From Nitrospiraceae bacterium (GTDB taxonomy: Bacteria > Nitrospirota > Nitrospiria > Nitrospirales > Nitrospiraceae), in NCBI GenBank assembly GCA_051293835.1, contig JBPKMA010000001.1:309952-373951 (forward strand): a stretch of DNA of 64,000 bases, read 5' to 3'. The notes beneath the pieces are model-generated. The model saw only the letters and a list, made by a program, of their open reading frames with translations, was not told the DNA's origin and did no database searches. Of the stretch, positions 1-64,000 are shown in pieces. The translations under genes and the position numbers were made by a program. The first letter of the stretch is position 1. Every line of letters begins with the position of its first letter.

Positions 1-350
1 ACCGCAACCAAGGGGGCATTCTCCAGGCCGAGGTGGCGGTGCAAGCGGCGGAGGCGGATCTCAACAAAACGATCAATCAGGTGGAGAATCAAGTGGACGT
101 TGCCTATCGGAATCTGGTGCAAAGCCGGCGCCTCGTCGAAGCGTATCTAGGCGGCATCTTGGAAGATGCGCGCGCCACCTTCACGATCGTTGAACGAGCG
201 TACGAACGGGGCGGTGCCACGATCATTGATCTGCTGGATGCGGCCCGGACGTCACGGACCATCCAGCAGAACTACATCGAGGCACTATTCAATTATCAAC
301 GCAATCTCCTCCAGCTCGAGAGCGCAGTCGGGCAGGAGATCACCTCGTGA
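1..350 (+). CDS. Outer-membrane efflux factor (TolC/CzcC family), C-terminal end; 5' part lies upstream of the window
   Basis: Frame is open from the window edge to TGA 348-350. The tail IIDLLDAARTSRTIQQNYIEALFNYQRNLLQLESAVG looks like the last helical repeat of OMF proteins. The stop overlaps the GTG of the next gene (GTGA), and adaptor + RND pump genes follow. Confidence 0.75.
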   Translation, partial: RNQGGILQAEVAVQAAEADLNKTINQVENQVDVAYRNLVQSRRLVEAYLGGILEDARATFTIVERAYERGGATIIDLLDAARTSRTIQQNYIEALFNYQRNLLQLESAVGQEITS

Positions 351-1510
351 TACGCGAGATGGGAGCCAAGAAGCGAGGGGGGGCGGCGCTTGCCGTCTTG
401 TGCGCAGCGTTAATCTCCTGCGGGCGCGCCGAGGAACCCCCGCATTCCAGCGCTGCGACTCCTCCGGTGTCATCGCCGCCTGCACCGGTTGCCGAGGTGC
501 AGCCGCGCATCGAAACTGCGGTGGTGGATTACAGTTCGGTCAAGCCGGCGTTGGTGCTGGCCGGCAAGGTGGCGTACGGAGAAGATCGCTACTCGAAGAT
601 CTCGTCGCCGTTGCAGGGACGGGTCGTGGAAGTGCGCGTCCATCTGGGCGATCACGTGAAAGCCGGGGACACGCTGCTTGTGATTGACAGTCCGGACATC
701 ACGGCCGCCTACTCCGACTTCGTCAAGGAAGCCTCGGAACTGGAGTATGCGACCCGAGCCTATGAACTGGCCAAGGATCTGTACGAGACCAAAGCCCTGC
801 CCCAGAAGGACCTCAAGCAGGCGGAGAACGACTTGATCAAGGCCCGGGCGGAGTTTCGCCGGGCCAAGGAACGGCTGCTGTCACTCCGTGTGCCGGCGGC
901 CGAGTTGGAGAAACCCCTCGCCCAGCAACGTATCACCTCGCGCTTTGAAATGAAGAGCCCGCTGGCCGGTACCGTGGTGGAGCGCTTTGTCACGCCGGGT
1001 CAGTCCGTGGGCGGCGATCCGTCGCAGGTGCTGTTCACGATTGCCGATCTGGACACCTTACAAGTGGTGGCGGATGTCTACGAGCGCGACCTCGCCTTGG
1101 TCAAGGTCGGACAGGTCGCGCGCGTGACGGTCGAGGCGTATCCAGGTGTGATGTTTCCGGCCGCGATCGCCTCTATCGGCGACGTGGTCGATCCGACCAC
1201 GCGGACGATCAAGGTCCGCGCGTGGGTTAACAACGAAGACCGCAAGTTGAAGCCCGAGATGTTCGCTCGGCTGAACATCGATGTCGGCGATACCACCCCG
1301 TTTCTGGCGATTCCGAAGGAGGCGGTGTTGGAAGCCGACGGGAAGCATTTCGTCTACGTGGTGGAAGAGCCGGATCGGTACGTCAAGCGGGAGGTCAAAG
1401 TCGCCAGCGTGTCGCCCGAGCAGTTTCGGGTGCTGGAAGGGCTTTCTCCGGGCCAGCGCATCGTGGTGAAAGGCGCAGTGCTGATTAAAAACCAAGAAGT
1501 GAAGGGGTAG
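347..1510 (+). CDS. RND efflux periplasmic adaptor subunit (HlyD/CzcB-type membrane fusion lipoprotein)
   Basis: 387-aa ORF with a lipobox-like LISCG after a hydrophobic N-terminus. Lipoyl-hairpin type motifs GDTLLVIDSPDI and SPLAGTVVERFVTPGQSV, plus a coiled-coil stretch. Start is GTG 347 or ATG 359. Lies between the OMF and RND genes. Confidence 0.85.
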   Translation: MIREMGAKKRGGAALAVLCAALISCGRAEEPPHSSAATPPVSSPPAPVAEVQPRIETAVVDYSSVKPALVLAGKVAYGEDRYSKISSPLQGRVVEVRVHLGDHVKAGDTLLVIDSPDITAAYSDFVKEASELEYATRAYELAKDLYETKALPQKDLKQAENDLIKARAEFRRAKERLLSLRVPAAELEKPLAQQRITSRFEMKSPLAGTVVERFVTPGQSVGGDPSQVLFTIADLDTLQVVADVYERDLALVKVGQVARVTVEAYPGVMFPAAIASIGDVVDPTTRTIKVRAWVNNEDRKLKPEMFARLNIDVGDTTPFLAIPKEAVLEADGKHFVYVVEEPDRYVKREVKVASVSPEQFRVLEGLSPGQRIVVKGAVLIKNQEVKG

Positions 1511-1561
1511 CGTGCAGCAGCCTCACGGGGTCGCCTCGGTTGCGGATGATGGACCGAGACG

Positions 1562-4500
1562 ATGATCGCACGAATCGTTGAGATTTCTCTCCTCCAGCGG
1601 TTTTTCCTCTGCGTCACCGGCCTCGCGCTGTTTTTCGGCGGGCTCTACGCATTTCACCTCCTCGACATCGTCGCCTACCCCGATCCATCCCCGCCGATGG
1701 TGGAGTTGATCACCCAGTATCCGGGGTGGTCGGCCGAGGAGATCGAACGGCAGATCACGATCCCCATCGAGGTGGTGCTCAACGGTACCCCAGGGCTTAC
1801 TGACATCCGCTCCCTGTCCATTTTCGGTCTCAGCGACATCAAAGTCTATTTCGACTTCGGGACCGACTATTTTTTCGACCGACAGGAAGTGTTGAACCGC
1901 CTTGCAATGGTGAGCTTACCGCCGGGCGCCCAACCGATGCTTTCCCCCTGGTGGGCGCTTGCTGAGATCTATCGGTATGAACTGACCGGGGACCATGTCA
2001 GTTTGACCGATCTGAAAACCATTCAAGACTGGGAGTTGCGAAGGGAATTTCGCCGTGTACCGGGAGTCATCGATGTGACGGCCTTCGGTGGGACCACCAA
2101 GGAATATCACGTCGACATCGATCCGGGAAAGCTGATCAGTTACGGTGTGAATCTGCCCCAGGTGATGACGGCGCTCGCCAATAGCAACGCCAATGTCGGC
2201 GGCAATTATCTGACGGTCGGGGCGCAGAATTTCAACATCCGGGGACTGGGGCTTATCAACAATCTGGCGGACATCGAAAACGTGGTGGTGGCAGAAAAGG
2301 AGGGAACCCCGATTTTCGTCAAAACCTTGGGTCAGGTGTCCGTCGGCCATCGGGTGCGTCTGGGGAAGGTCGGGATCGACGATCGCGACGACGTCGTCGA
2401 GGGGGTGGTGCTGCTCCAACGCGGCTACAAAGCGCTGTCCGTGCTCGAGAAGGTCAGGGCCAAAGTCCAGGAACTGAATACCTGGAAACTGCCCGAGGGA
2501 GTGAAGATCAAAACGTTATACGACCGCACGGTTTTGATCAACACCACGGTGGAGACGGTCACGGACATCCTCATCAGCGGCATGCTCCTGGTGTTCGTCA
2601 TCCTGTTCGTATTTCTCGGCCATTTTCGCGCGGCTCTGATCGTTGCGTTGACCATTCCCCTTTCGCTGCTCTTCACATTCACCATGATGGTGCTGATCGG
2701 ACAATCCGCCAACCTCATCTCGCTCGGCGCCATCGACTTCGGCATCATCGTGGACGCGGCGTTGATCATGGTGGAGAGCATCTTCTACCATCTGGCCCAT
2801 CACCGCGGACCTGGATTGACTCCCCCGCAGCTGATCGTCCGGGCGGCCCGTCAAGTCGGGCGCCCCGTCTTTTTTTCGACGGCGATCATCGTCGTCGCGT
2901 TCATCCCCCTGTTTACGATGACCGGCGTGCCGGGCAAAATTTTCGCGCCCATGTCCATCACGTACGGCTTCGCCCTCCTGGGCGCATTGCTCATGGCCTT
3001 TACGCTGGTGCCGGTGCTCTGCTCACTGCTGTTGACTGGTCCGATCAGCGAGGAGGACACGGCCGTCGTCCGTGTGGTCCGTCGTCTGTACGCAGGGATG
3101 TTACGTTGGGCTCTGTCGCACAAGATGATCGTCGTGGGTTTTGCGGTGGCGCTGCTCGCGACGGCGCTCGTGGCGCTCAAGTTTTTGGGTGGCGAATTCA
3201 TGCCAGCGCTGGAGGAGGGCAATCTGTGGGTGCGGGCGACCATGCCAGTGGATATCTCCTTCGACCAGGCGGCTCGGCTGACGACTGAGATTCGACAGCT
3301 CTTCCGGCAATCCCCCGAAGTGACGACGGTTGTCTCACAGCTTGGGCGCCCCGACGACGGGACCGACCCCACCAGTTTTTTCAACGCGGAGTTTTTGGCC
3401 AACCTCAAGCCGCAAAAGGAATGGCGACCCGGCCTGACAAAGGAGAAACTCATCGAAGAAATCGAAACGCGGCTCAAAGCGATCCCCGGGGTCATCTTCA
3501 ACTTCTCGCAGGTGATTCAGGACAACGTCGAGGAGGCCATGTCGGGCGTTAAGGGCGAGAACTCCATTAAATTGTTTGGAACTGACTTGCGGGTGATGGA
3601 GGCGAAGGCGGTGGAGATCGAGCGGGTGATGCGACGGGTGCCGGGCGTCAAGGATCTAGGCATCTTCCGTCTGATGGGGCAACCCAACTTGCTCATCGAG
3701 GTGGATCGGGAGGCCAGCGCCCGGTATGGGCTTCAGGTCTCGGATGTCAACGCGGTGGTGCAGGCGGCCGTCGGTGGGCAGGCCGTCACGCAGGTATACG
3801 AAGGCGAACGGTTGTTTGATCTCGTCGTGCGGTTTCTTCCAGAGTTTCGGCAGGATCCCGAGGCGATCGGAAACATTCTGGTCAGCACTCCAAACGGCGC
3901 GCGCATTCCGCTCAAGCAACTGGCCAACATCACCACCCAGACCGGCGCGTTCATTATCTACCGAGAAAACAACCGCCGCTACATCCCGATCAAGTTCAGC
4001 GTGCGCGATCGGGACTTGGCCAGCACAGTGCAGGAGGCGCAGGCCCTGCTGGCCAAGGAGGTGCAGCTTCCCGAGCGGTACACTATGGAGTGGGCGGGTC
4101 AGTACGACCAGTTGAAAGACGAGCAAAAACGGCTGACCAAGGTCGTGCCGCTCAGCCTGATCATCATTCTGTTTCTCCTCTATACGGCCTTCAATTCGGT
4201 CAAGAACGCGTTGCTGGTCCTCGTCACCGTGCCCTTCGCGCTCATCGGCGGCGTACTGTCCCTGGTTGCGACGAACACGCATTTCAGCATTTCGGCGGCG
4301 GTCGGCGTGATTTCGACTCTCGGGGTGGCAATCCTAGGCGGTGTGTTGTTAATCTCTCGTATCGAGGACTTCCGCCGCTCTGGGATGTCGCTGGCGGAGT
4401 CGATCATGAAGGGAGCGGATGTTCAGATGCGGCCGATCCTGATGGCGACGCTGGCGGCGGCGATCGGGCTTTTGCCGGCGGCCGTGGCAACGGGCATCGG

Positions 4501-4642
4501 GGCGCAGGCGCAGAGGCCGCTCGCGAGGGTTGTGGTGGGCGGGATGCTGACGGCCGCGGTGCTGATTCTCCTTGTGCTGCCGGTGTTGTATGATATCGTT
4601 CACCGGCGCCGCGACAGGCGAGAGGTCTCATCCGGCGAATAG
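1562..4642 (+). CDS. Heavy-metal-efflux type RND inner-membrane pump (CzcA/CusA family)
   Basis: 1026 aa with two large periplasmic loops and about 12 hydrophobic segments. The TM4 motif AIDFGIIVDAALIMVE matches the DFG-D-E signature of HME-RND pumps. Confidence 0.9.
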   Translation: MIARIVEISLLQRFFLCVTGLALFFGGLYAFHLLDIVAYPDPSPPMVELITQYPGWSAEEIERQITIPIEVVLNGTPGLTDIRSLSIFGLSDIKVYFDFGTDYFFDRQEVLNRLAMVSLPPGAQPMLSPWWALAEIYRYELTGDHVSLTDLKTIQDWELRREFRRVPGVIDVTAFGGTTKEYHVDIDPGKLISYGVNLPQVMTALANSNANVGGNYLTVGAQNFNIRGLGLINNLADIENVVVAEKEGTPIFVKTLGQVSVGHRVRLGKVGIDDRDDVVEGVVLLQRGYKALSVLEKVRAKVQELNTWKLPEGVKIKTLYDRTVLINTTVETVTDILISGMLLVFVILFVFLGHFRAALIVALTIPLSLLFTFTMMVLIGQSANLISLGAIDFGIIVDAALIMVESIFYHLAHHRGPGLTPPQLIVRAARQVGRPVFFSTAIIVVAFIPLFTMTGVPGKIFAPMSITYGFALLGALLMAFTLVPVLCSLLLTGPISEEDTAVVRVVRRLYAGMLRWALSHKMIVVGFAVALLATALVALKFLGGEFMPALEEGNLWVRATMPVDISFDQAARLTTEIRQLFRQSPEVTTVVSQLGRPDDGTDPTSFFNAEFLANLKPQKEWRPGLTKEKLIEEIETRLKAIPGVIFNFSQVIQDNVEEAMSGVKGENSIKLFGTDLRVMEAKAVEIERVMRRVPGVKDLGIFRLMGQPNLLIEVDREASARYGLQVSDVNAVVQAAVGGQAVTQVYEGERLFDLVVRFLPEFRQDPEAIGNILVSTPNGARIPLKQLANITTQTGAFIIYRENNRRYIPIKFSVRDRDLASTVQEAQALLAKEVQLPERYTMEWAGQYDQLKDEQKRLTKVVPLSLIIILFLLYTAFNSVKNALLVLVTVPFALIGGVLSLVATNTHFSISAAVGVISTLGVAILGGVLLISRIEDFRRSGMSLAESIMKGADVQMRPILMATLAAAIGLLPAAVATGIGAQAQRPLARVVVGGMLTAAVLILLVLPVLYDIVHRRRDRREVSSGE

Positions 4643-4700
4643 ACGATGGAACGGAGACGGTGTCGATGAATCGAGGCGATGTCGGGGAGGGAAGTGTGCC

Positions 4701-5507
4701 ATGAGTGCGAGCGCGAGACTGTTAGCGGCGATATTGATCAGCGCGGTGCCGATATGGGGCGCTGCGCGCGCGGCGGCGGCCGGAGCGAGCCATCCAATAA
4801 TTGTTCCTGTTCAGATTCCGTACGAGCCTCTGCCCAGTCCGGAGGCCGTTCCGGATACATCGGTTCCGCAGAATACCAAACCCCTGAGCCAGGAGGAATT
4901 GCAGCGCGCGGAGGCGCTGCTTCCTCTGCTGGAAGGTAAACAAGAATTCTGGGCGATGGGAGAGTTCGTGCATCTGGGGGAGCCGGTGGTGCCGGTCCTG
5001 GTCAAGGCCTTGACCATGCCGGGTCCGCGGCTCCGCTACAACGCCATCGAGACGCTGTCCATGTTGAAGGCAACGGCGGCTGTGCCCGCGTTGCTGGAGA
5101 CCGCCAAGCAGCCGAACGAAATGCCCAGAATCCGTGAGCACGCCTTGCGGGTGGCAGTGAGGTTGGATCCTTTGCAGGCGCCCGCCGCTATTGAGCTGAT
5201 GGCCAAAGACCCAAATCCAACTATCCGGAAAACCGCTGCGTTCGAATCTCGCTATGTCCGCCACAAGGCAGTGATTCCTGTGCTGATTTCGCTGTTGTCT
5301 GACGAGGAGCGCTTCGTTGCGATCTCTGCAATCCATTCGCTCTGGTTGTTGACGCGACACGAGAGCGAGATGCACGACTGGGAAGCTTCGACGCAGCAGG
5401 AGCGACAAGAGTGGGCGCAGGAATGGATCGATTGGTGGAACGCGAGCAAAGAAACCTTTGAATTGCCGGAGCCGAGGAGGTCGAAGGGGGGTGCTCCGCG
5501 AGGGTAA
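4701..5507 (+). CDS. Secreted HEAT/PBS-lyase-like repeat protein
   Basis: ATG 4701 is preceded by GGGGAGGGAAG. Signal peptide MSASARLLAAILISAVPIWGAARA. Repeated ~30-aa helical units (VPVLVKALT.., AVPALLETAK.., AIELMAKDPNPTIRKTAA, VIPVLISLLSDEE). The longer ORF from 4572 overlaps the pump gene and is unlikely to be real. Confidence 0.6.
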   Translation: MSASARLLAAILISAVPIWGAARAAAAGASHPIIVPVQIPYEPLPSPEAVPDTSVPQNTKPLSQEELQRAEALLPLLEGKQEFWAMGEFVHLGEPVVPVLVKALTMPGPRLRYNAIETLSMLKATAAVPALLETAKQPNEMPRIREHALRVAVRLDPLQAPAAIELMAKDPNPTIRKTAAFESRYVRHKAVIPVLISLLSDEERFVAISAIHSLWLLTRHESEMHDWEASTQQERQEWAQEWIDWWNASKETFELPEPRRSKGGAPRG

Positions 5508-5607
5508 GGCGTGCGGAGCGGATGACTCTGCGTCTTGTCGCCGTCGATAGGGCTATGTTATAACCACAACCGGCGCTCCGCCTGACTTTTTTTGAAAAGA
5601 GTTCCGT

Positions 5608-6138
5608 ATGGCAGTGTTGAAGATTGCCAAGCTCGGTAATCCGGTTCTCAGAAAAATCGCGGCCCCGGTCGATCCCGCCGACATTCGGACACCGCCGTTC
5701 CAGCGGTTCATCGACGACATGTTCGACACAATGTACGATGCGGAAGGCATCGGGCTAGCGGCCCCGCAAGTGTCGCGGTCGCAGCAAGTGGTGGTCATGG
5801 AATGCCCGGGTGAAAGCGGATTCCCCAAGACCGTGCTGATTAACCCGACCATCCTCTATTATGGCCCCAATCAGGTCGAGAGCTGGGAAGGCTGCTTGAG
5901 CATCGACGGACTGAGGGGCAAAGTGAGCAGGCCGTCAATGGTGCGGGTGAAAGGATTGGACCGCTACGGGGCTCCCGTTGACTTCGAGGCAACCGGTCTC
6001 TACGCGGTCTGCATTCAGCACGAGCTCGATCACCTGATTGGCAAGCTCTTCCTCGACCGGATGACCGATCTGTCTACGCTGACCCAGTTGGAAGAGTTCG
6101 ACCATTATTGGAGAAAGGAAACCGTGGCCGTCATCTAG
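5608..6138 (+). CDS. def: Peptide deformylase
   Basis: 176 aa with all three deformylase motifs: GIGLAAPQV, EGCLS and HELDH. Confidence 0.93.
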   Translation: MAVLKIAKLGNPVLRKIAAPVDPADIRTPPFQRFIDDMFDTMYDAEGIGLAAPQVSRSQQVVVMECPGESGFPKTVLINPTILYYGPNQVESWEGCLSIDGLRGKVSRPSMVRVKGLDRYGAPVDFEATGLYAVCIQHELDHLIGKLFLDRMTDLSTLTQLEEFDHYWRKETVAVI

Positions 6139-6226
6139 CAGCCGAAGGGGATGCTGAACCAGGCATACCGTTGAATCGTCATTCATCCAGAATTTACGAT
6201 CAGAATTCACAATTCATAATTTTCGA

Positions 6227-7951
6227 GTGCACTCCCTCCTCCGTGTTCTCACGTATCTAAAACCCTATCGCCTTCTCGCGTTCATCACGCTGAGTTTCGC
6301 TGGGCTTGCCACGGCGATGGAACTGGTGCCGCCCTGGCTGGTCAAGGTCGTCATCGACGACGTGATCACGGCCCGCCGGCCGGAATTGCTGCCGTGGGCC
6401 CTGGGCGGACTGCTGTTGGCCTACGGACTCAAAAACCTGTGCGCTTCCCTGCGCATCCGGTTCAATAATACGCTCGAGCAACGGGTCGTGCACGATCTGC
6501 GGGCACAGGTCTTCGCAGCGCTGCAACGCCTCTCGCTCAGCTATTTCGAGAACCGCTCGACCGGCGAAATCATGTCCCGGGTCAATAACGATACGGAACA
6601 TGTCGAACGCATTTTCATCGATGGTTTGGAGGGCATGCTGACCGCGTCGCTGACGTTGGTGGGCATTACGATCATGCTGTTTACGCTGAATTGGAAACTC
6701 GCGCTGCTGTCTCTGTTGCCGATTCCTATTCTGATCGTGTCCGCGCTGAAGTTCACGGCGCGGGTGCATACCTATTACCACCGCATCCGGAAGAGCGCCG
6801 CGGAGCTGAACGCCTATTTGCAAGATGCGTTGTCCGGTATCAGGGAAACGATGGGATTCAATCAGCAGGCTTATGAACAGCAGCGGTTCAACCGGCTTAG
6901 TCAGGAATACAGCCGAAGCAATCTCCAGGCGATGCGTCTCTGGTCGATCTACTCACCGGGAATGATCTTCACGGGCAGTATGGGCACATTGCTGATCCTG
7001 TGGTACGGGACCGGTGAGGTGTTGGCCGGAGCACTCACAGTCGGCGAGTTGGTCATGTTTTTGTCCTATCTGGCGCTGTTTTATGTTCCGATCAATCAAA
7101 TCCATTCCGTCAACCATATGCTGCAGCATGCGCTCGCGGCCAGCGAGCGAGTGTTCGACGTGTTGGACACCGTGCCGGAAGTCCGAGATCGGCCCGGAAC
7201 GATCCGGCCGGCAGTGCGTTTGCGGGGCGAAGTCCGTTTCGATCGGGTCTCGTTTCACTATCGTCCGGACACACCCGTGCTGACGGACGTCATACTGGCA
7301 GTGAAACCTGGCGAGCGGGTGGCGCTGGTCGGTCCGAGCGGGGCGGGCAAGAGTACGATGCTCAAGCTTCTCCTGCGATTTTACGACGTCCGGTCCGGCT
7401 CGATCACGATCGACGGCTACGATCTGCGGGATTTGCCGCTCGCCTTTCTTCGGAGTCAGATCGGGCTGGTGCAGCAGGAGCCGTTTTTATTCAACGGCAC
7501 CGTTCGCGAGAATATCGCGTATGGTGATCTGTCCGCGGATCGAGAAAAACTCGAAGCCGCGGCCCGGGCGGCCCGCGCTCACGAGTTCATCATGGATCTG
7601 CCGGAGGGGTACGATACCTGGATTGGGGAGCGAGGGGTCAAGCTCTCGGTGGGGCAGAAGCAACGGGTCTCCATCGCGCGCGTCCTCCTGAAAGACCCGC
7701 CCATCGTGATCTTCGATGAGGCGACGTCCAATATCGACACGGAAACCGAGGTGAAAATCCGCGAAGCTTTGAACCATTTGACTCGCGGGCGGACGACGTT
7801 CATCATCGCCCACCGATTGTCAACGCTCCACGATGTCGACCGCATTGTCGTGATGGAGCGCGGCCGGATTGTCGAGGAGGGTGCACACGAGGAGTTACTG
7901 AATCGGGGTGGGGTGTACGCGGGGCTGTACGAGGCTCAGTTTCAGGTCTAG
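6227..7951 (+). CDS. ABC exporter, fused permease/ATPase (MsbA/multidrug type)
   Basis: 574 aa. N-terminal six-helix TMD. Walker A GPSGAGKST, signature LSVGQKQRVSIAR, Walker B IVIFDEATS, H-loop IIAHRLST. Confidence 0.9.
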   Translation: MHSLLRVLTYLKPYRLLAFITLSFAGLATAMELVPPWLVKVVIDDVITARRPELLPWALGGLLLAYGLKNLCASLRIRFNNTLEQRVVHDLRAQVFAALQRLSLSYFENRSTGEIMSRVNNDTEHVERIFIDGLEGMLTASLTLVGITIMLFTLNWKLALLSLLPIPILIVSALKFTARVHTYYHRIRKSAAELNAYLQDALSGIRETMGFNQQAYEQQRFNRLSQEYSRSNLQAMRLWSIYSPGMIFTGSMGTLLILWYGTGEVLAGALTVGELVMFLSYLALFYVPINQIHSVNHMLQHALAASERVFDVLDTVPEVRDRPGTIRPAVRLRGEVRFDRVSFHYRPDTPVLTDVILAVKPGERVALVGPSGAGKSTMLKLLLRFYDVRSGSITIDGYDLRDLPLAFLRSQIGLVQQEPFLFNGTVRENIAYGDLSADREKLEAAARAARAHEFIMDLPEGYDTWIGERGVKLSVGQKQRVSIARVLLKDPPIVIFDEATSNIDTETEVKIREALNHLTRGRTTFIIAHRLSTLHDVDRIVVMERGRIVEEGAHEELLNRGGVYAGLYEAQFQV

Positions 7952-8026
7952 CCGCCAGCTGGCACGCCGATTGCGTGCTCTCCCGCTACGTGACTATACT
8001 CTGGATCGGTCGATGAAGGGCTGACG

Positions 8027-8221
8027 ATGGTGTTGGTGTACGAGAGCGATCCGTTGGACAGCGAGCATGCGCGAGGACATTTTTACCACGTCTGTCTGGG
8101 GCGTCTCGACCGCAATGAGCTGACGGTGCCTCCGCCGGACAAGCCGTACGAGTGCCCTCGCTGCGGCGTGGAGTTGGAGGCAGAAGACTTCAGGGTCGCT
8201 CAATACAGGGGATCGGTGTAA
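8027..8221 (+). CDS. Small hypothetical protein with a possible zinc-ribbon knuckle
   Basis: 64-aa ORF containing HVCLG...CPRCG. No family recognised; coding status is uncertain. Confidence 0.35.
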   Translation: MVLVYESDPLDSEHARGHFYHVCLGRLDRNELTVPPPDKPYECPRCGVELEAEDFRVAQYRGSV

Positions 8222-8591
8222 GTGAGCATGAATCGCTGCGCGCTACCCGTGAATCGGAGCTCCGGTCGAATCTCGTCGGTTCGCGGATAACGGTTCATGG
8301 ACGCCGGAAGATCCATGCCGGGAAACACAGGCCGAAAGACGGTGTCGGTGATGCGAGGCCTCGTTACGGCGAAGTCGTCAAGGACCAGCTCGTGGACGCC
8401 AGGCATTACGTGGCTGATCACGAAGCGTTGTTCGCTATGATCTGTCCGGGATGAATGACATCAATCGCCCGCTGATCGCCGACTGCTAGACAGCTCGGAG
8501 TGAGCATCACCCGCTGTCTTGCGACAGCCAGCTCCCGGCACTTGCCTTTCATTGCTTTTCTCGGGCGTCCTGCCGCGCGCCTCTCGTCCGT

Positions 8592-8927
8592 TCAATGGCA
8601 CGTCTTGCCATCGAAGAATTTGCAGGCGGATTCCCCACCCGTGACTTTCCAGGTCTTCAGCAACGGCGGCTTGTCGGGACGTAACTCCACGACGATGTCG
8701 ACTAGTGTCATCAGCGGCAGCTTGTCCATGTGTGGCTTCGCCTCCTCCGGCAGCTCGACCCAGAAGACTGCGCCGCTGTCTGAGATCACTATACGGCCGT
8801 TCTGTTTGTCGATCTGGATGATCGGGCTGTAGAAGCTTTTCTCCACGGCGGAACCGACGGTGGACCAGCCGAGAAGAAAAGCCAGGACCATAAAGACGAT
8901 GAATCCGATCAGGGGTGTGCGTGGCAT
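8592..8927 (-). CDS. Hypothetical membrane-anchored protein
   Basis: 111 aa. GGAGGG lies about 7 nt upstream of the ATG. N-terminal TM helix LIGFIVFMVLAFLLGW. No family recognised. Confidence 0.5.
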   Translation of the reverse strand: MPRTPLIGFIVFMVLAFLLGWSTVGSAVEKSFYSPIIQIDKQNGRIVISDSGAVFWVELPEEAKPHMDKLPLMTLVDIVVELRPDKPPLLKTWKVTGGESACKFFDGKTCH

Positions 8928-9037
8928 GACGAAACCCTCCGCTCAAGTGATGAGATAAAAGGTACGGGGTGGATAACGGCCCAATAGTACATGAAACTGT
9001 CCCGGACGAAAAGGCGTGAAATGCGTGGGAGGGGTCG

Positions 9038-9550
9038 TCAGATCGTTTGAACCTCTGCCGGTATCACCTGGCCCTTCCGGATCCAGTACGTCCGGATGTC
9101 CGGCCTGGCCTTGTCTTGAAGCGAAATAAGCAGATAGGCGGGGACGGAGAGGTTGATCTTCCCCCAGTAGTCTTCATAGTCGGTTGCGATTTTGATATCC
9201 GTGACCGACGGGCGGGCCGGATCGTTGGGGTGGGAGTGGTAGACGACCTGCAGATCCAGGCCCTGCTTCCTCATATCCTTCTGAGCGAGCGCCAGGTCGT
9301 GAGAGTCCATGACGAAGGCGATCTCTGCCCGTTCCTGAGGTGAGAGTCGCTGCAAGTGGGCGGCCTTGGCTTCATCGAACCCCGCCAGCTTTTCCGCCTC
9401 GTCGAGCGCGACCACGTTTCGGATCCGGTAGATGTGCGTGACGGTCCGATCTTTTCCGGCCAACAGCCCGCAACACTCGTAAGGAGCGAGCTCCCGAGCA
9501 TGCGCCACTATTTCGTCCAGAATGTGCCGGGGGATCGATAAGTCGGGCAC
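9038..9550 (-). CDS. JAMM/MPN+ (Mov34) metalloprotease, Mec/HcyD/QbsD-like
   Basis: Catalytic Glu context PYECCGLLAG and metal motif VVYHSHPNDPARPSVTD. I chose GTG at 9550, 2 nt after the stop of the upstream E1 gene. The tracked ATG at 9625 would overlap that gene by 73 nt. Last gene of the sulfur-carrier operon. Confidence 0.85.
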   Translation of the reverse strand: MPDLSIPRHILDEIVAHARELAPYECCGLLAGKDRTVTHIYRIRNVVALDEAEKLAGFDEAKAAHLQRLSPQERAEIAFVMDSHDLALAQKDMRKQGLDLQVVYHSHPNDPARPSVTDIKIATDYEDYWGKINLSVPAYLLISLQDKARPDIRTYWIRKGQVIPAEVQTI

Positions 9551-9552
9551 GG

Positions 9553-10356
9553 TCAGACGCTGCAGGTGACAGTGTAGTGCCCGCCCAGATCGGTGATGGT
9601 TGGGTGTGTCCCGCAGAGCGGGCAACCGGGGTCTTTCGGTCGGGACACCTTTCGGAACTTCATTTCCAGCGCGTCATAGATCACCAGCCGATCGGCCAAC
9701 GTTTCGCCGATGCCGAGGATTTCCTTAATCGCTTCGGATGCCTGTAAGACCCCAATGGTGCCAGCGAGCACGCCCAAGACCCCGGCTTCCTGGCAATTCG
9801 GCACCAGCCCAGCCGGAGGCGGCTCCGGGTAGAGGCAACGATAGCAGGGGTAGCCTTCGTGCGGCTTGACGGTGGTCAACTGACCTTCGAATCGGAAAAT
9901 GCTGCCCGAGATAAGGGTCTTCTTGGCGAAGAAGCATGCGTCGTTGACCAGGAAGCGGGTCGAGAAATTGTCGGAGCCGTCCAGGATGAGGTCATACTCG
10001 TGCAGCAGACCCATGATGTTGTCGGCGTCGACGTGGAATTGATACGTCTTGACCGTCACGTCCGGGTTCAACGCCGCCAGGGTCTTGAGCCCAGACTCCA
10101 CCTTGGGCTTTCCGACCGAAGCGGTGGTGTGCAGGATCTGGCGCTGGAGGTTCGACAGGTCGACGACGTCGCCGTCCACCAGCCCGATCGTGCCGACGCC
10201 GGCGGCGGCAAGATACAGCGCGGCGGGGGAACCCAACCCGCCGGCGCCGATCACCAGCACCTTGGCCCGTGCCAGCTTCTTCTGTCCCTTCCCGCCGACT
10301 TCCTGCAGGATGATATGCCGGCTGTACCGCTGAATCTGTTCGTCGGTGAAGTCCAT
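9553..10356 (-). CDS. ThiF/MoeB-family E1-like adenylyltransferase (copy 1), no rhodanese domain
   Basis: 267 aa. N-terminus MDFTDEQIQRYSRHIIL, nucleotide loop VIGAGGLGSP, two CxxC pairs (CYRC, CPLCG). Confidence 0.9.
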   Translation of the reverse strand: MDFTDEQIQRYSRHIILQEVGGKGQKKLARAKVLVIGAGGLGSPAALYLAAAGVGTIGLVDGDVVDLSNLQRQILHTTASVGKPKVESGLKTLAALNPDVTVKTYQFHVDADNIMGLLHEYDLILDGSDNFSTRFLVNDACFFAKKTLISGSIFRFEGQLTTVKPHEGYPCYRCLYPEPPPAGLVPNCQEAGVLGVLAGTIGVLQASEAIKEILGIGETLADRLVIYDALEMKFRKVSRPKDPGCPLCGTHPTITDLGGHYTVTCSV

Positions 10357-10438
10357 CTCGCGCGTCGTGCGTTGCTCGTGAGACGTGATGCGCCGCCCTG
10401 CACGGGATATGCCTCATGAGGGACGCTTCAAGGGATCA

Positions 10439-10681
10439 TTATTCCACCACGTTCAACTCGATTGGATCGACGATGCAGCCTTTCTCCCGCAGCCCCTGGA
10501 CGGCCCGCTCGATTTCCGCGGTCTCTCCAGTCAATTCCACGTCCATCCATCCTGTGGTTTCCCGTACATCAGCCCGCCGGACGTTCGTCACAACCTTATA
10601 CTCATGGCCGATCTGATAAATGATCGGTTCCTTGATCTTTTCTTCGGGAAACCGAATGTGGAATCGAAGGCTCGGCATCAT
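10439..10681 (-). CDS. NIL-domain protein
   Basis: 80 aa. IIYQIGHEYKVVTNVRRADV...GWMDVELTG...IERAVQGL resembles the NIL (MetN C-terminal-like) ferredoxin-fold domain. ATGA overlap with the MoaD-like gene. Confidence 0.65.
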   Translation of the reverse strand: MMPSLRFHIRFPEEKIKEPIIYQIGHEYKVVTNVRRADVRETTGWMDVELTGETAEIERAVQGLREKGCIVDPIELNVVE

Positions 10682-10953
10682 CGCCCTCCCGCAATGGCGG
10701 GAACGATCGACACTTCGTCGCCGTCTTTGAGCAAAGTGTCTTTGCCGTTCAGAAAGCGGATATCCTCTTCGTTGACGTAGATATTGACGAACCGGCGTAA
10801 CTCCCCCTTTTCGTCGCAGAGCCGATCTTTCAAGCCGGGGTGCGCCATGTTCAGATTGTCAATCATTTCCGCGATCGTCGCGGCCTTGGCTTCAACCTCG
10901 CCCTGACCCTTGGTCAGCGGGCGGAGGGGAGTGGGAATCCGGACCTTGATCAT
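10678..10953 (-). CDS. MoaD/CysO-like ubiquitin-fold sulfur carrier, C-terminus ...AIAGGR
   Basis: 91 aa with beta-grasp-like length and pattern (MIKVRIPTPLR...FVNIYVNEEDIRFL...DGDEVSIVPAIAGG-R). ATGA overlap with the upstream ThrC-type gene. Confidence 0.8.
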   Translation of the reverse strand: MIKVRIPTPLRPLTKGQGEVEAKAATIAEMIDNLNMAHPGLKDRLCDEKGELRRFVNIYVNEEDIRFLNGKDTLLKDGDEVSIVPAIAGGR

Positions 10954-12200
10954 ACGTCACCCCCGCCGTTCTTGCTCATCTTGAACGTCTTCTCGAAACT
11001 CACCAGACTCGGTTGAATGCGGACCGGACGACCGACCGCGTCGATAACCGCCTCCTGGGTTTTCAAGCCATTGCCTGTTACGTAGGCTACCGTCACGTCG
11101 CTCCGTTTGATCACGCCTTGCTTCACCAGCTTGCGGAGCACCCCGATGGTCACACCGCCAGCCGTCTCTGCGAAGATCCCTTCGGTCTGGGCCAGCAACT
11201 TGATTCCGTCCACGATCTCTTCATCGGTCACTGTTTCCATGACGCCTTTGCTCTCAGCGGTCGCCTTCAACGCGTAATACCCGTCGGCAGGATTGCCGAT
11301 GGCAAGCGATTTGGCGATCGTCTTGGGCTTCACCGGCTTGAAAAAGTCCCGGCCGGCCTTGTACGCGGTCGCGATGGGCGAGCAGCCTTCCGCCTGAGCG
11401 CCGTTGATTTTAGTGCGCACGGCATCAATCAACCCTAGGGTGTGCAGTTCATTGAGACCCTTCCAGATCTTGGTCAACAACGAACCGGACGCCATCGGGA
11501 TGACAACTTGATCGGGCGTCCGCCAGCCTAATTGTTCCACTGTCTCGAAGGCCAAGGTCTTGGAACCTTCGGCGTAGTAGGGCCGCACGTTGATGTTGAC
11601 GAAAGCCCAGCCGTGCTCGGCGGCGATTTCGCTGCACAACCGGTTCACGTCGTCGTACGTGCCTTCAACCTCGACGACATTGGGTCGGTAGATCAGGTTG
11701 CCCAGCACCTTCGCCGCTTCCAGGTCGCCGGGGATGAACACGTAACAGGTCATGCCGGCGGCGGCGGCGTGGGCGGCGACCGAGTTGGCCAGATTGCCGG
11801 TCGAAGCGCAGGCGACCGTTTCGAAGCCGAGTTCTCGGGCTCGGGTCACCGCGACGGCGACAACCCGGTCTTTAAAGGACAGGGTCGGATGGTTGACCGT
11901 GTCGTTTTTGATGTACAGCTCATCCAACCCTAAATAGGCGCCCAGATTTCTCGCGCGCACCATCGGCGTGAAGCCGGCGTGCGGCCCGACTAGCGCCGAC
12001 CCTTCGACTGGCAGCAGATCGATGTAACGCCACATGCTTTGCGGGCCTTCCTCGATCTTCTTGCGCGAGATGGTGCGCTTGATCTCTTCGTAGTTGTATT
12101 TCACCTCGAGCGGACCAAAGCACATCTCGCAGACATGGATGGCCTTGGTGGGATACTCCTTGCCGCACTCGCGGCAAGCGAGCGCTTTCATCTTACTCAT
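10950..12200 (-). CDS. thrC: Threonine-synthase-family PLP enzyme with N-terminal zinc ribbon (ThrC-type; possibly carrier-dependent homocysteine synthase)
   Basis: PLP-lysine motif HPTLSFKDR. N-terminal CRECG...CEMC. The start could be ATG 12200 (MSKMKALACRECG) or ATG 12230. Confidence 0.85.
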   Translation of the reverse strand: MSKMKALACRECGKEYPTKAIHVCEMCFGPLEVKYNYEEIKRTISRKKIEEGPQSMWRYIDLLPVEGSALVGPHAGFTPMVRARNLGAYLGLDELYIKNDTVNHPTLSFKDRVVAVAVTRARELGFETVACASTGNLANSVAAHAAAAGMTCYVFIPGDLEAAKVLGNLIYRPNVVEVEGTYDDVNRLCSEIAAEHGWAFVNINVRPYYAEGSKTLAFETVEQLGWRTPDQVVIPMASGSLLTKIWKGLNELHTLGLIDAVRTKINGAQAEGCSPIATAYKAGRDFFKPVKPKTIAKSLAIGNPADGYYALKATAESKGVMETVTDEEIVDGIKLLAQTEGIFAETAGGVTIGVLRKLVKQGVIKRSDVTVAYVTGNGLKTQEAVIDAVGRPVRIQPSLVSFEKTFKMSKNGGGDV

Positions 12201-12236
12201 GGGGGCACCTGCGCTTTCGGCTCTCAGCATAACACG

Positions 12237-13082
12237 TCAATGTTTGCTGGCGACCGGCCGATGATCGCCGATGGCTGTCGTTCTCAGCTCACAGGTTTCC
12301 GGTTCATGATCGAAGAGTCTAGTGATCGTCGGATGCTCTCCGCAGAGCGGGCAGTTCGGGTTCCGCCTTATTCTGATTTCGCGGAATGCGGTCCGGCGCG
12401 CATCGAAATCCAGCATCCGATCGGTCAGGGAACGCCCGATGCCCAGGACCAGCTTCAGAGCTTCTGTTGCCTGGAGCGTACCAATGATCCCGGCCAGGAC
12501 CCCGATCACACCGGCTTCCTGGCAACTGGCCACCAAGCCGGGCGGCGGAGGATTCTTGAACACGCACCGATAGCAGGCCGATTTTCCGGGAATGATGGTC
12601 ATCACGCGCCCGTCGAAGCGCAGGATGCCGCCGTGGACCAACGGTTTGCCTGCGAAAAAGCAGGCGTCGTTGATGAGAAACTTCGCGGGAAAGTTGTCCA
12701 CCCCGTCGATGACGACATCGTATCCTTTGACCACATCCAGGGCGTTCTTGGAGGTCAGACGGTCCTCGTAGGTCTCCACCGAGACGTCAGGATTGAGCGC
12801 CTGAATCTTTTCTCTGGCGGAAACAACCTTGGGACGGCCGACGTCCGGTGTATGATGGATGACTTGGCGTTGGAGGTTTGAGAGATCCACCACGTCGCTG
12901 TCGATCAACCCGATGGTGCCTACGCCGGCGGCGGCCAGATATAACGCGGCTGGCGAGCCGAGTCCGCCCACGCCGACCAGCAGGATCTTGGCTTGCGCGA
13001 TTTTTTTCTGGCCTTTCCCGCCCACCTCCGGCAACAAGATGTGGCGGCTGTAGCGGGTGATTTGCTCGTCAGTGAAATTCAT
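12237..13082 (-). CDS. ThiF/MoeB-family E1-like adenylyltransferase (copy 2), no rhodanese domain
   Basis: 281 aa. MNFTDEQITRYSRHILL, LVGVGGLGSP, CYRC and CPLCG. Clearly paralogous to copy 1. Confidence 0.9.
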   Translation of the reverse strand: MNFTDEQITRYSRHILLPEVGGKGQKKIAQAKILLVGVGGLGSPAALYLAAAGVGTIGLIDSDVVDLSNLQRQVIHHTPDVGRPKVVSAREKIQALNPDVSVETYEDRLTSKNALDVVKGYDVVIDGVDNFPAKFLINDACFFAGKPLVHGGILRFDGRVMTIIPGKSACYRCVFKNPPPPGLVASCQEAGVIGVLAGIIGTLQATEALKLVLGIGRSLTDRMLDFDARRTAFREIRIRRNPNCPLCGEHPTITRLFDHEPETCELRTTAIGDHRPVASKH

Positions 13083-13169
13083 GTGTCGATCGTATCTTGT
13101 GAAGCGTGAAGTGGAGAAGCCGATGACTCGATCACCAGCTCCGCTTCATGACCGACGCTTCACGTCGTC

Positions 13170-14093
13170 CTAAATGTTGAAATACTTCTCGATACTGATG
13201 TACCGCTCGCCCGTGTCAGGCAGAATCGTGACCACGTTCTTGCCAGGTCCAAGTTCGTCCGCTACTTTCTGGGCCGCAAAGACATTGGCGCCGGCGGAAA
13301 TGCCGACGAGCAACCCTTCCTTCTTGGCCAGCAGCTTCGCCGTCTGATAGGCTTCGTCGTCCGTCACCGTTATGACGCGGTCCAGAATCTTTCGGTTGAG
13401 CACTTTCGGAATGAAGCCGGCGCCGATGCCTTGAATTTTGTGCGGACCCGGATCTCCGCCCGAAAGAACCGGCGATCCGGCTGGCTCGACAGCGATCACT
13501 TTGACATCCGGATTGCGCTCTTTGAAGACCTCGCCGCAGCCGGTGATCGTGCCGCCTGTGCCGACCGCGGCGACGAAGGCATCGATCCGGCCTTCTAGCG
13601 CCTCCCAGATTTCTGGTCCGGTGGTCATCCGGTGGACAGCTGGATTGGCCGGGTTGGAAAACTGATCCGGCATAAAATAGGACGGGTTCTGGGCCACGAT
13701 GCTTTCCGCTTCCTTGATCGAGCCTTTCATCCCCTCCCAGGCGGCGGTCAACACCAGTTGCGCGCCGTAGGACGACAACAGGCTGGCCCGTTCCATGCTC
13801 ATACTTTCCGGCATCACCAGAATCAACTTGTAGCCGCGCACCGCCGAGATGAGCGCGAGGCCGATGCCGGTGTTGCCGCTGGTGGGTTCGACGATCGTGC
13901 CACCAGGCTTGAGCCGGCCCTGCCGCTCCGCCTCGTTGAGCATGTTGAGGCAGATCCGATCCTTGACGCTCCCGCCGGGATTGAAGGATTCAACCTTAGC
14001 ATAAATGGTCGCCGACCCCGGCCTCGAAAGGCGGTTCAGACGAACAAGCGGAGTTCGCCCGATCAGTTCGGTGATCTCTTTGTGAGCCGTCAT
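13170..14093 (-). CDS. Cysteine synthase family PLP enzyme (CysK/CysM type)
   Basis: 307 aa. PLP-lysine motif NPGGSVKDR, TSGNTGIGLA, GTGGTITG. Starts 2 nt after the ThiS-like stop. Confidence 0.9.
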   Translation of the reverse strand: MTAHKEITELIGRTPLVRLNRLSRPGSATIYAKVESFNPGGSVKDRICLNMLNEAERQGRLKPGGTIVEPTSGNTGIGLALISAVRGYKLILVMPESMSMERASLLSSYGAQLVLTAAWEGMKGSIKEAESIVAQNPSYFMPDQFSNPANPAVHRMTTGPEIWEALEGRIDAFVAAVGTGGTITGCGEVFKERNPDVKVIAVEPAGSPVLSGGDPGPHKIQGIGAGFIPKVLNRKILDRVITVTDDEAYQTAKLLAKKEGLLVGISAGANVFAAQKVADELGPGKNVVTILPDTGERYISIEKYFNI

Positions 14094-14095
14094 GG

Positions 14096-14296
14096 TTACC
14101 GGCCGCCGCCCATATAAAACAGCAATTCGACTTGGTCTCCTTCTTTGATGGGGGTTGTCGCCAGATGTTCCCGGTCCAGCATGGTGTTGTTCAGTTCGAC
14201 GGCGACCATCTGAGGCTCGATGTTCTTCGCCTTGAGCAAATCCAGAACCGTTCCGCCGTGCACCTCTTCGGCTTTTCCGTTGATCGTAATTTGCAT
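14096..14296 (-). CDS. ThiS-like ubiquitin-fold sulfur carrier, C-terminus ...YMGGGR
   Basis: 66 aa from ATG 14296 (MQITINGKAEEV...), with GGGAG 5 nt upstream. The tracked start at 14338 falls inside the predicted -10 box. ThiS-like length and GG tail plus one extra Arg. Confidence 0.8.
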   Translation of the reverse strand: MQITINGKAEEVHGGTVLDLLKAKNIEPQMVAVELNNTMLDREHLATTPIKEGDQVELLFYMGGGR

Positions 14297-14336
14297 GAAC
14301 GCTCCCAACTTGGCCTGGAGACTGGAGAATTCCTGC

Positions 14337-14366
14337 AAGCTAGCAAATGACCCATTGGATTGTCAA
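14337..14366 (-). promoter_or_regulatory. Sigma70-like promoter of the sulfur-carrier operon
   Basis: On the minus strand: TTGACA (14366-14361), 18-nt spacer, TAGCTT (14342-14337), about 40 nt upstream of the ThiS-like ATG. Confidence 0.45.
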
Positions 14367-14476
14367 GGTAAGCGAACCTGATCGTTCGACGCGGCGGACG
14401 CGTCCGCATCCGCGGTTTGTGTCTTGACTTTCAGAAAGCGTCACTCCACTATGCCTTCTCTCCGGAGGAACAATCG

Positions 14477-14854
14477 ATGTGGAAGCGCAATTTCATGTTT
14501 CGGGCGCAGGAATCGACTCCGCTTAAAGAGTCGGAGAACGAGCTGTTTCATGATGCGGAACCGGCGCTGGACAGTGCGGGGTTGAACCTCGAGAAGTTTC
14601 TCTCGGTCTGGGTACAGGGCGACGGGGACGACAACAGGCCTACCGCCTATACGAATCTCTATGTCCGGACCGCCACGCTAGATTTTGACAAGCGGTGCGG
14701 GTTTCTTCACCCGCTTCAGGGCCGCGCCCATCAGATCAAGCAACTGCTGACTCCTGGCCAGAAGGTATTCCTACGGGATTGGCTCAGCCGCTATTCGCCG
14801 CAAGCATGGGACGCCGCCGACGAGCAATTCCGATCTCTGTTCGAACTAGAGTAA
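14477..14854 (+). CDS. Hypothetical protein
   Basis: ATG 14477 with GGAGG 7 nt upstream; 125 aa. No family recognised. First gene of a co-directional string. Confidence 0.5.
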   Translation: MWKRNFMFRAQESTPLKESENELFHDAEPALDSAGLNLEKFLSVWVQGDGDDNRPTAYTNLYVRTATLDFDKRCGFLHPLQGRAHQIKQLLTPGQKVFLRDWLSRYSPQAWDAADEQFRSLFELE

Positions 14855-14891
14855 GAAGAGAGCCGTCCGCCGGCGATGCGCGTTTCGGCGG

Positions 14892-16151
14892 ATGACCGAG
14901 CGACGCATGTCTACAAAGCGCTACATCATCGTGGGGGCTGGTCCGGCCGGCGTGCATGCGGCGATCGCGATCCGGAACAGAGACGGCGCCGCCGAGATCG
15001 TCGTCATCGATCGCGATCACGACCCGCCGTATTACCGGACGGAATTGGATACCTACGTCGGCGGCTCGACGTCCGACGCCGAAATGTTACTCTATCCGGA
15101 GGAGTTTTATCGCGCGCAGCGCATTCGGCTCAGGCTTGGGACCGCGGTCGCAAAGGTTCACCCGACTGGGCGCACGGTCGAGCTGGCCGACGGCGAACAG
15201 GTGGCGTATGACGCGCTCCTGCTTGCTCCGGGATCTTCTCCGCTGACGATCTCTTGTCCAGGGGCGTCGAATCCCCGGGTCATGACGGTGAGGACTTGGG
15301 AGGACGCCCGGAAGCTAATCCGGTTGGTGACGGAGACGGACCGGCCGGTGGTGGTCGTCGGTGGAGGGGTCTTGGGGCTGATCCTTGCGGACGGCATCCG
15401 GCAGCGCGGGCGTCCCGTGACGTTGTTGGAACGAGAACCGCGCCTGTGGGCACCGGTGTTGGATGAGACCGCTTCCCAGCTTGTCCAACAAGGGGTCCGG
15501 CAACGCGGCATCGACGTTCTTTTGCAAGAGGAAATCACGGAGGTCGTCGGTGCGAATGGGCGAATCCAACGGGTTGCGACTTCGGCCGGCCGAACCTTGG
15601 AGGCGTCGACCGTGGTCGTGACGATTGGCGTCCGTCCGGACGTGGCGTTTCTGGAGGGCAGCACGGTCCGGACTGAGCGCGGAATCCTGATCGATCATGA
15701 ATTCCGCACGAACGTTCCGGACGTGTTTGCGGCCGGCGATGCGGCGCAAGGGTATGATCCGATCTCAGAACGGTTTCGGGTCGTGACGAACTGGAACAAC
15801 GCCGTCGAGCAGGGCAAGCTGGCCGGGGTCTTCATGACAGGCGACGGGAGTCCGTACCGCGGCGTGATCTTGTCCAATTCGGAGACGTTTTGCGGCGTGC
15901 GCGTGACGGTGTTGGGACTGACCCAGGTGACAGGCGAGGGTTGTGTAACGTTGAAGGGGCACGACCGGGGAAAGGGAATCTATCGCAAGTTCACGCTAAG
16001 GGACGATAAACTGGTTGGCGCGCTGTTGGTTGGGAATACCTCGGGTGAAGGCATGATGAAAAGAATGATCCTCGAGCGCAAGCCGACCTCGATTGCCGAA
16101 GTCAAGTCCAAGTTCCTGACGGGGCTCGCCCTTGAAGAAATAAACACGTGA
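14892..16151 (+). CDS. FAD/NAD(P)-dependent pyridine nucleotide-disulfide-family oxidoreductase
   Basis: 419 aa. Dinucleotide folds IIVGAGPAGVHAA and VVVVGGGVLGL, plus FAAGDAA. Architecture like rubredoxin-reductase or the NirB N-terminal part. Confidence 0.8.
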   Translation: MTERRMSTKRYIIVGAGPAGVHAAIAIRNRDGAAEIVVIDRDHDPPYYRTELDTYVGGSTSDAEMLLYPEEFYRAQRIRLRLGTAVAKVHPTGRTVELADGEQVAYDALLLAPGSSPLTISCPGASNPRVMTVRTWEDARKLIRLVTETDRPVVVVGGGVLGLILADGIRQRGRPVTLLEREPRLWAPVLDETASQLVQQGVRQRGIDVLLQEEITEVVGANGRIQRVATSAGRTLEASTVVVTIGVRPDVAFLEGSTVRTERGILIDHEFRTNVPDVFAAGDAAQGYDPISERFRVVTNWNNAVEQGKLAGVFMTGDGSPYRGVILSNSETFCGVRVTVLGLTQVTGEGCVTLKGHDRGKGIYRKFTLRDDKLVGALLVGNTSGEGMMKRMILERKPTSIAEVKSKFLTGLALEEINT

Positions 16152-16723
16152 GGGGGCAGGGAGACGGTTGGAATCGAAGTGTGCGGCAATCGCCAGGGAG
16201 GGGAATCCTGGCAGCCTGTTGTCTCATCCTGGCGCTGCTGTCATCGACTGTCGGAACCGCGGCGTCGATCGAGATCTATTACGCGCCGGAAGACGCGCCT
16301 GTCGATCGGCTCGTCAAGCTCTACGACGGCGCCAGGCGGTACATCTATGTTGCGGTCTACGGCTTGACGTACCCGCCGGCCGTCAAGGCGCTGATCGCGG
16401 CCAAAAAGCGCGGCGTGGACGTGCGGATCATGACTGATCGGGAGAAACTCAGCGATCCGAAACAACGGGCAGCGTTGGTGGCCCTGCGGCTAGCCGGGAT
16501 TCCGATCCGGGTCAATCGGCATGACGGACTCATGCACCTCAAGCAGGTCGTGGTGGATGACGAACTCAATACGTCTGGGTCCGTTAATCAGACCAGCAGC
16601 GGCAATCGTTACAATGACGAACGGCTGGACGTGATCACCGATCGCGCGACCAGCATCAAGGCGCGCGAGAAGTTTCTCGGCATGTGGAAAGATCAAAGTC
16701 GCTACCAACCCTGGCAGGAATAA
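16148..16723 (+). CDS. Single-HKD phospholipase D/Nuc-family protein, probably exported
   Basis: HKD motif HLKQVVVDDELNTSGSVNQT. Hydrophobic N-terminal segment ILAACCLILALLSSTVGTAAS. GTGA overlap with the upstream oxidoreductase. Confidence 0.75.
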   Translation: MRGQGDGWNRSVRQSPGRGILAACCLILALLSSTVGTAASIEIYYAPEDAPVDRLVKLYDGARRYIYVAVYGLTYPPAVKALIAAKKRGVDVRIMTDREKLSDPKQRAALVALRLAGIPIRVNRHDGLMHLKQVVVDDELNTSGSVNQTSSGNRYNDERLDVITDRATSIKAREKFLGMWKDQSRYQPWQE

Positions 16724-16736
16724 TGGGTGGCGTTCG

Positions 16737-18017
16737 ATGGCGGTACGGGTCGAACAGACGGATGTGGCCATCGTCGGGGCCGGTGGGGGCGGGGCCGTCT
16801 TGGCTCTGGCCTTGGCCCAGAAGGGAATCAAGACGCTGGTGCTGGAGCGGGCTTCCGGCCCGCCTCGGGGGCTGCGCGGCGAAATTCTGCAACCGAACGG
16901 CCAGCGCATCTTGGATCGGCTGGGGTTGTTGGGCAAACTGCCCAGCGAGGCGATGCGGCCTGTCCGATATTTTCATTTTTACCGGGCTGGCGGGGAGCGC
17001 CTCTGCACGATCGACTACGGAGTGCTTCCGCCGCCGTTCAATCTGGCCCTCGTAACGCTTCCCAACGTGGCGCACCAGGCCATCCTGAACGAGTTGGAGG
17101 ATCTGAATCCTGGTCGCCTGTGGTACAGCACCTCGTTTTCGTCTCTGCTCTTCGAGCAGGGGCGGGTCGTCGGGCTGGTCGCGGAGCGCGGCGGAACACC
17201 GGTGAAGGTTTCGGCCCAATTAGTGGTCGGTGCCGACGGAGCCTTTTCCAAGGTTCGGGAAGCGTTGAAAATCCCCACACGCCTGCACCTCTATCCGGAC
17301 GGCTATTTGATTGCGATCCTGGACACGCCGCAGGAGTTGACGGACGCACGCTATTTCGTGGGACGCAGAACCATTCTCGGCGTCTTCCCGGCGGCTGGCC
17401 GCAAGGTCTATCTCTTTTACATGATTCCGGCCGGTACCATGGAGCAAGTGAAGGCCCAGGGACTGTCAACGCTCCAAGAGCGATGGGTCCGGATCGACCC
17501 GAGCCTGGAAGCGACCTTCCGCAGTCTCAGGGACTGGGAGCAAACCGCCTATATGCCGACCGGCCGTGTCCGTGCCTCCCGGTGGGTCGCCGACGGTGCT
17601 GCACTGATCGGTGACGCGGCGCATGCGATGAACCCCCACGCCTCGCAAGGGCGGATGCAGGCAATGATGGATGCGATGGCGCTTGCCGATCTCATTCCAG
17701 CCTGTTTGGAATCCGGCGACTGCTCGGCGGACAACCTGCGGGTCTATGAGCGTCGTCGCCGCCCACAGGTGGACATGCTCCAACGGCTGGCCGATGAACA
17801 GGTCCTCTTCTGGAATACCGGCAACCCGTTGCTGGAATTCCTGCGCGACCGCGTGTTCCGGACGTTAGATGAGAATCCCAGACTCCGCTATCAAGTGCTG
17901 GCGGTCACGGCTGGGTTGCGCAGCAGACCTCCCTTTGGACTGCTGGATCGGCTGATAGCCGTTGGGCTTCTGCCCGACCCTTGGGCGCAACTCGTCTCGC
18001 CGGAACCGGCTGGTTGA
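16737..18017 (+). CDS. FAD-dependent monooxygenase/reductase (UbiH / geranylgeranyl-reductase-like)
   Basis: 426 aa. DVAIVGAGGGGAVLALALAQKG, LIGDAAHAMNPHASQG. Confidence 0.8.
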   Translation: MAVRVEQTDVAIVGAGGGGAVLALALAQKGIKTLVLERASGPPRGLRGEILQPNGQRILDRLGLLGKLPSEAMRPVRYFHFYRAGGERLCTIDYGVLPPPFNLALVTLPNVAHQAILNELEDLNPGRLWYSTSFSSLLFEQGRVVGLVAERGGTPVKVSAQLVVGADGAFSKVREALKIPTRLHLYPDGYLIAILDTPQELTDARYFVGRRTILGVFPAAGRKVYLFYMIPAGTMEQVKAQGLSTLQERWVRIDPSLEATFRSLRDWEQTAYMPTGRVRASRWVADGAALIGDAAHAMNPHASQGRMQAMMDAMALADLIPACLESGDCSADNLRVYERRRRPQVDMLQRLADEQVLFWNTGNPLLEFLRDRVFRTLDENPRLRYQVLAVTAGLRSRPPFGLLDRLIAVGLLPDPWAQLVSPEPAG

Positions 18018-18045
18018 CCTGGCTCACAACAGGAGAACAGACGCG

Positions 18046-18828
18046 ATGCGACCGCCCGATCGTCCGCTTGACGGTCTGCCCGCGGAGGTGAAGGAGCCGT
18101 TGCGGGCGTACCTGCCGGAGGTGATCGAGCTGTTCGGGTCAACGTTAGAGGGACTGGTCCTCTATGGCAGCGCAGCCCGCGGCGAATATCTTCCAGGGCG
18201 GTCCAATCTCAATCTGTTGTTCCTGCTTGCGACTGGCGATGCGGAGCTGTTGAAGCGGTACGGCAAGATCCACCGCCGATGGAGCAAGGAGCAGATCGTC
18301 GTTCCGCTGTTCATGACCCGAGCGGAGTTCGAAGCCTCAGCCGCGCTGTTTCCACTGGAATTTCTGGAGATGAAGGAGCACCACCGTCTGTTGGTCGGTT
18401 GGGATCCGTTTCCCGGTCTCTCCGTCGACCTTTGCCTGTTGCCGTTCCAGGTTGAGCAGGGCTTGAGGAGCCATCTGCTTCGTTTGCGTCAGCGCTTTGT
18501 GGAGGGATTGGGAACGGTCGAAGCCGTTACGATCCTGCTTCCCCTCTCTCTTACGACCCTCTTCCCTTGTCTGCGTGGGTTGTTGCGCGTTATGGGCTGC
18601 CAGGCGCCGACCTCCTCGGAAGCTGTCCTGAAAGAGGTGCAATCGAGTCTGCAATGTGATACGGCTGCCTTCGTTGAGGTCTTCAACCTTAAACGCGGCC
18701 TCATTTCGCCGGGGCTGGCGGAAGTACCGCGGATGTTCGTCCGCTATGTTGCCTGCCTGGAAGCACTGGTTCGACGGGTGGACGAATGGAAAGTCAAAGG
18801 GGTGTTCCCCAAGGCGAATGAGAAATAA
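18046..18828 (+). CDS. Nucleotidyltransferase-fold (pol-beta/MNT-like) protein with degenerate catalytic motif
   Basis: ATG 18046. LVLYGSAARGEYLPGRSNLNLLFLL has the G-S element, but NLN occupies the place of DxD. About 170-aa helical C-terminal part. Confidence 0.55.
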   Translation: MRPPDRPLDGLPAEVKEPLRAYLPEVIELFGSTLEGLVLYGSAARGEYLPGRSNLNLLFLLATGDAELLKRYGKIHRRWSKEQIVVPLFMTRAEFEASAALFPLEFLEMKEHHRLLVGWDPFPGLSVDLCLLPFQVEQGLRSHLLRLRQRFVEGLGTVEAVTILLPLSLTTLFPCLRGLLRVMGCQAPTSSEAVLKEVQSSLQCDTAAFVEVFNLKRGLISPGLAEVPRMFVRYVACLEALVRRVDEWKVKGVFPKANEK

Positions 18829-18873
18829 TGAGGAAGGTGAAATGGGAATGCGGGGGCAAGGCGGGATCGGACT

Positions 18874-19620
18874 GTGGAGAGAGTGAAGATGCGCTTTCGA
18901 CGGAAAGCTGCTGCGGTACTGGGAATGCTGTGGCTGTCGCTTGCCGCGTCCGCAGTGAGCGCCGTTCCTGTCGGCAAGCCGGCGATGCCCGAACCGCTTG
19001 GGTATGTGAGCGACCATGCCAAAGTGCTCGATGAGGACTGGAAGGCGCGCATCCGGTCCGTCTGCCAGGATTTGGAGCGGAAGACCGGCGTCGAAATGGT
19101 GGTGGTGACCGTCAGCTCGCTGAGTCCCTACGCGACCGCTCACGAATATGCGTCAGCGTTGTACGACCGGTGGGGGATCGGGACGGCGCAGCAAGAACAC
19201 GGAGTACTGGTCTTGCTCACAGTGCAGGAGCGGCAGGCCGCCCTCACGGTTGGAAAGCGGATGATGCCGGTCATTACGCAAGAGGTGATCAGAAGGGTCG
19301 GGCGCGACTACCTGGATCCGTCCTTCAAGACCGGTCATTATGGCGAGGGGCTCTATCGCACGGCGGTCGCGCTCGCGGCCGTATCGCAGGACATCCGCGT
19401 CGGAACGATATCGCGCGCCCATGCTAAAGGGCTCGGAATATGGATGACAGTCCTCGCCAGTCTCGGTTCACTGTTCTTTCTGTGGTGGATCAGCCGGCCG
19501 GACCTGCGCCATCCGTACAGCCGTATCAGGCGCGGAGAATACTGGGGCACAGGCCAGGGCGGCTTTGGCGGCAACTTCGGCGGTTTCGGGGGAGCGACAA
19601 GCGGGGAGGGATGGAAATAA
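18874..19620 (+). CDS. TPM-domain protein (YgcG-like) with C-terminal TM helix and Gly-rich tail
   Basis: Signal peptide, then GYVSDHAKVLDEDW...TGVEMVVVTVSSL and HGVLVLLTVQERQAAL typical of TPM_phosphatase domains. TM WMTVLASLGSLFFLWW. Tail GGFGGNFGGFGG. Confidence 0.75.
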   Translation: MERVKMRFRRKAAAVLGMLWLSLAASAVSAVPVGKPAMPEPLGYVSDHAKVLDEDWKARIRSVCQDLERKTGVEMVVVTVSSLSPYATAHEYASALYDRWGIGTAQQEHGVLVLLTVQERQAALTVGKRMMPVITQEVIRRVGRDYLDPSFKTGHYGEGLYRTAVALAAVSQDIRVGTISRAHAKGLGIWMTVLASLGSLFFLWWISRPDLRHPYSRIRRGEYWGTGQGGFGGNFGGFGGATSGEGWK

Positions 19621-19826
19621 GTATCAGCGGTCGTCTGTCAATAATCATAATCAATCGGGAAAGGCACTGAGCTTTCCTGTCCGCCCACGCCTCAGCAACA
19701 CTCGTTCCGACTTTCAACCTCGACGGCGCACGCCCGGCTGCGTGCTCGATGATCCTTTCGGGCGCTCCGGCACAAAGCATCCTGGTGAACTGGGGGCCGC
19801 GCGATGCCTGGACCGACCATTCCGTT

Positions 19827-20513
19827 TCACAGCATCTTGTGATTCGAGAACGTCAAGCTTCGCACCGCCACCTCGCCGTTCTCGAATGAAATGACGCGTC
19901 GGCTGGCCGGCAAGTCAGACGAGGCGACACGTGTGTGCGTATCCGAGAAGCTCTCGACGTTGGAAAGCTTCCCGTCCTGGGGGGAGTAGTAATAGACGGT
20001 GTATCGCGTGGTGATGTACTTGTGGTCCTGCGTGAGTGCGCTGTCTTCGATGTTGATCGTAAAGGCGAAAGATGGCATGCCGGGATGGGCCATCTTTCTG
20101 TTGATCTGGGTGATCCGGTCGTCTTTGATCCGGTAAAACGAGTGCATGCCATCACCGTGGATCAGCAGCTTAGGGCCCAACGGGTGACCGTCCTGTTCGA
20201 GCGTCAACGTATACTTGCCGTCCGATTCTTCGAAGGTTCGAGGCTCGCGGTGGACGGCGATCATCCCAATCTGCCCCTCGGCCCATTTTTGCATCTCGGG
20301 GTCCGGTATGTTCACTGTCACCTCTCGTGGCCCTTTGACGGTGACACTTCCTTTCAACTCCTTCCCATTGACGTTGACGATCAGGTCAGCTGTGAAACCT
20401 TTAAAGTCTGACTGCCAGCGGGCCGTCTTCTCAAAAGCCGTGCGGAGTAAGGCACGGGCTTGCGGATCGTCGGCCACGGCTGGTTGCTCCTGTTCACGCC
20501 GGTACGTTTCCAT
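19827..20513 (-). CDS. Hypothetical protein, DUF3386-like (from memory)
   Basis: ATG 20513 with AGGAAGGAGA upstream; 228 aa. ARALLRTAFEKTARWQSDFKGFTADLIVNVNGKELKGSV resembles cyanobacterial DUF3386 proteins as I remember them. Confidence 0.5.
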   Translation of the reverse strand: METYRREQEQPAVADDPQARALLRTAFEKTARWQSDFKGFTADLIVNVNGKELKGSVTVKGPREVTVNIPDPEMQKWAEGQIGMIAVHREPRTFEESDGKYTLTLEQDGHPLGPKLLIHGDGMHSFYRIKDDRITQINRKMAHPGMPSFAFTINIEDSALTQDHKYITTRYTVYYYSPQDGKLSNVESFSDTHTRVASSDLPASRRVISFENGEVAVRSLTFSNHKML

Positions 20514-20794
20514 AGCTTTCTCCTTCCTGGTTCGGCCTCCGGGTGCTCCGGCAACCAGACTCCGATGAGCGATGGAGGGCAATCAGTTATAGTCGGCACA
20601 GGGACCGGCTCCAACCTGCTACCTTGACCGGTTCTCATCACTCGATCCATGGTTGATCGAGCGAAGAGCAGTCGATATTTCAACCACTTAGCAGCATTTT
20701 GTCGAAGCAGAAGTTATTAAACTTTCAAGGTCTTCCATCATTTCTTGGGAGGTGCGGGGCATCATATGGACTGGTAAGAACAGTTGTTTCTGTC

Positions 20795-20800
20795 TATAAT
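20795..20800 (+). promoter_or_regulatory. Consensus -10 box (TATAAT) in an AT-rich intergenic region
   Basis: Perfect TATAAT at 20795-20800 with TGGTAA 17 nt upstream, in a 300-bp low-GC spacer ahead of the basic-protein gene. Confidence 0.35.
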
Positions 20801-20853
20801 AAGTGCCCATTGGTCGAGAAAAACACCATTCCCCGATGGAGAAAGGGTTACGC

Positions 20854-21171
20854 ATGGAGCGACGGGCTGCCTCTCACACTGAAGAAGAGGAAATGAATCA
20901 ACGGCGACGCCTCCTCAATCTGGCGAGAAAAGGAGACGTAAAAGCCATCAACAAACTGTTTGAGCTGTATCAGGTTCGGGTCTACAGCGGAGAGATGCTG
21001 AACAAAATCGGCCAGGTGCCATTTGGTCCCGTGATGCACGAAAAGTCGGTCTCGCGACCGGCTGCCAAGGTTGCCAGAGGAACTACCCGCAGAAAACAAA
21101 CCAGCCTCCGACGAAAAGTGACGAGAAAGATAACCCGAAAAGCAGCCCGCCGGAAGGTTGCCAGTCACTGA
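20854..21171 (+). CDS. Small basic protein with Lys/Arg-rich tail (possible nucleoid-associated or nucleic-acid-binding protein)
   Basis: The start is ambiguous (ATG 20836, 20854 or 20893). The helical N-part LLNLARKGDVKAINKLFELY is followed by TTRRKQTSLRRKVTRKITRKAARRKVA. Confidence 0.5.
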   Translation: MERRAASHTEEEEMNQRRRLLNLARKGDVKAINKLFELYQVRVYSGEMLNKIGQVPFGPVMHEKSVSRPAAKVARGTTRRKQTSLRRKVTRKITRKAARRKVASH

Positions 21172-21258
21172 GACCGGTCCTTCCCGGGTGAAAAACCGGA
21201 GAAAAAGGAAGCCTGCCTCATCCGCCGATGCTTCTGCCCGGAGTCGGGGCAGGCTACT

Positions 21259-21555
21259 TTATTGCACCGCAACCTTCAGCCCGCCGGCCGAAAGTCGTTG
21301 CGCGATACCTTCCGAAGTCTTCCACTCGCCGCTGTACACTACCGCTTGTCCCTGAGTATGGATGCGATAGGCGAGCTCGAACGCTCGAGCTTCATTCATT
21401 CCTGGAATGACTTCGCAAAACAGCCTGATCACCTGCTCGAAGGTATGGCAATCGCAATTGTACACCACCACCCGGGCTTCCAGGCCGTCGCCGGTACCTG
21501 TTTCGATGTCTTCGATAGTTTCGGGTGTTGCAACGGGAGTCGGAACAGCAACCAT
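21259..21555 (-). CDS. clpS: ClpS-family adaptor, divergent (ClpS2-like)
   Basis: 98 aa. The core VVVYNCDCHTFEQVIRLF...AFELAYRIHTQGQAVV aligns with the ClpS core VNDDYTPMEFV...VHYQGKA. No clpA adjacent. Confidence 0.75.
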   Translation of the reverse strand: MVAVPTPVATPETIEDIETGTGDGLEARVVVYNCDCHTFEQVIRLFCEVIPGMNEARAFELAYRIHTQGQAVVYSGEWKTSEGIAQRLSAGGLKVAVQ

Positions 21556-21608
21556 GTCGCGTCATTGTAACAAAGTAACAAAGCAATCGGAAAGGAGTAC
21601 AACCTCCG

Positions 21609-22298
21609 CTAAGCGCCCAGGCGGGGAAGCCATTCGTTCCGGAGCGGCCATTCTTCTCGCTCACAGGTTCTGGTCAGCAGGCGATAATGCGGTTCGGAGT
21701 CCGTCACGGCAACGAGCCCATGTTGACCCGCCAGCCGAACTGTATCAATCAGGGATGCCGAGGTCTGAAGCAGGGCGATTCCGTATTCATACCGGTAGCC
21801 GTCGCTGAGGGAAGAAAGGGATTTCCCGCTGAGCGACCGCAGCCAGTCGACGGTATAGGGTTCGCGTTTCCACGCCTCGTCGATAAGCCGCAGCAACGCG
21901 GCGGGGCCAGGAACGCTCGTGTTGCCGATGCGTGTCCCGTGCGGCAGATCGAAAAGGCCCGTTTGAAACCGCCGATCGGTCGCAAGGGCGTGATGGAAGA
22001 GGGAACGCCATATCGGATCGGCTAAATCGCGATCCACCGCGTCGGCGGTTTCCCGGTCCAATAGGCTGCTGATGGAAATGGATGGTATCTGGACGATCCG
22101 TCCATTTTTCATCAGTTCCGGGAATATCGCCCCCATTCGGTCGTGGCAGGACGTCGCGATGCTCAACGGCGTCAGTTGCAGCGCCGTATAGTTCCGAAGG
22201 TGAACGGACCGATAGCGTTCGAGCAACCGTTCCAACGTCCGCGCGTGGCACAAATGGAACGGATAATACAGCGCCCGCGTGTCATCCACGGCGTTCAT
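21609..22298 (-). CDS. Hypothetical protein
   Basis: 229 aa from ATG 22298 (the tracked start 22304 is TTG). No family recognised. Confidence 0.45.
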
Positions 22299-22333
22299 CG
22301 ACAAATGCGGAGAACTGTGCTAGGGTTGGCCCA

Positions 22334-23407
22334 ATGCGTCTTCCGCTTGGCTCCCGGCTCGACCTGCTTCTGGTCTTCGTGCCTCTTTCCATCTCGCTCG
22401 AAATGCTCCATGCCGATTCCGTCCTCGTCTTCGCGTCCTCTGCGCTCGCCATTGTGCCTCTTGCCGGACTCATGGGCAAGGCCACTGAACACCTAGCGGG
22501 ACGCGCCGGCGCCGGGGTGGGCGGTCTCTTGAACGCGTCGCTGGGCAACGCAGCCGAGCTGATCATTGCCCTGGTGGCGTTGCGGGAGGGATTGCACGAC
22601 GTCGTCAAAGCCTCACTCACCGGCTCGATCCTCGGTAACATCCTGTTGGTGCTGGGGCTGGCGATGGTCGCCGGTGGCCTGCGTCATGAACGGCAACGAT
22701 TCAACCGCACGGCCGCCGGCATGGGAGCCAGTCTCCTGTTGCTCGCCGCGGTCGGGCTTGTGGTGCCGGCCTTGTTTCACTGGACGGCTTCAGAACGAGG
22801 ACGGTCAATCGAACGGGAACTGAGTCTCGAAATCGCCGTCGTGCTGTTCGCGATCTACGTTTTGAGTCTGGTGTTTTCGCTGAAAACACATCGCCATTTG
22901 TTCGCCGGGGAAGGCTCCGGTATGCATCAGCCGGACGAGCGGCCCTGGAGTCTGCGCCGGTCGATCGGTGTGTTGGCCGTCGTGACCGTTCTGATCGCCG
23001 TGCTCAGCGAGTTTCTTGTCGGCGCCATTGATCCCGCCGCCGCACGTCTGGGCATGACCCAGATCTTTGTGGGCGTCATCTTGGTTGCGTTAGTCGGTAA
23101 CGCGGCGGAACACTCGACAGCGGTTCTGGTTGCCCTGAAGAACAAGATGGATCTGGCCTTGGCAATCGCAGTCGGCTCCAGTCTCCAAATCGCCTTACTG
23201 GTCGCACCCGTACTGGTGTTTGCCAGTTACCTGTTCGGGACGCCGCTCGATCTGATTTTCACTCCGTTCGAAGTCGCGGCAGTGGCGATCTCGGTCCTTG
23301 TCGTCGGTTTCGTGGCCATGGACGGGGAATCGCACTGGATGGAGGGCGTGATGCTGGTCGGAGTCTATCTGATCCTCGCGATCGCGTTCTATTTCCTGCC
23401 GGCGTGA
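22334..23407 (+). CDS. Ca2+/H+ exchanger (CaCA/CAX family)
   Basis: ATG 22334 ([15 protein letters not shown]). Two alpha-repeat motifs, [11 protein letters not shown] and [11 protein letters not shown]. About 11 TM segments. The tracked 5' extension from 22082 is Arg-rich and overlaps the divergent gene. Confidence 0.88.
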
Positions 23408-23462
23408 CTGTAGACTTCTGGGTGCTGAATTCTGGATGTTGATGAATTCAGAATTTTCTAGG

Positions 23463-23672
23463 TCACCACTTGTCCATGTCGATGACCTCGGTCGCATCCC
23501 AGAGATTTTTCCATTCCGCGTCGGCCAGAGCTCTTTGCCGATCCTCTTCGGTCTCTTCCCCGAACGCTTTCTTGTCGGCTTTTCTCACATCCGGGGGCGC
23601 GGTAGCCTTGGGAGCATCGGGTACGGACTGGACTCGTGGTCGGCGATTCTTGGGGTCCATGTTGACCGGCAT
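23463..23672 (-). CDS. Small hypothetical charged protein
   Basis: 69 aa with a strong GGGAGGG 8 nt upstream of the ATG. No family recognised. Confidence 0.5.
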   Translation of the reverse strand: MPVNMDPKNRRPRVQSVPDAPKATAPPDVRKADKKAFGEETEEDRQRALADAEWKNLWDATEVIDMDKW

Positions 23673-23851
23673 GACTAATCCCTCCCGTTAATACCGTGGT
23701 ATGTCAACATTGTTCCTACATGTCGTTTGCCGGCCTTGTCAAGCCGAGGCGAGGCCTTCTGTCGTGCATTGACTGGCCTTGGCCGGATTGTTACAGTCGT
23801 GCCCGTTTGTACGGGGTTGAACAGAGGCGTAGGCACCAGCTATTAGAATGT

Positions 23852-24211
23852 ATGGAATTGAGCGCCAAAGTGCTGTGGCCGTTGTTCCCGCTCTTACTCC
23901 TGATCGTCGTGGTATGTCTCACCTGGGCCTTAGTCGTCGCGGTGCGGCGCTCACGCGGTGCCAGAGCCGTGTGGCTTCAGGCCGGCGCGCTGATCTGCTA
24001 CCTGCTGGCCGCCGTGTCTGCCATTGCCAGTGAACATGGGGGCATCTCAGCCAATGTTCATCGACCGTTTTCTCTGCTGACGCAGATCCTTATCGCAGCG
24101 GCGCTCTATCATCTCTGGAAACGTGGCGATCGTTCTCTGCTGTGGCTCAACGGCTGGGCCTGGACAGCGATTCTGGCCGATACGGCGCTGCACTACCTGT
24201 TGGCCAGATAG
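23852..24211 (+). CDS. Hypothetical integral membrane protein
   Basis: ATG 23852; 119 aa with four hydrophobic segments. Confidence 0.45.
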   Translation: MELSAKVLWPLFPLLLLIVVVCLTWALVVAVRRSRGARAVWLQAGALICYLLAAVSAIASEHGGISANVHRPFSLLTQILIAAALYHLWKRGDRSLLWLNGWAWTAILADTALHYLLAR

Positions 24212-24219
24212 CGGCGTTG

Positions 24220-25362
24220 TTAGATCAGCTCGACGGCGATCGAGTCGGCTACCCGCCGTCCCCGCTCGGTGAGGCGGATTTTCCCTGCCCGCGATTCGAG
24301 CAAGGCCTCTTCGAGAAGACGGCCTATGGCCTCGGTTACGGACGGATGGTCGGCGTCTTGCTCTAGCAAGTCCTGGTCGATTCCTTCGATCAGGCGCAGC
24401 CCGAAGACAATCGCTTCTCGGAGGCGTTGGCGAGGGCTGAGCCGTTCAATCGCCTCGACCGGTATCCGTCCTGCCTCCAACAGGCGATGATAAGTGTTCA
24501 AGTTCTCCACGTTCCCGAAGCGGCAGCCGTTCAAATACGATTGTGCGCTCGGGCCAAGCCCTAGGTACTCGCCGTCAGTCCAATAGAGTAGATTGTGGCG
24601 GCACGCAAAGCCCGGCTGGGCATAATTGGAAAGTTCGTAGCGGACGTAGCCGGCGCCCGTTAGGATCTCCTGGGCGGCATCCTCCATTTGGTTTTGCCGC
24701 TCTTCATCGGGCTCGACAACTTCGCCGCGGTGGCGAGCGACGTTCAGGCTTGTGCCTTCTTCGATCGTCAACGCATAGCATGAGATGTGAGTCGGCAAGA
24801 GCGACAGCGTTTCGCGCAGCGTGGCGAGCCAACTTTCGACAGTCTGACCGGGCAAACCGTACATGAGATCGAGATTGATGTTGGTGAACCCCGCCAGGCG
24901 GGCGGCTTCAACCGCGCGCCTGGCCGTGCCGAGAGACGACCGGCGCCCGACGCGAATCAATTCGTGCTCGTCCATGGACTGGATCCCGAAGCTGATCCGA
25001 TTGAAACCCGCTCGGACGAGGAGACCGAGGCCTTCCGCGGTCACCGTTTCAGGATGGGCTTCGAGAGTGATTTCTGCGTCCCGTCGGATGGGGAAGGCGT
25101 GGCGGATATGGGCGAAGATGTCGGCCAGGCGGTCGGGACACAGCGTCGTCGGCGTTCCACCGCCGAAATAGACGGAAGTCAACGGGCGGCCGCCGAACGG
25201 ATTTTGTTCCGCATAGAGAGCGATCTCGCGCTGCAACGAGGCGAGGTACGCGGCCGCCCGGTCGTCGCGGTACATCTGGAGGGTAAAAGCACAGAAGTGA
25301 CAACGGGACCGGCAAAACGGAACGTGGATGTAGAGGCCGACCTCACGCGCCATAGGTATCAT
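24220..25362 (-). CDS. hemW: Radical SAM heme chaperone HemW (HemN-like, oxygen-independent coproporphyrinogen oxidase family)
   Basis: 380 aa. LYIHVPFCRSRCHFCAF (CX3CX2C), YFGGGTP, HemN C-terminal domain. Confidence 0.88.
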   Translation of the reverse strand: MIPMAREVGLYIHVPFCRSRCHFCAFTLQMYRDDRAAAYLASLQREIALYAEQNPFGGRPLTSVYFGGGTPTTLCPDRLADIFAHIRHAFPIRRDAEITLEAHPETVTAEGLGLLVRAGFNRISFGIQSMDEHELIRVGRRSSLGTARRAVEAARLAGFTNINLDLMYGLPGQTVESWLATLRETLSLLPTHISCYALTIEEGTSLNVARHRGEVVEPDEERQNQMEDAAQEILTGAGYVRYELSNYAQPGFACRHNLLYWTDGEYLGLGPSAQSYLNGCRFGNVENLNTYHRLLEAGRIPVEAIERLSPRQRLREAIVFGLRLIEGIDQDLLEQDADHPSVTEAIGRLLEEALLESRAGKIRLTERGRRVADSIAVELI

Positions 25363-25655
25363 GTCGGCTTGCTAAAGTCTTTTACCATCACTACTTCGAT
25401 CTCGTCGCTGGGTGACTTTCCCCGATTCCGCACGTGCACGGTCCAGGACGGATGACGCCGAAGCGACCAGAAAATGGTTTTTAACAACTCAGGCTTGATC
25501 CCGACCTCCCAATCTCGCAACCACGCATAATCGTCTTCATCGCCTTCATAGTCTTCCGGAAACACGGCCTCAAGGTTGAAGCGGAACGTAAACGTTTTTT
25601 CTTCTTGAAACATAAGCGGTGACCCTTTGTCCGGCTGGCGATTGCGGATCGCCAC
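25359..25655 (-). CDS. Small acidic hypothetical protein translationally coupled to hemW
   Basis: The stop overlaps the hemW ATG (ATGA). An alternative start is ATG 25613 (MFQEEKTFTF). No family recognised. Confidence 0.5.
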   Translation of the reverse strand: MAIRNRQPDKGSPLMFQEEKTFTFRFNLEAVFPEDYEGDEDDYAWLRDWEVGIKPELLKTIFWSLRRHPSWTVHVRNRGKSPSDEIEVVMVKDFSKPT

Positions 25656-25707
25656 GCTGGTTCCTTATAATTAACGCTAATGTACGACATCAACAGGAGT
25701 GAAGACT

Positions 25708-25932
25708 ATGCCCATCTTTGAATATGTCTGTCAGGAATGCAACCACCGATTTGAACTATTGGTTCACGGTTCGACTGTCCCCGCCTGCCCATCCTGCAAG
25801 GCCACGAAACTTCAAAAGCAATTCTCGCCCTTCGGGGTCGGTGCGACGGCCGATTGGGCTACGTCAAGCGCGCCGGCGCCTTGCGGCACGTGTGGGGACC
25901 CTCGCGGGCCCGGCGCCTGTTCGATGAACTAG
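25708..25932 (+). CDS. FmdB-family zinc-ribbon putative regulatory protein
   Basis: MPIFEYVCQECNHRFE...CPSC is the characteristic FmdB/CxxC_CxxC_SSSS N-terminus. AGGAG 8 nt upstream of ATG 25708. Confidence 0.8.
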   Translation: MPIFEYVCQECNHRFELLVHGSTVPACPSCKATKLQKQFSPFGVGATADWATSSAPAPCGTCGDPRGPGACSMN

Positions 25933-26007
25933 CCAGGAATGCTGTCCGTGCAGAGGCGCTCGTAAGAGCGGAAAGGGTCGCGACGTTGTCGCGCATCACG
26001 ACTGTGC

Positions 26008-26319
26008 ATGACCGTCGAAGAGGCTATCCGCACCCTCTCCCAATCGGATCCCATTGTCAAGCTCCTGCAACAGGTGAAGCTCGGACGGATGAAGCCAACC
26101 GATGCTGGGCTGCGCGCCGTCACCGAGGCGTGGCTCGGGACGTATCGCAAGGTGCTTGAAGCCGCTGAACCGGATCGGGTCTCGCTGGCTCGCATTGATC
26201 CATCGCCTCGACTAGCTGTCTTGGTCGAAGCGGAGGTGTTGTCCGAGGATCATCCGGCGGTACGCAACCTTCGCGATCTCTTCAACAAGCGGCTGGCCGA
26301 AGCCAACTCTGCTTCCTGA
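26008..26319 (+). CDS. Hypothetical protein
   Basis: 103-aa ORF. The stop overlaps the next start (TGATG). No family recognised. Confidence 0.4.
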   Translation: MTVEEAIRTLSQSDPIVKLLQQVKLGRMKPTDAGLRAVTEAWLGTYRKVLEAAEPDRVSLARIDPSPRLAVLVEAEVLSEDHPAVRNLRDLFNKRLAEANSAS

Positions 26320-26990
26320 TGGTTTCATCCATGTGGCTGATCGTGTTCGCCGGCGGCCTGGGCCTGTTCGCCATCTGTTCCATGGTATTGGCCGAGGAGC
26401 CAACGGGCGTGCGCCCGCTATTGGTGCCGACAGGTGCGGCGATCACGGCCGCGATTCCCCAAGACACCCGGCCGCTGATCCGCGCTGACGCCATCGAGCG
26501 GTTTCTGGATGAACTGGACGGGGCGCCGCCGGATTGGGAAGCGGTGTACGGGCCTGGCTACCGCGACCCTGGATACGACGAACGGTTATTCGAGTTAAAT
26601 CGGGAACGCGATCGACGGAGAGAGGGCAATCCAGCGCTTGGACAGCGGGTAACCTTCATCTGGGTTGGCGAGTTGTCCGCCTATGATCCGGAAAGCGGCG
26701 GCTTTCGGATCGCCATCGGCCCCAAAGTCAATCCGACCCGATGGGGGTGGGTCCGGTTCAAGGCCGATGGCTTGCCGTCGAATTTGGTGGCAATCCCTTC
26801 TGCGGACCAGCGAGAACCGTTGCGGAGAAGGGTCGCGAACGGCGAGAAAATCGAAATTGAGGTGGCAATGACTGGCCGTCTCATTCCCGAAGAAGCGATC
26901 GTGTACGATTTCGCCCATGAAGAGGAGGGCCGCGGTCTCATCATGCCGGTGGTGCGCCTCGAACGGGTCGACTACCTTTTGGCTGAGTAA
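26319..26990 (+). CDS. Hypothetical exported/membrane-anchored protein
   Basis: 223 aa with N-terminal hydrophobic segment MWLIVFAGGLGLFAICSMVLA. No family recognised. Confidence 0.5.
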   Translation: MVSSMWLIVFAGGLGLFAICSMVLAEEPTGVRPLLVPTGAAITAAIPQDTRPLIRADAIERFLDELDGAPPDWEAVYGPGYRDPGYDERLFELNRERDRRREGNPALGQRVTFIWVGELSAYDPESGGFRIAIGPKVNPTRWGWVRFKADGLPSNLVAIPSADQREPLRRRVANGEKIEIEVAMTGRLIPEEAIVYDFAHEEEGRGLIMPVVRLERVDYLLAE

Positions 26991-27067
26991 GCCGTGTTGC
27001 GAGTTACGGACAGGATGCCGGCTTTGAGGCCGCGCAGGTCGAGGCTGAAGAAATGGCGGGTGCCTTG

Positions 27068-27699
27068 CTAGGTGCCCGGGCGGACGATTGGGGTTGTCTT
27101 GAAGCTGGCCACTGCCGCGGCGTCTAGCTCCGGTTCGGCATCAGAGAGAAAGAGGATGGCGTCCGGAAGGAGCATTAGTCTGCTGGCGATGCGTTCGTAT
27201 GAGACGGTGTCGGTTTTGGCGCCGATGCGGGTGTCGAAGAAATGCGAGAACAACGGCGTGAGATCGCCATTGGTCGTTTGGGCTTGCTCGGAACCGGAAG
27301 AATAGGTGGCCAAGCGAATTCCGTTGTTCCGCCACCGAAGGAACGTGGGAGCAACATCCGTGTAGAGTTCGGGGTAAAGGCGCAGGAACGGCACCCTTCT
27401 TCCCAGATTATCCCTTGCAGGGCTTTCAGCCCCATGTCCCATGTGTTTGCGGTTTTCATCGATCCAGCGGACGAGGAATTCGTGAAGGCCGGCGTAGGCC
27501 GGGCGCAATCCTTCCTCCCGTCTACGGTGTCTTGGCACAGCTCGGCCTGGGTGAAGACCGCGAGGTCCTCGCGATGCTCCCGTAGGAAGGCGGCCAGCCG
27601 CCGTCGCGCGTAATGAAACAGCACCTCGTGCACGAACTCCACCGGGATGATGGTGCTTTCGAGGTCCAAGAGCACACAGTGAATGGTCATAAAGGCCAC
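27068..27699 (-). pseudogene. mtnC: Enolase-phosphatase E1 (mtnC) pseudogene, multiple frameshifts
   Basis: HAD motif I IHCVLLDLESTIIPVEFVHEVLFHYA and LKALQGIIWEEG are in one frame. FVRWIDENRK and YPELYTDVAPTFLRWRNNGIRLATYSSGS...FFDTRIGAK...LFLSDAEPELDAA are in another frame. Confidence 0.8.
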
Positions 27700-28218
27700 C
27701 GATAGCGGTGTTCAATCCCTGAGAGCGTGTAGCGGGACACCCAGCCGGCCTGGTCGGTAAAGATGCGAAGCGCGCAGACCACCGGCTGTGTGCCGAGATC
27801 GAACCAGTGTTTGGTGTTGGTCGGCACGGAGAGCAGGTCCCCTTCCCGACAGAGCACGGCGAACACTTCTTCGTCCGGTCGCTCCGTGTGAAACCAGAGC
27901 AACCCGGATCTTTCCACGAGAAGCGCACTTCGTCTTCGGAATGGATGTATTCGCGCGGGAACTTATCACGAATCGCATCAAGATTCGGCATATTCGGCAT
28001 CACACGCATGATGTCAGCGGAGCCGTATCCGCCTTTGTCCATGAACGGCTCGAACCAGGATTGTAAGCCGCCAGGACTTGATCGTCCGTGGCGTCCGCAG
28101 GCAAGCCGACGTCTGTCGACCAGTGTTCGTAGAAGGTCCCGCGCTCGTCGGGGAAACGCCGGATTTCATGCCCGCCTGCGCGGGGCGCATTCTTGTCAGG
28201 AACTCGAAGCACGGCCAT
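27687..28218 (-). pseudogene. mtnD: Acireductone dioxygenase (mtnD, ARD) pseudogene, at least two frameshifts
   Basis: The gene is split into three pieces in three frames: MAVLRVPDKN...FYEHWSTDVGLPADATDDQVLAAYNP; then KGGYGSADIMRV...REYIHSEDEVRF; then LLWFHTERPDEEVFAVLCREGDLLSVPTNTKHWFDLG...IRIFTDQAGWV. Confidence 0.8.
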
Positions 28219-28700
28219 AGGTTCTCGCCTCCTGCTCGCATTGCAACACAAATTCCAACACCTCCACACGGCGCTTGGCTTCCGCCACGTTTTTGCCCCA
28301 GACCTACTTGCCGTGCCAGGTCAGCAGAAACCCGTAGCCTGGTCGTTCCCGTCTGAGATGAGGCTCGCTATGAGCGACCAGCACGCACATATCTTGCGAG
28401 TTCGGTAGATCGGCAGCACGACTTCGTAGTCATGATCTTCCACGCCGTCCCGGACTTTTCTTTAAGTAAGAGTTTCCCGCCAAGCAGCTTCAGGTGTCCG
28501 AATGGGTCGACCAACCGGGACAGCAATGCAGCGGCGATCGAATGGGTATGGAACACGGCTCCGGCCCCGGCGAATGCGGTAGACCATCAGGTGCAACAAG
28601 GTTTCGCGGAAGGCGTGAGGTTGAACCTGTTCACCGGTTGATCCACGGCAGGGTGGCCCCTTCGATCAAGCAACGGTTAAAGATGGCTTGTAAAAGGGCA
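28196..28700 (-). pseudogene. mtnB: Methylthioribulose-1-phosphate dehydratase (mtnB, class II aldolase fold) pseudogene; 5' limit approximate
   Basis: The fragments ETLLHLMVY, AGAVFHTHSIAAALLS, LPI.PNSQDM and GYGFLLTWHGK-TAG-VWGKNVAEAKRRVEVLEFV lie in different frames. There is an in-frame TAG at 28306-28304 where family members have Tyr (HG.Y.WG). About 35 residues seem to be missing after the N-terminal segment. Confidence 0.7.
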
Positions 28701-28978
28701 GCCAGTACGCTGCCAAGGCAACGACTTCTGGTTGGTCGAGAGCCTATTTCGTTGCTGGAGCGAGATGTACGCTTTTTTAACGCTTGCGGGAAAGGCAACG
28801 GTTCCACCTGGAAGCAAGAGGCGGCTGAAAGTGTGATTTTTGTGACCTGGACAAGTCTGATTCGTACTCTCTTGAAACTGGGATGGTGGATTTGATTAAA
28901 TTTGGCGACAAACCGAAACCCAGCCGGACTGTTTACGGCCGGGAGAGGCATCGGATCGTTTTCCAAGGAGGATGACCG

Positions 28979-29257
28979 ATGAAGCGTCTGCTATTGTGCA
29001 GCTTGCTGATGCTGACGTTGGCCGGCTGCTCGCAGTCATCGACCTCGGAGCCTCCCAAAGTGCAAGAGAAGGCAGCTGCTTCTCAGACTGAGACGCAGAA
29101 AGACACGCAGAAGACTGAACCTGCTGCATCCGCGTCGGCAACAGCTTCTGCGTCGTCCGGAGACGCGGCTTCAGCCCCTGCCGCGCAAGGACAGCAGCAA
29201 TCTGCGAGTGCATCCGGGACGACCGCAGCTTCGCCGGAATCGTCCACCAGCAAGTAA
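28979..29257 (+). CDS. Small lipoprotein with low-complexity Ala/Ser/Thr/Gln tail
   Basis: AAGGAGG 6 nt upstream. Lipobox LTLAGCS. Tail ...AASASATASASSGDAASAPAAQGQQQSASASG... Confidence 0.7.
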   Translation: MKRLLLCSLLMLTLAGCSQSSTSEPPKVQEKAAASQTETQKDTQKTEPAASASATASASSGDAASAPAAQGQQQSASASGTTAASPESSTSK

Positions 29258-29269
29258 CGAGACGAAAGG

Positions 29270-29310
29270 GCCCGGTGCGTTGCCGTCGTAACGCCCGGGC
29301 TCTTCTCTTT
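29270..29310 (+). terminator. Rho-independent terminator after the lipoprotein gene
   Basis: GCCCGGTGCGTT / AACGCCCGGGC stem (11 bp with one bulged T), 8-nt loop, followed by TCTTCTCTTT. Confidence 0.55.
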
Positions 29311-29495
29311 GAGGCCCCTCTTTTTTGACTCCCTGAAAACCCCCATGTTATAGTCCATCTCTCCGGAGCTTCCTGCCCAAAGGGTGAGGGTGATGAGTGA
29401 GAAACGACGGGCTGCCTGTCTGCTTTCGACCTGTCGCGCCCCGGCCAGGACGCATTGCGGTCTTAAACATGGTTGAAGTTCCAGTTAAGATTTAC

Positions 29496-30833
29496 ATGAC
29501 AAATTTGTTGAAAAAGGCCAGAGAAGCGCAGCGTCCACTGGCTGTGCTCCCGACCGCGGTAAAGGACCGGGCGTTGCTAGCGATGGCGGATCGACTGGCG
29601 GCGGATGAAGAGGCCATCCTCGAAGCGAACCTACAGGACGTGGAGAATGTTGGCAAGACGCTGGAGGGAGAGACGAACAAGGATCGTGTGAAGGAAGCGG
29701 TCGAACGAGTCCGCCTCGCGCCTGATACGGTCAAGGAAATGGTCGACCGTTTAAGGAAGGTTGCGGAGTTGGCCGATCCGGTTGGTGAAGTGACAAAACG
29801 CTGGGAACAGCCGAACGGGATGCAGGTAAGTCGGGTAAGGGTGCCGATAGGCGTGATCGGCGTTATTTCGGAATATGGACCGGCCGTGACGACCGAGATG
29901 ATGGCGCTCTGCCTTAAATCGGGTAATGTTTGCGTGTTTCGTGCAGCGCCGGAATGGGGACGCACGCATCAGGTCATCGTGACCGGTCTGCGTGAGGCGG
30001 CGGAGGGAGCTGGGGTGCCGGCCGGTGCGCTGTCCTTTGTTGAGCGGCCGGATAAAGAGGCGGCACTGGAATTGATGCGAGCGACGAAGATGCTGGACGC
30101 GATCATCCCGCGCGGCGGCGCTGGTCTGCGGAAAGCGGTCATGGAACATTCCCGATTGCCGGTTCTCTGTCATGACGGCGGGGTCTGCCATATCTATATC
30201 GACGAAGAAGTGGACCTGCCGATGGCACAAAACATCGTTATCAATTCGAAGCTCCAGCAGCCATCTGCGCCGAACTCGGCCGATACCTTGCTTGTCCATC
30301 AGATGGTGGCTCGCCCTTTATTGCCGGCGTTGATTCGTCGCTTGCTCGATGAATTCAAAGTGGACGTGCTGGGCTGTCCCAAGACGTACTCGTTGATGGG
30401 CACGATGGAGATCAGCGGCCACAAGTCGGTCAGACTCGCGGCGGACGACGATTGGGGGAAGCAGTTCCTGTCCAAGACCATCGCGGTGAAGATGGTGAAG
30501 GATATGGACGAAGCCCTGGAGCATATTGCCCGGTACGGTCCGGGTCATACGGATGCGATCGTCACCAAGAACTATGACCGTGCCTTGCGCTTCGCGCGCG
30601 AAGTCGATTCTAGCGCCGTGCTCATCAATGCCTCTACGAGGCTGCACGCAGGCGATGCTTTCGGCCTGGGCGGCGAAGCCGGAATCAGTGCCTCGCGACT
30701 GCATGCCCGCGGCCCCATTGGGCTAAACGAACTGACCTGCCAGAAATATGTCGTCTTTGGGAGCGGGCAGCTCCGCCATCCTCATCCGGTGCCGGTGACC
30801 TACGAAGACGCTATCATGCTCAAGCGTTTCTGA
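29496..30833 (+). CDS. Gamma-glutamyl-phosphate-reductase (ProA) family protein lacking the catalytic cysteine
   Basis: Full-length ProA-like (GVIGVISEYGP, IPRGGAGL, GGVCHIYID, HTDAIVT, NASTR...LHARGPIGL). The nucleophile motif xxCNAxETLLV reads SAPNSADTLLV (Pro codon at 30270-30272). No proB adjacent. ATG 29496 was chosen by N-terminal alignment. Confidence 0.85.
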   Translation: MTNLLKKAREAQRPLAVLPTAVKDRALLAMADRLAADEEAILEANLQDVENVGKTLEGETNKDRVKEAVERVRLAPDTVKEMVDRLRKVAELADPVGEVTKRWEQPNGMQVSRVRVPIGVIGVISEYGPAVTTEMMALCLKSGNVCVFRAAPEWGRTHQVIVTGLREAAEGAGVPAGALSFVERPDKEAALELMRATKMLDAIIPRGGAGLRKAVMEHSRLPVLCHDGGVCHIYIDEEVDLPMAQNIVINSKLQQPSAPNSADTLLVHQMVARPLLPALIRRLLDEFKVDVLGCPKTYSLMGTMEISGHKSVRLAADDDWGKQFLSKTIAVKMVKDMDEALEHIARYGPGHTDAIVTKNYDRALRFAREVDSSAVLINASTRLHAGDAFGLGGEAGISASRLHARGPIGLNELTCQKYVVFGSGQLRHPHPVPVTYEDAIMLKRF

Positions 30834-30836
30834 ACG

Positions 30837-32051
30837 TTGCTGACCGGACTCCACAACGCGATTCTCGCTCATCTCGCCCGGTGGGGACTCCGGCGCTTTG
30901 ACTCCGACGCAGCCTATTTCCAATGGCAACGCGAGTGCCTCAGCCCGGCCGATTTGCGCCTGCTCAACGAGCGCATTGAACAGAAACGGGCGCTCGGCGC
31001 CGGTGCCGAGGAAGAAAAGTCGTTCTACGACCTTACGGCTCGTCCGCATATTATCCCCGTGCTCTACAGTCAGCGGTACGACTACTATGTCGAAATCGGA
31101 CCACGGGTGGCGTCGCGAATCGGCGACGCGCGGTCCGTGTTGGATTTCGGCTGCGGGGTCGGAATCCTGACCACGTTTTACGCCGGGCAGTTTCCCGACC
31201 GCGCGTTTCTAGGGATCGACCGGTCACCGGCCTCCATTCAGATGGCGCGCTGCCAGGCAGCCGCGCTCGGTCTCACCAATGTCCGGTTCGAGTGCGTGGA
31301 CGTTGAGGAGAGTCAGCCGGCCGGCCCGGTCGATCTGATCGTTGCGACCCATGCGTTGGTGCAGGCGGAGCGGGACCCCGGCCTTCCCAGTCAAAGCTGG
31401 CGCACGTTCGAGCGCCCGCGCGATCCTCGGCTCCAGCAGGAGTTTGAACGGAGAACCGGCGTGGGCAGAAGGCTGGATCGGCTCGTCGCCGCGTTGGCTT
31501 CGAACGGGCGGATGATTGTGTTTGAGAAAACCAGAACCTTGGCTCGGCGGATTCCGTTTCAGCGCGCGCTGGCGGCGCGTGGCCTAAGTCTTTTGGAACC
31601 GCCCGAACCGATCCGGTATCGGCTAGTCGAAGAAATCGCCGATGATGGGCCATTTTATGTCTTGGGGCGAGGGCCGTTCTGGGACGCTGGATCGACAGCG
31701 GTCGCCTGGGATGAATTGCCGGAACCGGACGAGGCTCCCGTATTCGATATCACCGGCCGAAGCGGAATCGTGCGGCCGGCAGATGAACCGCTCTACGAAA
31801 ACCATTGGCCGTCGGCTCAGCGGGTCTGGAACCAGCTTCAAGAGCGGCAGATCCTGAAGGAATGCACGACTCAGGAGCCGGACGGGCGTGAGTTCCATGT
31901 CGAGCTGGGACGGGCGGGATCGATAGCATACGTGTACTGTGCCAATACCTTCGATCAGCGGCAGATCGTGATCGTCGAATCTCAACGTGCGGAGCTGGTG
32001 GAAGCCTACTACAACGAAATCGTCGCAGGGATAGGCACCCATCACGTGTGA
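30837..32051 (+). CDS. Class I SAM-dependent methyltransferase with ~200-aa unknown C-terminal domain
   Basis: Motif I VLDFGCGVGILT, then FLGIDRSP and DLIVATHAL. The first possible start is TTG 30837, with no ATG or Shine-Dalgarno. Same reading frame as the ProA-like gene, separated by TGA-ACG. Confidence 0.75.
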   Translation: MLTGLHNAILAHLARWGLRRFDSDAAYFQWQRECLSPADLRLLNERIEQKRALGAGAEEEKSFYDLTARPHIIPVLYSQRYDYYVEIGPRVASRIGDARSVLDFGCGVGILTTFYAGQFPDRAFLGIDRSPASIQMARCQAAALGLTNVRFECVDVEESQPAGPVDLIVATHALVQAERDPGLPSQSWRTFERPRDPRLQQEFERRTGVGRRLDRLVAALASNGRMIVFEKTRTLARRIPFQRALAARGLSLLEPPEPIRYRLVEEIADDGPFYVLGRGPFWDAGSTAVAWDELPEPDEAPVFDITGRSGIVRPADEPLYENHWPSAQRVWNQLQERQILKECTTQEPDGREFHVELGRAGSIAYVYCANTFDQRQIVIVESQRAELVEAYYNEIVAGIGTHHV

Positions 32052-32081
32052 CGTACGGGGCAAGACCACGTTGACTCACCC

Positions 32082-32111
32082 TTGACCTGGCAGTTGAACG
32101 GCGCATAGAAT
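32082..32111 (+). promoter_or_regulatory. Sigma70-like promoter ahead of the tandem radical SAM genes
   Basis: TTGACC (32082-32087), 18-nt spacer, TAGAAT (32106-32111), about 80 nt upstream of ATG 32191, which has GAGGAGGA upstream. Confidence 0.45.
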
Positions 32112-32190
32112 TGGCATAATTTTCGCTAAGTTCTTGAACTCCTGATGAATTTCGATTCCTTCTGGGGGTGTTGAGGAGGAACAGCCAGCC

Positions 32191-34077
32191 ATGAGAATCG
32201 AATATTCCAAAGGCCAACGGGCGAGCACGGAACTGATCCAGCTTCACCGGCGCTCGTCGGCCGCGGCTGGCGGACGAAAGATGAAGGTCCTGCTGATTTT
32301 CCCCCCGGACTGGTACCCCTCCGAACCCTATCTGAGCTTGCCCACTCTGACCGCCGTCCTTCGTGCTGCTGGGCACACGGTGATCCAAAAAGATGTGAAC
32401 CTCGAGATGTACGACTGGTATTTCAGCGAGGATTTTCTCAAGCGCGTGCTTCGCAAGGTACCCCAACAGCTCGATCGGCTGAGGAAACTGGCGAAGAGGC
32501 GAGAGTTGGAGGAATGGGAGGTGGACCTCCAGCTTGCGTTGTGCGATTTGACCCGTCAGCGGATCGCCGAGCTGACTGACAAGGCGGAGCGGGCCAAGCG
32601 GATCGTGCGCGGCGAGGATTTTTATGACATCGACAAGCTGGAATGGGCTATCAACACATTTCGGGAAATCACTGCGGCGATCTCGCTGGTCTATGCCCCG
32701 GCGCGGATCTGCATGCCCCCGATGGAGACCGATCTTTCCTATAAGGTTTTCATGTCGTCCGAGGTGATGGATGCGGTGCGCGACACGCAGGTGAACGTCT
32801 ATCGAGATGTGTTTGATCACCTGGTCAAGCCGACCATCGAAGCCGAACGACCCGACGTGGTCGGAGTTTCGATCGTGCTCCAACAGCAGCTTTTCTCGTC
32901 GATGACGTTCTGCGCCCTGATCAAGGAACAGTTTCCGCAGATCCACGTCACGATCGGCGGCAATACGGTGACGCGGCTGCGTGATGTCCTGCCCGGTTCG
33001 CCGCTGTTCGCGTTCTTCGACAGCGCGGTGATCTACGAAGGAGAGACGGCGTTTTTGCAACTGGTCGAGGCGGTGGGTGCCGGACGAGATCTGGGCGGCA
33101 TCCCGAACCTGATCTATCGTGATGCAGCCGGAGTGCACACTTCGCCGCTGACGTATGCGGAAGACTTGGGCTCGCTCCCTCCACCCGATTTCGACGGTCT
33201 GCCGCTGGAGAAGTATTTCGTGCCGGACCGCATTCTGCCGTACCTGGCTACGCGCGGTTGTTACTGGGGCCGCTGCGAGTTCTGCGATCACGGCGAAGGT
33301 TACACCGCCGGCTTTCGGACGAAGAAGATTGAGCAGATCATCGAGGATATTCGGTTCCTCAAAACGAAATATCACACCCGCCATTTCCACTTTACCGACG
33401 AATCCTATCCGCCGGCGCTCTTCCGAAAACTGGCCCGCCGGCTGGTCGAGACCAAGATGGACATCCTCTGGACGACCCACATGCGGTTTGAGAAGAGCTT
33501 ACTTGACGAAGCGGTGTGGCGAGACGCACGGGATTCCGGGTGCCGGTATCTCCACTTTGGCTATGAATCGGGGAGTGAACGGGTGCTCAAATTGATGGAC
33601 AAGGCCACGACGACGGATGTGATCAAGCGGCACTTGGAACTGTCCGCCGGGGTGGGAATCTGGAACCATGTGATGGGGTTCTTCGGATTTCCGGGGGAGA
33701 CGCGGGAGGAGGCCTGGCAGTCGGTTCGATTCCTGGAGGACAACAAGGCGTATGTCCATTCGCTCGGTTTCGGAACCTTCGACTTGAGCAAACACACTCC
33801 TGTCGCGAAGCACCCGGAAAAGTGGGGTGTGACTCCTTACAAGAATCCGGACTGGGACTTGGCGCTGGATTATTATTACACTGTGCGCGAAGGGCTCAGC
33901 GTTGAAGAGGCAGAGCGGGTGTTCGAAGAGTTTGAGCGCAATCATTATCCGGGGTGGGACCTGCGCATCTTCATCCGGGAGTACGTCTTTCTCTATATCG
34001 CCCGGTTTGGGCTGAGCAAACGGCCGGCCCTCCAGTTCAATCCGGATCGCATTCCTGCCGGGACGGCATCGAGTTAG
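32191..34077 (+). CDS. B12-binding-domain radical SAM protein, paralogue 1 (function unknown)
   Basis: 628 aa. Rossmann-like KVLLIFPPDWYPSEPYLSLP...PDVVGVSIV...IHVTIGGN. Cluster loop LPYLATRGCYWGRCEFCDHG. FHFTDESYPP, YLHFGYESGSERVL. Confidence 0.85.
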   Translation: MRIEYSKGQRASTELIQLHRRSSAAAGGRKMKVLLIFPPDWYPSEPYLSLPTLTAVLRAAGHTVIQKDVNLEMYDWYFSEDFLKRVLRKVPQQLDRLRKLAKRRELEEWEVDLQLALCDLTRQRIAELTDKAERAKRIVRGEDFYDIDKLEWAINTFREITAAISLVYAPARICMPPMETDLSYKVFMSSEVMDAVRDTQVNVYRDVFDHLVKPTIEAERPDVVGVSIVLQQQLFSSMTFCALIKEQFPQIHVTIGGNTVTRLRDVLPGSPLFAFFDSAVIYEGETAFLQLVEAVGAGRDLGGIPNLIYRDAAGVHTSPLTYAEDLGSLPPPDFDGLPLEKYFVPDRILPYLATRGCYWGRCEFCDHGEGYTAGFRTKKIEQIIEDIRFLKTKYHTRHFHFTDESYPPALFRKLARRLVETKMDILWTTHMRFEKSLLDEAVWRDARDSGCRYLHFGYESGSERVLKLMDKATTTDVIKRHLELSAGVGIWNHVMGFFGFPGETREEAWQSVRFLEDNKAYVHSLGFGTFDLSKHTPVAKHPEKWGVTPYKNPDWDLALDYYYTVREGLSVEEAERVFEEFERNHYPGWDLRIFIREYVFLYIARFGLSKRPALQFNPDRIPAGTASS

Positions 34078-34087
34078 AGTTAAGGCG

Positions 34088-36040
34088 ATGAGCCATCTGA
34101 TTCAGATCGAAGGAGTGGGCACCCGGCGGAGGAGCGGCCGCAAGCTCAAGACCATGCTTTTGTTCCCGCCGGAGTGGGTGCCGACCGCGCCTTACCTGGC
34201 CTTACCCTGCCTGGCCGCCGTCCTTCGCGAGCACGGGCACGAGGTCATCCAGAAAGACGTCAATATCGAGATGTACAATCACTTCTTCAGCGATATGTTC
34301 CTTATCTGGATTAAAGCCAGGATGGGCATGCAGTTGAAGGAGCTGGAAGCCAAGGAGCAGGCAGGATGGTTGACTGACCAGGAGGCGGATCAGAAGGCCT
34401 GTTTGGAGGCCAAGGCCTCGATCGATGTGTTGGAACTGGCGGAACGGGCCGAGCGGGCGAAGCGCATCGTCCATAGCGAGGAGTTTTACGATGCTGACAA
34501 GTTGGAGTGGGCGCTGAACACGTTCCGCGAGGTGATGCAGTACATTTCTGCTGCGTACTACCCGGCGTCGTTGGTGTTCTACCCGATGGAGAGCAACCTG
34601 GGTTACCGGCCTGGCGTGTCCAAGGAGGTCTTTGCCTGTCTCGACGACGACCAGGTGAATGTCTATCGCGATGTCTGTCGGCAACTGGTCTTGCCGGTCG
34701 TCGGCAGGGAGTTGCCAGAGGTAGTGGGCGTCTCGATCGGGACGCAAATGCAACTGCTGGCTGGTCTGACCATTTGCAAAATGATCAAAGAAGCGTTCCC
34801 GCAAATCCACGTCGTGGTGGGCGGCAACGTCATTACGAGATTACAGGAAGAATTGCCGAAGCATGAGCGGTTTTTCACCGAAGTGTTCGATTCGGCGATT
34901 CTGTATGAGGGCGAGCACGCTTTGCTCTGGCTACTCGAAGCGCTGAGCGGAGAACGGGATCTGGCTTCGGTACCGAACCTCATCTATCGCGACGGGCAGG
35001 GGATTCGGACGAGCCAAGAGATCTATACGGAGCGGATGACGGCCCTGCCCTTGCCAGACTTCGACGGCTTGCCTCTGGACAGCTATTTTGTGCCGGTGCG
35101 CATCCTGCCTTATCTCGCGACCAGAGGCTGCTATTGGGGGCGGTGCACGTTCTGCGATCACGGGCAGGGTTATTTCGACCAATATCGGGGGAGGCCGGCG
35201 CATCTTGTTGTGCAGCAGCTCAAGGCGTTAAAGGACAAATATCGCTGCGAACATTTTCTGTTCTCCGACGAATCCTATCCGCCCGCGCTCTTTAAGAAGG
35301 TCACGCAACTACTGGTTGAGCAGAACGTCGGCATCAAGTGGACGACGCTGATCCGTTTCGAGGAAACGCTGCAGGACCCGGAGATCTGGAAGCTGGCCGC
35401 AAAATCCGGATGCTGCACGCTCTATTACGGGATGGAATCGGCTAACGAGCGCGTGCTGAACTTGATGGACAAGCACGTCAAAAAGAGCGTCATCGCGCAC
35501 AATCTGAAAGAAGCAGCCAAGGCGGGTATCTGGAACCACGTGATGGCTTTTTATGGGTTTCCCGGCGAGACCCGCGAGGAGGCGCTGGAGACCAGGCAGT
35601 TTATTCTCGACAACCAGCCGTACATTCATTCGGTCGAGCTCTTCTATTTTGTTGCCTATCGCCATACGCCGGTGGTCAGGAACCCAGAGAAATTCGGCAT
35701 CACCATTCACAAACAGGAGGAGTACGACCTTCCGCTGGATTACTATTACACCTTGAACGAGCCGGGTGGACTTTCCTGCCTCGATGCGATGCAGCTCTGC
35801 GAGGAGTTTTATCGAAATGATTTCCAGCCCTGGGCTGTTCGGGTGAACGCCCGCGAGCACGTCTTTCTTTATATCTCCAAGTATGGCACCAACCGGTTGC
35901 CGCAGATCTACGCGCAGCGAAAAGAGGGCGCCGCGGACAGCGTCTCCGGGCTGGTAACCTGGCCGGTTGCATTGGGCGAGGGCGAAGGGAAGGCCGGCGA
36001 ACCATCGATGACCCGGGTGGTTAGCCACGCGGTGTCATGA
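34088..36040 (+). CDS. B12-binding-domain radical SAM protein, paralogue 2 (function unknown)
   Basis: 650 aa, collinear with paralogue 1 (about half the positions identical by eye). LPYLATRGCYWGRCTFCDHG, FLFSDESYPP, LYYGMESANERVL. Confidence 0.85.
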   Translation: MSHLIQIEGVGTRRRSGRKLKTMLLFPPEWVPTAPYLALPCLAAVLREHGHEVIQKDVNIEMYNHFFSDMFLIWIKARMGMQLKELEAKEQAGWLTDQEADQKACLEAKASIDVLELAERAERAKRIVHSEEFYDADKLEWALNTFREVMQYISAAYYPASLVFYPMESNLGYRPGVSKEVFACLDDDQVNVYRDVCRQLVLPVVGRELPEVVGVSIGTQMQLLAGLTICKMIKEAFPQIHVVVGGNVITRLQEELPKHERFFTEVFDSAILYEGEHALLWLLEALSGERDLASVPNLIYRDGQGIRTSQEIYTERMTALPLPDFDGLPLDSYFVPVRILPYLATRGCYWGRCTFCDHGQGYFDQYRGRPAHLVVQQLKALKDKYRCEHFLFSDESYPPALFKKVTQLLVEQNVGIKWTTLIRFEETLQDPEIWKLAAKSGCCTLYYGMESANERVLNLMDKHVKKSVIAHNLKEAAKAGIWNHVMAFYGFPGETREEALETRQFILDNQPYIHSVELFYFVAYRHTPVVRNPEKFGITIHKQEEYDLPLDYYYTLNEPGGLSCLDAMQLCEEFYRNDFQPWAVRVNAREHVFLYISKYGTNRLPQIYAQRKEGAADSVSGLVTWPVALGEGEGKAGEPSMTRVVSHAVS

Positions 36041-36062
36041 GCAAGGAGCCGATAGCAAATAG

Positions 36063-36083
36063 CTGGCAACGAATGATTGCCAG
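36063..36083. terminator. Short hairpin between convergent genes (possible bidirectional terminator element)
   Basis: CTGGCAA-cgaatga-TTGCCAG (7-bp stem, 7-nt loop) between the radical SAM paralogue 2 stop and the J-like gene stop. No clear U-tract. Confidence 0.3.
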
Positions 36084-36146
36084 TGGAAGGCAACCAGGGA
36101 AACTGATTCTCGTTGGGCTCGGCACTCCGTTACGCGCTTTCCGCGG

Positions 36147-36386
36147 TCAGCGTTGGGATGACAGCCAATTGCTCAGCAGTTGGTAGGCTGCCTCGATCTG
36201 TTTTGTCATTGTTTCGGCTTTTTTGTACATCTGCATATACTTGCGCGGATTGTTGGTCAGGTTGGCATACCGATGGGGATGCCAGAGGTGCAGCAGTTCC
36301 TGGTATCTCCGATCGAGCAGCTCGCGCGTGACCGGCAACGAGAGATCGAACATTTCCAACGCGCGATCGAGGTCCGATTGCTCCAT
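36147..36386 (-). CDS. Small J-domain-like protein with HPH in place of HPD
   Basis: 79 aa. ALEMFDLSLPVTRELLDRRYQELLHLWHPHRYANL...IEAAYQLLSN follows the helix II - loop - helix III pattern of J domains, but the loop tripeptide is HPH. Confidence 0.6.
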   Translation of the reverse strand: MEQSDLDRALEMFDLSLPVTRELLDRRYQELLHLWHPHRYANLTNNPRKYMQMYKKAETMTKQIEAAYQLLSNWLSSQR

Positions 36387-36469
36387 GGCGTGACGGATTC
36401 AAGCGTCTGGCGGCCGTCGTCGCGCCGCCCGTCGGTGAGTGTGACAAAGAGCCGGAAACTCTGTCAATC

Positions 36470-37714
36470 ATGCGTCTAACCGCTCCGCTGCCCATCCTGC
36501 AGGCCCCGCCGGTCCTCAAGAGCAAGGACTACCGAGAGATCCTGAAGCGGGAAATGGACGGGGGGAAAATCCCGCTCAGCCTCGGCAAGAGCTGTCCTGT
36601 CAAGTGTGAATTTTGCTACGAGATCGATCACTCGTATCGAGAGACAGCCGACCCGCCGCGAACGACTCAAGAGGACTGGGAGTTCATTCTCGACTACATC
36701 AACAAGAAGCCGACCGATCCCCAGCAATTCTGGTGTCTAGGTGGGAACGAATACATGGAATGGACGGATCTGTTCCTGCATCCCAAGGCCATGGAATGGC
36801 TGGAGGATTTTCTGAAGTACACCGACAAAAACGTCACGTTCTTCACCGTTGGATTCGTGCATGTGCCGAAGATCCACCAGTTGGCCGCGCAGTATCCCGG
36901 ACGGATCAATTTTGAATTGTCGGTCATCACGCTGAGCGGCTATCGGGAACGGCTCATGCCGCACGCTCCATCGGTGAAGCACCTGATGAAGGTTCTGGAT
37001 GGGCCGGCCGTCTCTTCAGCCAATTTTTATGCGTTCGACGACTATACGATGTCCAAGGATGCCGTCACGATCTCCGGCGTCAACCAGAAGTGCGTGTTGT
37101 GGATGGGGTGTCTGACGCCGGTGCGGGGGCTTAAGGAAGAGACGGTCGCACTGATGCGGCAAGGGCGGAAATATCTGCCGCGCGAGGCCGAGCGCGTCTA
37201 CGATGCGGGCTTGCCGAATCTGCAGACCATCCACACGGAAGCTCCGATCACGGCTTTTCTGAACCGTCGTCGGATCGTGAGCCTGTTCGATTCGCTGGAG
37301 TTGGAAAAGCATGATACGGTGGTGATGGCCAAGAGCGTTTACAAGATCCTCACAATGTACCGAAAGAATCGAGCCCGATTCCTTATGGTGCCCAATGCGA
37401 CCTTGGGTGGAGACTCAGACTGCACGATCCTGCTGACGTTCGACGACATTGCTAGACGGTTGAGCGGTCAGAAGATGATCCATGTCCCCAAGTGCATGAT
37501 GCAGTCAGGACGCGGGCCGTATACGGACATTGCCGGCGTGACGCTCGACCAGTTCATCAAGAAGACCGGTGTGAAGGTCAGGGTGTTGCATCGGATTGAT
37601 ACCAGATTCGCCAACAAACTGCTGTACCGCAACGGCCACCTGCGCAACTACGTCGAGGACTACCTCCGCAATCCCCTCACTCAGTCATACGAAGCTCTGC
37701 CCATTTCCGCTTAG
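36470..37714 (+). CDS. Radical SAM protein, DUF512-like C-terminal part (function unknown)
   Basis: 414 aa with the canonical SCPVKCEFCYE (CX3CX2C) near the N-terminus. C-terminal VPNATLGGDSDCTILLTFDDIARRL resembles the DUF512 motif N..FG....V.GLLTG.D as I remember it. Confidence 0.75.
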   Translation: MRLTAPLPILQAPPVLKSKDYREILKREMDGGKIPLSLGKSCPVKCEFCYEIDHSYRETADPPRTTQEDWEFILDYINKKPTDPQQFWCLGGNEYMEWTDLFLHPKAMEWLEDFLKYTDKNVTFFTVGFVHVPKIHQLAAQYPGRINFELSVITLSGYRERLMPHAPSVKHLMKVLDGPAVSSANFYAFDDYTMSKDAVTISGVNQKCVLWMGCLTPVRGLKEETVALMRQGRKYLPREAERVYDAGLPNLQTIHTEAPITAFLNRRRIVSLFDSLELEKHDTVVMAKSVYKILTMYRKNRARFLMVPNATLGGDSDCTILLTFDDIARRLSGQKMIHVPKCMMQSGRGPYTDIAGVTLDQFIKKTGVKVRVLHRIDTRFANKLLYRNGHLRNYVEDYLRNPLTQSYEALPISA

Positions 37715-37804
37715 CGCATATAGGCCGCTCAAGCACCGGCCGTTTTCCCGCCTTCCTTTGTTTTGGAATTTGTAAGAACGGCGGGGGAGGGAGTAGAGGG
37801 ACAG

Positions 37805-38485
37805 CTATTTTGCGGTGAGGACCGGGTCGAGATTGAAGGCCACACTGATGCGCGGAGCCGTGCCCGTGTAGGTGGTCACGGCATGGAAGAGCCACCCGGG
37901 GAACATCACACACTGGCCGGCCGTGGGGGAAAACGAAATATTGCGCCCGGCATCGTGCAGTTCGGGCATGGCATAGCGGAGATAGGGGGCAAGCATCCTG
38001 GGCAAGCAGCCCCGCGGATCAAAGAGCTGCAACTCGCCGCCGCATTTGCTATCGGGCGAGATGTCGCCGACATCCACATAATACACGCCAGACCAAAAGC
38101 TGCCGGGATGCGGATGGGCGGCATTGCTGCCCCCCTTGCGCTGCACGTTGGACCAGACTTCGACGACCTGCCAGCCGGGACGCCGTCCGGCCGTCCCCGG
38201 CGCCCGTTCGGAGAACTCTGTCACCTGCGTGGCCACCTCAATGACGGGTTCGAACAACCGCTTCAAAGGCTCGCCAGCCCAATCCAGCATGGAGAGATCG
38301 TGTGGAGAGGACCAGCCAACGACCTCGTAGTCCGAATAAGCGGGCGTGGAAGCTTCGCGCTCGAGAATCGCACGACGCAACTGAGCATTGATCTGTTCGT
38401 GGTCCGGAACTGTGAAGACGAGAAGGGGGGTCGAGAAAATCGGGCGGACGTTAATTTCCATTTCCCGTGCCATGGAAGCCAACAT
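37805..38485 (-). CDS. 2OG-Fe(II)-oxygenase-like protein (TIGR02466 / 2OG-FeII_Oxy_5 type)
   Basis: 226 aa. PIFSTPLLVF..., NAAHPHPGSFWSGVYYV, VMFPGWLFHAV...RISVAFNL match the family pattern. The start may be an internal ATG (MEINV, 38461). Confidence 0.7.
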   Translation of the reverse strand: MLASMAREMEINVRPIFSTPLLVFTVPDHEQINAQLRRAILEREASTPAYSDYEVVGWSSPHDLSMLDWAGEPLKRLFEPVIEVATQVTEFSERAPGTAGRRPGWQVVEVWSNVQRKGGSNAAHPHPGSFWSGVYYVDVGDISPDSKCGGELQLFDPRGCLPRMLAPYLRYAMPELHDAGRNISFSPTAGQCVMFPGWLFHAVTTYTGTAPRISVAFNLDPVLTAK

Positions 38486-38593
38486 AGCGTTGCATTCCCC
38501 GGCAAGTCAAGGTCGGTGCCGTGGCGACGGGCCGGGCTATGGCTACGACCGGTTTGACAAGGACTTCGGCGCTGACCTACAGTAGCATCGGCG

Positions 38594-39526
38594 ATGGATG
38601 ACGAGGTCCGAACTCTCAAATTTTATCAGGCCGACGTCTTCACCGACCAACCGTTCGGTGGGAATCCCGTCGCCGTCCTCCCGGACGCCCAAGGCTTGAC
38701 CGATCGCGAGCTACAACAGATCGCTCGTGAAATGAACCTCTCTGAAACCGTCTTTGTCTTCCCTCCGACTGATCAGGCCGCCGTCGCCAAGATCCGCATT
38801 TTCACTCCGACGCGGGAGATCCCCTTTGCAGGCCATCCCGTTCTCGGAACCTTTTACGTGCTGGGTGAACTGAAGAAGCTGGCGGTCCGGGAGCCGGTGA
38901 CGTGCGCCGTGTATGAGTGCAATCTTGGTCTGTTTCCCGTCGAACTTCACACGCATCGTGGGGAGATCCTGCGGGTGGTCATGTCGCAACCCAAACCGCA
39001 GTTTTTGAACCAGGTGGAAGGGGTCCAGGCTGTCTTCGATGTTGCTAAGGCGCTGGGGGTATCGAAGAATGCGATCACCGAGGCGAAATGGCCGATCCAG
39101 GTCGTCTCGACCGGCTTACCCGTCATGATTGTGCCGGTGCGCACGCTGACGGCCGTGCGGTCCATCATGCCGGATGTGTCGGCCGTGAACCGGCTCTGCG
39201 AACGCTACGGAGCGAACGGGATGATGGTCTTCACAACGATGACAGTTGATGAGGCGGCGACCGTCCACACTCGCATGTTCGCGCCGCCTGTCGGGGTGCT
39301 CGAAGATCCGGCCACCGGCAGCGCCAGCGGGGCATTGGGTGCGTATTTGGTCCATCACGGCGTGGTGGAGGTGGCTCCGATGACCGAGATCGTCGCCGAA
39401 CAGGGCTACGAAATCGAGCGCCCCTCGCGCATTCTTATCCAGGTTGAATCAGACGACGATGCGATCCAGGAAGTCAAAGTCGGCGGCCAAGTGGTGATGG
39501 TGGCGGAAGGAGTTCTAAGATTCTGA
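38594..39526 (+). CDS. PhzF-family isomerase/epimerase-fold protein
   Basis: 310 aa. [29 protein letters not shown], two-domain DapF-like layout. Confidence 0.85.
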
Positions 39527-39618
39527 AATCTAAGAATAACGAAATTTGAGGAATGGAGCCCCAAATGGTCTGACAATTCCTCATTCCACATTCAGCGTTC
39601 ACGATCGATGAGGGAGCG

Positions 39619-40650
39619 ATGAAGGCGGTCGTCTTTCACGAGCATGGCGGGCCGGAGAAATTGACCTTTGAAGAGGTGCCCACGCCGAGGATGGGGCCGG
39701 AGGAAGTATTGGTTCGCGTCAAAGCCTGCGCGTTGAACCATCTGGACATCTGGATCCGCCAAGGCATTCCGGCGTACCAGATTCCGCTCCCCCATATCTC
39801 CGGGTCGGATGTGGCCGGGGTTGTGGAAGCGGTGGGGGAGCGGGTCGAGGGTGTCGCCGTCGGAAGTCGGGTTTTTGTCTCGCCCGGTTTGAGTTGTTGG
39901 CGATGCGAGCAATGTCTCGCAGGACGGGATAATCTGTGCCCGACATACGGCATCCTCGGTGCGAAGGTAGACGGGGGTTATGCGGAGTTCGTCGCCGTGC
40001 CTGCTCGGAATGTCTTACCCATCCCCGACGGGTTGACCTTCGAACAGGCCGCTGCCTTTCCGCTCGTGTCTGTGACGGCGTGGCATATGTTGTTCACCTT
40101 GGCCGGTCTCAAACCAGGCGAGACGGTTCTGGTCATGGGAGCGGGAAGCGGAGTCGGCAGCATGGCCGTCCAAATGGCCAAACTCGTCGGCGCGCGCGTC
40201 ATTACGACCGTAGGGTCCGAGGACAAAATCGCCAAGGCGAAGGAACTCGGCGCGGACGAGGTGATTCAGCACTCCAGCGAGGAGGTCGCGGCGCGGGTGA
40301 AGGTACTCACCGGAGGGCGCGGCGTGGACGTGGTGTTCGAGCATATCGGGCCCGCAGTCTGGGAAACCTGCCTGCACGCGATGACCAGAGGCGGTCGGCT
40401 GGTTACTTGCGGCGCGACGACCGGCGGCGAAGTGAAACTGGATCTCCGCTATTTGTTTTCGCGGCAACTGACGGTGAAAGGCTCGTACATGGGCACGCGA
40501 GCTGAGTTGCTCGCCGCTGCTGCGCTGATCGGACAGGGCAAACTCCGCCCGATCATCGACCGGATCTATCCGCTTCGGGATGCCCGCGCGGCGCAGGAAC
40601 AACTCCTGAGCCGGCGGGTCTTTGGTAAAATCGTGTTGAAAGTGGAATAG
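39619..40650 (+). CDS. Zinc-binding medium-chain alcohol dehydrogenase / quinone oxidoreductase family protein
   Basis: 343 aa. KACALNHLD, HISGSDVAGVV, structural Zn site CWRCEQCLAGRDNLC, NAD fold VMGAGSGVGSMAV. Confidence 0.85.
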   Translation: MKAVVFHEHGGPEKLTFEEVPTPRMGPEEVLVRVKACALNHLDIWIRQGIPAYQIPLPHISGSDVAGVVEAVGERVEGVAVGSRVFVSPGLSCWRCEQCLAGRDNLCPTYGILGAKVDGGYAEFVAVPARNVLPIPDGLTFEQAAAFPLVSVTAWHMLFTLAGLKPGETVLVMGAGSGVGSMAVQMAKLVGARVITTVGSEDKIAKAKELGADEVIQHSSEEVAARVKVLTGGRGVDVVFEHIGPAVWETCLHAMTRGGRLVTCGATTGGEVKLDLRYLFSRQLTVKGSYMGTRAELLAAAALIGQGKLRPIIDRIYPLRDARAAQEQLLSRRVFGKIVLKVE

Positions 40651-40705
40651 TGGAATAGGCGCTGCGAATTCGAGCGGGCGCCTTCTACAAAGGAGGATCT
40701 CATCC

Positions 40706-41107
40706 ATGTCGACCGTGGGGCAGATCATGCGAAAAGATCCCAAACGGATTCCTTACACTGCGTCGGTGCAGGAGGCGGCCAAGAAGATGCGAGATGAACG
40801 CATCGGCTCGCTGCTGGTGGAGAAAAACGGTGATCTCGTGGGCATTGTCACCGATACCGACGTGGTGCGACGGGCGGTCGCGGGAGGCGCAGATCTCAAC
40901 ACACTGACCGTGCAGGACATCATGACCAGCCCAATCGCCACGATCGAGGCGATGCGGACCGTGCAGGACGCTCACGATATGATGGGCGATCTGGGCGTGC
41001 GGCATTTGGGTGTGACCGAACAGGGCAAGTTGGTGGGGTTGATCTCCGTGCGAGACCTGCTGGTGTTTTATAAGCGGGTGTCTGAGCCGAAGATTGTGCA
41101 GGACTAA
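40706..41107 (+). CDS. CBS-domain pair protein
   Basis: 133 aa. Two CBS repeats (MRDERIGSLLVEKNGDLVGIVTDTDV; MGDLGVRHLGVTEQGKLVGLISVRDL). Confidence 0.85.
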   Translation: MSTVGQIMRKDPKRIPYTASVQEAAKKMRDERIGSLLVEKNGDLVGIVTDTDVVRRAVAGGADLNTLTVQDIMTSPIATIEAMRTVQDAHDMMGDLGVRHLGVTEQGKLVGLISVRDLLVFYKRVSEPKIVQD

Positions 41108-41149
41108 CGGAAAACAAGAGCCGGTGTGTTATTGGGGGCGATGTGGCAG

Positions 41150-41695
41150 TCACTTGTTGATCTCTCTGATCAGATGCCCCAGCTCCGGCAGGATTAATTT
41201 TTCCATCGCGAGCCGTACGGCATTCACTGAGCCGGGCGTGGAGAACAGGACCCGTCCATGCACGATGCCCGCGGTGGCCCGGCTGAGCATGGCGGGTGAG
41301 CCGATTTCCTGATAGGTCAGGTAGCGGAACAGTTCGCCAAATCCGTCCAAGCGCTTTTCCAATATGTTTTCGACTGCTTCGAATGTCGAATCGCGCCGTG
41401 AAATCCCGGTCCCGCCGTTAATGATGATCGCCTGAACCTCCTCGTTCATCACGCCACTTTCGATGCTCGCCCTGATTTGTCCCGGCTCGTCCTTGACGAG
41501 TTGATAGGCGACGACTTCGTGTCCTTGGTCTTTCAAAAGGCGCATGATGAGTTGACCACTCTCGTCGGTCTCCGGCGTGCGCGTGTCGCTACAGGTAATG
41601 ACTAAACACCCGACTCGGCGAGGAGCGTGAATCTTGTGTTCCTGGTAGGAAGGCGTGCTCACAAGGCGAATCCAGCGGGAGGCACTCAGCTCCAA
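41150..41695 (-). CDS. moaB: MoaB/MogA-family molybdenum cofactor biosynthesis protein
   Basis: 181 aa. VITCSDTR...DESG, IINGGTGISRRD, STPGSVNAV. 10-nt overlap with the upstream ferredoxin gene. Confidence 0.85.
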   Translation of the reverse strand: MELSASRWIRLVSTPSYQEHKIHAPRRVGCLVITCSDTRTPETDESGQLIMRLLKDQGHEVVAYQLVKDEPGQIRASIESGVMNEEVQAIIINGGTGISRRDSTFEAVENILEKRLDGFGELFRYLTYQEIGSPAMLSRATAGIVHGRVLFSTPGSVNAVRLAMEKLILPELGHLIREINK

Positions 41696-42012
41696 ACAGC
41701 GTCGGGATTGAGTTTCTGGACGGGCGTGCCCTTGCCGATATGATCGTCGAGAATGGCCGGCACGTCGGCCTCTGTCACTTTGGAGTACCAGGTGCCGTCA
41801 GGATACACTACCACGGTGGGGCCGTGTTCACAGGGACCCAAGCAGGCGGATCCGGTAACCAAGACCTGACCAGGTTGATAGCCACGCTCCATCAGTCCCA
41901 TATTGAGGGCCATCAGGATATTGGCTGATCCTGCTATTCCGCAAGAAGGTTTCGGATGCCCAGGCGGACGGGAATTGGTGCAGACTATAATGTGATATTT
42001 GGGCTTCGGCAT
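41686..42012 (-). CDS. Thioredoxin-like [2Fe-2S] ferredoxin
   Basis: 108 aa. HIIVCTNSRPPGHPKPSC...GSACLGPCEHGPTVVVYPDGTWY. Confidence 0.8.
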   Translation of the reverse strand: MPKPKYHIIVCTNSRPPGHPKPSCGIAGSANILMALNMGLMERGYQPGQVLVTGSACLGPCEHGPTVVVYPDGTWYSKVTEADVPAILDDHIGKGTPVQKLNPDAVWS

Positions 42013-42069
42013 GGGGGTCTCCTCTTCTCAAAAGCCAATCGTTGGAAATTAACACATCATAACCGGTTG

Positions 42070-42513
42070 TTATCGCGGCATGTAGGATTTCCACTGTTCG
42101 ACGCATTCATCGGGCAGCTTCCAGTGTTTAATGCCTTTCATCACCCAGTCCAGATAATGTTCCTTGGGCTTGAATTTCCCGATTGGCGTTGCTGTGTGTG
42201 TGGTGACGAGCACTTTCTCGCCTTCTTCTGTAATCACGGTGACCGGAAGATGCCGAAAGGCTCCGGGTGGGACGTCGCCTTCGAATTCATCCATAAGCTT
42301 CAAGTCTTCGTCTGTGATCTCCACCACGATGCCCCAGACTTTTTCTCCGGGAGAGGGGACTGCGCTGGCGAGGCCACAGCGCCATTGGGAAGACCACCGG
42401 CAGAACTGAATGGTGTGATCGGGCAGGTAGGCTTTAAAAAGAAACTGATGTTCCGGCGCGCGCCGTTTCAGTTGAGTGGGATTTAGGTTGTCGGCATAGA
42501 CGAAAAGTTTCAT
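42070..42513 (-). CDS. Gamma-glutamyl cyclotransferase-like (AIG2/GGACT family) protein
   Basis: 147 aa. MKLFVYADNLNPTQLKRRAP..., VWGIVVEITDEDLKLMDEFEG. Confidence 0.7.
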   Translation of the reverse strand: MKLFVYADNLNPTQLKRRAPEHQFLFKAYLPDHTIQFCRWSSQWRCGLASAVPSPGEKVWGIVVEITDEDLKLMDEFEGDVPPGAFRHLPVTVITEEGEKVLVTTHTATPIGKFKPKEHYLDWVMKGIKHWKLPDECVEQWKSYMPR

Positions 42514-42938
42514 GCGCGCTTACATCTGAATGGATTTTCTGAACCGAGTGAGGTACTTGTAGCATATCCGCTCGTCGGATTGTCAAGTCGAGGCCCGCTC
42601 TCGTTACAGCGAGTCCCAGCGATCTGTGGCTTGCTGGGCGAGAAAGAGCTGCAAGGAGCTGGCATTGACTTCCGGCTTCGACAGGCCCTATGCTAGCACG
42701 ATGAATTCTGGTCGGGTGTTGTTCGGGGAGAGCCGGTACCCGGAACCTTGGCTTCCTCGTCCGGCAAACTGGTTTCCGACCGAATTCAGCGAGAGCGGTA
42801 GGCCTTAATCGAGCCCAACCGTTTGTTCCGGAAAGCGGTCAGATAAGAAATCGCCCGTGTGAGCCCATCCTGCTGCGGAATCGTGACGCCGAAACGGCTC
42901 GATTCTTTTCTTTCATTCTGTCGAAACGCTAACTGGCT

Positions 42939-43433
42939 TTGACTGTCCAGCCTTCTTCCGCTCCTTCTTCAGAATCCTCTCGGCCGTGGATCAGAACGAT
43001 CCACTACATCGGGTACAGTCTGCTGGTCGCCGGGGGCCTGGCCTATTGGTGGCTCAAGCCAGCTTCCTTGAACCCCGTGGCTGATCCGCGTGCGGCGGAA
43101 GCCATTGCGTTGGTGCAGACGCATCGGGCGCAAGGGGCGCCGACAATCTTGCAGGCCTTGACCGAGCACGTGCGTGCTAAGAAGGCGCGGGGCGAAGGCG
43201 TGTATTTGGGGGAGTGGCGGGTGCAGCGGCTGGAGGGCGATCTCTATGAAGTGCGAGTCACGATGCGGGAACAAGGACAGAATCAGTGGTTCGAACGGGA
43301 ATTGATTTGGCATGCCAACCTGGCAACCAAGCGTGTCAACGCGGCGTCCCTTCCGGCAGATGGGTACATGCCTGCCGATGTCACACCCGGGGCTCCAATG
43401 CGGTCGCCGTTCTCACCGGGAGATGGGCAGTGA
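42939..43433 (+). CDS. Hypothetical membrane-anchored protein
   Basis: 164 aa from TTG 42939. One TM (IHYIGYSLLVAGGLAYWWL). No family recognised; the start is uncertain. Confidence 0.4.
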   Translation: MTVQPSSAPSSESSRPWIRTIHYIGYSLLVAGGLAYWWLKPASLNPVADPRAAEAIALVQTHRAQGAPTILQALTEHVRAKKARGEGVYLGEWRVQRLEGDLYEVRVTMREQGQNQWFERELIWHANLATKRVNAASLPADGYMPADVTPGAPMRSPFSPGDGQ

Positions 43434-43733
43434 CACTTTGATCACGTTTTCTTCTACCTGCACCTTGTAGCAGGCAACCTTGAAATCGGGATTGTCCACC
43501 CGCACGCCAGTCCGCACATTGAACCGCCAGCCATGCCAGGGACATTCCACGATCTCACCCGCCAAGGCTCCTTCGCCTAACGGTCCGCCTGCGTGGGGAC
43601 AGGAATTGTCGAGCGCGTAGACGATCCCGTCCACGTTGAACAGGGCCACCAGCATTCCGCCTTCTGCTTCGACCGAAAGGCAAGAGCCGGGTTCCAGATC
43701 GCTGAGCTTCGCCACCGAAACGAATTTCATCAT
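43413..43733 (-). CDS. Rieske [2Fe-2S] ferredoxin-type protein (NirD / oxygenase ferredoxin-subunit-like)
   Basis: 106 aa. CPHAGGPLGEG...CPWHGWRFN. Confidence 0.85.
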   Translation of the reverse strand: MMKFVSVAKLSDLEPGSCLSVEAEGGMLVALFNVDGIVYALDNSCPHAGGPLGEGALAGEIVECPWHGWRFNVRTGVRVDNPDFKVACYKVQVEENVIKVSLPISR

Positions 43734-43921
43734 CGCCGCTGGATTCTCCTTCGTAGCTCCACGCTTGAGCCGCTAGGCCCTGGCCTGAGAGGGGAGATCG
43801 GCTCTGGTTTGCTCCATCTGCCTTCCAGCTTGATCTGATTCTCCGGTTGTGGCATACACAAAGGCTGGCAGGTGGCCCAGCCGTGGCTGCCAAGACCGGG
43901 AGGATGGGGTAAGGAGTTCTC

Positions 43922-44467
43922 ATGGAAATGACGTTGTTGCTTAACGCGACTTACGAACCGCTGCGGGTCATCAATTGGCAGAGAGCTATTACTCTGCTCT
44001 GGCAGGGCAAGGTGGAAGTCCTGGAGGAATATGACCGCGACATTCATGGGGTGTCGATTTCGATCAAGTTGCCGGCTGTCATGCGGCTGCTCAAGCTGGT
44101 CCGGCTGAAAGACAGCCATAGAGCTGTCAAGTTCTCTCGCATCAACATCTTCACCCGTGACGGCTATACCTGCCAGTACTGCAACCAGAAGTTCCGCACC
44201 GAAGATCTGACTTTTGATCACGTCGTACCGATCGCCAAGGGTGGGAAAAAGACCTGGGAGAACATCGTCACAGCCTGCTGGCGCTGCAACAACAAGAAAA
44301 GCGGACGGACGCCAGAAGAGGCTGGGATGCGGCTCATCAAGAAGCCAGTCAAACCTAAGTGGAACCCGGTGCTTACGATCACCATCGGCATCCGCAATAC
44401 GCCGGAAAGTTGGCGCGACTACTTATACTGGAACATGGAGTTAGACGCCGATCCGGCGGAAGCGTAG
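43922..44467 (+). CDS. HNH endonuclease family protein
   Basis: 181 aa. FTRDGYTCQYCNQ...LTFDHVVPIAKGG...NIVTACWRCNNKK. Confidence 0.85.
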   Translation: MEMTLLLNATYEPLRVINWQRAITLLWQGKVEVLEEYDRDIHGVSISIKLPAVMRLLKLVRLKDSHRAVKFSRINIFTRDGYTCQYCNQKFRTEDLTFDHVVPIAKGGKKTWENIVTACWRCNNKKSGRTPEEAGMRLIKKPVKPKWNPVLTITIGIRNTPESWRDYLYWNMELDADPAEA

Positions 44468-44569
44468 AAAAGTCAAATGAGGGATGTGGAATCAGGAACT
44501 GTAGACGAGGACGCGCGAAAGGGGATTCCTCATCTCCACTCCTATCCTAACTCCTCATTCCCTCCCAGG

Positions 44570-45022
44570 TCAGTACTGCTTATCGATCATGATCTCCACA
44601 TCACGTCCACCGACGAGGGTGGGGTTCTTGCCGTATTTCCCCTCGAGATCCCCTGGTTGAGGCGGTCCTGCTTGGCCATCCCGATCCAGCCGTGCAATCA
44701 CATCCACCATCCCGCGTAATTCCGCTCCCGGCATCATCAGGTCCGCATTCGTGATTTCGAACTCCACCGGGAACTTGGGGTTGTCGATCCGCTTTACCGC
44801 GAGGGGACGCGGCGCGCCTTGCGGTCGGCGCACGATGACGAACAGCACGTCAGTCGGCCGCACTTGATCCGCCAGCGCCGGTGCGATAGTGATGCGTCCA
44901 GCGATGACACTTGATCCGCCTTGCCGCTCGCAACTGTGGGCCAGACCTAGCCACGCGGCGATACCGGCCAGAGCAATGATCCCGGCGGCCATGCCAAATA
45001 CGCCCGGTGAATAGTTTGCCAC
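44570..45022 (-). CDS. Membrane-anchored protein resembling the C-terminal domain of cytochrome c maturation factor CcmI/CycH
   Basis: 150 aa. N-terminal TM. DVLFVIVRRPQGAPRPLAVKRIDNPKFPVEFEITNADLMMPG...VDVIARLDRDGQAGPPQPGDLEG matches the pattern I remember at CcmI C-termini. Confidence 0.5.
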   Translation of the reverse strand: MANYSPGVFGMAAGIIALAGIAAWLGLAHSCERQGGSSVIAGRITIAPALADQVRPTDVLFVIVRRPQGAPRPLAVKRIDNPKFPVEFEITNADLMMPGAELRGMVDVIARLDRDGQAGPPQPGDLEGKYGKNPTLVGGRDVEIMIDKQY

Positions 45023-45353
45023 GTTCCAACTGCCTCCTGTTGTGTAAAAAATAGGTGTCAGCGAGCAGTTCTCAATTTCACTCCACGGTTTCCACTGCTC
45101 TTCCCAGGTGGGAGAGGAAGAATGCTCTGGGCATCAGTCGCGCTTCTCGGTGCTAATGGGTTCATGCTTAGGTCAACAAAGGCGCGCCACGCGCACAACG
45201 TCCTGCTGGGCAATCAGCCGGGCTTTCCAAGGAGTCCGCGCATTATACTGAGCCGAGGCGAGGCGGAAAAGAGGCCGCGAACGGTTCGGTTTACGCCCCG
45301 CAAGACGCTATTGTAAGATACGCGCGCTACTGTTGCGAATGAGAGGAGGCGCG

Positions 45354-45983
45354 ATGACGGCAAATCCTGGATTCCCAATCTCATTGGACGTCAAAGGGTG
45401 GCCCTGCCTTGTGCTGGGCGGTGACGACGAAGCCGCGGAAAAAACCTTGCGGTTGCTGGACGCCGGAGCCAAAGTCACGGTGGTGAACCCGACGCTCAAC
45501 GACACGCTGCGCAAGTTGACGGCCTCAGCCAAGGTCATCCACCGAGTTCGCCTGTTTAGGACGACCGACGTGGAAAGCGTCATCCTCGTGTTGAACACAC
45601 TCCGCGGCGACCGTGACTTTGCCAGGTCGTTGCTGGACTTGGCGCGTGAACGACGGTTTCTCGTGTGGTCGATTGATGAGCCGACCCTGTCGAATGTCAT
45701 GATGCCGGCGGTGGTGAGCCGCGGCCATCTGCGCGTGGCGATCAGCACCAGCGGCGTCTCCCCGGCGCTCGCTAGCCGGTTGCGGCAGGATCTGGAGCAG
45801 ATCTTCGGAGAGGAGTTCACAGCGTTCCTGGACTGGCTGGCTGATCTGCGCGATGAGACCAAAGCGGCCGAGGCCGACGCCGAGAAGCGGCGACTGTTGT
45901 TGCGCGAGGCTGTCAATGGCTTTAAGTTCACCGGAACCATTGAATATCCTAAGGTCTGGCTGGAGCAGCGGCAGAAGGCGTAA
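45354..45983 (+). CDS. Precorrin-2 dehydrogenase / sirohydrochlorin ferrochelatase (SirC/Met8, CysG N-terminal type)
   Basis: 209 aa. CLVLGGDDEAAEKTLRLLDAGAKVTVVNP, LRVAISTSGVSPALASRLRQDLE. Confidence 0.8.
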   Translation: MTANPGFPISLDVKGWPCLVLGGDDEAAEKTLRLLDAGAKVTVVNPTLNDTLRKLTASAKVIHRVRLFRTTDVESVILVLNTLRGDRDFARSLLDLARERRFLVWSIDEPTLSNVMMPAVVSRGHLRVAISTSGVSPALASRLRQDLEQIFGEEFTAFLDWLADLRDETKAAEADAEKRRLLLREAVNGFKFTGTIEYPKVWLEQRQKA

Positions 45984-46084
45984 GGCATAGCTCGTGATGG
46001 GTCGCGCGTGAAGCCTGTTAGGGATAGGAGACGGCTCAAACTGGCCGCTGATACCTGATACCACGCAAAGGAGCGTTTCCCGAC

Positions 46085-46396
46085 ATGGTCTTGCTCGAAT
46101 TCAGTATGTCGCCGCTCGGCAAAGGTGAGAGCGTCGGTAAGTACGTCGCGCGCTCTCTGGATATCATTGATAAGAGCGGTGTGGAGTATCGTCTCAATCC
46201 GATGGGTACGGTTCTGGAGGGAGAATGGGATGAGGTATTCAACGTCGTGAAACAATGCTTCGAGCGGATGAAGAAGGACTGCAACCGTATCTCCTGTACG
46301 ATCAAAGTCGACTACCGCAAGGGCCACAAGGGCCGCCTCACCAGCAAAGTCGTGAGCGTGGAAAAGCATCTCAAACGGAAACTGAAGACTTCCTGA
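46085..46396 (+). CDS. MTH1187/YkoF-family (DUF77) protein
   Basis: 103 aa. VLLEFSMSPLGKGESVGKYVARSLDII..SGVEYRLNPMGTVLEGEWDEV. Confidence 0.8.
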   Translation: MVLLEFSMSPLGKGESVGKYVARSLDIIDKSGVEYRLNPMGTVLEGEWDEVFNVVKQCFERMKKDCNRISCTIKVDYRKGHKGRLTSKVVSVEKHLKRKLKTS

Positions 46397-46695
46397 CGGA
46401 TCAGGAATGCAGTGCTGGGGTGGGGCCTGCTCTGCTTAGGCGGATGATGAGCCGGTTCTGTGCTGCAAATTGCGCGCGTTCACCCGTTGCTGGGCCCTAT
46501 TTCGGTTTTTCAGAGCCATAGGTAGTCTGCCGACATGCCGGTCGCTGTGCTTGTTGTGCGATCTGCGGTCCGCGCGAGTGGAAGGTGAGCAACTCCCGAA
46601 CGAACGAGTTCTGTTGCCACTCGGATGCGAGGATTCTATCCGGTCGAGCCGGAGCGCCTGAACAAGGTTGAACCAGTCGTCCCGCTTCCCTGCTC

Positions 46696-47673
46696 TCAGA
46701 AGACCGAGAATTTGAAATACTTTTTCGGATTCTTTTTTACGTCCGCTACGAACTCCTCCACTTCCGTCAACAGCTTGTCCGTTCGAGTGTAGAGGTCGTC
46801 GCGGGTGACGAGCTTGCCCACCGTGCCTTCGCCGCGCTCGATTTTCTCCAAGAGAAGCTCACCGCGGGCTGTGAGACTGTCCAGCTTGGCATAGAGCGTA
46901 GGATCGGCAAGTTTCGCTAGTGTCCCATTCTGGTTATTCAGGCGATTTGCGAGCTTGGTCAGTTCCTGCACTGCCTGGTTGGCCCGCGTATAAAGCTCCT
47001 TGTCGGTGACGAGCTTCCCGACCGTGCCTTCGCCGTGCTCTACCCTGTCCAGCAGGGTGAGGCTTTTCTCCGCAGCTTTCTCCAAATTTTCCAAGACTCG
47101 TTTGGAGCGCTCGTAGAGCTCGGGATCGTTGATCAACCTGCCAGCCGTGCCTTCCCCCTTTGTAATGGCGGCGAGCGCCAGCCGAACTTCCTGTAGGGCA
47201 GCATTGACGTTTTCGATCGTGGCCGAAGCGCCGAGGGCGAGACTGGTGATATCGGTCTCGGCTCTGCCGGTCAATAGGGACCCCGGCTTCAGCAAAGGTC
47301 TCGACGGCGTGCCGGGGACGATTTCTAGATATTTGTCTCCCAGCAGGCCAAGGGCGCGGATGTGGATCGAAGTGTCCTCGCGAATATGCTGCGCGACTTC
47401 ACGCTTGATGGCGAAGGTGATTTCCACCTGTGGGGTGTTCTGAGCGATCTCGATCTTATGGACATTGCCAATATTCACGCCGTTCATCAAAACCGGACTG
47501 CCCACTTTGAGCCCTTGTGCGTGGCTGACCATCGCACGGAATTGCGTCTTGCGGCTGAGTACTCCTAGGCCTTCTTCCAGGTTCAAAATCATGACCATTA
47601 TGATGGCCAAGGCTATCAAGACCAGGATGCCGATCTTGACTTGCGCCCAGGTCAGATCAGATCGTCTTGTCAT
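46696..47673 (-). CDS. mlaD: MlaD/MCE-family substrate-binding protein with extended helical C-terminus
   Basis: 325 aa. N-terminal TM, MCE domain (LKVGSPVLMNGVNIGNV), repeated GEGTVGKLV helical repeats. Confidence 0.85.
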   Translation of the reverse strand: MTRRSDLTWAQVKIGILVLIALAIIMVMILNLEEGLGVLSRKTQFRAMVSHAQGLKVGSPVLMNGVNIGNVHKIEIAQNTPQVEITFAIKREVAQHIREDTSIHIRALGLLGDKYLEIVPGTPSRPLLKPGSLLTGRAETDITSLALGASATIENVNAALQEVRLALAAITKGEGTAGRLINDPELYERSKRVLENLEKAAEKSLTLLDRVEHGEGTVGKLVTDKELYTRANQAVQELTKLANRLNNQNGTLAKLADPTLYAKLDSLTARGELLLEKIERGEGTVGKLVTRDDLYTRTDKLLTEVEEFVADVKKNPKKYFKFSVF

Positions 47674-47691
47674 AGTTCATGTCCCCAGGTC

Positions 47692-48459
47692 CTAGTCCGA
47701 ATTACGTCCGGCATAGGTGTCCCACTCTTCAGGCGACAACGTGGCCGGGTCGAGGAATCTGCGAATTTCCGGGTTCCGGCCGTCGGCCAGTTCTTGCGGT
47801 GTGCCCTGAAACATGACCTGCCCTTTGTGGAGCAGGACGACGTGATCGGCGACGCGGAATGCCAGATCTAGATCGTGAGTGACCACGACCTGGGTTACCC
47901 CCTTGGCCTTGAGCTGCAGAAGCAGGTGTCCGATGGCGTAGGCATTGATCGGGTCCAGGCCGGCGGTGGGCTCGTCGTAGAGAATCACCCGTGCGCCGCT
48001 GGCCAGCGCACGGGCGATCCCGACCCGCTTGCGCATGCCGCCGCTGAGGTCAGCCGGCATGTTGTCGATCACCTCTTCCAATCCGACGAACCGCAGACTT
48101 TGCCGGACTCGCCGCTCAATGTCCTCATCGGACAATGCACCTTGCTCCCACAACCGATAGCCGACGTTTTCACGCACGGAGAGCGAATCGAACAGAGCGG
48201 CGCTCTGGAACACCATCGCCATCTTCCGTCGAATCCGCGGCAATGCTTGTTCGGAAAGGCGCGTGATATCCTCGTCCTCGATGCGGATGCTCCCCCGATC
48301 CGGTTTGTGCAGACCGAGGATCAGCCGGAGAAGAGTTGTCTTTCCCGAACCGCTTCCGCCCAAAATGACCTTCGTTTCGCCCGGCTCGACGTGAAACGAG
48401 ATGCGTTCCAGAACCTTTCGATTGCCGAGCGTCACCTCGACTGCATCGAGTCGAATCAT
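47692..48459 (-). CDS. mlaF: ABC transporter ATP-binding protein (MlaF type)
   Basis: 255 aa. GGSGSGKTT, LSGGMRKRVGIARAL, VILYDEPTAGLD. Confidence 0.9.
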   Translation of the reverse strand: MIRLDAVEVTLGNRKVLERISFHVEPGETKVILGGSGSGKTTLLRLILGLHKPDRGSIRIEDEDITRLSEQALPRIRRKMAMVFQSAALFDSLSVRENVGYRLWEQGALSDEDIERRVRQSLRFVGLEEVIDNMPADLSGGMRKRVGIARALASGARVILYDEPTAGLDPINAYAIGHLLLQLKAKGVTQVVVTHDLDLAFRVADHVVLLHKGQVMFQGTPQELADGRNPEIRRFLDPATLSPEEWDTYAGRNSD

Positions 48460-48467
48460 TGGCTGGC

Positions 48468-49235
48468 CTACAGTGCCATAAACAGCTTGGTCAGAAAGAA
48501 ATCGCTAGCCAAGATCAAAATTGAAGAGGAGACCATCGACTGGGTCGTCGAAACGCCAACGCCGACTGTGCCGCCTTTGGTCGCGAAGCCGGCATAGCAT
48601 CCGACCATGGCGATGAAAAATCCGAACACGACCGGTTTGATCAAACCGAGGACGAGATCCTGCCGCCGGAGCGCTTCGAAGGCCCAGGTCCAATAAAAGT
48701 AGGAGTCGATGCCCAGGTACAGTTTGGCGACCAACCATCCGCCGAAAATCGCGATACCGTCTGTGAGAATGGTGAGCAGGGGAATCATGCAGAGGCATGC
48801 GATCAGCCGGGTCGTGACCAGTTTGTGGATCGGATCGGTGCCTTCGGCGCGCAAGGCGTCGATCTGCTCGGTGACAGTCATCGAGGCGAGCTCCGATGCG
48901 ATGCCGGTGCCGACCCGTCCGGCGATCATGAGGGCGGCGAGGACTGGACCGAGTTCGCGTACGACCGAGGTGCTGATCAGGCGCGAGACGTAGATGCTGG
49001 CCCCGTACGGTTCCAGTTGGACCGCGCCTTGGAGTGCCAATACCATACCGGTGAACATGCCGGTCAGAACGACGATAAACAGCGAACCCACCCCGATGCG
49101 ATCCATCTGGAGAATGGTTTCTCGCACGTAATACGGCGGGCGAAACAGATTCACGACGGTTCTGGCGCAGAGGAACGTGAATTCCTGGACGACCCACACA
49201 TACCCCAGTATCGTTTCCTTCAGCCTCACGACCAC
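48468..49235 (-). CDS. mlaE: ABC transporter permease (MlaE type)
   Basis: Typical MlaE core (QMDRIGVGSLFIV..., ALRAEGTDPIHKLV). I chose GTG 49235. The tracked ATG 49406 would overlap alr by 70 nt. Confidence 0.85.
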   Translation of the reverse strand: MVVRLKETILGYVWVVQEFTFLCARTVVNLFRPPYYVRETILQMDRIGVGSLFIVVLTGMFTGMVLALQGAVQLEPYGASIYVSRLISTSVVRELGPVLAALMIAGRVGTGIASELASMTVTEQIDALRAEGTDPIHKLVTTRLIACLCMIPLLTILTDGIAIFGGWLVAKLYLGIDSYFYWTWAFEALRRQDLVLGLIKPVVFGFFIAMVGCYAGFATKGGTVGVGVSTTQSMVSSSILILASDFFLTKLFMAL

Positions 49236-49335
49236 CCGTTGGCAAGTTACTGCAGACCAAGCTCCAGGCAAAACTCCGAAAATTATATGGTATGGCTGCG
49301 AAGGCGACAATGCAGGAATCGGTTTGGCACAGGGG

Positions 49336-50484
49336 TCACGATGGGGGGAGGGGCTCGGATTGATAGATGCGCGGCACGCGCGGGCCGATTGCACAGAGCA
49401 CTTCATAAGGGATGGTGTTGAGCCACGCCGCGATGTCGTCGGCTGTGATGCGCTGCGAACCCTGGCGTCCGATCAGCACGGCCTGCTGGCCTGGACTCAC
49501 ATCCGCAAGATCGGTGACGTCGATGAGCGTCATATCCATGCAGATGCGGCCGATCACGGGCGCGCGGCGGCCGCCGATGAGCACGGAGGCACGGTTCGAA
49601 AGCATACGGTTGTAGCCGTCTGCGTAGCCGATCGGCAGGATGGCCACCCGCGAAGGCCGCTGCGCGACGAAGGATCGATTGTAGCTGACGCTGCCTCCCC
49701 GGGGAACTGATCGAATCTGGGCGATGGTGGAGACCAATGAGAGGACGGGCTTGAGGTCGGGAACCGGCTCACCAGCCGGCAGGGTGTGATATCCATAGAG
49801 CATGATGCCGGGCCGAACCGCCGTAAAGTGGGATGATGGGTAGCGAAGAATGGCCGCGCTGTTGGCGGTATGGATCAGCGGGACCGCTAGGCCGACTTGC
49901 TTGACGCCATCGAGGAACAGGCGGAAGCGCGCGAGTTGCCCTTCCGTATAGTCCCGCTCCTCGCCGTCTGCGTCCGCCAAATGAGTCATCAGACCTTCGA
50001 TGCGCAGAGGCCCGTTGAACGCCGGCCTCCGCAATAGGGCCAGCGCCTCTTCGGGCGAAAATCCCAACCGCCCCATGCCGGTATCGACTTTGAGATGCAC
50101 CGGATAGGGTTCGGACCGGGACCTGAGTTGTTTGACAAACGCATCAGTCAAGCGTTCGTCGTAGAGCACCGGGGTGAGGCGGTGGGCGATCAAGTCAGGA
50201 AACTGCGGCGGAAACACGGCGCCCATGACCAGGATCGGGCTTTCGATGCCGGCCTGGCGAAGCGTAAGTCCCTCGTCCAGGGACGCAACGCCCAGACGGG
50301 GAATGCCCAGGCGCAGCAGCGCGCGGGATATTTCGACCAGACCGTGCCCATAGGCGTTGGCTTTGACAACAGCGATGATTTCGCAGGATGCCGGGATGCG
50401 TGAACGGATGACGGCCAGATTGTGGGCCAACGCCTGCAGATCGATGGCGGCGAACGTCGGACAGGGAAACGGTACAAGCGACAC
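49336..50484 (-). CDS. alr: Alanine racemase
   Basis: 382 aa. PLP-lysine motif AVVKANAYGHG and the C-terminal beta domain. Confidence 0.9.
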   Translation of the reverse strand: MSLVPFPCPTFAAIDLQALAHNLAVIRSRIPASCEIIAVVKANAYGHGLVEISRALLRLGIPRLGVASLDEGLTLRQAGIESPILVMGAVFPPQFPDLIAHRLTPVLYDERLTDAFVKQLRSRSEPYPVHLKVDTGMGRLGFSPEEALALLRRPAFNGPLRIEGLMTHLADADGEERDYTEGQLARFRLFLDGVKQVGLAVPLIHTANSAAILRYPSSHFTAVRPGIMLYGYHTLPAGEPVPDLKPVLSLVSTIAQIRSVPRGGSVSYNRSFVAQRPSRVAILPIGYADGYNRMLSNRASVLIGGRRAPVIGRICMDMTLIDVTDLADVSPGQQAVLIGRQGSQRITADDIAAWLNTIPYEVLCAIGPRVPRIYQSEPLPPS

Positions 50485-50491
50485 GCGGACG

Positions 50492-51061
50492 TCAGACTTC
50501 CAAAATTTCTTCTTCTTTTTTCTTCAGAACCTGATCAACCTTCTGAACGTACTGATCGGTGAGCTTCTGGATCTCCTGTTCGGCTTTGCGCCATTCGTCT
50601 TCGGTCAGCTTGGACTCTTTTTGCAACTGCTTCAATTCGTGGTTGCTGTCGTGGCGGGCGTTGCGGATGTGGATTTTGGTCTCTTCGCCGTGCTTCTTGC
50701 ACACCTTGATCAGTTCCCTGCGGCGTTCCTCGCTGAGCGGGGGGAGTGGGATGCGGATGATCTTGCCGTCGTTCGAGGGAGTGAGCCCGAGGTCGGATGC
50801 GAGCAGGGCCTTCTCAATTTCCTTGATCAGTTGAGGCTCCCAAGGTTGGATGGTGATCAACCGCGCTTCGGGCGCGGCCAAGTTCGCCACCTGTCTCAAG
50901 GGGGTTGGCGTCCCGTAATAATTCACCTTGATGCCGTCCAGCAACGAGACGGAGGCGCGGCCGCTGCGGATGCCGGCCAGCTCCCGCTTCAAATGCTCGA
51001 GCGCCGCTTCCATGCGTTCTGCCGTTTTTTTACGGACCGGTTCAGCGAACGTCATCGCCAT
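50492..51061 (-). CDS. frr: Ribosome recycling factor
   Basis: ATG 51061. ...LKRELAGIRSGRASVSLLDGIKVNYYG...; conserved position after pyrH. Confidence 0.92.
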   Translation of the reverse strand: MAMTFAEPVRKKTAERMEAALEHLKRELAGIRSGRASVSLLDGIKVNYYGTPTPLRQVANLAAPEARLITIQPWEPQLIKEIEKALLASDLGLTPSNDGKIIRIPLPPLSEERRRELIKVCKKHGEETKIHIRNARHDSNHELKQLQKESKLTEDEWRKAEQEIQKLTDQYVQKVDQVLKKKEEEILEV

Positions 51062-51077
51062 GGGACTACCCGCGTTG

Positions 51078-51803
51078 TCAACGGCCACCGGGAGTGACCA
51101 GTGTGCCGATCTTCTCGCCTTGCACCACTCGTCGCAAGTTTCCCTTTTCTTTCAGGTTGAAGACGATCAGCGGCAGATTGTTATCCATGCAGAGGCTGAT
51201 CGCTGTCGAATCCATCACCTTGAGATTGTGATTGAGCACGAAGAGAAAGGACAATTCAGTGAACTTCTTGGCGGAAGGGGTGGTCAGAGGGTCAGCGTCG
51301 TAAATCCCGTCGACCTTGGTCCCTTTCATAATCACTTCCGCGCCGATCTCCATCGCCCGCAGGGCCGCGGCCGTATCGGTGGAGAAGTAGGGATTGCCGG
51401 TTCCGGCGGCGAAGATGACGACCCGCTTCTTTTCCAAATGGCGGATCGCCCTGCGACGGATGTACCCTTCCGCCAGTTGCCGCATCTCGATAGCCGATTG
51501 GACGCGCGTCGTGACGCCTTTGCGTTCCAGGGCGTTCTGCAGCGCCAGCGCGTTGAGCACCGTTGCCAACATGCCCATATAATCGGCGGAGGCCCGTTCC
51601 ATCCCAGTGGCGCTGGCGGCGATGCCTCGGAAAATGTTGCCGCCGCCGATGACGATGGCGACCTCCACGCCCAATGAGACCACGTCAGCGATCTCGTCGG
51701 CGAGGCCTTCGAGGACTGAAGGCTGAATTCCATACCCCTGCTCACCAGCCAGGATCTCTCCGCTGACCTTGAGGAGAATCCGCTGGTATTTGGCAGAGTT
51801 CAT
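51078..51803 (-). CDS. pyrH: UMP kinase
   Basis: 241 aa. [40 protein letters not shown]. Confidence 0.93.
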
Positions 51804-52396
51804 GCTTGGCCTAGTTGGTAGCGCGTGAACCGACGAATGTTCATGTTCTCGCCGATCTTGGCGATCTTTTGCGCTAACAGATCCTTGATAGTGACGGTTG
51901 GATCCTTGATGAATTCCTGCTCGAGCAGGCAGCGCTGTTGATAGAATTTTTCCAGTTTGCCTTCCACGATTTTGGCCCAGGCGGTTTGCGGCTTGCCCGT
52001 CTCCTTCGCCTGCGCCTCATAAATGCTCTTTTCCTTCTCGATGATGTCGGCCGGAACGTCTTCCCGCCTGATGTACCAGGGATCCGTTGCAGCGATCTGC
52101 AGGGCCAGGTCGTTTACAAAGGCTTTGAACTCTTCATTGCGTGCGACAAAGTCCGTCTCGCAGTTGACTTCGATCAGGACGCCGATCTTGCCGCCTCCGT
52201 GAATATAAGCGTGGATCAGCCCCTGATTAGTCTCTCGCCCTGCCTTCTTCTGTGCGGCGGCCAACCCTTTCTGCCGCAGGTAGTCGATCGCCTTTTCGAC
52301 ATTGTTTCCCGTTTCGGTCAGAGCTTTCTGACAATCAAGAATTCCGGCTCCCGTCTTTTCGCGAAGTTCTTTGACTAAAGTGCTCATGCCAGCCAT
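51800..52396 (-). CDS. tsf: Elongation factor Ts (short form)
   Basis: ATG 52396 with AGGAG 10 nt upstream. [20 protein letters not shown] (UBA-like N-domain). The tracked 5' extension to 52600 is Arg/Ser-rich and overlaps rpsB. Confidence 0.9.
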
Positions 52397-52460
52397 GTTG
52401 TCATGTCTCCTACCGGTGTGGTCGTGATGATCCTCCCAATGATCCGATCTGCTCCGGCTG

Positions 52461-53249
52461 TCACGGCGCGATCTGAACGCTTTCCAAGGAGGCCGGCATT
52501 GGCCTGCCTTCCGTGCGCTTCTCGTCGACGAGTGGTTCGGCGAACTCGCTTTCTTCGCGTTGCGCGCGGAGGTGGGCGCCTTCGATGCAAGCGTCGGCAA
52601 TGCGCGAGGTGATCAGCTTGATCGATCGGATTGCATCGTCGTTGCCAGGGATGGGGTAGTCGATGTCGTCGGGGTCGCAGTTGGTGTCAACGATCGCGAC
52701 CACCGGGATACTGAGTCGGTTCGCCTCCTGGACGGCGATGCGCTCGACGCGGGTGTCGAGCACAAACACGCAGCCCGGTAACTCCTTCATGTTTTTGATG
52801 CCGGAGAGGTACTTCTCGAGCTTGGCCTTCTCCTTCTGCATCTGGTTCAGCTCTTTCTTCGTCAGGCTCTGGTGCGCGGTGTCCGCCAGCGTCGCCTCCA
52901 TTTTCTTGAGCTTGTCGACGCTGCGGCGGATGGTCTGAAAATTGGTCAGCATGCCGCCCAGCCAGCGCTGGTTCACGTAAAACATGCCGGCGCGCTTAGC
53001 TTCTTCCTCAAGGATTTCCGCCGCTTGACGCTTGGTGCCGACAAAAAGAACCGACTCGCCGGCCGCCACCGTGTCGCGGACGAAGGCATAGGCCTGGTGC
53101 AACCGCTCCAACGTCTGCTGCAAGTCGATGATATAAATCCCGTTTCGTTCTCCAAAGAGAAATTTCTTCATTTTCGGGTTCCAGCGGTTGGTCTGGTGCC
53201 CGAAGTGCACGCCCGCTTCCAAAAGCTCTTTAATGGTAACCACTCCCAT
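52461..53249 (-). CDS. rpsB: 30S ribosomal protein S2
   Basis: ATG 53249 after [33 protein letters not shown]. Confidence 0.93.
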
Positions 53250-53523
53250 GCCTTCACCTCCCTCCAATGCTTGCGGAGCGTCTCTCAACCCGTCGGGTAC
53301 CCATGGGCCACGTGGAATGCGTCTGGGTGCCGGAAGAACGACAGGAATCGGAGACGAGAAGGTTCGCCCTTCTTATTTTATTCCCAAGCTGCGCGGCATG
53401 CTCGTCATGCCGGTGTGAATTTGGAATAACGAGTGATGTCTCTTCGGCGAGAGACCTGCAAAGCCTTGGCACGCTAGCACAATCACTCCGGCTTTGCAAG
53501 CCGTTGGTTGGCGGGAGAATCGC

Positions 53524-54744
53524 TCACGAACGATAACTGGCGTTGATCTTGACGTAGTCATAGGACAAATCTGTCATCCAGAAATGCGCATTCCCGGGTC
53601 CCAGGCCGAGATCGACCGAGATGGTGAACTCTTTGCGATGCAAAATTCTCTCAATGCGCCGTTCGGCCTGTGCCCCGCAGCCAACCCCTGCTTTGACCAT
53701 CGTGACTCCGTCAAATGCCAGGGTAATCTGTTCCGGATCGAGGGGAACGCCGGAACGGCCGACGGCCGCCATAATACGCCCCCAGTTGGCGTCCTGACCG
53801 AACAAGGCGGTCTTCACCAGGCAGGACGTGGCAATCGTCCGGGCAACACGGCGCGCGTCATCGTTGGTTCGGGCTCCTGTAACGAGGACCTGGACCACTT
53901 TCGTGACCCCTTCCCCGTCGCGACAGACCTGCAGTGCCAGAGAAAGGCAGGCGGCGTTGAGCAGGCGCTGAAAGAGTCTTGCGTTGGACGTATTAGCCTC
54001 GATCATCGTGTTCCCAGCCAAACCGTTTGCCAGACAGAGAACCATATCGTTAGTGCTGGTATCGCCATCTACTGAAATGCAGTTGAACGATTGATCCACG
54101 GCAGTGCGGAGAGCCTGCTGGAGACACGGTTGTGTGATCCGAGCGTCGGTCGTGAGATAGGCCAGCAGGGTGGCCATGTTTGGATGGATCATGCCGGAGC
54201 CCTTGGCCATACCGCCCACGGTGACCGTTCGGCCGCCGATTGTTCCTTTTACGGCGACTTGTTTGACCTTGAGGTCGGTCGTCATGATCGCCTGAGCGGC
54301 TTCGGTTCCACCGCCTCGGCGCAGACGCCTCATCAACAGGGGAATCCCGGTTCTAATGCGGGCGATCGGCAGCGGTTGCCCGATCACGCCTGTCGATCCC
54401 ACGAAGACTTTTTCCCGTGCGATCCCCAAACGCGCGGCGACCAACGCCGCCATCTCTTCCGCCGCGGCGAGACCTTCATGGCCGGTGCAGGCGTTAGCAT
54501 TTCCGCTGTTCACGATGATGGCGCGGCCGATGCCATGTCGGAGGTGCAGCCGGTTGATCACCACCGGCGCCGCAACGATCTGATTGGTTGTGAAAACCCC
54601 TGCAATCGGCCCTTCCTGATCCGACACGACAAGGGCCAGGTCCTTGGCTTTTTTTTTCTTGATCCCGCAGTGGACCCCGGCGGCTTGAAATCCCTGCGGA
54701 GCGGTGATGCCACCTCGAACGACTCTCACGCGATCGGAACTCAT
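53524..54744 (-). CDS. argJ: Bifunctional glutamate N-acetyltransferase / amino-acid acetyltransferase
   Basis: 406 aa. Autoprocessing site context HPNMATLLAYLTTD. GGITAPQGF. Confidence 0.92.
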   Translation of the reverse strand: MSSDRVRVVRGGITAPQGFQAAGVHCGIKKKKAKDLALVVSDQEGPIAGVFTTNQIVAAPVVINRLHLRHGIGRAIIVNSGNANACTGHEGLAAAEEMAALVAARLGIAREKVFVGSTGVIGQPLPIARIRTGIPLLMRRLRRGGGTEAAQAIMTTDLKVKQVAVKGTIGGRTVTVGGMAKGSGMIHPNMATLLAYLTTDARITQPCLQQALRTAVDQSFNCISVDGDTSTNDMVLCLANGLAGNTMIEANTSNARLFQRLLNAACLSLALQVCRDGEGVTKVVQVLVTGARTNDDARRVARTIATSCLVKTALFGQDANWGRIMAAVGRSGVPLDPEQITLAFDGVTMVKAGVGCGAQAERRIERILHRKEFTISVDLGLGPGNAHFWMTDLSYDYVKINASYRS

Positions 54745-54784
54745 GGGGCAACCACGAGGGAATTGGAACAGATTGGGTTGGGTA

Positions 54785-55879
54785 TCACGGGAAAACCCCG
54801 GGGGCGGTAAGGCCTAGATCTTCCGGCCATCCCATCATGAGATTGAGCGCCTGGATCGCTTGCCCGGCGGCGCCTTTCACGAGATTGTCCAGCGCAGCCA
54901 CGGTGATGACCCAGCCAGCCCGCGCGTCGATGAAGACGCCAATATCGCAGAAATTGGAGCCACGGATGTATCGGGGATTGGGCGTGAAGTCCTCGCACAC
55001 CCGCACGAAACGCTCGCCCTTGAAGAAATCCCGATAGAGCGACCGTAGCTCGGCAAGCTCGATCGCACGCGTGAGCCGGCCATAGGCTGTGCTCAGGATG
55101 CCGCGATTCAGGGGGACCAGGTGTGGGGTAAAGACCACACGAAGGGACAGTGCGGTTCCCTCTGGACTGTTCTCTCCTCGAGCCCGGCCGGTCAGAATGG
55201 CCAGGAGTTCCTGTTCGATCTCGGGAATGTGCCGGTGCTGGCCAAGCTTATAGGGTTCCACTGAGTCGTGCGCCTCGGGAAAATGATAGGGCAAAGCCGG
55301 GCTGCGGCCCGCTCCAGAAATCCCCGATTTAGCGTCGATGACGATGCTATCCGGCTGAATCAGCCCGTTGGCCACGAGCGGGGCCAATTGCAGGATGGCA
55401 GCGGTTGGATAGCAGCCAGGGGAAGCGACCAGACGCGCCTGGCGGATTTCTGATCGATGCAGCTCCGGCAGTCCGTACACCGCTTCAGCCAGCAATTCTT
55501 TCTGCGGGTGAACGGTCTGATACCAGGTTTCGTAGACGGCGGGATCCTTGAGCCGATAATCGGCGCTCAGATCTACGACCTTCCTGCCGGCGGTCACGCA
55601 CGTGGCGACCGGTAGCAGCGATTTCGTATGAGGGAGTGCGAAGAAGATCACATCAGCACGAGCGGCGACGGCCTCCGGTTCCAGGGCCTCAAAAGACAGC
55701 CGAACCATCGAAGCCAAGTTCGGGAACAGGGTCGCGACTGGGGTACCGGCCGATTTCTCCGACGTCACCACCGTCAGTTCCAAACGTGGGTGTCCTGAGA
55801 TAAGGCGTACGAGCTCGACGCCGGTGTAGCCGCTGGCGCCGACCACCGCCGCTCTGATCTTTTCCCGTGACCCCTGCAC
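54785..55879 (-). CDS. argC: N-acetyl-gamma-glutamyl-phosphate reductase
   Basis: 364 aa. VVGASGYTG, catalytic Cys context ASPGCYPTA. Confidence 0.92.
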   Translation of the reverse strand: MQGSREKIRAAVVGASGYTGVELVRLISGHPRLELTVVTSEKSAGTPVATLFPNLASMVRLSFEALEPEAVAARADVIFFALPHTKSLLPVATCVTAGRKVVDLSADYRLKDPAVYETWYQTVHPQKELLAEAVYGLPELHRSEIRQARLVASPGCYPTAAILQLAPLVANGLIQPDSIVIDAKSGISGAGRSPALPYHFPEAHDSVEPYKLGQHRHIPEIEQELLAILTGRARGENSPEGTALSLRVVFTPHLVPLNRGILSTAYGRLTRAIELAELRSLYRDFFKGERFVRVCEDFTPNPRYIRGSNFCDIGVFIDARAGWVITVAALDNLVKGAAGQAIQALNLMMGWPEDLGLTAPGVFP

Positions 55880-55987
55880 TGTTACCTCCTGCCCCCAAAG
55901 AGGCCCGCGGCGAAAACTGCGAAGCAGCGCGGCACAAAAAAGGGAAGGCCGGAAGCCTTCCCTTGAGAGTCTCTCTGCTTTTGGCCG

Positions 55988-56380
55988 TTATCGCTTTGAG
56001 TATTGGAAACGCTTCCGTGCCCCCTTCTGGCCGTACTTTTTCCGCTCTTTGACACGCGAGTCGCGTGTCAGCAATCCTTCCTTCTTGAGCGGTTCGCGAA
56101 GCGCCGGGTTCATTGTCACCAGGGCCTTGGCGATCGCATGCCGCAGGGCTCCAGCTTGACCGGCCAGCCCGCCTCCATGGACGGTTGCCCGAACCGAATA
56201 TTTCCCCATCAATCCGGTTAACTCCAGAGGGTGCTGGATAACGTGCTGCAAGGTTAGCCGAGGAAACGCTTTCTCCAACGGCTTCCCATCGATCGTGATT
56301 TCGCCGGGGGTGGCGGAAACCCAGGCCCGTGCAATGGCGCATTTCCGCTTCCCAACAGCATGTTCCGTCATCACTGCCAT
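55988..56380 (-). CDS. rpsI: 30S ribosomal protein S9
   Basis: 130 aa from ATG 56380. GKRKCAIARAW..., C-terminal KKYGQKGARKRFQYSKR. The tracked longer ORF overlaps rplM. Confidence 0.93.
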   Translation of the reverse strand: MAVMTEHAVGKRKCAIARAWVSATPGEITIDGKPLEKAFPRLTLQHVIQHPLELTGLMGKYSVRATVHGGGLAGQAGALRHAIAKALVTMNPALREPLKKEGLLTRDSRVKERKKYGQKGARKRFQYSKR

Positions 56381-56427
56381 GCTCTTCCTGCCTCCTTGTG
56401 TCTCGTTGGCGTTTGGGTCTGAGTCCG

Positions 56428-56856
56428 TTACAGGTTGATCGGTTCCGGACGTTGAGCCTGATGGGGGTGAGCCGTCCCCGCGTAGACCTTGAGTTTTCTT
56501 CCCATCCGTTTGCCCAGCGGCGATTTCGGCAACATGCCTTTGATGGCCCTTTCCACCAATAGGGTAGGGTTCTTGGCATGCACGTGTTCGGCGGTCAGAA
56601 CTTTGAGTCCGCCGGGGTAGCCAGTGTGATGGATGTACGTCTTCGTTTTGAATTTGTCTCCGGTCAACCGGATTTTGTCTGCATTCACGACCACCACGTG
56701 GTCTCCCGTGTCCACATGTGGAGTGAACGTGGGTTTGTGCTTTCCCCTCAGGAGGATCGCGACGCGAGAAGCCAACCGTCCAAGCGTCTTCCCTTCGGCG
56801 TCCACCAGATACCACTTTCGTCTGACATCGGTCGGTTTCGCCAAATACGTGGTCAT
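56428..56856 (-). CDS. rplM: 50S ribosomal protein L13
   Basis: 142 aa. [17 protein letters not shown]..., HHTGYPGG. Confidence 0.93.
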
Positions 56857-56894
56857 AACCAGAAGCTCTCCTTCGTCAGCTCATGATCCGGCCG

Positions 56895-57371
56895 CTATGC
56901 TTCCTGCGCTCCGAGATTTCTTGTTGCGAATTTAACCAGCCATGCGTCTAAATTGCCACCGCTTCGACGCCTGAACACGTCTTCGGTGACGTAAATTGGT
57001 GAATGGGTTCTCAGGGCCAGTGCAATGGCGTCGCTGGGCCGCGCATCGAGCGTCCGCTCAACCCCTTTAAAGGCCAAGTGGATGGTCGCGTAGTAGGTGC
57101 GGTCCTTCACATCGGAGACTACCACCCGTTGCACCCGCACGTTTAAATGATCAACGAAGCTCTTCATGAGGTCATGGCTCATCGGCCTGTGTGTCACTAT
57201 CCCCTCAAGTGCCAGTTGGATCGCATTGCCTTCGGCCGCACCAACCCAGATCGGGAGCACATCCGTGCGTCGATCGTTCTGAAGTATCACGATCTGCGTC
57301 TCGGTGTTGGGATCAGGTACGATCCTCAGCACTTTCACTTCAATAAGATCGCCTGCGTCTTTCTGTTCCAT
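56895..57371 (-). CDS. Bifunctional-nuclease (BFN/DUF151) domain protein, copy B
   Basis: 158 aa. VLPIWVGAAEGNAIQLAL..., RPMSHDLM, YYATIHL, DARPSDAIALALR. Confidence 0.8.
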   Translation of the reverse strand: MEQKDAGDLIEVKVLRIVPDPNTETQIVILQNDRRTDVLPIWVGAAEGNAIQLALEGIVTHRPMSHDLMKSFVDHLNVRVQRVVVSDVKDRTYYATIHLAFKGVERTLDARPSDAIALALRTHSPIYVTEDVFRRRSGGNLDAWLVKFATRNLGAQEA

Positions 57372-57443
57372 GGTGTTCTGACGGGAATTCAGAGCTTGAT
57401 GGCGTGTGAGATAGGTTGCTGGTGCGTGAGGGTCGGCTGTCAG

Positions 57444-57899
57444 TCAGGATTCGTATTTGCCGAAGTCCTCAGGTTTGAGATTTTCAAGCCACTGCTCCAG
57501 CTCTTCCGATGTCTGTTTGCGGATCACGGTCTCGCTGGCGAAAATCGGCGCGTTGGCACGCAACGCCAGAGCGATAGCGTCGCTCGGCCTAGAATCGATG
57601 GTGTACTCGGAGTCCGAGTACATCAGGTGAATTTTGGCGTAATAGGTGTTCTCGTTCAAGTCCGTGATGACGACGCTGATGACTTTGGCGTCCACCAAGT
57701 CCAGCAACGCTTTCATCAGGTCGTGCGTCATGGGTCTCGGCGCGGCAATGTTCTCCAGAGCTAAACTGATGGCGCTCGCTTCCGACTTCCCGATCCAAAT
57801 CGGGAGCATCTCGGAGTGCTCTTCGTCCTTGAGGATCACGATGTACGCGTTGTTATAGGGGTCAAACATTAACCCCCGGACTCTGAGCTGGGTAATCAC
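57444..57899 (-). CDS. Bifunctional-nuclease (BFN/DUF151) domain protein, copy A
   Basis: 151 aa (GTG start). MLPIWIGKSEASAISLAL, RPMTHDLM, YYAKIHL, DSRPSDAIALALR. Confidence 0.8.
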   Translation of the reverse strand: MITQLRVRGLMFDPYNNAYIVILKDEEHSEMLPIWIGKSEASAISLALENIAAPRPMTHDLMKALLDLVDAKVISVVITDLNENTYYAKIHLMYSDSEYTIDSRPSDAIALALRANAPIFASETVIRKQTSEELEQWLENLKPEDFGKYES

Positions 57900-57958
57900 G
57901 TCACCTAGTCTCCTCTGGCGTATTCACAGCGAGGCTTGACTAACCGAGATAGTAAATC

Positions 57959-57988
57959 AATCTAGCACTTCTCAAAACGGCATGTCAA
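57959..57988 (-). promoter_or_regulatory. Sigma70-like promoter of the BFN gene pair
   Basis: Minus strand: TTGACA (57988-57983), 18-nt spacer, TAGATT (57964-57959). Confidence 0.45.
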
Positions 57989-58154
57989 CGAAACTGTTGT
58001 GCCTGGCAACCCGACGGGCAGGAAGTCAGAAAGGTCAACCCGTAAACCGTCTGCGGACTGCGGAACGAGGCTGACCAGGATTAAAAGAGGTATAAAGAGG
58101 TATAAAAAAAGTTAACGGGAGGTCCTATCTTTTGGGCAAGATTTCCTTCTGTGG

Positions 58155-58433
58155 TTACTGCGGGGGACGGTAATTTTGATCCAGCTTGGAAGTGTCGACC
58201 GGCTCGCCAAGTTTCAGAAACGCTCGCATCTGCTTTTTGACCAACTCGCGGCCGCTTTCTTCGCCCAGGTTCACCTGATACTCGTTGATCACCATCACCC
58301 TCATGCTTTCCCATTTCTTCCAACAGTTCTTACAGACCTTGGCTTTGATCTCCGCTTCCAACTTTCCCATGAAGATCGGATCGGTGATGGCTTCTCCCTG
58401 TTGTCCACAGGTGACACATTGAACGGCCGCCAT
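58155..58433 (-). CDS. yggX: Fe(2+)-trafficking / oxidative-damage protection protein (YggX family)
   Basis: ATG 58433 after AAGGAGGA. VQCVTCGQQGEAI...CKNCWKKWESMRVMVINEYQVNL. Confidence 0.8.
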   Translation of the reverse strand: MAAVQCVTCGQQGEAITDPIFMGKLEAEIKAKVCKNCWKKWESMRVMVINEYQVNLGEESGRELVKKQMRAFLKLGEPVDTSKLDQNYRPPQ

Positions 58434-58595
58434 TGAAAAATGTCCTCCTTGCCGAACTAGACCGACAGTTGCGCTCAAGCCAACGACATTTTAGCATTGC
58501 TATCCACCGAAAAAAAGAGCTTTCAGTGCAATTGACGATCACCAGGCTTCATGTTAGAAGAGGCCTCGCCTACGTGTCTGGATCGTGGGGCTGTT

Positions 58596-58682
58596 GCCCG
58601 GATGGCGGAACTGGCAGACGCGCCAGACTCAAAATCTGGTTCTCGCAAGAGAGTGGGAGTTCGATCCTCCCTCCGGGCACCA
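58596..58682 (+). tRNA. tRNA-Leu (anticodon CAA), CCA encoded
   Basis: Cloverleaf folded by hand. Acceptor GCCCGGA/TCCGGGC, anticodon stem CCAGA/TCTGG with loop CUCAAAA, long variable arm, T-arm GGGAG-TTCGATC-CTCCC, discriminator A + CCA. Confidence 0.92.
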
Positions 58683-58730
58683 TACCCCCAAAATCGCGAG
58701 ATTTCCCCTCTCGGATCCGGCACACGCCCC

Positions 58731-58760
58731 TTGACATGCTCCAGCCGTATGTCCTATAGT
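58731..58760 (+). promoter_or_regulatory. Sigma70-like promoter of the secreted-protein gene
   Basis: TTGACA (58731-58736), 18-nt spacer, TATAGT (58755-58760), about 95 nt upstream of ATG 58856. Confidence 0.45.
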
Positions 58761-58855
58761 TCCGGCAACTTAAGAGTAGTGGAATCGTTTTACGGCACAG
58801 GCGGTTTTGTCGTTCATTTTTCATCTTAAATAACTCACTTACAAGGAGGCAGCAC

Positions 58856-59587
58856 ATGCGTAAGGTGGTCGCATTTGGAGCTGCGGTTCTCATGGTTGGC
58901 TCCGTGAGCATTGCAATGGCCCAGGAACGCCTGCCGCAACACTCTGGCTTCGGCACAGGGGTCGGTGAGAACGCCGGTGTCGGTTCGCGTTCCCAGATCT
59001 GGGATCGGGCCGCATTCCTTGAATATCTTTCCCAGCCGGAAACGATTTATGGCCGTGTACTGGCGATCGATATTCCGGCAGGAAAGATGCTTCTGGAGAC
59101 GGGAGGAAGCTCGCATGACGAAGGGCGAGCGGGGACAGGTACCCTTTCGGTTCTGACGGCTTACTTTGACGATAAGACGAATATGGATCAGATTAAGGTG
59201 CTCAATGCGGGGGACGATATCTCATTGCAAGTAGTGGAGGCCACCTCTCCCAATCAGCCGTTTGGAACGGGCCGAAAGTTGGTGCGACAGGTGACGGTCA
59301 TTCGCGGTAACGAGAAGTTGGCCGGCTTCGGCGGGCTGGGGCAGCGGCCGAATCCTTATACCGAACGCGGCATTGAAACGCAAAACCTCAGTGTTACCGG
59401 CGGTGTGATTGGTCAGGTGCTTCCTGGCGAAATCAATACTGGGATCGTCAGTCCGATCGGTGAAATCACGGGCGCCGCGCCCTGTTGGCAGTGCGAACCG
59501 CAGCCGGGCTGGGGGTATGGCTCGAGCAACAAATCAGACTATGGTACTGATCCGACGAAGCCCAACCTGGTGAAGGGCATCAACTAG
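58856..59587 (+). CDS. Hypothetical secreted protein
   Basis: AAGGAGG upstream. Signal peptide MRKVVAFGAAVLMVGSVSIAMA. 243 aa. No family recognised. Confidence 0.6.
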   Translation: MRKVVAFGAAVLMVGSVSIAMAQERLPQHSGFGTGVGENAGVGSRSQIWDRAAFLEYLSQPETIYGRVLAIDIPAGKMLLETGGSSHDEGRAGTGTLSVLTAYFDDKTNMDQIKVLNAGDDISLQVVEATSPNQPFGTGRKLVRQVTVIRGNEKLAGFGGLGQRPNPYTERGIETQNLSVTGGVIGQVLPGEINTGIVSPIGEITGAAPCWQCEPQPGWGYGSSNKSDYGTDPTKPNLVKGIN

Positions 59588-59625
59588 GGCACTAACGAAA
59601 GCTCAGCTGGCCTGTGACAGGCCGA

Positions 59626-59674
59626 GAAGAGGGGACGGCTGTTCGCGAGCCGTCCCCTCTTCTTATTTTTTTTC
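59626..59674 (+). terminator. Rho-independent terminator
   Basis: GAAGAGGGGACGGCT-gttcgcg-AGCCGTCCCCTCTTC (15-bp perfect stem) followed by TTATTTTTTTTC. Confidence 0.85.
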
Positions 59675-59757
59675 TTATTCTTCCGCTAGCTTTGCCGATC
59701 TGAGGGTGCCCGCTTTTTCATGCTGTCCGGGTAAGTCCGACGGCTTTTGGTGACTGC

Positions 59758-59786
59758 TTGAAAGCGGATGATGCGCCTGATAGCAT
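59758..59786 (+). promoter_or_regulatory. Possible sigma70-like promoter of the TusA-like gene
   Basis: TTGAAA (59758-59763), 17-nt spacer, TAGCAT (59781-59786). Confidence 0.3.
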
Positions 59787-59825
59787 CGAGGCGTAACCCG
59801 AGCAGGAAACGCAAAGGGGGAGCAA

Positions 59826-60089
59826 ATGACTCGTCAAGAGGAGATGTGTGACGTTCAGCCGGATGCGGAATTAGATCTCCGTGGAGTCATCTGTCCTTAC
59901 AATTTTGTGAAGACCAAGCTCAAGCTCGAAGCGATGGAACCGGGACAGGTGTTGGCGGTGATTCTGGATGACGGCGAGCCGATCCGTAATGTGCCGCGCA
60001 GCGTAACGGCTGACGGCCATACAATCTTGGCCCAAGAGCCGTTGGAACGCTCCTTCCGTGTCATCATTCGAAAGCGAATGAACGAATAG
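59826..60089 (+). CDS. TusA/SirA-family sulfurtransferase-like protein
   Basis: 87 aa. LDLRGVICPYNFVKTKLKLEAM..GQVLAVILDD has the conserved Cys-Pro motif. Confidence 0.8.
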   Translation: MTRQEEMCDVQPDAELDLRGVICPYNFVKTKLKLEAMEPGQVLAVILDDGEPIRNVPRSVTADGHTILAQEPLERSFRVIIRKRMNE

Positions 60090-60107
60090 TCCGATTCATC
60101 GATTATT

Positions 60108-60827
60108 TTATTTTCCCTCAAGGTCATTCCGCCGGTTCTTTCCTTCAACGACGACCGTCGCTTCGCCCCGCGGAAGCTTCCAGTCCGTTCGGCGAAGCAA
60201 ATCGGAGATTCGGCCGCGCAGAAACCGTTCACTAGGCTTCGTCATATCCTGGGCGATGACGATCCGCCGATCCCCGAGAAACGACCGGATGGCCACGAGG
60301 ATCGATCGCAGAGACCGCGCCGGCGCGTACAGTACGAGGACGCGATCGTCTCGACGCCGGGCCTCGAAGAAGCGCCGTCGCGCGAGGTTCCGCACAGGGA
60401 CCCGGCCGTGAAACGAAAACGAATCACCGGAAAACCCCGAGACCGACAAAGCTGCTGTCACGGCGGAAGGGCCGGGGATCGGGACGACAGGAATGCCCGC
60501 CTGAGCGGCTTGGGCGGTAAGGAGGCAGCCGGGGTCGACAATGGCGGGCGTACCGGCATCAACCACCAGCGCGATACTCTGTCCTTGGCGAAGCCGGTCG
60601 ATAAGCACGGGAATTTTATCCGCACAGTTCCCGCGGTGGTAGCTCGTCAATGTCGTCTCAATCGCATAGCGATCGAGTAAGGCCCGGATGACGAGCGGAT
60701 CTTCAGCCGCAATCACGGTCACCTCCCTCAACACCTTGAGCGCGCGAAGCGTGATGTCCTCATGGTTGCCGATCGGCAGACCGACGACGTACAAGGAACC
60801 GACGGATGTCGAGGCGCATTTCAGCAT
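60108..60827 (-). CDS. rsmI: 16S rRNA (cytidine1402-2'-O)-methyltransferase (tetrapyrrole-methylase fold)
   Basis: ATG 60827. LYVVGLPIGNHEDITLRALKVLREVTVIAAED, VVDAGTPAIVDPG. Confidence 0.8.
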   Translation of the reverse strand: MLKCASTSVGSLYVVGLPIGNHEDITLRALKVLREVTVIAAEDPLVIRALLDRYAIETTLTSYHRGNCADKIPVLIDRLRQGQSIALVVDAGTPAIVDPGCLLTAQAAQAGIPVVPIPGPSAVTAALSVSGFSGDSFSFHGRVPVRNLARRRFFEARRRDDRVLVLYAPARSLRSILVAIRSFLGDRRIVIAQDMTKPSERFLRGRISDLLRRTDWKLPRGEATVVVEGKNRRNDLEGK

Positions 60828-60929
60828 TGCACAAGCGGGCCTTTCTTGACTCTCATCTTGAGGCGCCGATATAATTTGCAATTCTGAAGCCGCCCGTTTT
60901 TTCTGGAAAGTTGAGGAGATAGACCCAAT

Positions 60930-61733
60930 ATGGCGGTCTTCTTCTTCACGGCGACGATGGTGCTCTATTTGGCGGGCACCGTGTTCTTTCTCGCCTACTT
61001 GTTGCGGCGGTCAGAGGCTCTTTCCAAGGTTTCGCTGGGGGTCACCGCTGTCGGTTTCGGAGTCCACACGCTGGCGCTTGCGATGCGAATGCTCGGAACG
61101 GACCAGGCCCCGCTTCCGAGTTTTCATGAGGCGCTGTCTTTTTTCGCCTGGACACTGGTCCTCGTCTTCCTGGCCGTTGAATTTCGGCATCGCATTCACG
61201 TTCTCGGCTCCTTTATTCTGCCTCTGGCGTTGTTGTCTCTCGTCTCTGCCGCCGTCCTCCCGGAGCAAGTGCCGACACTGAAGCCTGTTCTGAAGACCTT
61301 ATGGGTCCACGTGGCGCTCAGTATGCTAGGCGCGGTCGGATTCGCCGTCGCGTTCGTCGCCGGTGTAATGTACCTCATTCAGGACGGGTTGTTGAAGTCG
61401 AAGCGGTTCAATGTCTTGTACACCAAACTGCCCGCGCTGGACTTCTTGGATCATCTCAACCAACAGTCGATCGTGTTCGGTTTTCCGCTCCTGACACTGG
61501 GCATCATCACGGGAGCGATTTCGGCAGGATTAACTAAGGGTTCTTACTTGAGCTGGAATCCCGAACAGACCTGGGCGCTTGTGACCTGGTTCTTTTATTT
61601 TGTGGTGCTCCTGGGTCGCTTGACGGTGGGCTGGAGGGCCAAGCGGGCGGCTTATCTGACCATCATCGGGTTTGCCGGTGTCATCCTGACGTTGGTAGGC
61701 GTTGTGCTCAAGGGGCACGGACAGGTTTCCTGA
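60930..61733 (+). CDS. Cytochrome c assembly protein family membrane protein (CcsA/HemX-like) preceding hemA
   Basis: 267 aa, 8 hydrophobic segments. Trp-rich motif SYLSWNPEQTWALVTWFFY. Position upstream of hemA as in hemAX-type operons. Confidence 0.75.
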   Translation: MAVFFFTATMVLYLAGTVFFLAYLLRRSEALSKVSLGVTAVGFGVHTLALAMRMLGTDQAPLPSFHEALSFFAWTLVLVFLAVEFRHRIHVLGSFILPLALLSLVSAAVLPEQVPTLKPVLKTLWVHVALSMLGAVGFAVAFVAGVMYLIQDGLLKSKRFNVLYTKLPALDFLDHLNQQSIVFGFPLLTLGIITGAISAGLTKGSYLSWNPEQTWALVTWFFYFVVLLGRLTVGWRAKRAAYLTIIGFAGVILTLVGVVLKGHGQVS

Positions 61734-61734
61734 C

Positions 61735-63150
61735 ATGAACATCATCGTTGTCGGGCTCAGTCATAAAACGGCTCCGATTGAAATCCGCGAGCGGTTAGCG
61801 GTTCCTGAAAGCCGGATGGGCGAGGCGCTCAGCCGCCTATGCTCGTACCCTGGGATCAAGGAAGGCATCCTTCTCTCCACGTGCAACCGCGTCGAAGTTT
61901 ACGCGGTGGTTGAGGACATCGAGTCAGGATATAGCCGAGTGCAGGAATTCCTCGCCGACACGCATCTCTCTCTCTCCTCAGAACAGTTGACTCCTCATCT
62001 TTACTGGCATGCTGGGGACAAGGCCATTGCGCACCTGTTTCGGGTTGCTGCCAGCTTGGATTCGATGATCGTCGGCGAGTCGCAGATTCTGGGACAATTA
62101 AAAGACGCCTTTGAGATCGCCCTTGCGCACAAGGCGACGGGATTGATTCTGAACAAGGTTGTGAAAAAAGCCATCTCCGTGGCCAAGCGCGTACGGACCG
62201 AAACCAAGATTGCGGAAATGGCCGTCTCTGTGAGCTACGCAGCCGTGGAATTGGCCAAGAAGATTTTCTCCAATCTTCGTGAAAAAACGGTGCTCCTGGT
62301 AGGGGCGGGTGAAATGGCCAAGCTGGCGGCGCGGCATCTGATGGCGCACGGCGTGCACCAGGTCCGGATCACCACACGTAATCCTCACGCTGCGATGGAT
62401 CTGGCCCGTCGGTTTAACGCGATGCCCATTCCGTTCGAGGAGTTCCGTGACGATATGGCCACAGCGGACATCGTGCTCGTCTCGACCGGTGCATCTCATT
62501 ATTTGATTAGCGCCGAAGACGTGCAGCGGGCAGTCCGCCAGCGGATGAACCGGCCCATGTTTCTGATCGATATTTCCGTCCCCCGAAACATCGATCCGGC
62601 GGTTCGACACATCGACAACGCGTTTCTCTTCGACATCGATGACCTCAAGATGCGGGTCGAGCAGAATCGGGAAGAACGGCTGCAGGAAGCCGAGAAGGCC
62701 GAGCGGATGGTAGCAGAGGAAGTGGTCGTTTTGCGGCAATGGCTCAAATCCTTGGAAGTCACCCCAACGATCGTTGCTCTTCGTGCCAGAACGGAGGAAA
62801 TCAAGCGCGCGGAACTGGAGAAGACGTTGGGCCGTTTGGGGCATCTTTCGACCCACGAGCGGGAGTTGGTGCAGAATTTGGCGTCGGCCATAGTGAACAA
62901 ACTCATTCACGGGACCATGGTGACGCTCAAGGCCGAGGCCAATTCATCGGATGGAGCCATGTTCGTCGAGGCGGCCCGCCGATTCTTTTGCCTAGAAGAG
63001 GCGCCGACGGGCCGATCTGGCGACGGGAACCGCAGCGATAGATGGGACCGCTTTGCCCGGCTGGTAACTCCCGCTCCGAGGCCGGAGCCTTTTGTGGCAG
63101 AAGAAGCAACAGAAGCTTCAGGGGAACAGGCGGGAGAGAAGAAGAGGTAG
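61735..63150 (+). CDS. hemA: Glutamyl-tRNA reductase
   Basis: ATG 61735 (MNIIVVGLSHKTAPIEIRE). Catalytic Cys motif LSTCNRVEVY. NADPH fold VLLVGAGEMAKL. About 45-aa charged C-terminal tail. Confidence 0.93.
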   Translation: MNIIVVGLSHKTAPIEIRERLAVPESRMGEALSRLCSYPGIKEGILLSTCNRVEVYAVVEDIESGYSRVQEFLADTHLSLSSEQLTPHLYWHAGDKAIAHLFRVAASLDSMIVGESQILGQLKDAFEIALAHKATGLILNKVVKKAISVAKRVRTETKIAEMAVSVSYAAVELAKKIFSNLREKTVLLVGAGEMAKLAARHLMAHGVHQVRITTRNPHAAMDLARRFNAMPIPFEEFRDDMATADIVLVSTGASHYLISAEDVQRAVRQRMNRPMFLIDISVPRNIDPAVRHIDNAFLFDIDDLKMRVEQNREERLQEAEKAERMVAEEVVVLRQWLKSLEVTPTIVALRARTEEIKRAELEKTLGRLGHLSTHERELVQNLASAIVNKLIHGTMVTLKAEANSSDGAMFVEAARRFFCLEEAPTGRSGDGNRSDRWDRFARLVTPAPRPEPFVAEEATEASGEQAGEKKR

Positions 63151-63623
63151 TGTCAAGCCTTATTGGCCGATGCGCCGGATGAGGCCCTTGGATTCGGGAT
63201 TGCGTGCCGACAGGCTCCAAACTCTTCACCTGCCCGAAGTGCCTGCATTCGCATCTGGGGCATGATCCGTTGCCCGATCGTCCGCGGTGCAGATTTGACT
63301 ACTGGGAGCGGCAAGGGTACCGCTGGAACGTCGTTGTCTATCTTCTGACCATCCTTGGCTTGGTCAGCGTTCTCTTGGTCTCGTCGCATTACCGGGGATT
63401 GCTCGGGCTGGCGCTGCCTCTGGTAGATCCCGCGGTGAGGCAGCAAGCACTCGAAGAGCAACTGTCCGGTGTGGACCGGCGAACGGAGTTTGATGCGTTA
63501 CGGACTCCTGCTGCGGATCCTGGACGAGAGCCGGTTGCCGAAACATCGCGTTGGATGCCGCAATCGGCAAGTTGGTGTGAGGGGAGTTGGACGGTGACAG
63601 TGACGAACGGCGGGCGCAGATCG

Positions 63624-64000
63624 ATGGTGCTCGGAACCCGAGGGAGCAAGCTGGCTCTTCGACAGAGCGAATGGGTGCGGACGCGGTTGCAGGAGATTTC
63701 GCCAGAGGTGTCAGTATCACTCAGGCGGATTCAGACCTCCGGTGACAAGATTCTCGACGTCGCGCTTGCGAGGATCGGGGGCAAGGGACTCTTTGTTAAA
63801 GAAATTGAAGAGGCGCTTCTGCAAGGCGAGATCGATCTCGCGGTTCATAGCATGAAAGATGTGCCGACTACGCTGCCGGAGGGCCTTGCCATCCTCTGCG
63901 TACCCGTGCGGGAAGATCCTCGCGACGTTTTGATTGCTCGGAATGGCCACGCGTTTTCGCAGTTGCCGACGGGAGCTCGGATCGGAACGAGCAGCCTGCG
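63624..64000 (+). CDS. hemC: Hydroxymethylbilane synthase (porphobilinogen deaminase), 5' part; runs off the window; true start may lie upstream
   Basis: MVLGTRGSKLALRQSEWV...IQTSGDKILD...IGGKGLFVKEIEEALL.GEIDLAVHSMKDVP. The frame has no stop back to 63183 (see finding). Not in the ORF track because no stop is reached. Confidence 0.9.
   Translation, partial: MVLGTRGSKLALRQSEWVRTRLQEISPEVSVSLRRIQTSGDKILDVALARIGGKGLFVKEIEEALLQGEIDLAVHSMKDVPTTLPEGLAILCVPVREDPRDVLIARNGHAFSQLPTGARIGTSSL

Follow-up and report, generated by a model that had tools for sequence, protein, structure and literature searches.

A conserved tandem pair of putative cobalamin-dependent radical SAM paralogues in Nitrospira with a predicted helical insert in the B12-binding domain

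Two adjacent plus-strand genes, A (32191–34077, 628 aa) and B (34088–36040, 650 aa), encode proteins that, by profile matches and predicted fold, are class-B (cobalamin-dependent) radical SAM proteins. They belong to a large, uncharacterised family. Positions are those of the window, i.e., the whole 64,000-nt stretch of DNA analysed. With moderate confidence, A and B are read from their sequences as two co-transcribed, site-specific B12-dependent methyltransferases that would act on one conserved substrate, probably a peptide or protein.

The preliminary description had presented the two genes as adjacent, collinear paralogues of B12-domain radical SAM enzymes, identical at about half of their positions. 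Indeed, the intergenic gap is 10 nt, a BLASTP alignment of 606 aa shows 51% identity and 4 gap positions, B has the same architecture as A, and both match PF04055 and PF02310 (Pfam). The sigma-70-type promoter suggested upstream of A (32082–32111, plus strand; TTGACC, 18-nt spacer, TAGAAT) matches 10 of 12 positions in a consensus scan. Among 12 aligned Nitrospira upstream regions, otherwise divergent (mean column identity of 45%), the -35 CTTG and -10 TA.AAT are the sole invariant blocks besides the ATG. Downstream, a convergent 79-aa J-domain-like gene (36147–36386, minus strand) closes the unit; it is a boundary rather than a demonstrated component. Of 80 Nitrospira loci, 60 retain this gene at 45–95% identity, a far stronger conservation than that of the overlapping frames; its match to PF00226 is weak (E = 7.8e-4, below the cutoff). 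Given a promoter of its own upstream and a conserved convergent gene downstream, the pair forms a separate transcription unit, as had been supposed.

Domain architecture of A and B

PF02310 matches A with 36.7 bits and B with 33.9 bits (cutoff 32.1; Pfam), in both from residue ~205 only and over profile positions 40–120. Residues 1–30 of A (32191–32280, plus strand) form an N-terminal extension restricted to the A/B clade and predicted, at low confidence, to be a helix (AF2 pLDDT of 44–65); distant relatives begin at the equivalent of M31. M1, L15, I16, G28, R29, and K30 are invariant when A and B are aligned with three orthologues of A. Residues 31–68 (32281–32394, plus strand) are assigned to the B12-binding Rossmann domain as its strand 1, helix 1, and strand 2. 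They form the family's most conserved segment (mean column conservation of 0.63), with an FPP...P..LP motif and without DxHxxG. A helical-bundle insert (residues 69–203; 32395–32799, plus strand) then runs from Rossmann strand 2 to helix 2. The rest of the domain (residues 204–300; 32800–33090, plus strand; PF02310 at 205–291) contains the S227 and G256-G257 motifs; the 88-sequence family alignment shows no variation at G225, G256, or G257 and almost none at S227.

The AF2 model of A (pLDDT of 94, pTM of 0.92) places a strand at 32–37, a helix at 49–59, a strand at 63–68, and helices at 69–167 and 189–197, followed after the insert by a helix at 204–219 and a strand at 223–227. When residues 70–203 were deleted from A in silico, the PF02310 score rose from 36.7 to 41.6 bits, profile positions 16–120 were matched, and residues 31–68 became part of the match. 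Likewise, deletion of residues 60–193 from B raised the score from 33.9 to 42.1 bits, with profile positions 15–117 matched. The order of elements in the model and the gain in score and length upon deletion indicate that the insert is real, and strands 1 and 2 would, on the secondary-structure order and the deletion test, belong to the Rossmann sheet. An insert splitting the B12 domain had been described with a length of ~150 aa; its presence is borne out, but its length is ~135 aa. The equivalent insert of B comprises residues 59–193 (34262–34666, plus strand), as placed by the collinear alignment and the deletion test.

Modelled alone, the insert of A is entirely helical (pLDDT of 91). No Pfam family matches it, nor does any fold in the PDB (best E about 1). 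Conserved positions include N70, E72, A135, K136, R140, F144, S165, P170, and N202. Since the insert is charged (35% of residues) and soluble and contains no transmembrane-like segment, the membrane-facing bundle considered in the preliminary description is unlikely.

[quoted passage not shown] The [4Fe-4S] ligands are predicted in a CX4CX2C loop, CYWGRCEFC in A (residues 357–365, with C357, C362, and C365; 33259–33285, plus strand) and CYWGRCTFC in B (residues 348–356, with C348, C353, and C356; 35129–35155, plus strand). C357, C362, and C365 are invariant in the 88-sequence alignment, as are E285, G450, G457, P501, and E503, and D403-E404 of A aligns with the "GGE-type" motif of OxsB. With the Cys triad, these family residues, and the D-E motif, both proteins look catalytically intact. 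The canonical CX3CX2C triad, sought as the possible conserved one, occurs nowhere in A or B, and neither has an auxiliary Cys cluster. The other two radical SAM proteins of the window do have the canonical spacing (CPVKCEFC, and CRSRCHFC in HemW), as first observed. Among the best 150 clusters, essentially every full-length relative has both the CX4CX2C loop and the insert, which are thus family-wide rather than peculiar to A and B. The loop is not new, being documented in OxsB (PMC9204698) and in GenK, GenD1, and Sis14 (PMC4340712).

The C-terminal domain of A (residues 521–615, about 95 residues; 33751–34035, plus strand) is presumed to be a substrate-binding cap. Fixed differences between A and B occupy 26% of its positions, compared to 2–14% in the other aligned segments.

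Conservation, genomic context, and family affiliation

In all 65 Nitrospira loci reaching far enough to be judged, A and B are both present with their motifs unchanged and B immediately follows A; RGCYWGRCEFC is identical in 65/65 A orthologues and RGCYWGRCTFC in 65/65 B orthologues. Such recurrence excludes chance. Across Nitrospira, A and B are 77–83% identical, versus 43–75% for neighbouring genes. The A/B clade was seen in Nitrospira, and a B-like gene also in Nitrospina: the B-like relatives come from Nitrospina, and the A-like relatives are those of loci L089 and L099. In a neighbour-joining tree, one non-Nitrospira sister stands beside A and another beside B, indicating that the duplication is old and that both copies have been retained.

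In both Nitrospira and Nitrospina, the surrounding genes are of a housekeeping kind and do not point to a substrate, in line with the first reading of the neighbourhood. Among distant relatives, the neighbours are heterogeneous, with no recurrent partner. A possible, unproven partner is an orphan 414-aa radical-SAM-like protein with a CX3CX2C motif (36470–37714, plus strand), encoded after B in about two thirds of the Nitrospira loci. It has no NCBIfam match and no credible PDB match (only E = 0.54). In a Nitrospinota contig, a more distant family member is followed, 3.4 kb downstream, by a 56% homologue that reaches PF04055. Locus L095 does not have the orphan gene; a short similar stretch there (E = 1.7e-10) may be its remnant.

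Many members of the wider family have a C-terminal PqqD peptide-recognition domain. PF05402 is found in most of the 120 best profile matches, several of which are named "PqqD family peptide modification chaperone", and 18 of 70 representatives match PqqD. One distant member, a fused double enzyme, is encoded next to a 69-aa ORF and an rSAM-SPASM gene. ORFs of 46 and 41 aa flank a Dehalogenimonas member, and in Methanoperedens three diverged orthologues directly follow mcrBDGA. As to A and B themselves, Pfam finds no PqqD domain in either, and no conserved small plus-strand ORF adjoins the pair in the Nitrospira loci; both observations speak against a peptide.

No curated NCBIfam model reaches its cutoff for A or B. 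The leading partial matches, for the pair and for 70/70 distant relatives, are TIGR03975 (126 bits for A and 118 for B; cutoff 281.85), PhpK (111 and 151; cutoff 600), and ApyD, while BchE (63 and 72; cutoff 481) and HpnR (52 and 54; cutoff 650) score lower. The refuting high-coverage match of both proteins to a characterised class-B family was not found, and the pair stands, as suspected, outside these families. Sequence searches of the PDB rank OxsB first, with E = 1e-4 when A alone is the query and 2.7e-21 with the family profile, which also matches MgmA (7e-20), TsrM, CysS, and TokK. Foldseek with the model of A returned TsrM and OxsB (TM 0.56), AprD4, MgmA, and CysS, with E values from 1e-13 to 4e-19.

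Proposed function and alternatives

By analogy with the nearest families, the [4Fe-4S] cluster would reductively cleave SAM to a 5'-deoxyadenosyl radical, which would take a hydrogen from an unactivated substrate carbon. The resulting substrate radical would then be methylated by methylcobalamin, with cob(I)alamin regaining its methyl group from a second SAM. The leaning towards methyl transfer comes from TIGR03975, PhpK, and ApyD as the leading sub-threshold matches. Since the active-site scaffolds are conserved and the fixed differences are concentrated in the C-terminal domain, which presumably binds the substrate, A and B would most likely act at two positions, or in two successive steps, on one common substrate. 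The weakest step is the nature of that substrate, most likely a peptide or protein by analogy with a wider family that is dominated by PqqD-type fusions and includes an mcr-linked clade. Judging by the universal occurrence of the pair in Nitrospira, where it is about 80% conserved, and by its Nitrospina orthologues, the substrate is probably a conserved constituent of the cell rather than some variable natural product.

A doubtful but serious alternative keeps the same enzymology but replaces the peptide by a small molecule, a cofactor, or a lipid of the nitrite oxidisers (for example, a membrane lipid, quinone, or tetrapyrrole). A and B would methylate two positions of it, much as the paralogues GenK and GenD1 each serve their own methylation step in gentamicin biosynthesis. 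It would account for core, highly conserved genes in housekeeping contexts, for the lack of an RRE or PqqD domain in A and B, and for the lack of a conserved precursor-like ORF beside them. Moreover, CX4CX2C is common to the small-molecule enzymes OxsB, GenK, and GenD1, PhpK, the top match for B, has a small-molecule substrate, and weaker matches (E = 1e-17 to 1e-21) include HpnJ, BzaD, BchE, and the ladderane-lipid rSAM family, which are enzymes of lipids and cofactors. However, the best-scoring families for A and 70/70 relatives are RiPP enzymes, much of the wider family has a peptide-recognition domain, and no lipid or cofactor pathway genes are consistently linked.

It is unlikely that A and B catalyse a non-methylating radical reaction, such as ring contraction or rearrangement (OxsB), cyclisation (BchE), or dehydration (AprD4). 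OxsB has the best query-normalised TM-score as well as the best sequence match in the PDB, shares the CX4CX2C loop, and has an extra N-terminal module; AprD4 and BchE score as well. Yet the similarity to OxsB is limited to the B12 and radical SAM core (residues 208–523), its N-terminal domain has no sequence match to the insert, and methyltransferase families score 30–80 bits above BchE or AprD4. A role of A and B in a secondary RiPP pathway, with precursor and recognition protein encoded elsewhere, is very unlikely, although it is suggested by the affiliation with RiPP C-methyltransferases and PqqD fusions and by RiPP-like clusters around distant members. The pair occurs universally and in synteny in Nitrospira, at about 80% conservation, and its orthologues extend to a second phylum, which is atypical of RiPP clusters. 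Its neighbourhood has no precursor, protease, or transporter genes.

Comparison with known systems

OxsB (PDB 5UL2–5UL4), from oxetanocin A biosynthesis, shares with A and B the CX4CX2C loop and an extra module besides the B12 and radical SAM domains. Its TM-score of 0.56 against A over about 636 columns is the best query-normalised value, but identity is only 14–15%. In OxsB, the extra domain precedes the B12-binding domain (PMC9204698), and the part of OxsB covered by the family profile starts at helix 2; in A and B, by contrast, the module follows strand 2 within the Rossmann domain. OxsB, at 744 aa, is also longer than A and B and differs from them in its C-terminal helix bundle. Although closest to A and B in sequence among solved structures, OxsB contracts a nucleoside ring and is not a methyltransferase (PMC9204698), which counts against the preferred reading of A and B.

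The RiPP maturation radical SAM C-methyltransferases of TIGR03975 are the top curated family for A and 70/70 distant relatives (best E among the 70 of 3e-49). They resemble A and B in B12 dependence, a length of about 600 aa, and extra residues before strand 3; we take this family to include PoyB/PoyC. Their profile is matched only from position 120–124 onward, indicating that the N-terminal region is not common to both, and there is no NHLP/Nif11-type precursor near A and B. The class-B PhpK P-methyltransferases (TIGR04479) are the best match for B, and the class-B methyltransferase ApyD (NF050148) is the third-best for both proteins, its cutoff of 750 bits not being approached. These matches are also partial (PhpK from profile position 90, ApyD from 51–71), and phosphinate or Apy pathway genes are absent near the pair.

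The two-enzyme split finds a functional analogy in the cobalamin-dependent gentamicin C-methyltransferases GenK and GenD1, likened on their published description. They too have Cx4Cx2C and are paralogues, each methylating a different step of one pathway (PMC4340712), but their substrate is an aminoglycoside and their genes lie in an antibiotic cluster. MgmA/QCMT (PDB 9CCB) and Mmp10, which modify MCR, are likewise B12-dependent radical SAM enzymes; each C-methylates a residue in a core enzyme of catabolism. A and B score 55 and 52 bits against TIGR04014 (cutoff 360), and MgmA, with 450 aa, does not have their insert. MgmA is nevertheless the second-best PDB match by family profile, and the mcr-linked member in Methanoperedens is a PqqD-fused member of the A/B family.

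Gene organization and the cysteine loop

ORF A (32191–34077, plus strand, 628 aa) and ORF B (34088–36040, same strand, 650 aa) are separated by a gap of 10 nt. Their products share 51% identity over 606 residues with four gap positions, in agreement with the preliminary description, which regarded them as paralogues identical at roughly half of their positions. Each protein consists of a B12-binding domain located N-terminal to a radical SAM core. The core (PF04055; residues 353–515 in A and 344–506 in B) scored 59.3 bits in A and 59.6 bits in B against a Pfam cutoff of 29.5, and the B12-binding domain (PF02310) scored 36.7 and 33.9 bits, respectively, against a cutoff of 32.1. In the intact proteins, the PF02310 match starts only at residue ~205 and covers profile positions 40–120 only; the S and GG motifs of this domain are conserved in the family alignment. 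The sole Cys triad is CYWGRCEFC at residues 357–365 of A and CYWGRCTFC at residues 348–356 of B, i.e., CX4CX2C, which bears out the 4+2 spacing first read from the sequence. Neither protein contains a further Cys cluster, and a canonical CX3CX2C triad, considered as the alternative, occurs in neither of them; the other two radical SAM proteins of the window do have the canonical spacing, as had been described. Cys357, Cys362, and Cys365 of A are invariant in 88 family sequences and in all 65 Nitrospira orthologues.

The promoter site directly upstream of A (32082–32111) matches the sigma-70 consensus at 10 of 12 positions. Its score alone is unremarkable, since five sigma-70 sites were observed in the 10-kb region against 3.0 ± 1.8 expected. 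When 12 Nitrospira upstream regions were aligned (mean column identity of only 45%), its −35 CTTG and −10 TA.AAT were the sole invariant blocks besides the start codon. Convergent with B is a 79-aa ORF (36147–36386, minus strand) with a weak DnaJ-domain match (E 7.8e-4) and HPH instead of HPD, kept in 60 of the 80 Nitrospira loci at 45–95% identity. This J-like ORF is clearly the real frame of the "intergenic" region 3′ of B. The invariant promoter blocks, together with the conserved convergent gene, indicate that A and B form their own bicistronic unit, as had been supposed. A precursor peptide gene beside the pair was also considered; the plus-strand small ORFs in 36037–36479 either are conserved only among near-identical genomes or match worse than the minus-strand frame. 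No small plus-strand ORF that adjoins A and B or lies between them is conserved; of the small genes, only the J-like ORF is. An Rfam scan of the window found tRNA-Leu only, with no riboswitch or other RNA element near the pair.

Known families and the split B12-binding domain

Profile comparisons placed A and B in no characterized class-B family, consistent with the preliminary description. TIGR03975, the RiPP maturation radical SAM C-methyltransferase, gave 126.4 bits for A and 118.4 bits for B against a cutoff of 281.85, in partial matches from profile position 120–124; none of 70 relatives reached this cutoff, and no conserved plus-strand small ORF adjoins the pair as a TIGR03975-type precursor gene. 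Scores for A and B were likewise far under the cutoffs of PhpK (TIGR04479; 111.4 and 151.0 vs. 600 bits), the Mg-protoporphyrin IX monomethyl ester cyclase BchE (TIGR02026; 62.9 and 71.9 vs. 481.35), HpnR (TIGR04367; 51.5 and 53.9 vs. 650), HpnJ (TIGR03471; 74.5 and 65.0 vs. 577.6), and the ApyD, MgmA, and ladderane-lipid radical SAM models. No YgiQ or UPF0313 family was found in Pfam or NCBIfam at E ≤ 0.01. Judged by these profiles, the name BchE given to many homologues by JGI is an over-annotation, and YgiQ, a further JGI name for homologues, is likewise unsupported.

The CX4CX2C motif is not new, because it is also present in OxsB (PMC9204698; own alignment), and a loop of the Cx4Cx2C type has been reported for GenK, GenD1, and Sis14 (PMC4340712). 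Among PDB entries, OxsB is closest in sequence (E 1e-4 with A alone and 2.7e-21 with the family profile) and has the best query-normalized TM-score in Foldseek (0.56 over about 636 columns, with an rmsd of 5 Å); TsrM, AprD4, MgmA, CysS, and TokK follow as the next PDB matches. The sequence and profile matches are limited to the shared B12-binding and radical SAM core (OxsB residues 166–501), the family profile matching OxsB only from helix 2 onward. Moreover, OxsB has an extra domain N-terminal to its B12-binding domain (PMC9204698), whereas the extra module of A and B follows strand 2.

An AlphaFold2 model of A, built on the 88-sequence alignment (pLDDT 94, pTM 0.92), shows a strand (residues 32–37), a helix (49–59), a second strand (63–68), a run of helices (69–167 and 189–197), another helix (204–219), and a strand (223–227) followed by the remainder of a five-stranded Rossmann pattern. 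According to this model, strand 2 and helix 2 of the B12-binding Rossmann domain are separated by an insertion of ~135 residues. The helical insert thought to split this domain is thus present, with a length of ~135 rather than ~150 aa. In silico removal of the insert (residues 70–203 in A) widened the PF02310 match of A from profile positions 40–120 to 16–120. The score of A increased from 36.7 to 41.6 bits, and that of B, likewise freed of its insert, from 33.9 to 42.1 bits. This gain indicates that the N-terminal strand-helix-strand is part of the B12-binding domain, the sheet membership of strands 1 and 2 being based on the element order of the model and on this deletion.

Modelled separately with AlphaFold2, the insert is a helical bundle (pLDDT 91). 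It contains 35% charged residues and no membrane-like segment, and the hydropathy maximum (KD19 1.4–1.5) lies in the Rossmann core; a membrane-facing bundle, one of the options raised at the outset, is therefore unlikely. As a known domain, the insert gave only one chance-level match in Pfam at E ≤ 1, and PDB folds similar to the isolated model were generic helical bundles only (best E about 1, TM below 0.33), the OxsB chain being absent among them. Its conservation is 0.35, compared with 0.49–0.63 in the rest of the protein, and Asn70, Glu72, Ala135, Lys136, Arg140, Phe144, Ser165, Pro170, and Asn202 are kept family-wide.

When 1.84 billion cluster representatives (50% identity) were searched by profile, 3,544 matched at E ≤ 1e-30. 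Among the best 150, the majority align as one segment between profile positions 31 and ~610, spanning the MKVLLIFPP strand, the insert, and the C-terminal domain, and CYWxxCxFC is present in nearly all full-length members of this set. A and B fit the family traits end to end, with the FPP...P..LP strand, the helical insert after strand 2, and the GC(Y)Wxx C x(F)C loop; their first 30 residues are specific to the A/B clade. The family-wide alignment and the CYWxxCxFC loop identify the split Rossmann domain and CX4CX2C as traits of the family, and both occur in essentially every full-length relative within the best 150 clusters, which answers the question of family-wide occurrence posed in the preliminary description. 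Among 70 diverse representatives, none reached any NCBIfam cutoff, and all matched TIGR03975, PhpK, and ApyD below threshold. Uncharacterized class-B radical SAM families are numerous. Here, a structured helical bundle within the B12-binding Rossmann fold represents an undescribed arrangement among class-B radical SAM enzymes, common to more than a hundred 50%-identity clusters, none of them characterized. Four giant proteins of 1,500–2,331 aa (P0250, P0256, P0280, and P0360) match the profile in 5–7 stretches and hold several canonical CX3CX2C motifs; they resemble class-B radical SAM enzymes built of several modules.

Distribution and genomic neighbours

More than 2,800 database relatives of A were found, the top 120 being Nitrospiraceae proteins at 80–100% identity. 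A scan of species-representative genomes gave 284 relatives. Every one of the best 80 is from Nitrospirota; most carry the label Nitrospira or Nitrospiraceae, two lack a taxon label, and N. moscoviensis is among them. A and B are both present in 65 of the 65 Nitrospira loci of sufficient extent, a count from which the 15 loci that stop at a contig edge were left out, and the loops are identical across all 65 (RGCYWGRCEFC in A and RGCYWGRCTFC in B). Genus-wide conservation is 77–83% for A, B, and the downstream 414-aa protein, compared with 43–75% for neighbouring genes. These data show A and B, at the level of sequence, to be intact class-B radical SAM paralogues that are separately promoted and universally retained in the Nitrospira loci judged; cobalamin binding and SAM-dependent turnover are predicted for both. 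In the literature library searched, no paper ties Nitrospira to this family.

By exact look-ups, the nearest relatives without a PqqD domain belong to Nitrospinota and Nitrospina. In a neighbour-joining tree without support values, the A and B clades are sisters; two Nitrospina sp. sequences (L100 and L102, 54% identical to B) group beside B, and two non-Nitrospira sequences (L089_2 and L099_2, 60–62% identical to A) group beside A. Since each protein has its own sister outside Nitrospira, the duplication is older than the pair's spread, with retention of the two copies. Fixed differences between A and B amount to 26% of the C-terminal domain (residues 521–615), compared with 2–14% in the other A/B-alignable segments. 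In TsrM and TokK, the substrate is bound by the C-terminal domain (PMC9204698); the concentration of differences in this domain thus favours a pair of specificities built on a single conserved catalytic scaffold. At least three additional paralogue groups of the family without a PqqD domain are encoded by Nitrospinota (L113, L102, L100, L104, L106, and L150, several of which are Nitrospinota contigs).

The pair is surrounded by genes for ProA, a class-I methyltransferase, the J-like protein, an orphan radical-SAM-like protein, a 2OG-Fe(II) oxygenase, a PhzF isomerase, and a quinone-oxidoreductase-like dehydrogenase. None of the neighbours in the window points to a substrate; the wider window holds housekeeping genes (HemW, a Ca2+/H+ exchanger, FAD oxidoreductases, and Mla transport), and neither nxr nor any other obvious substrate gene is present. 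The SAM methyltransferase (30837–32051, plus strand, 404 aa), located after proA and just upstream of the A–B promoter, has a long uncharacterized C-terminal half; it occupies the same position in about a third of the Nitrospira loci and is mostly 43–64% conserved. The oxygenase (37805–38485, minus strand), a TIGR02466-family member between the orphan radical SAM and PhzF genes, is present in 7 of 37 Nitrospira loci, and its flanking genes recur in most.

The orphan 414-aa protein (36470–37714, plus strand) is radical-SAM-like, with CPVKCEFC. It has no NCBIfam match and no credible PDB match, its sole Pfam match being a sub-threshold DUF512. It has 766 database relatives, and Nitrospira accounts for nearly all of those listed. 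A 56% homologue on a Nitrospinota contig (L113, 15170–16372) reaches PF04055 and sits 3.4 kb downstream of a more distant member of the split-Rossmann family. As an obligate partner of A and B, the orphan protein was rejected, because its gene is missing from about a third of the Nitrospira loci and a convergent gene lies between it and B; it is accessory at most. One of the loci that lack the gene, L095, contains a short stretch of similar sequence that may be a remnant.

Neighbour clustering for distant relatives (336 ORFs from 74 loci) gave heterogeneous neighbours and no partner in more than six loci. The only recurrent ones were ferredoxin-like, MoaA-like, or SPASM radical SAM proteins. 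The 4Fe-4S ferredoxin-like proteins are encoded only a few genes away from family members in six loci (L113, L102, L100, L104, L106, and L150) and could be electron donors, or could have been grouped by their shared domain.

Possible substrates

Many family members of about 710–720 aa carry a C-terminal PqqD (RiPP recognition) domain, PF05402. Their main sources are Ca. Methanoperedens, Dehalococcoidia, and Aminicenantes, and several of these proteins are named "PqqD family peptide modification chaperone". In the ~710-aa members, an extension of ~100 aa starts roughly at the point where A and B stop, and neither A nor B matches PF05402 in Pfam at E ≤ 0.01. A 1411-aa protein, P0243 (L085 4389–8624 / L086 2034–6269), is a natural fusion of two family modules, each with CYWGRCxFC; it adjoins a 365-aa rSAM-SPASM enzyme and a 69-aa ORF, and its locus looks like a RiPP cluster. 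On the Dehalogenimonas sp. WBC-2 chromosome, a PqqD-fused member (L167 7849–10236) lies between called ORFs of 46 and 41 aa in an array of reductive dehalogenase genes.

In Ca. Methanoperedens, a PqqD-fused family member (L169 8001–10172, L170 2272–4443, L171 7001–9172, L172 1199–3370, and L173 7001–9166) directly follows mcrBDGA together with genes for an 85-aa zinc-ribbon protein and an MJ0093-like protein. The linkage is found in three diverged Methanoperedens lineages with differing far flanks, the three orthologues (P0450, P0467, and P0437) being about 72% identical to each other. Methyl-coenzyme M reductase of ANME-2d bears a 3(S)-methylhistidine on gamma-His159, for which the methylase is not known (PMC12413448), and the mcr-linked enzyme is a candidate for it.

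The PqqD fusions, together with the P0243, Dehalogenimonas, and mcr-linked cases, shift the balance for the family in favour of a peptide or protein substrate. For A and B, we infer, at about an even chance, that the two enzymes methylate unactivated carbons in a B12-dependent reaction, each at its own site of a single conserved substrate, which is probably a peptide or protein. That the substrate is instead a small molecule or lipid is unlikely, although the lack of a PqqD domain in A and B would favour it. Non-methylating chemistry is decidedly unlikely; the C-methyltransferase model TIGR03975 matches throughout the representatives, though below threshold. A dispersed RiPP pathway is the least credible of these three.

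The universal presence of the pair in Nitrospira, and its conservation like that of core metabolism, imply an unrecognized cobalamin-requiring modification of a conserved cellular component. Naming this component would link vitamin B12 supply with nitrifier physiology. Nitrospira and Nitrospina carry out the bulk of nitrite oxidation in terrestrial and marine environments, and the A/B clade is found in these two nitrite-oxidizing lineages. A more specific version of protein methylation, which we consider very unlikely, is that A and B are dedicated modifiers placing a carbon methylation (or another radical modification) on a core enzyme common to both genera. The target could be the periplasmic nitrite oxidoreductase or one of the oxygen-sensitive reductive TCA cycle enzymes. 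If true, a hidden layer of B12-dependent post-translational modification would exist in the enzymes driving global nitrite oxidation. The restriction of the clade to nitrite oxidizers and the mcr-linked relative make the pair somewhat more interesting. Such modification of a core enzyme would parallel Mmp10 and MgmA, which decorate methyl-coenzyme M reductase, the enzyme to whose genes a PqqD-fused relative of A and B is tied in Methanoperedens.
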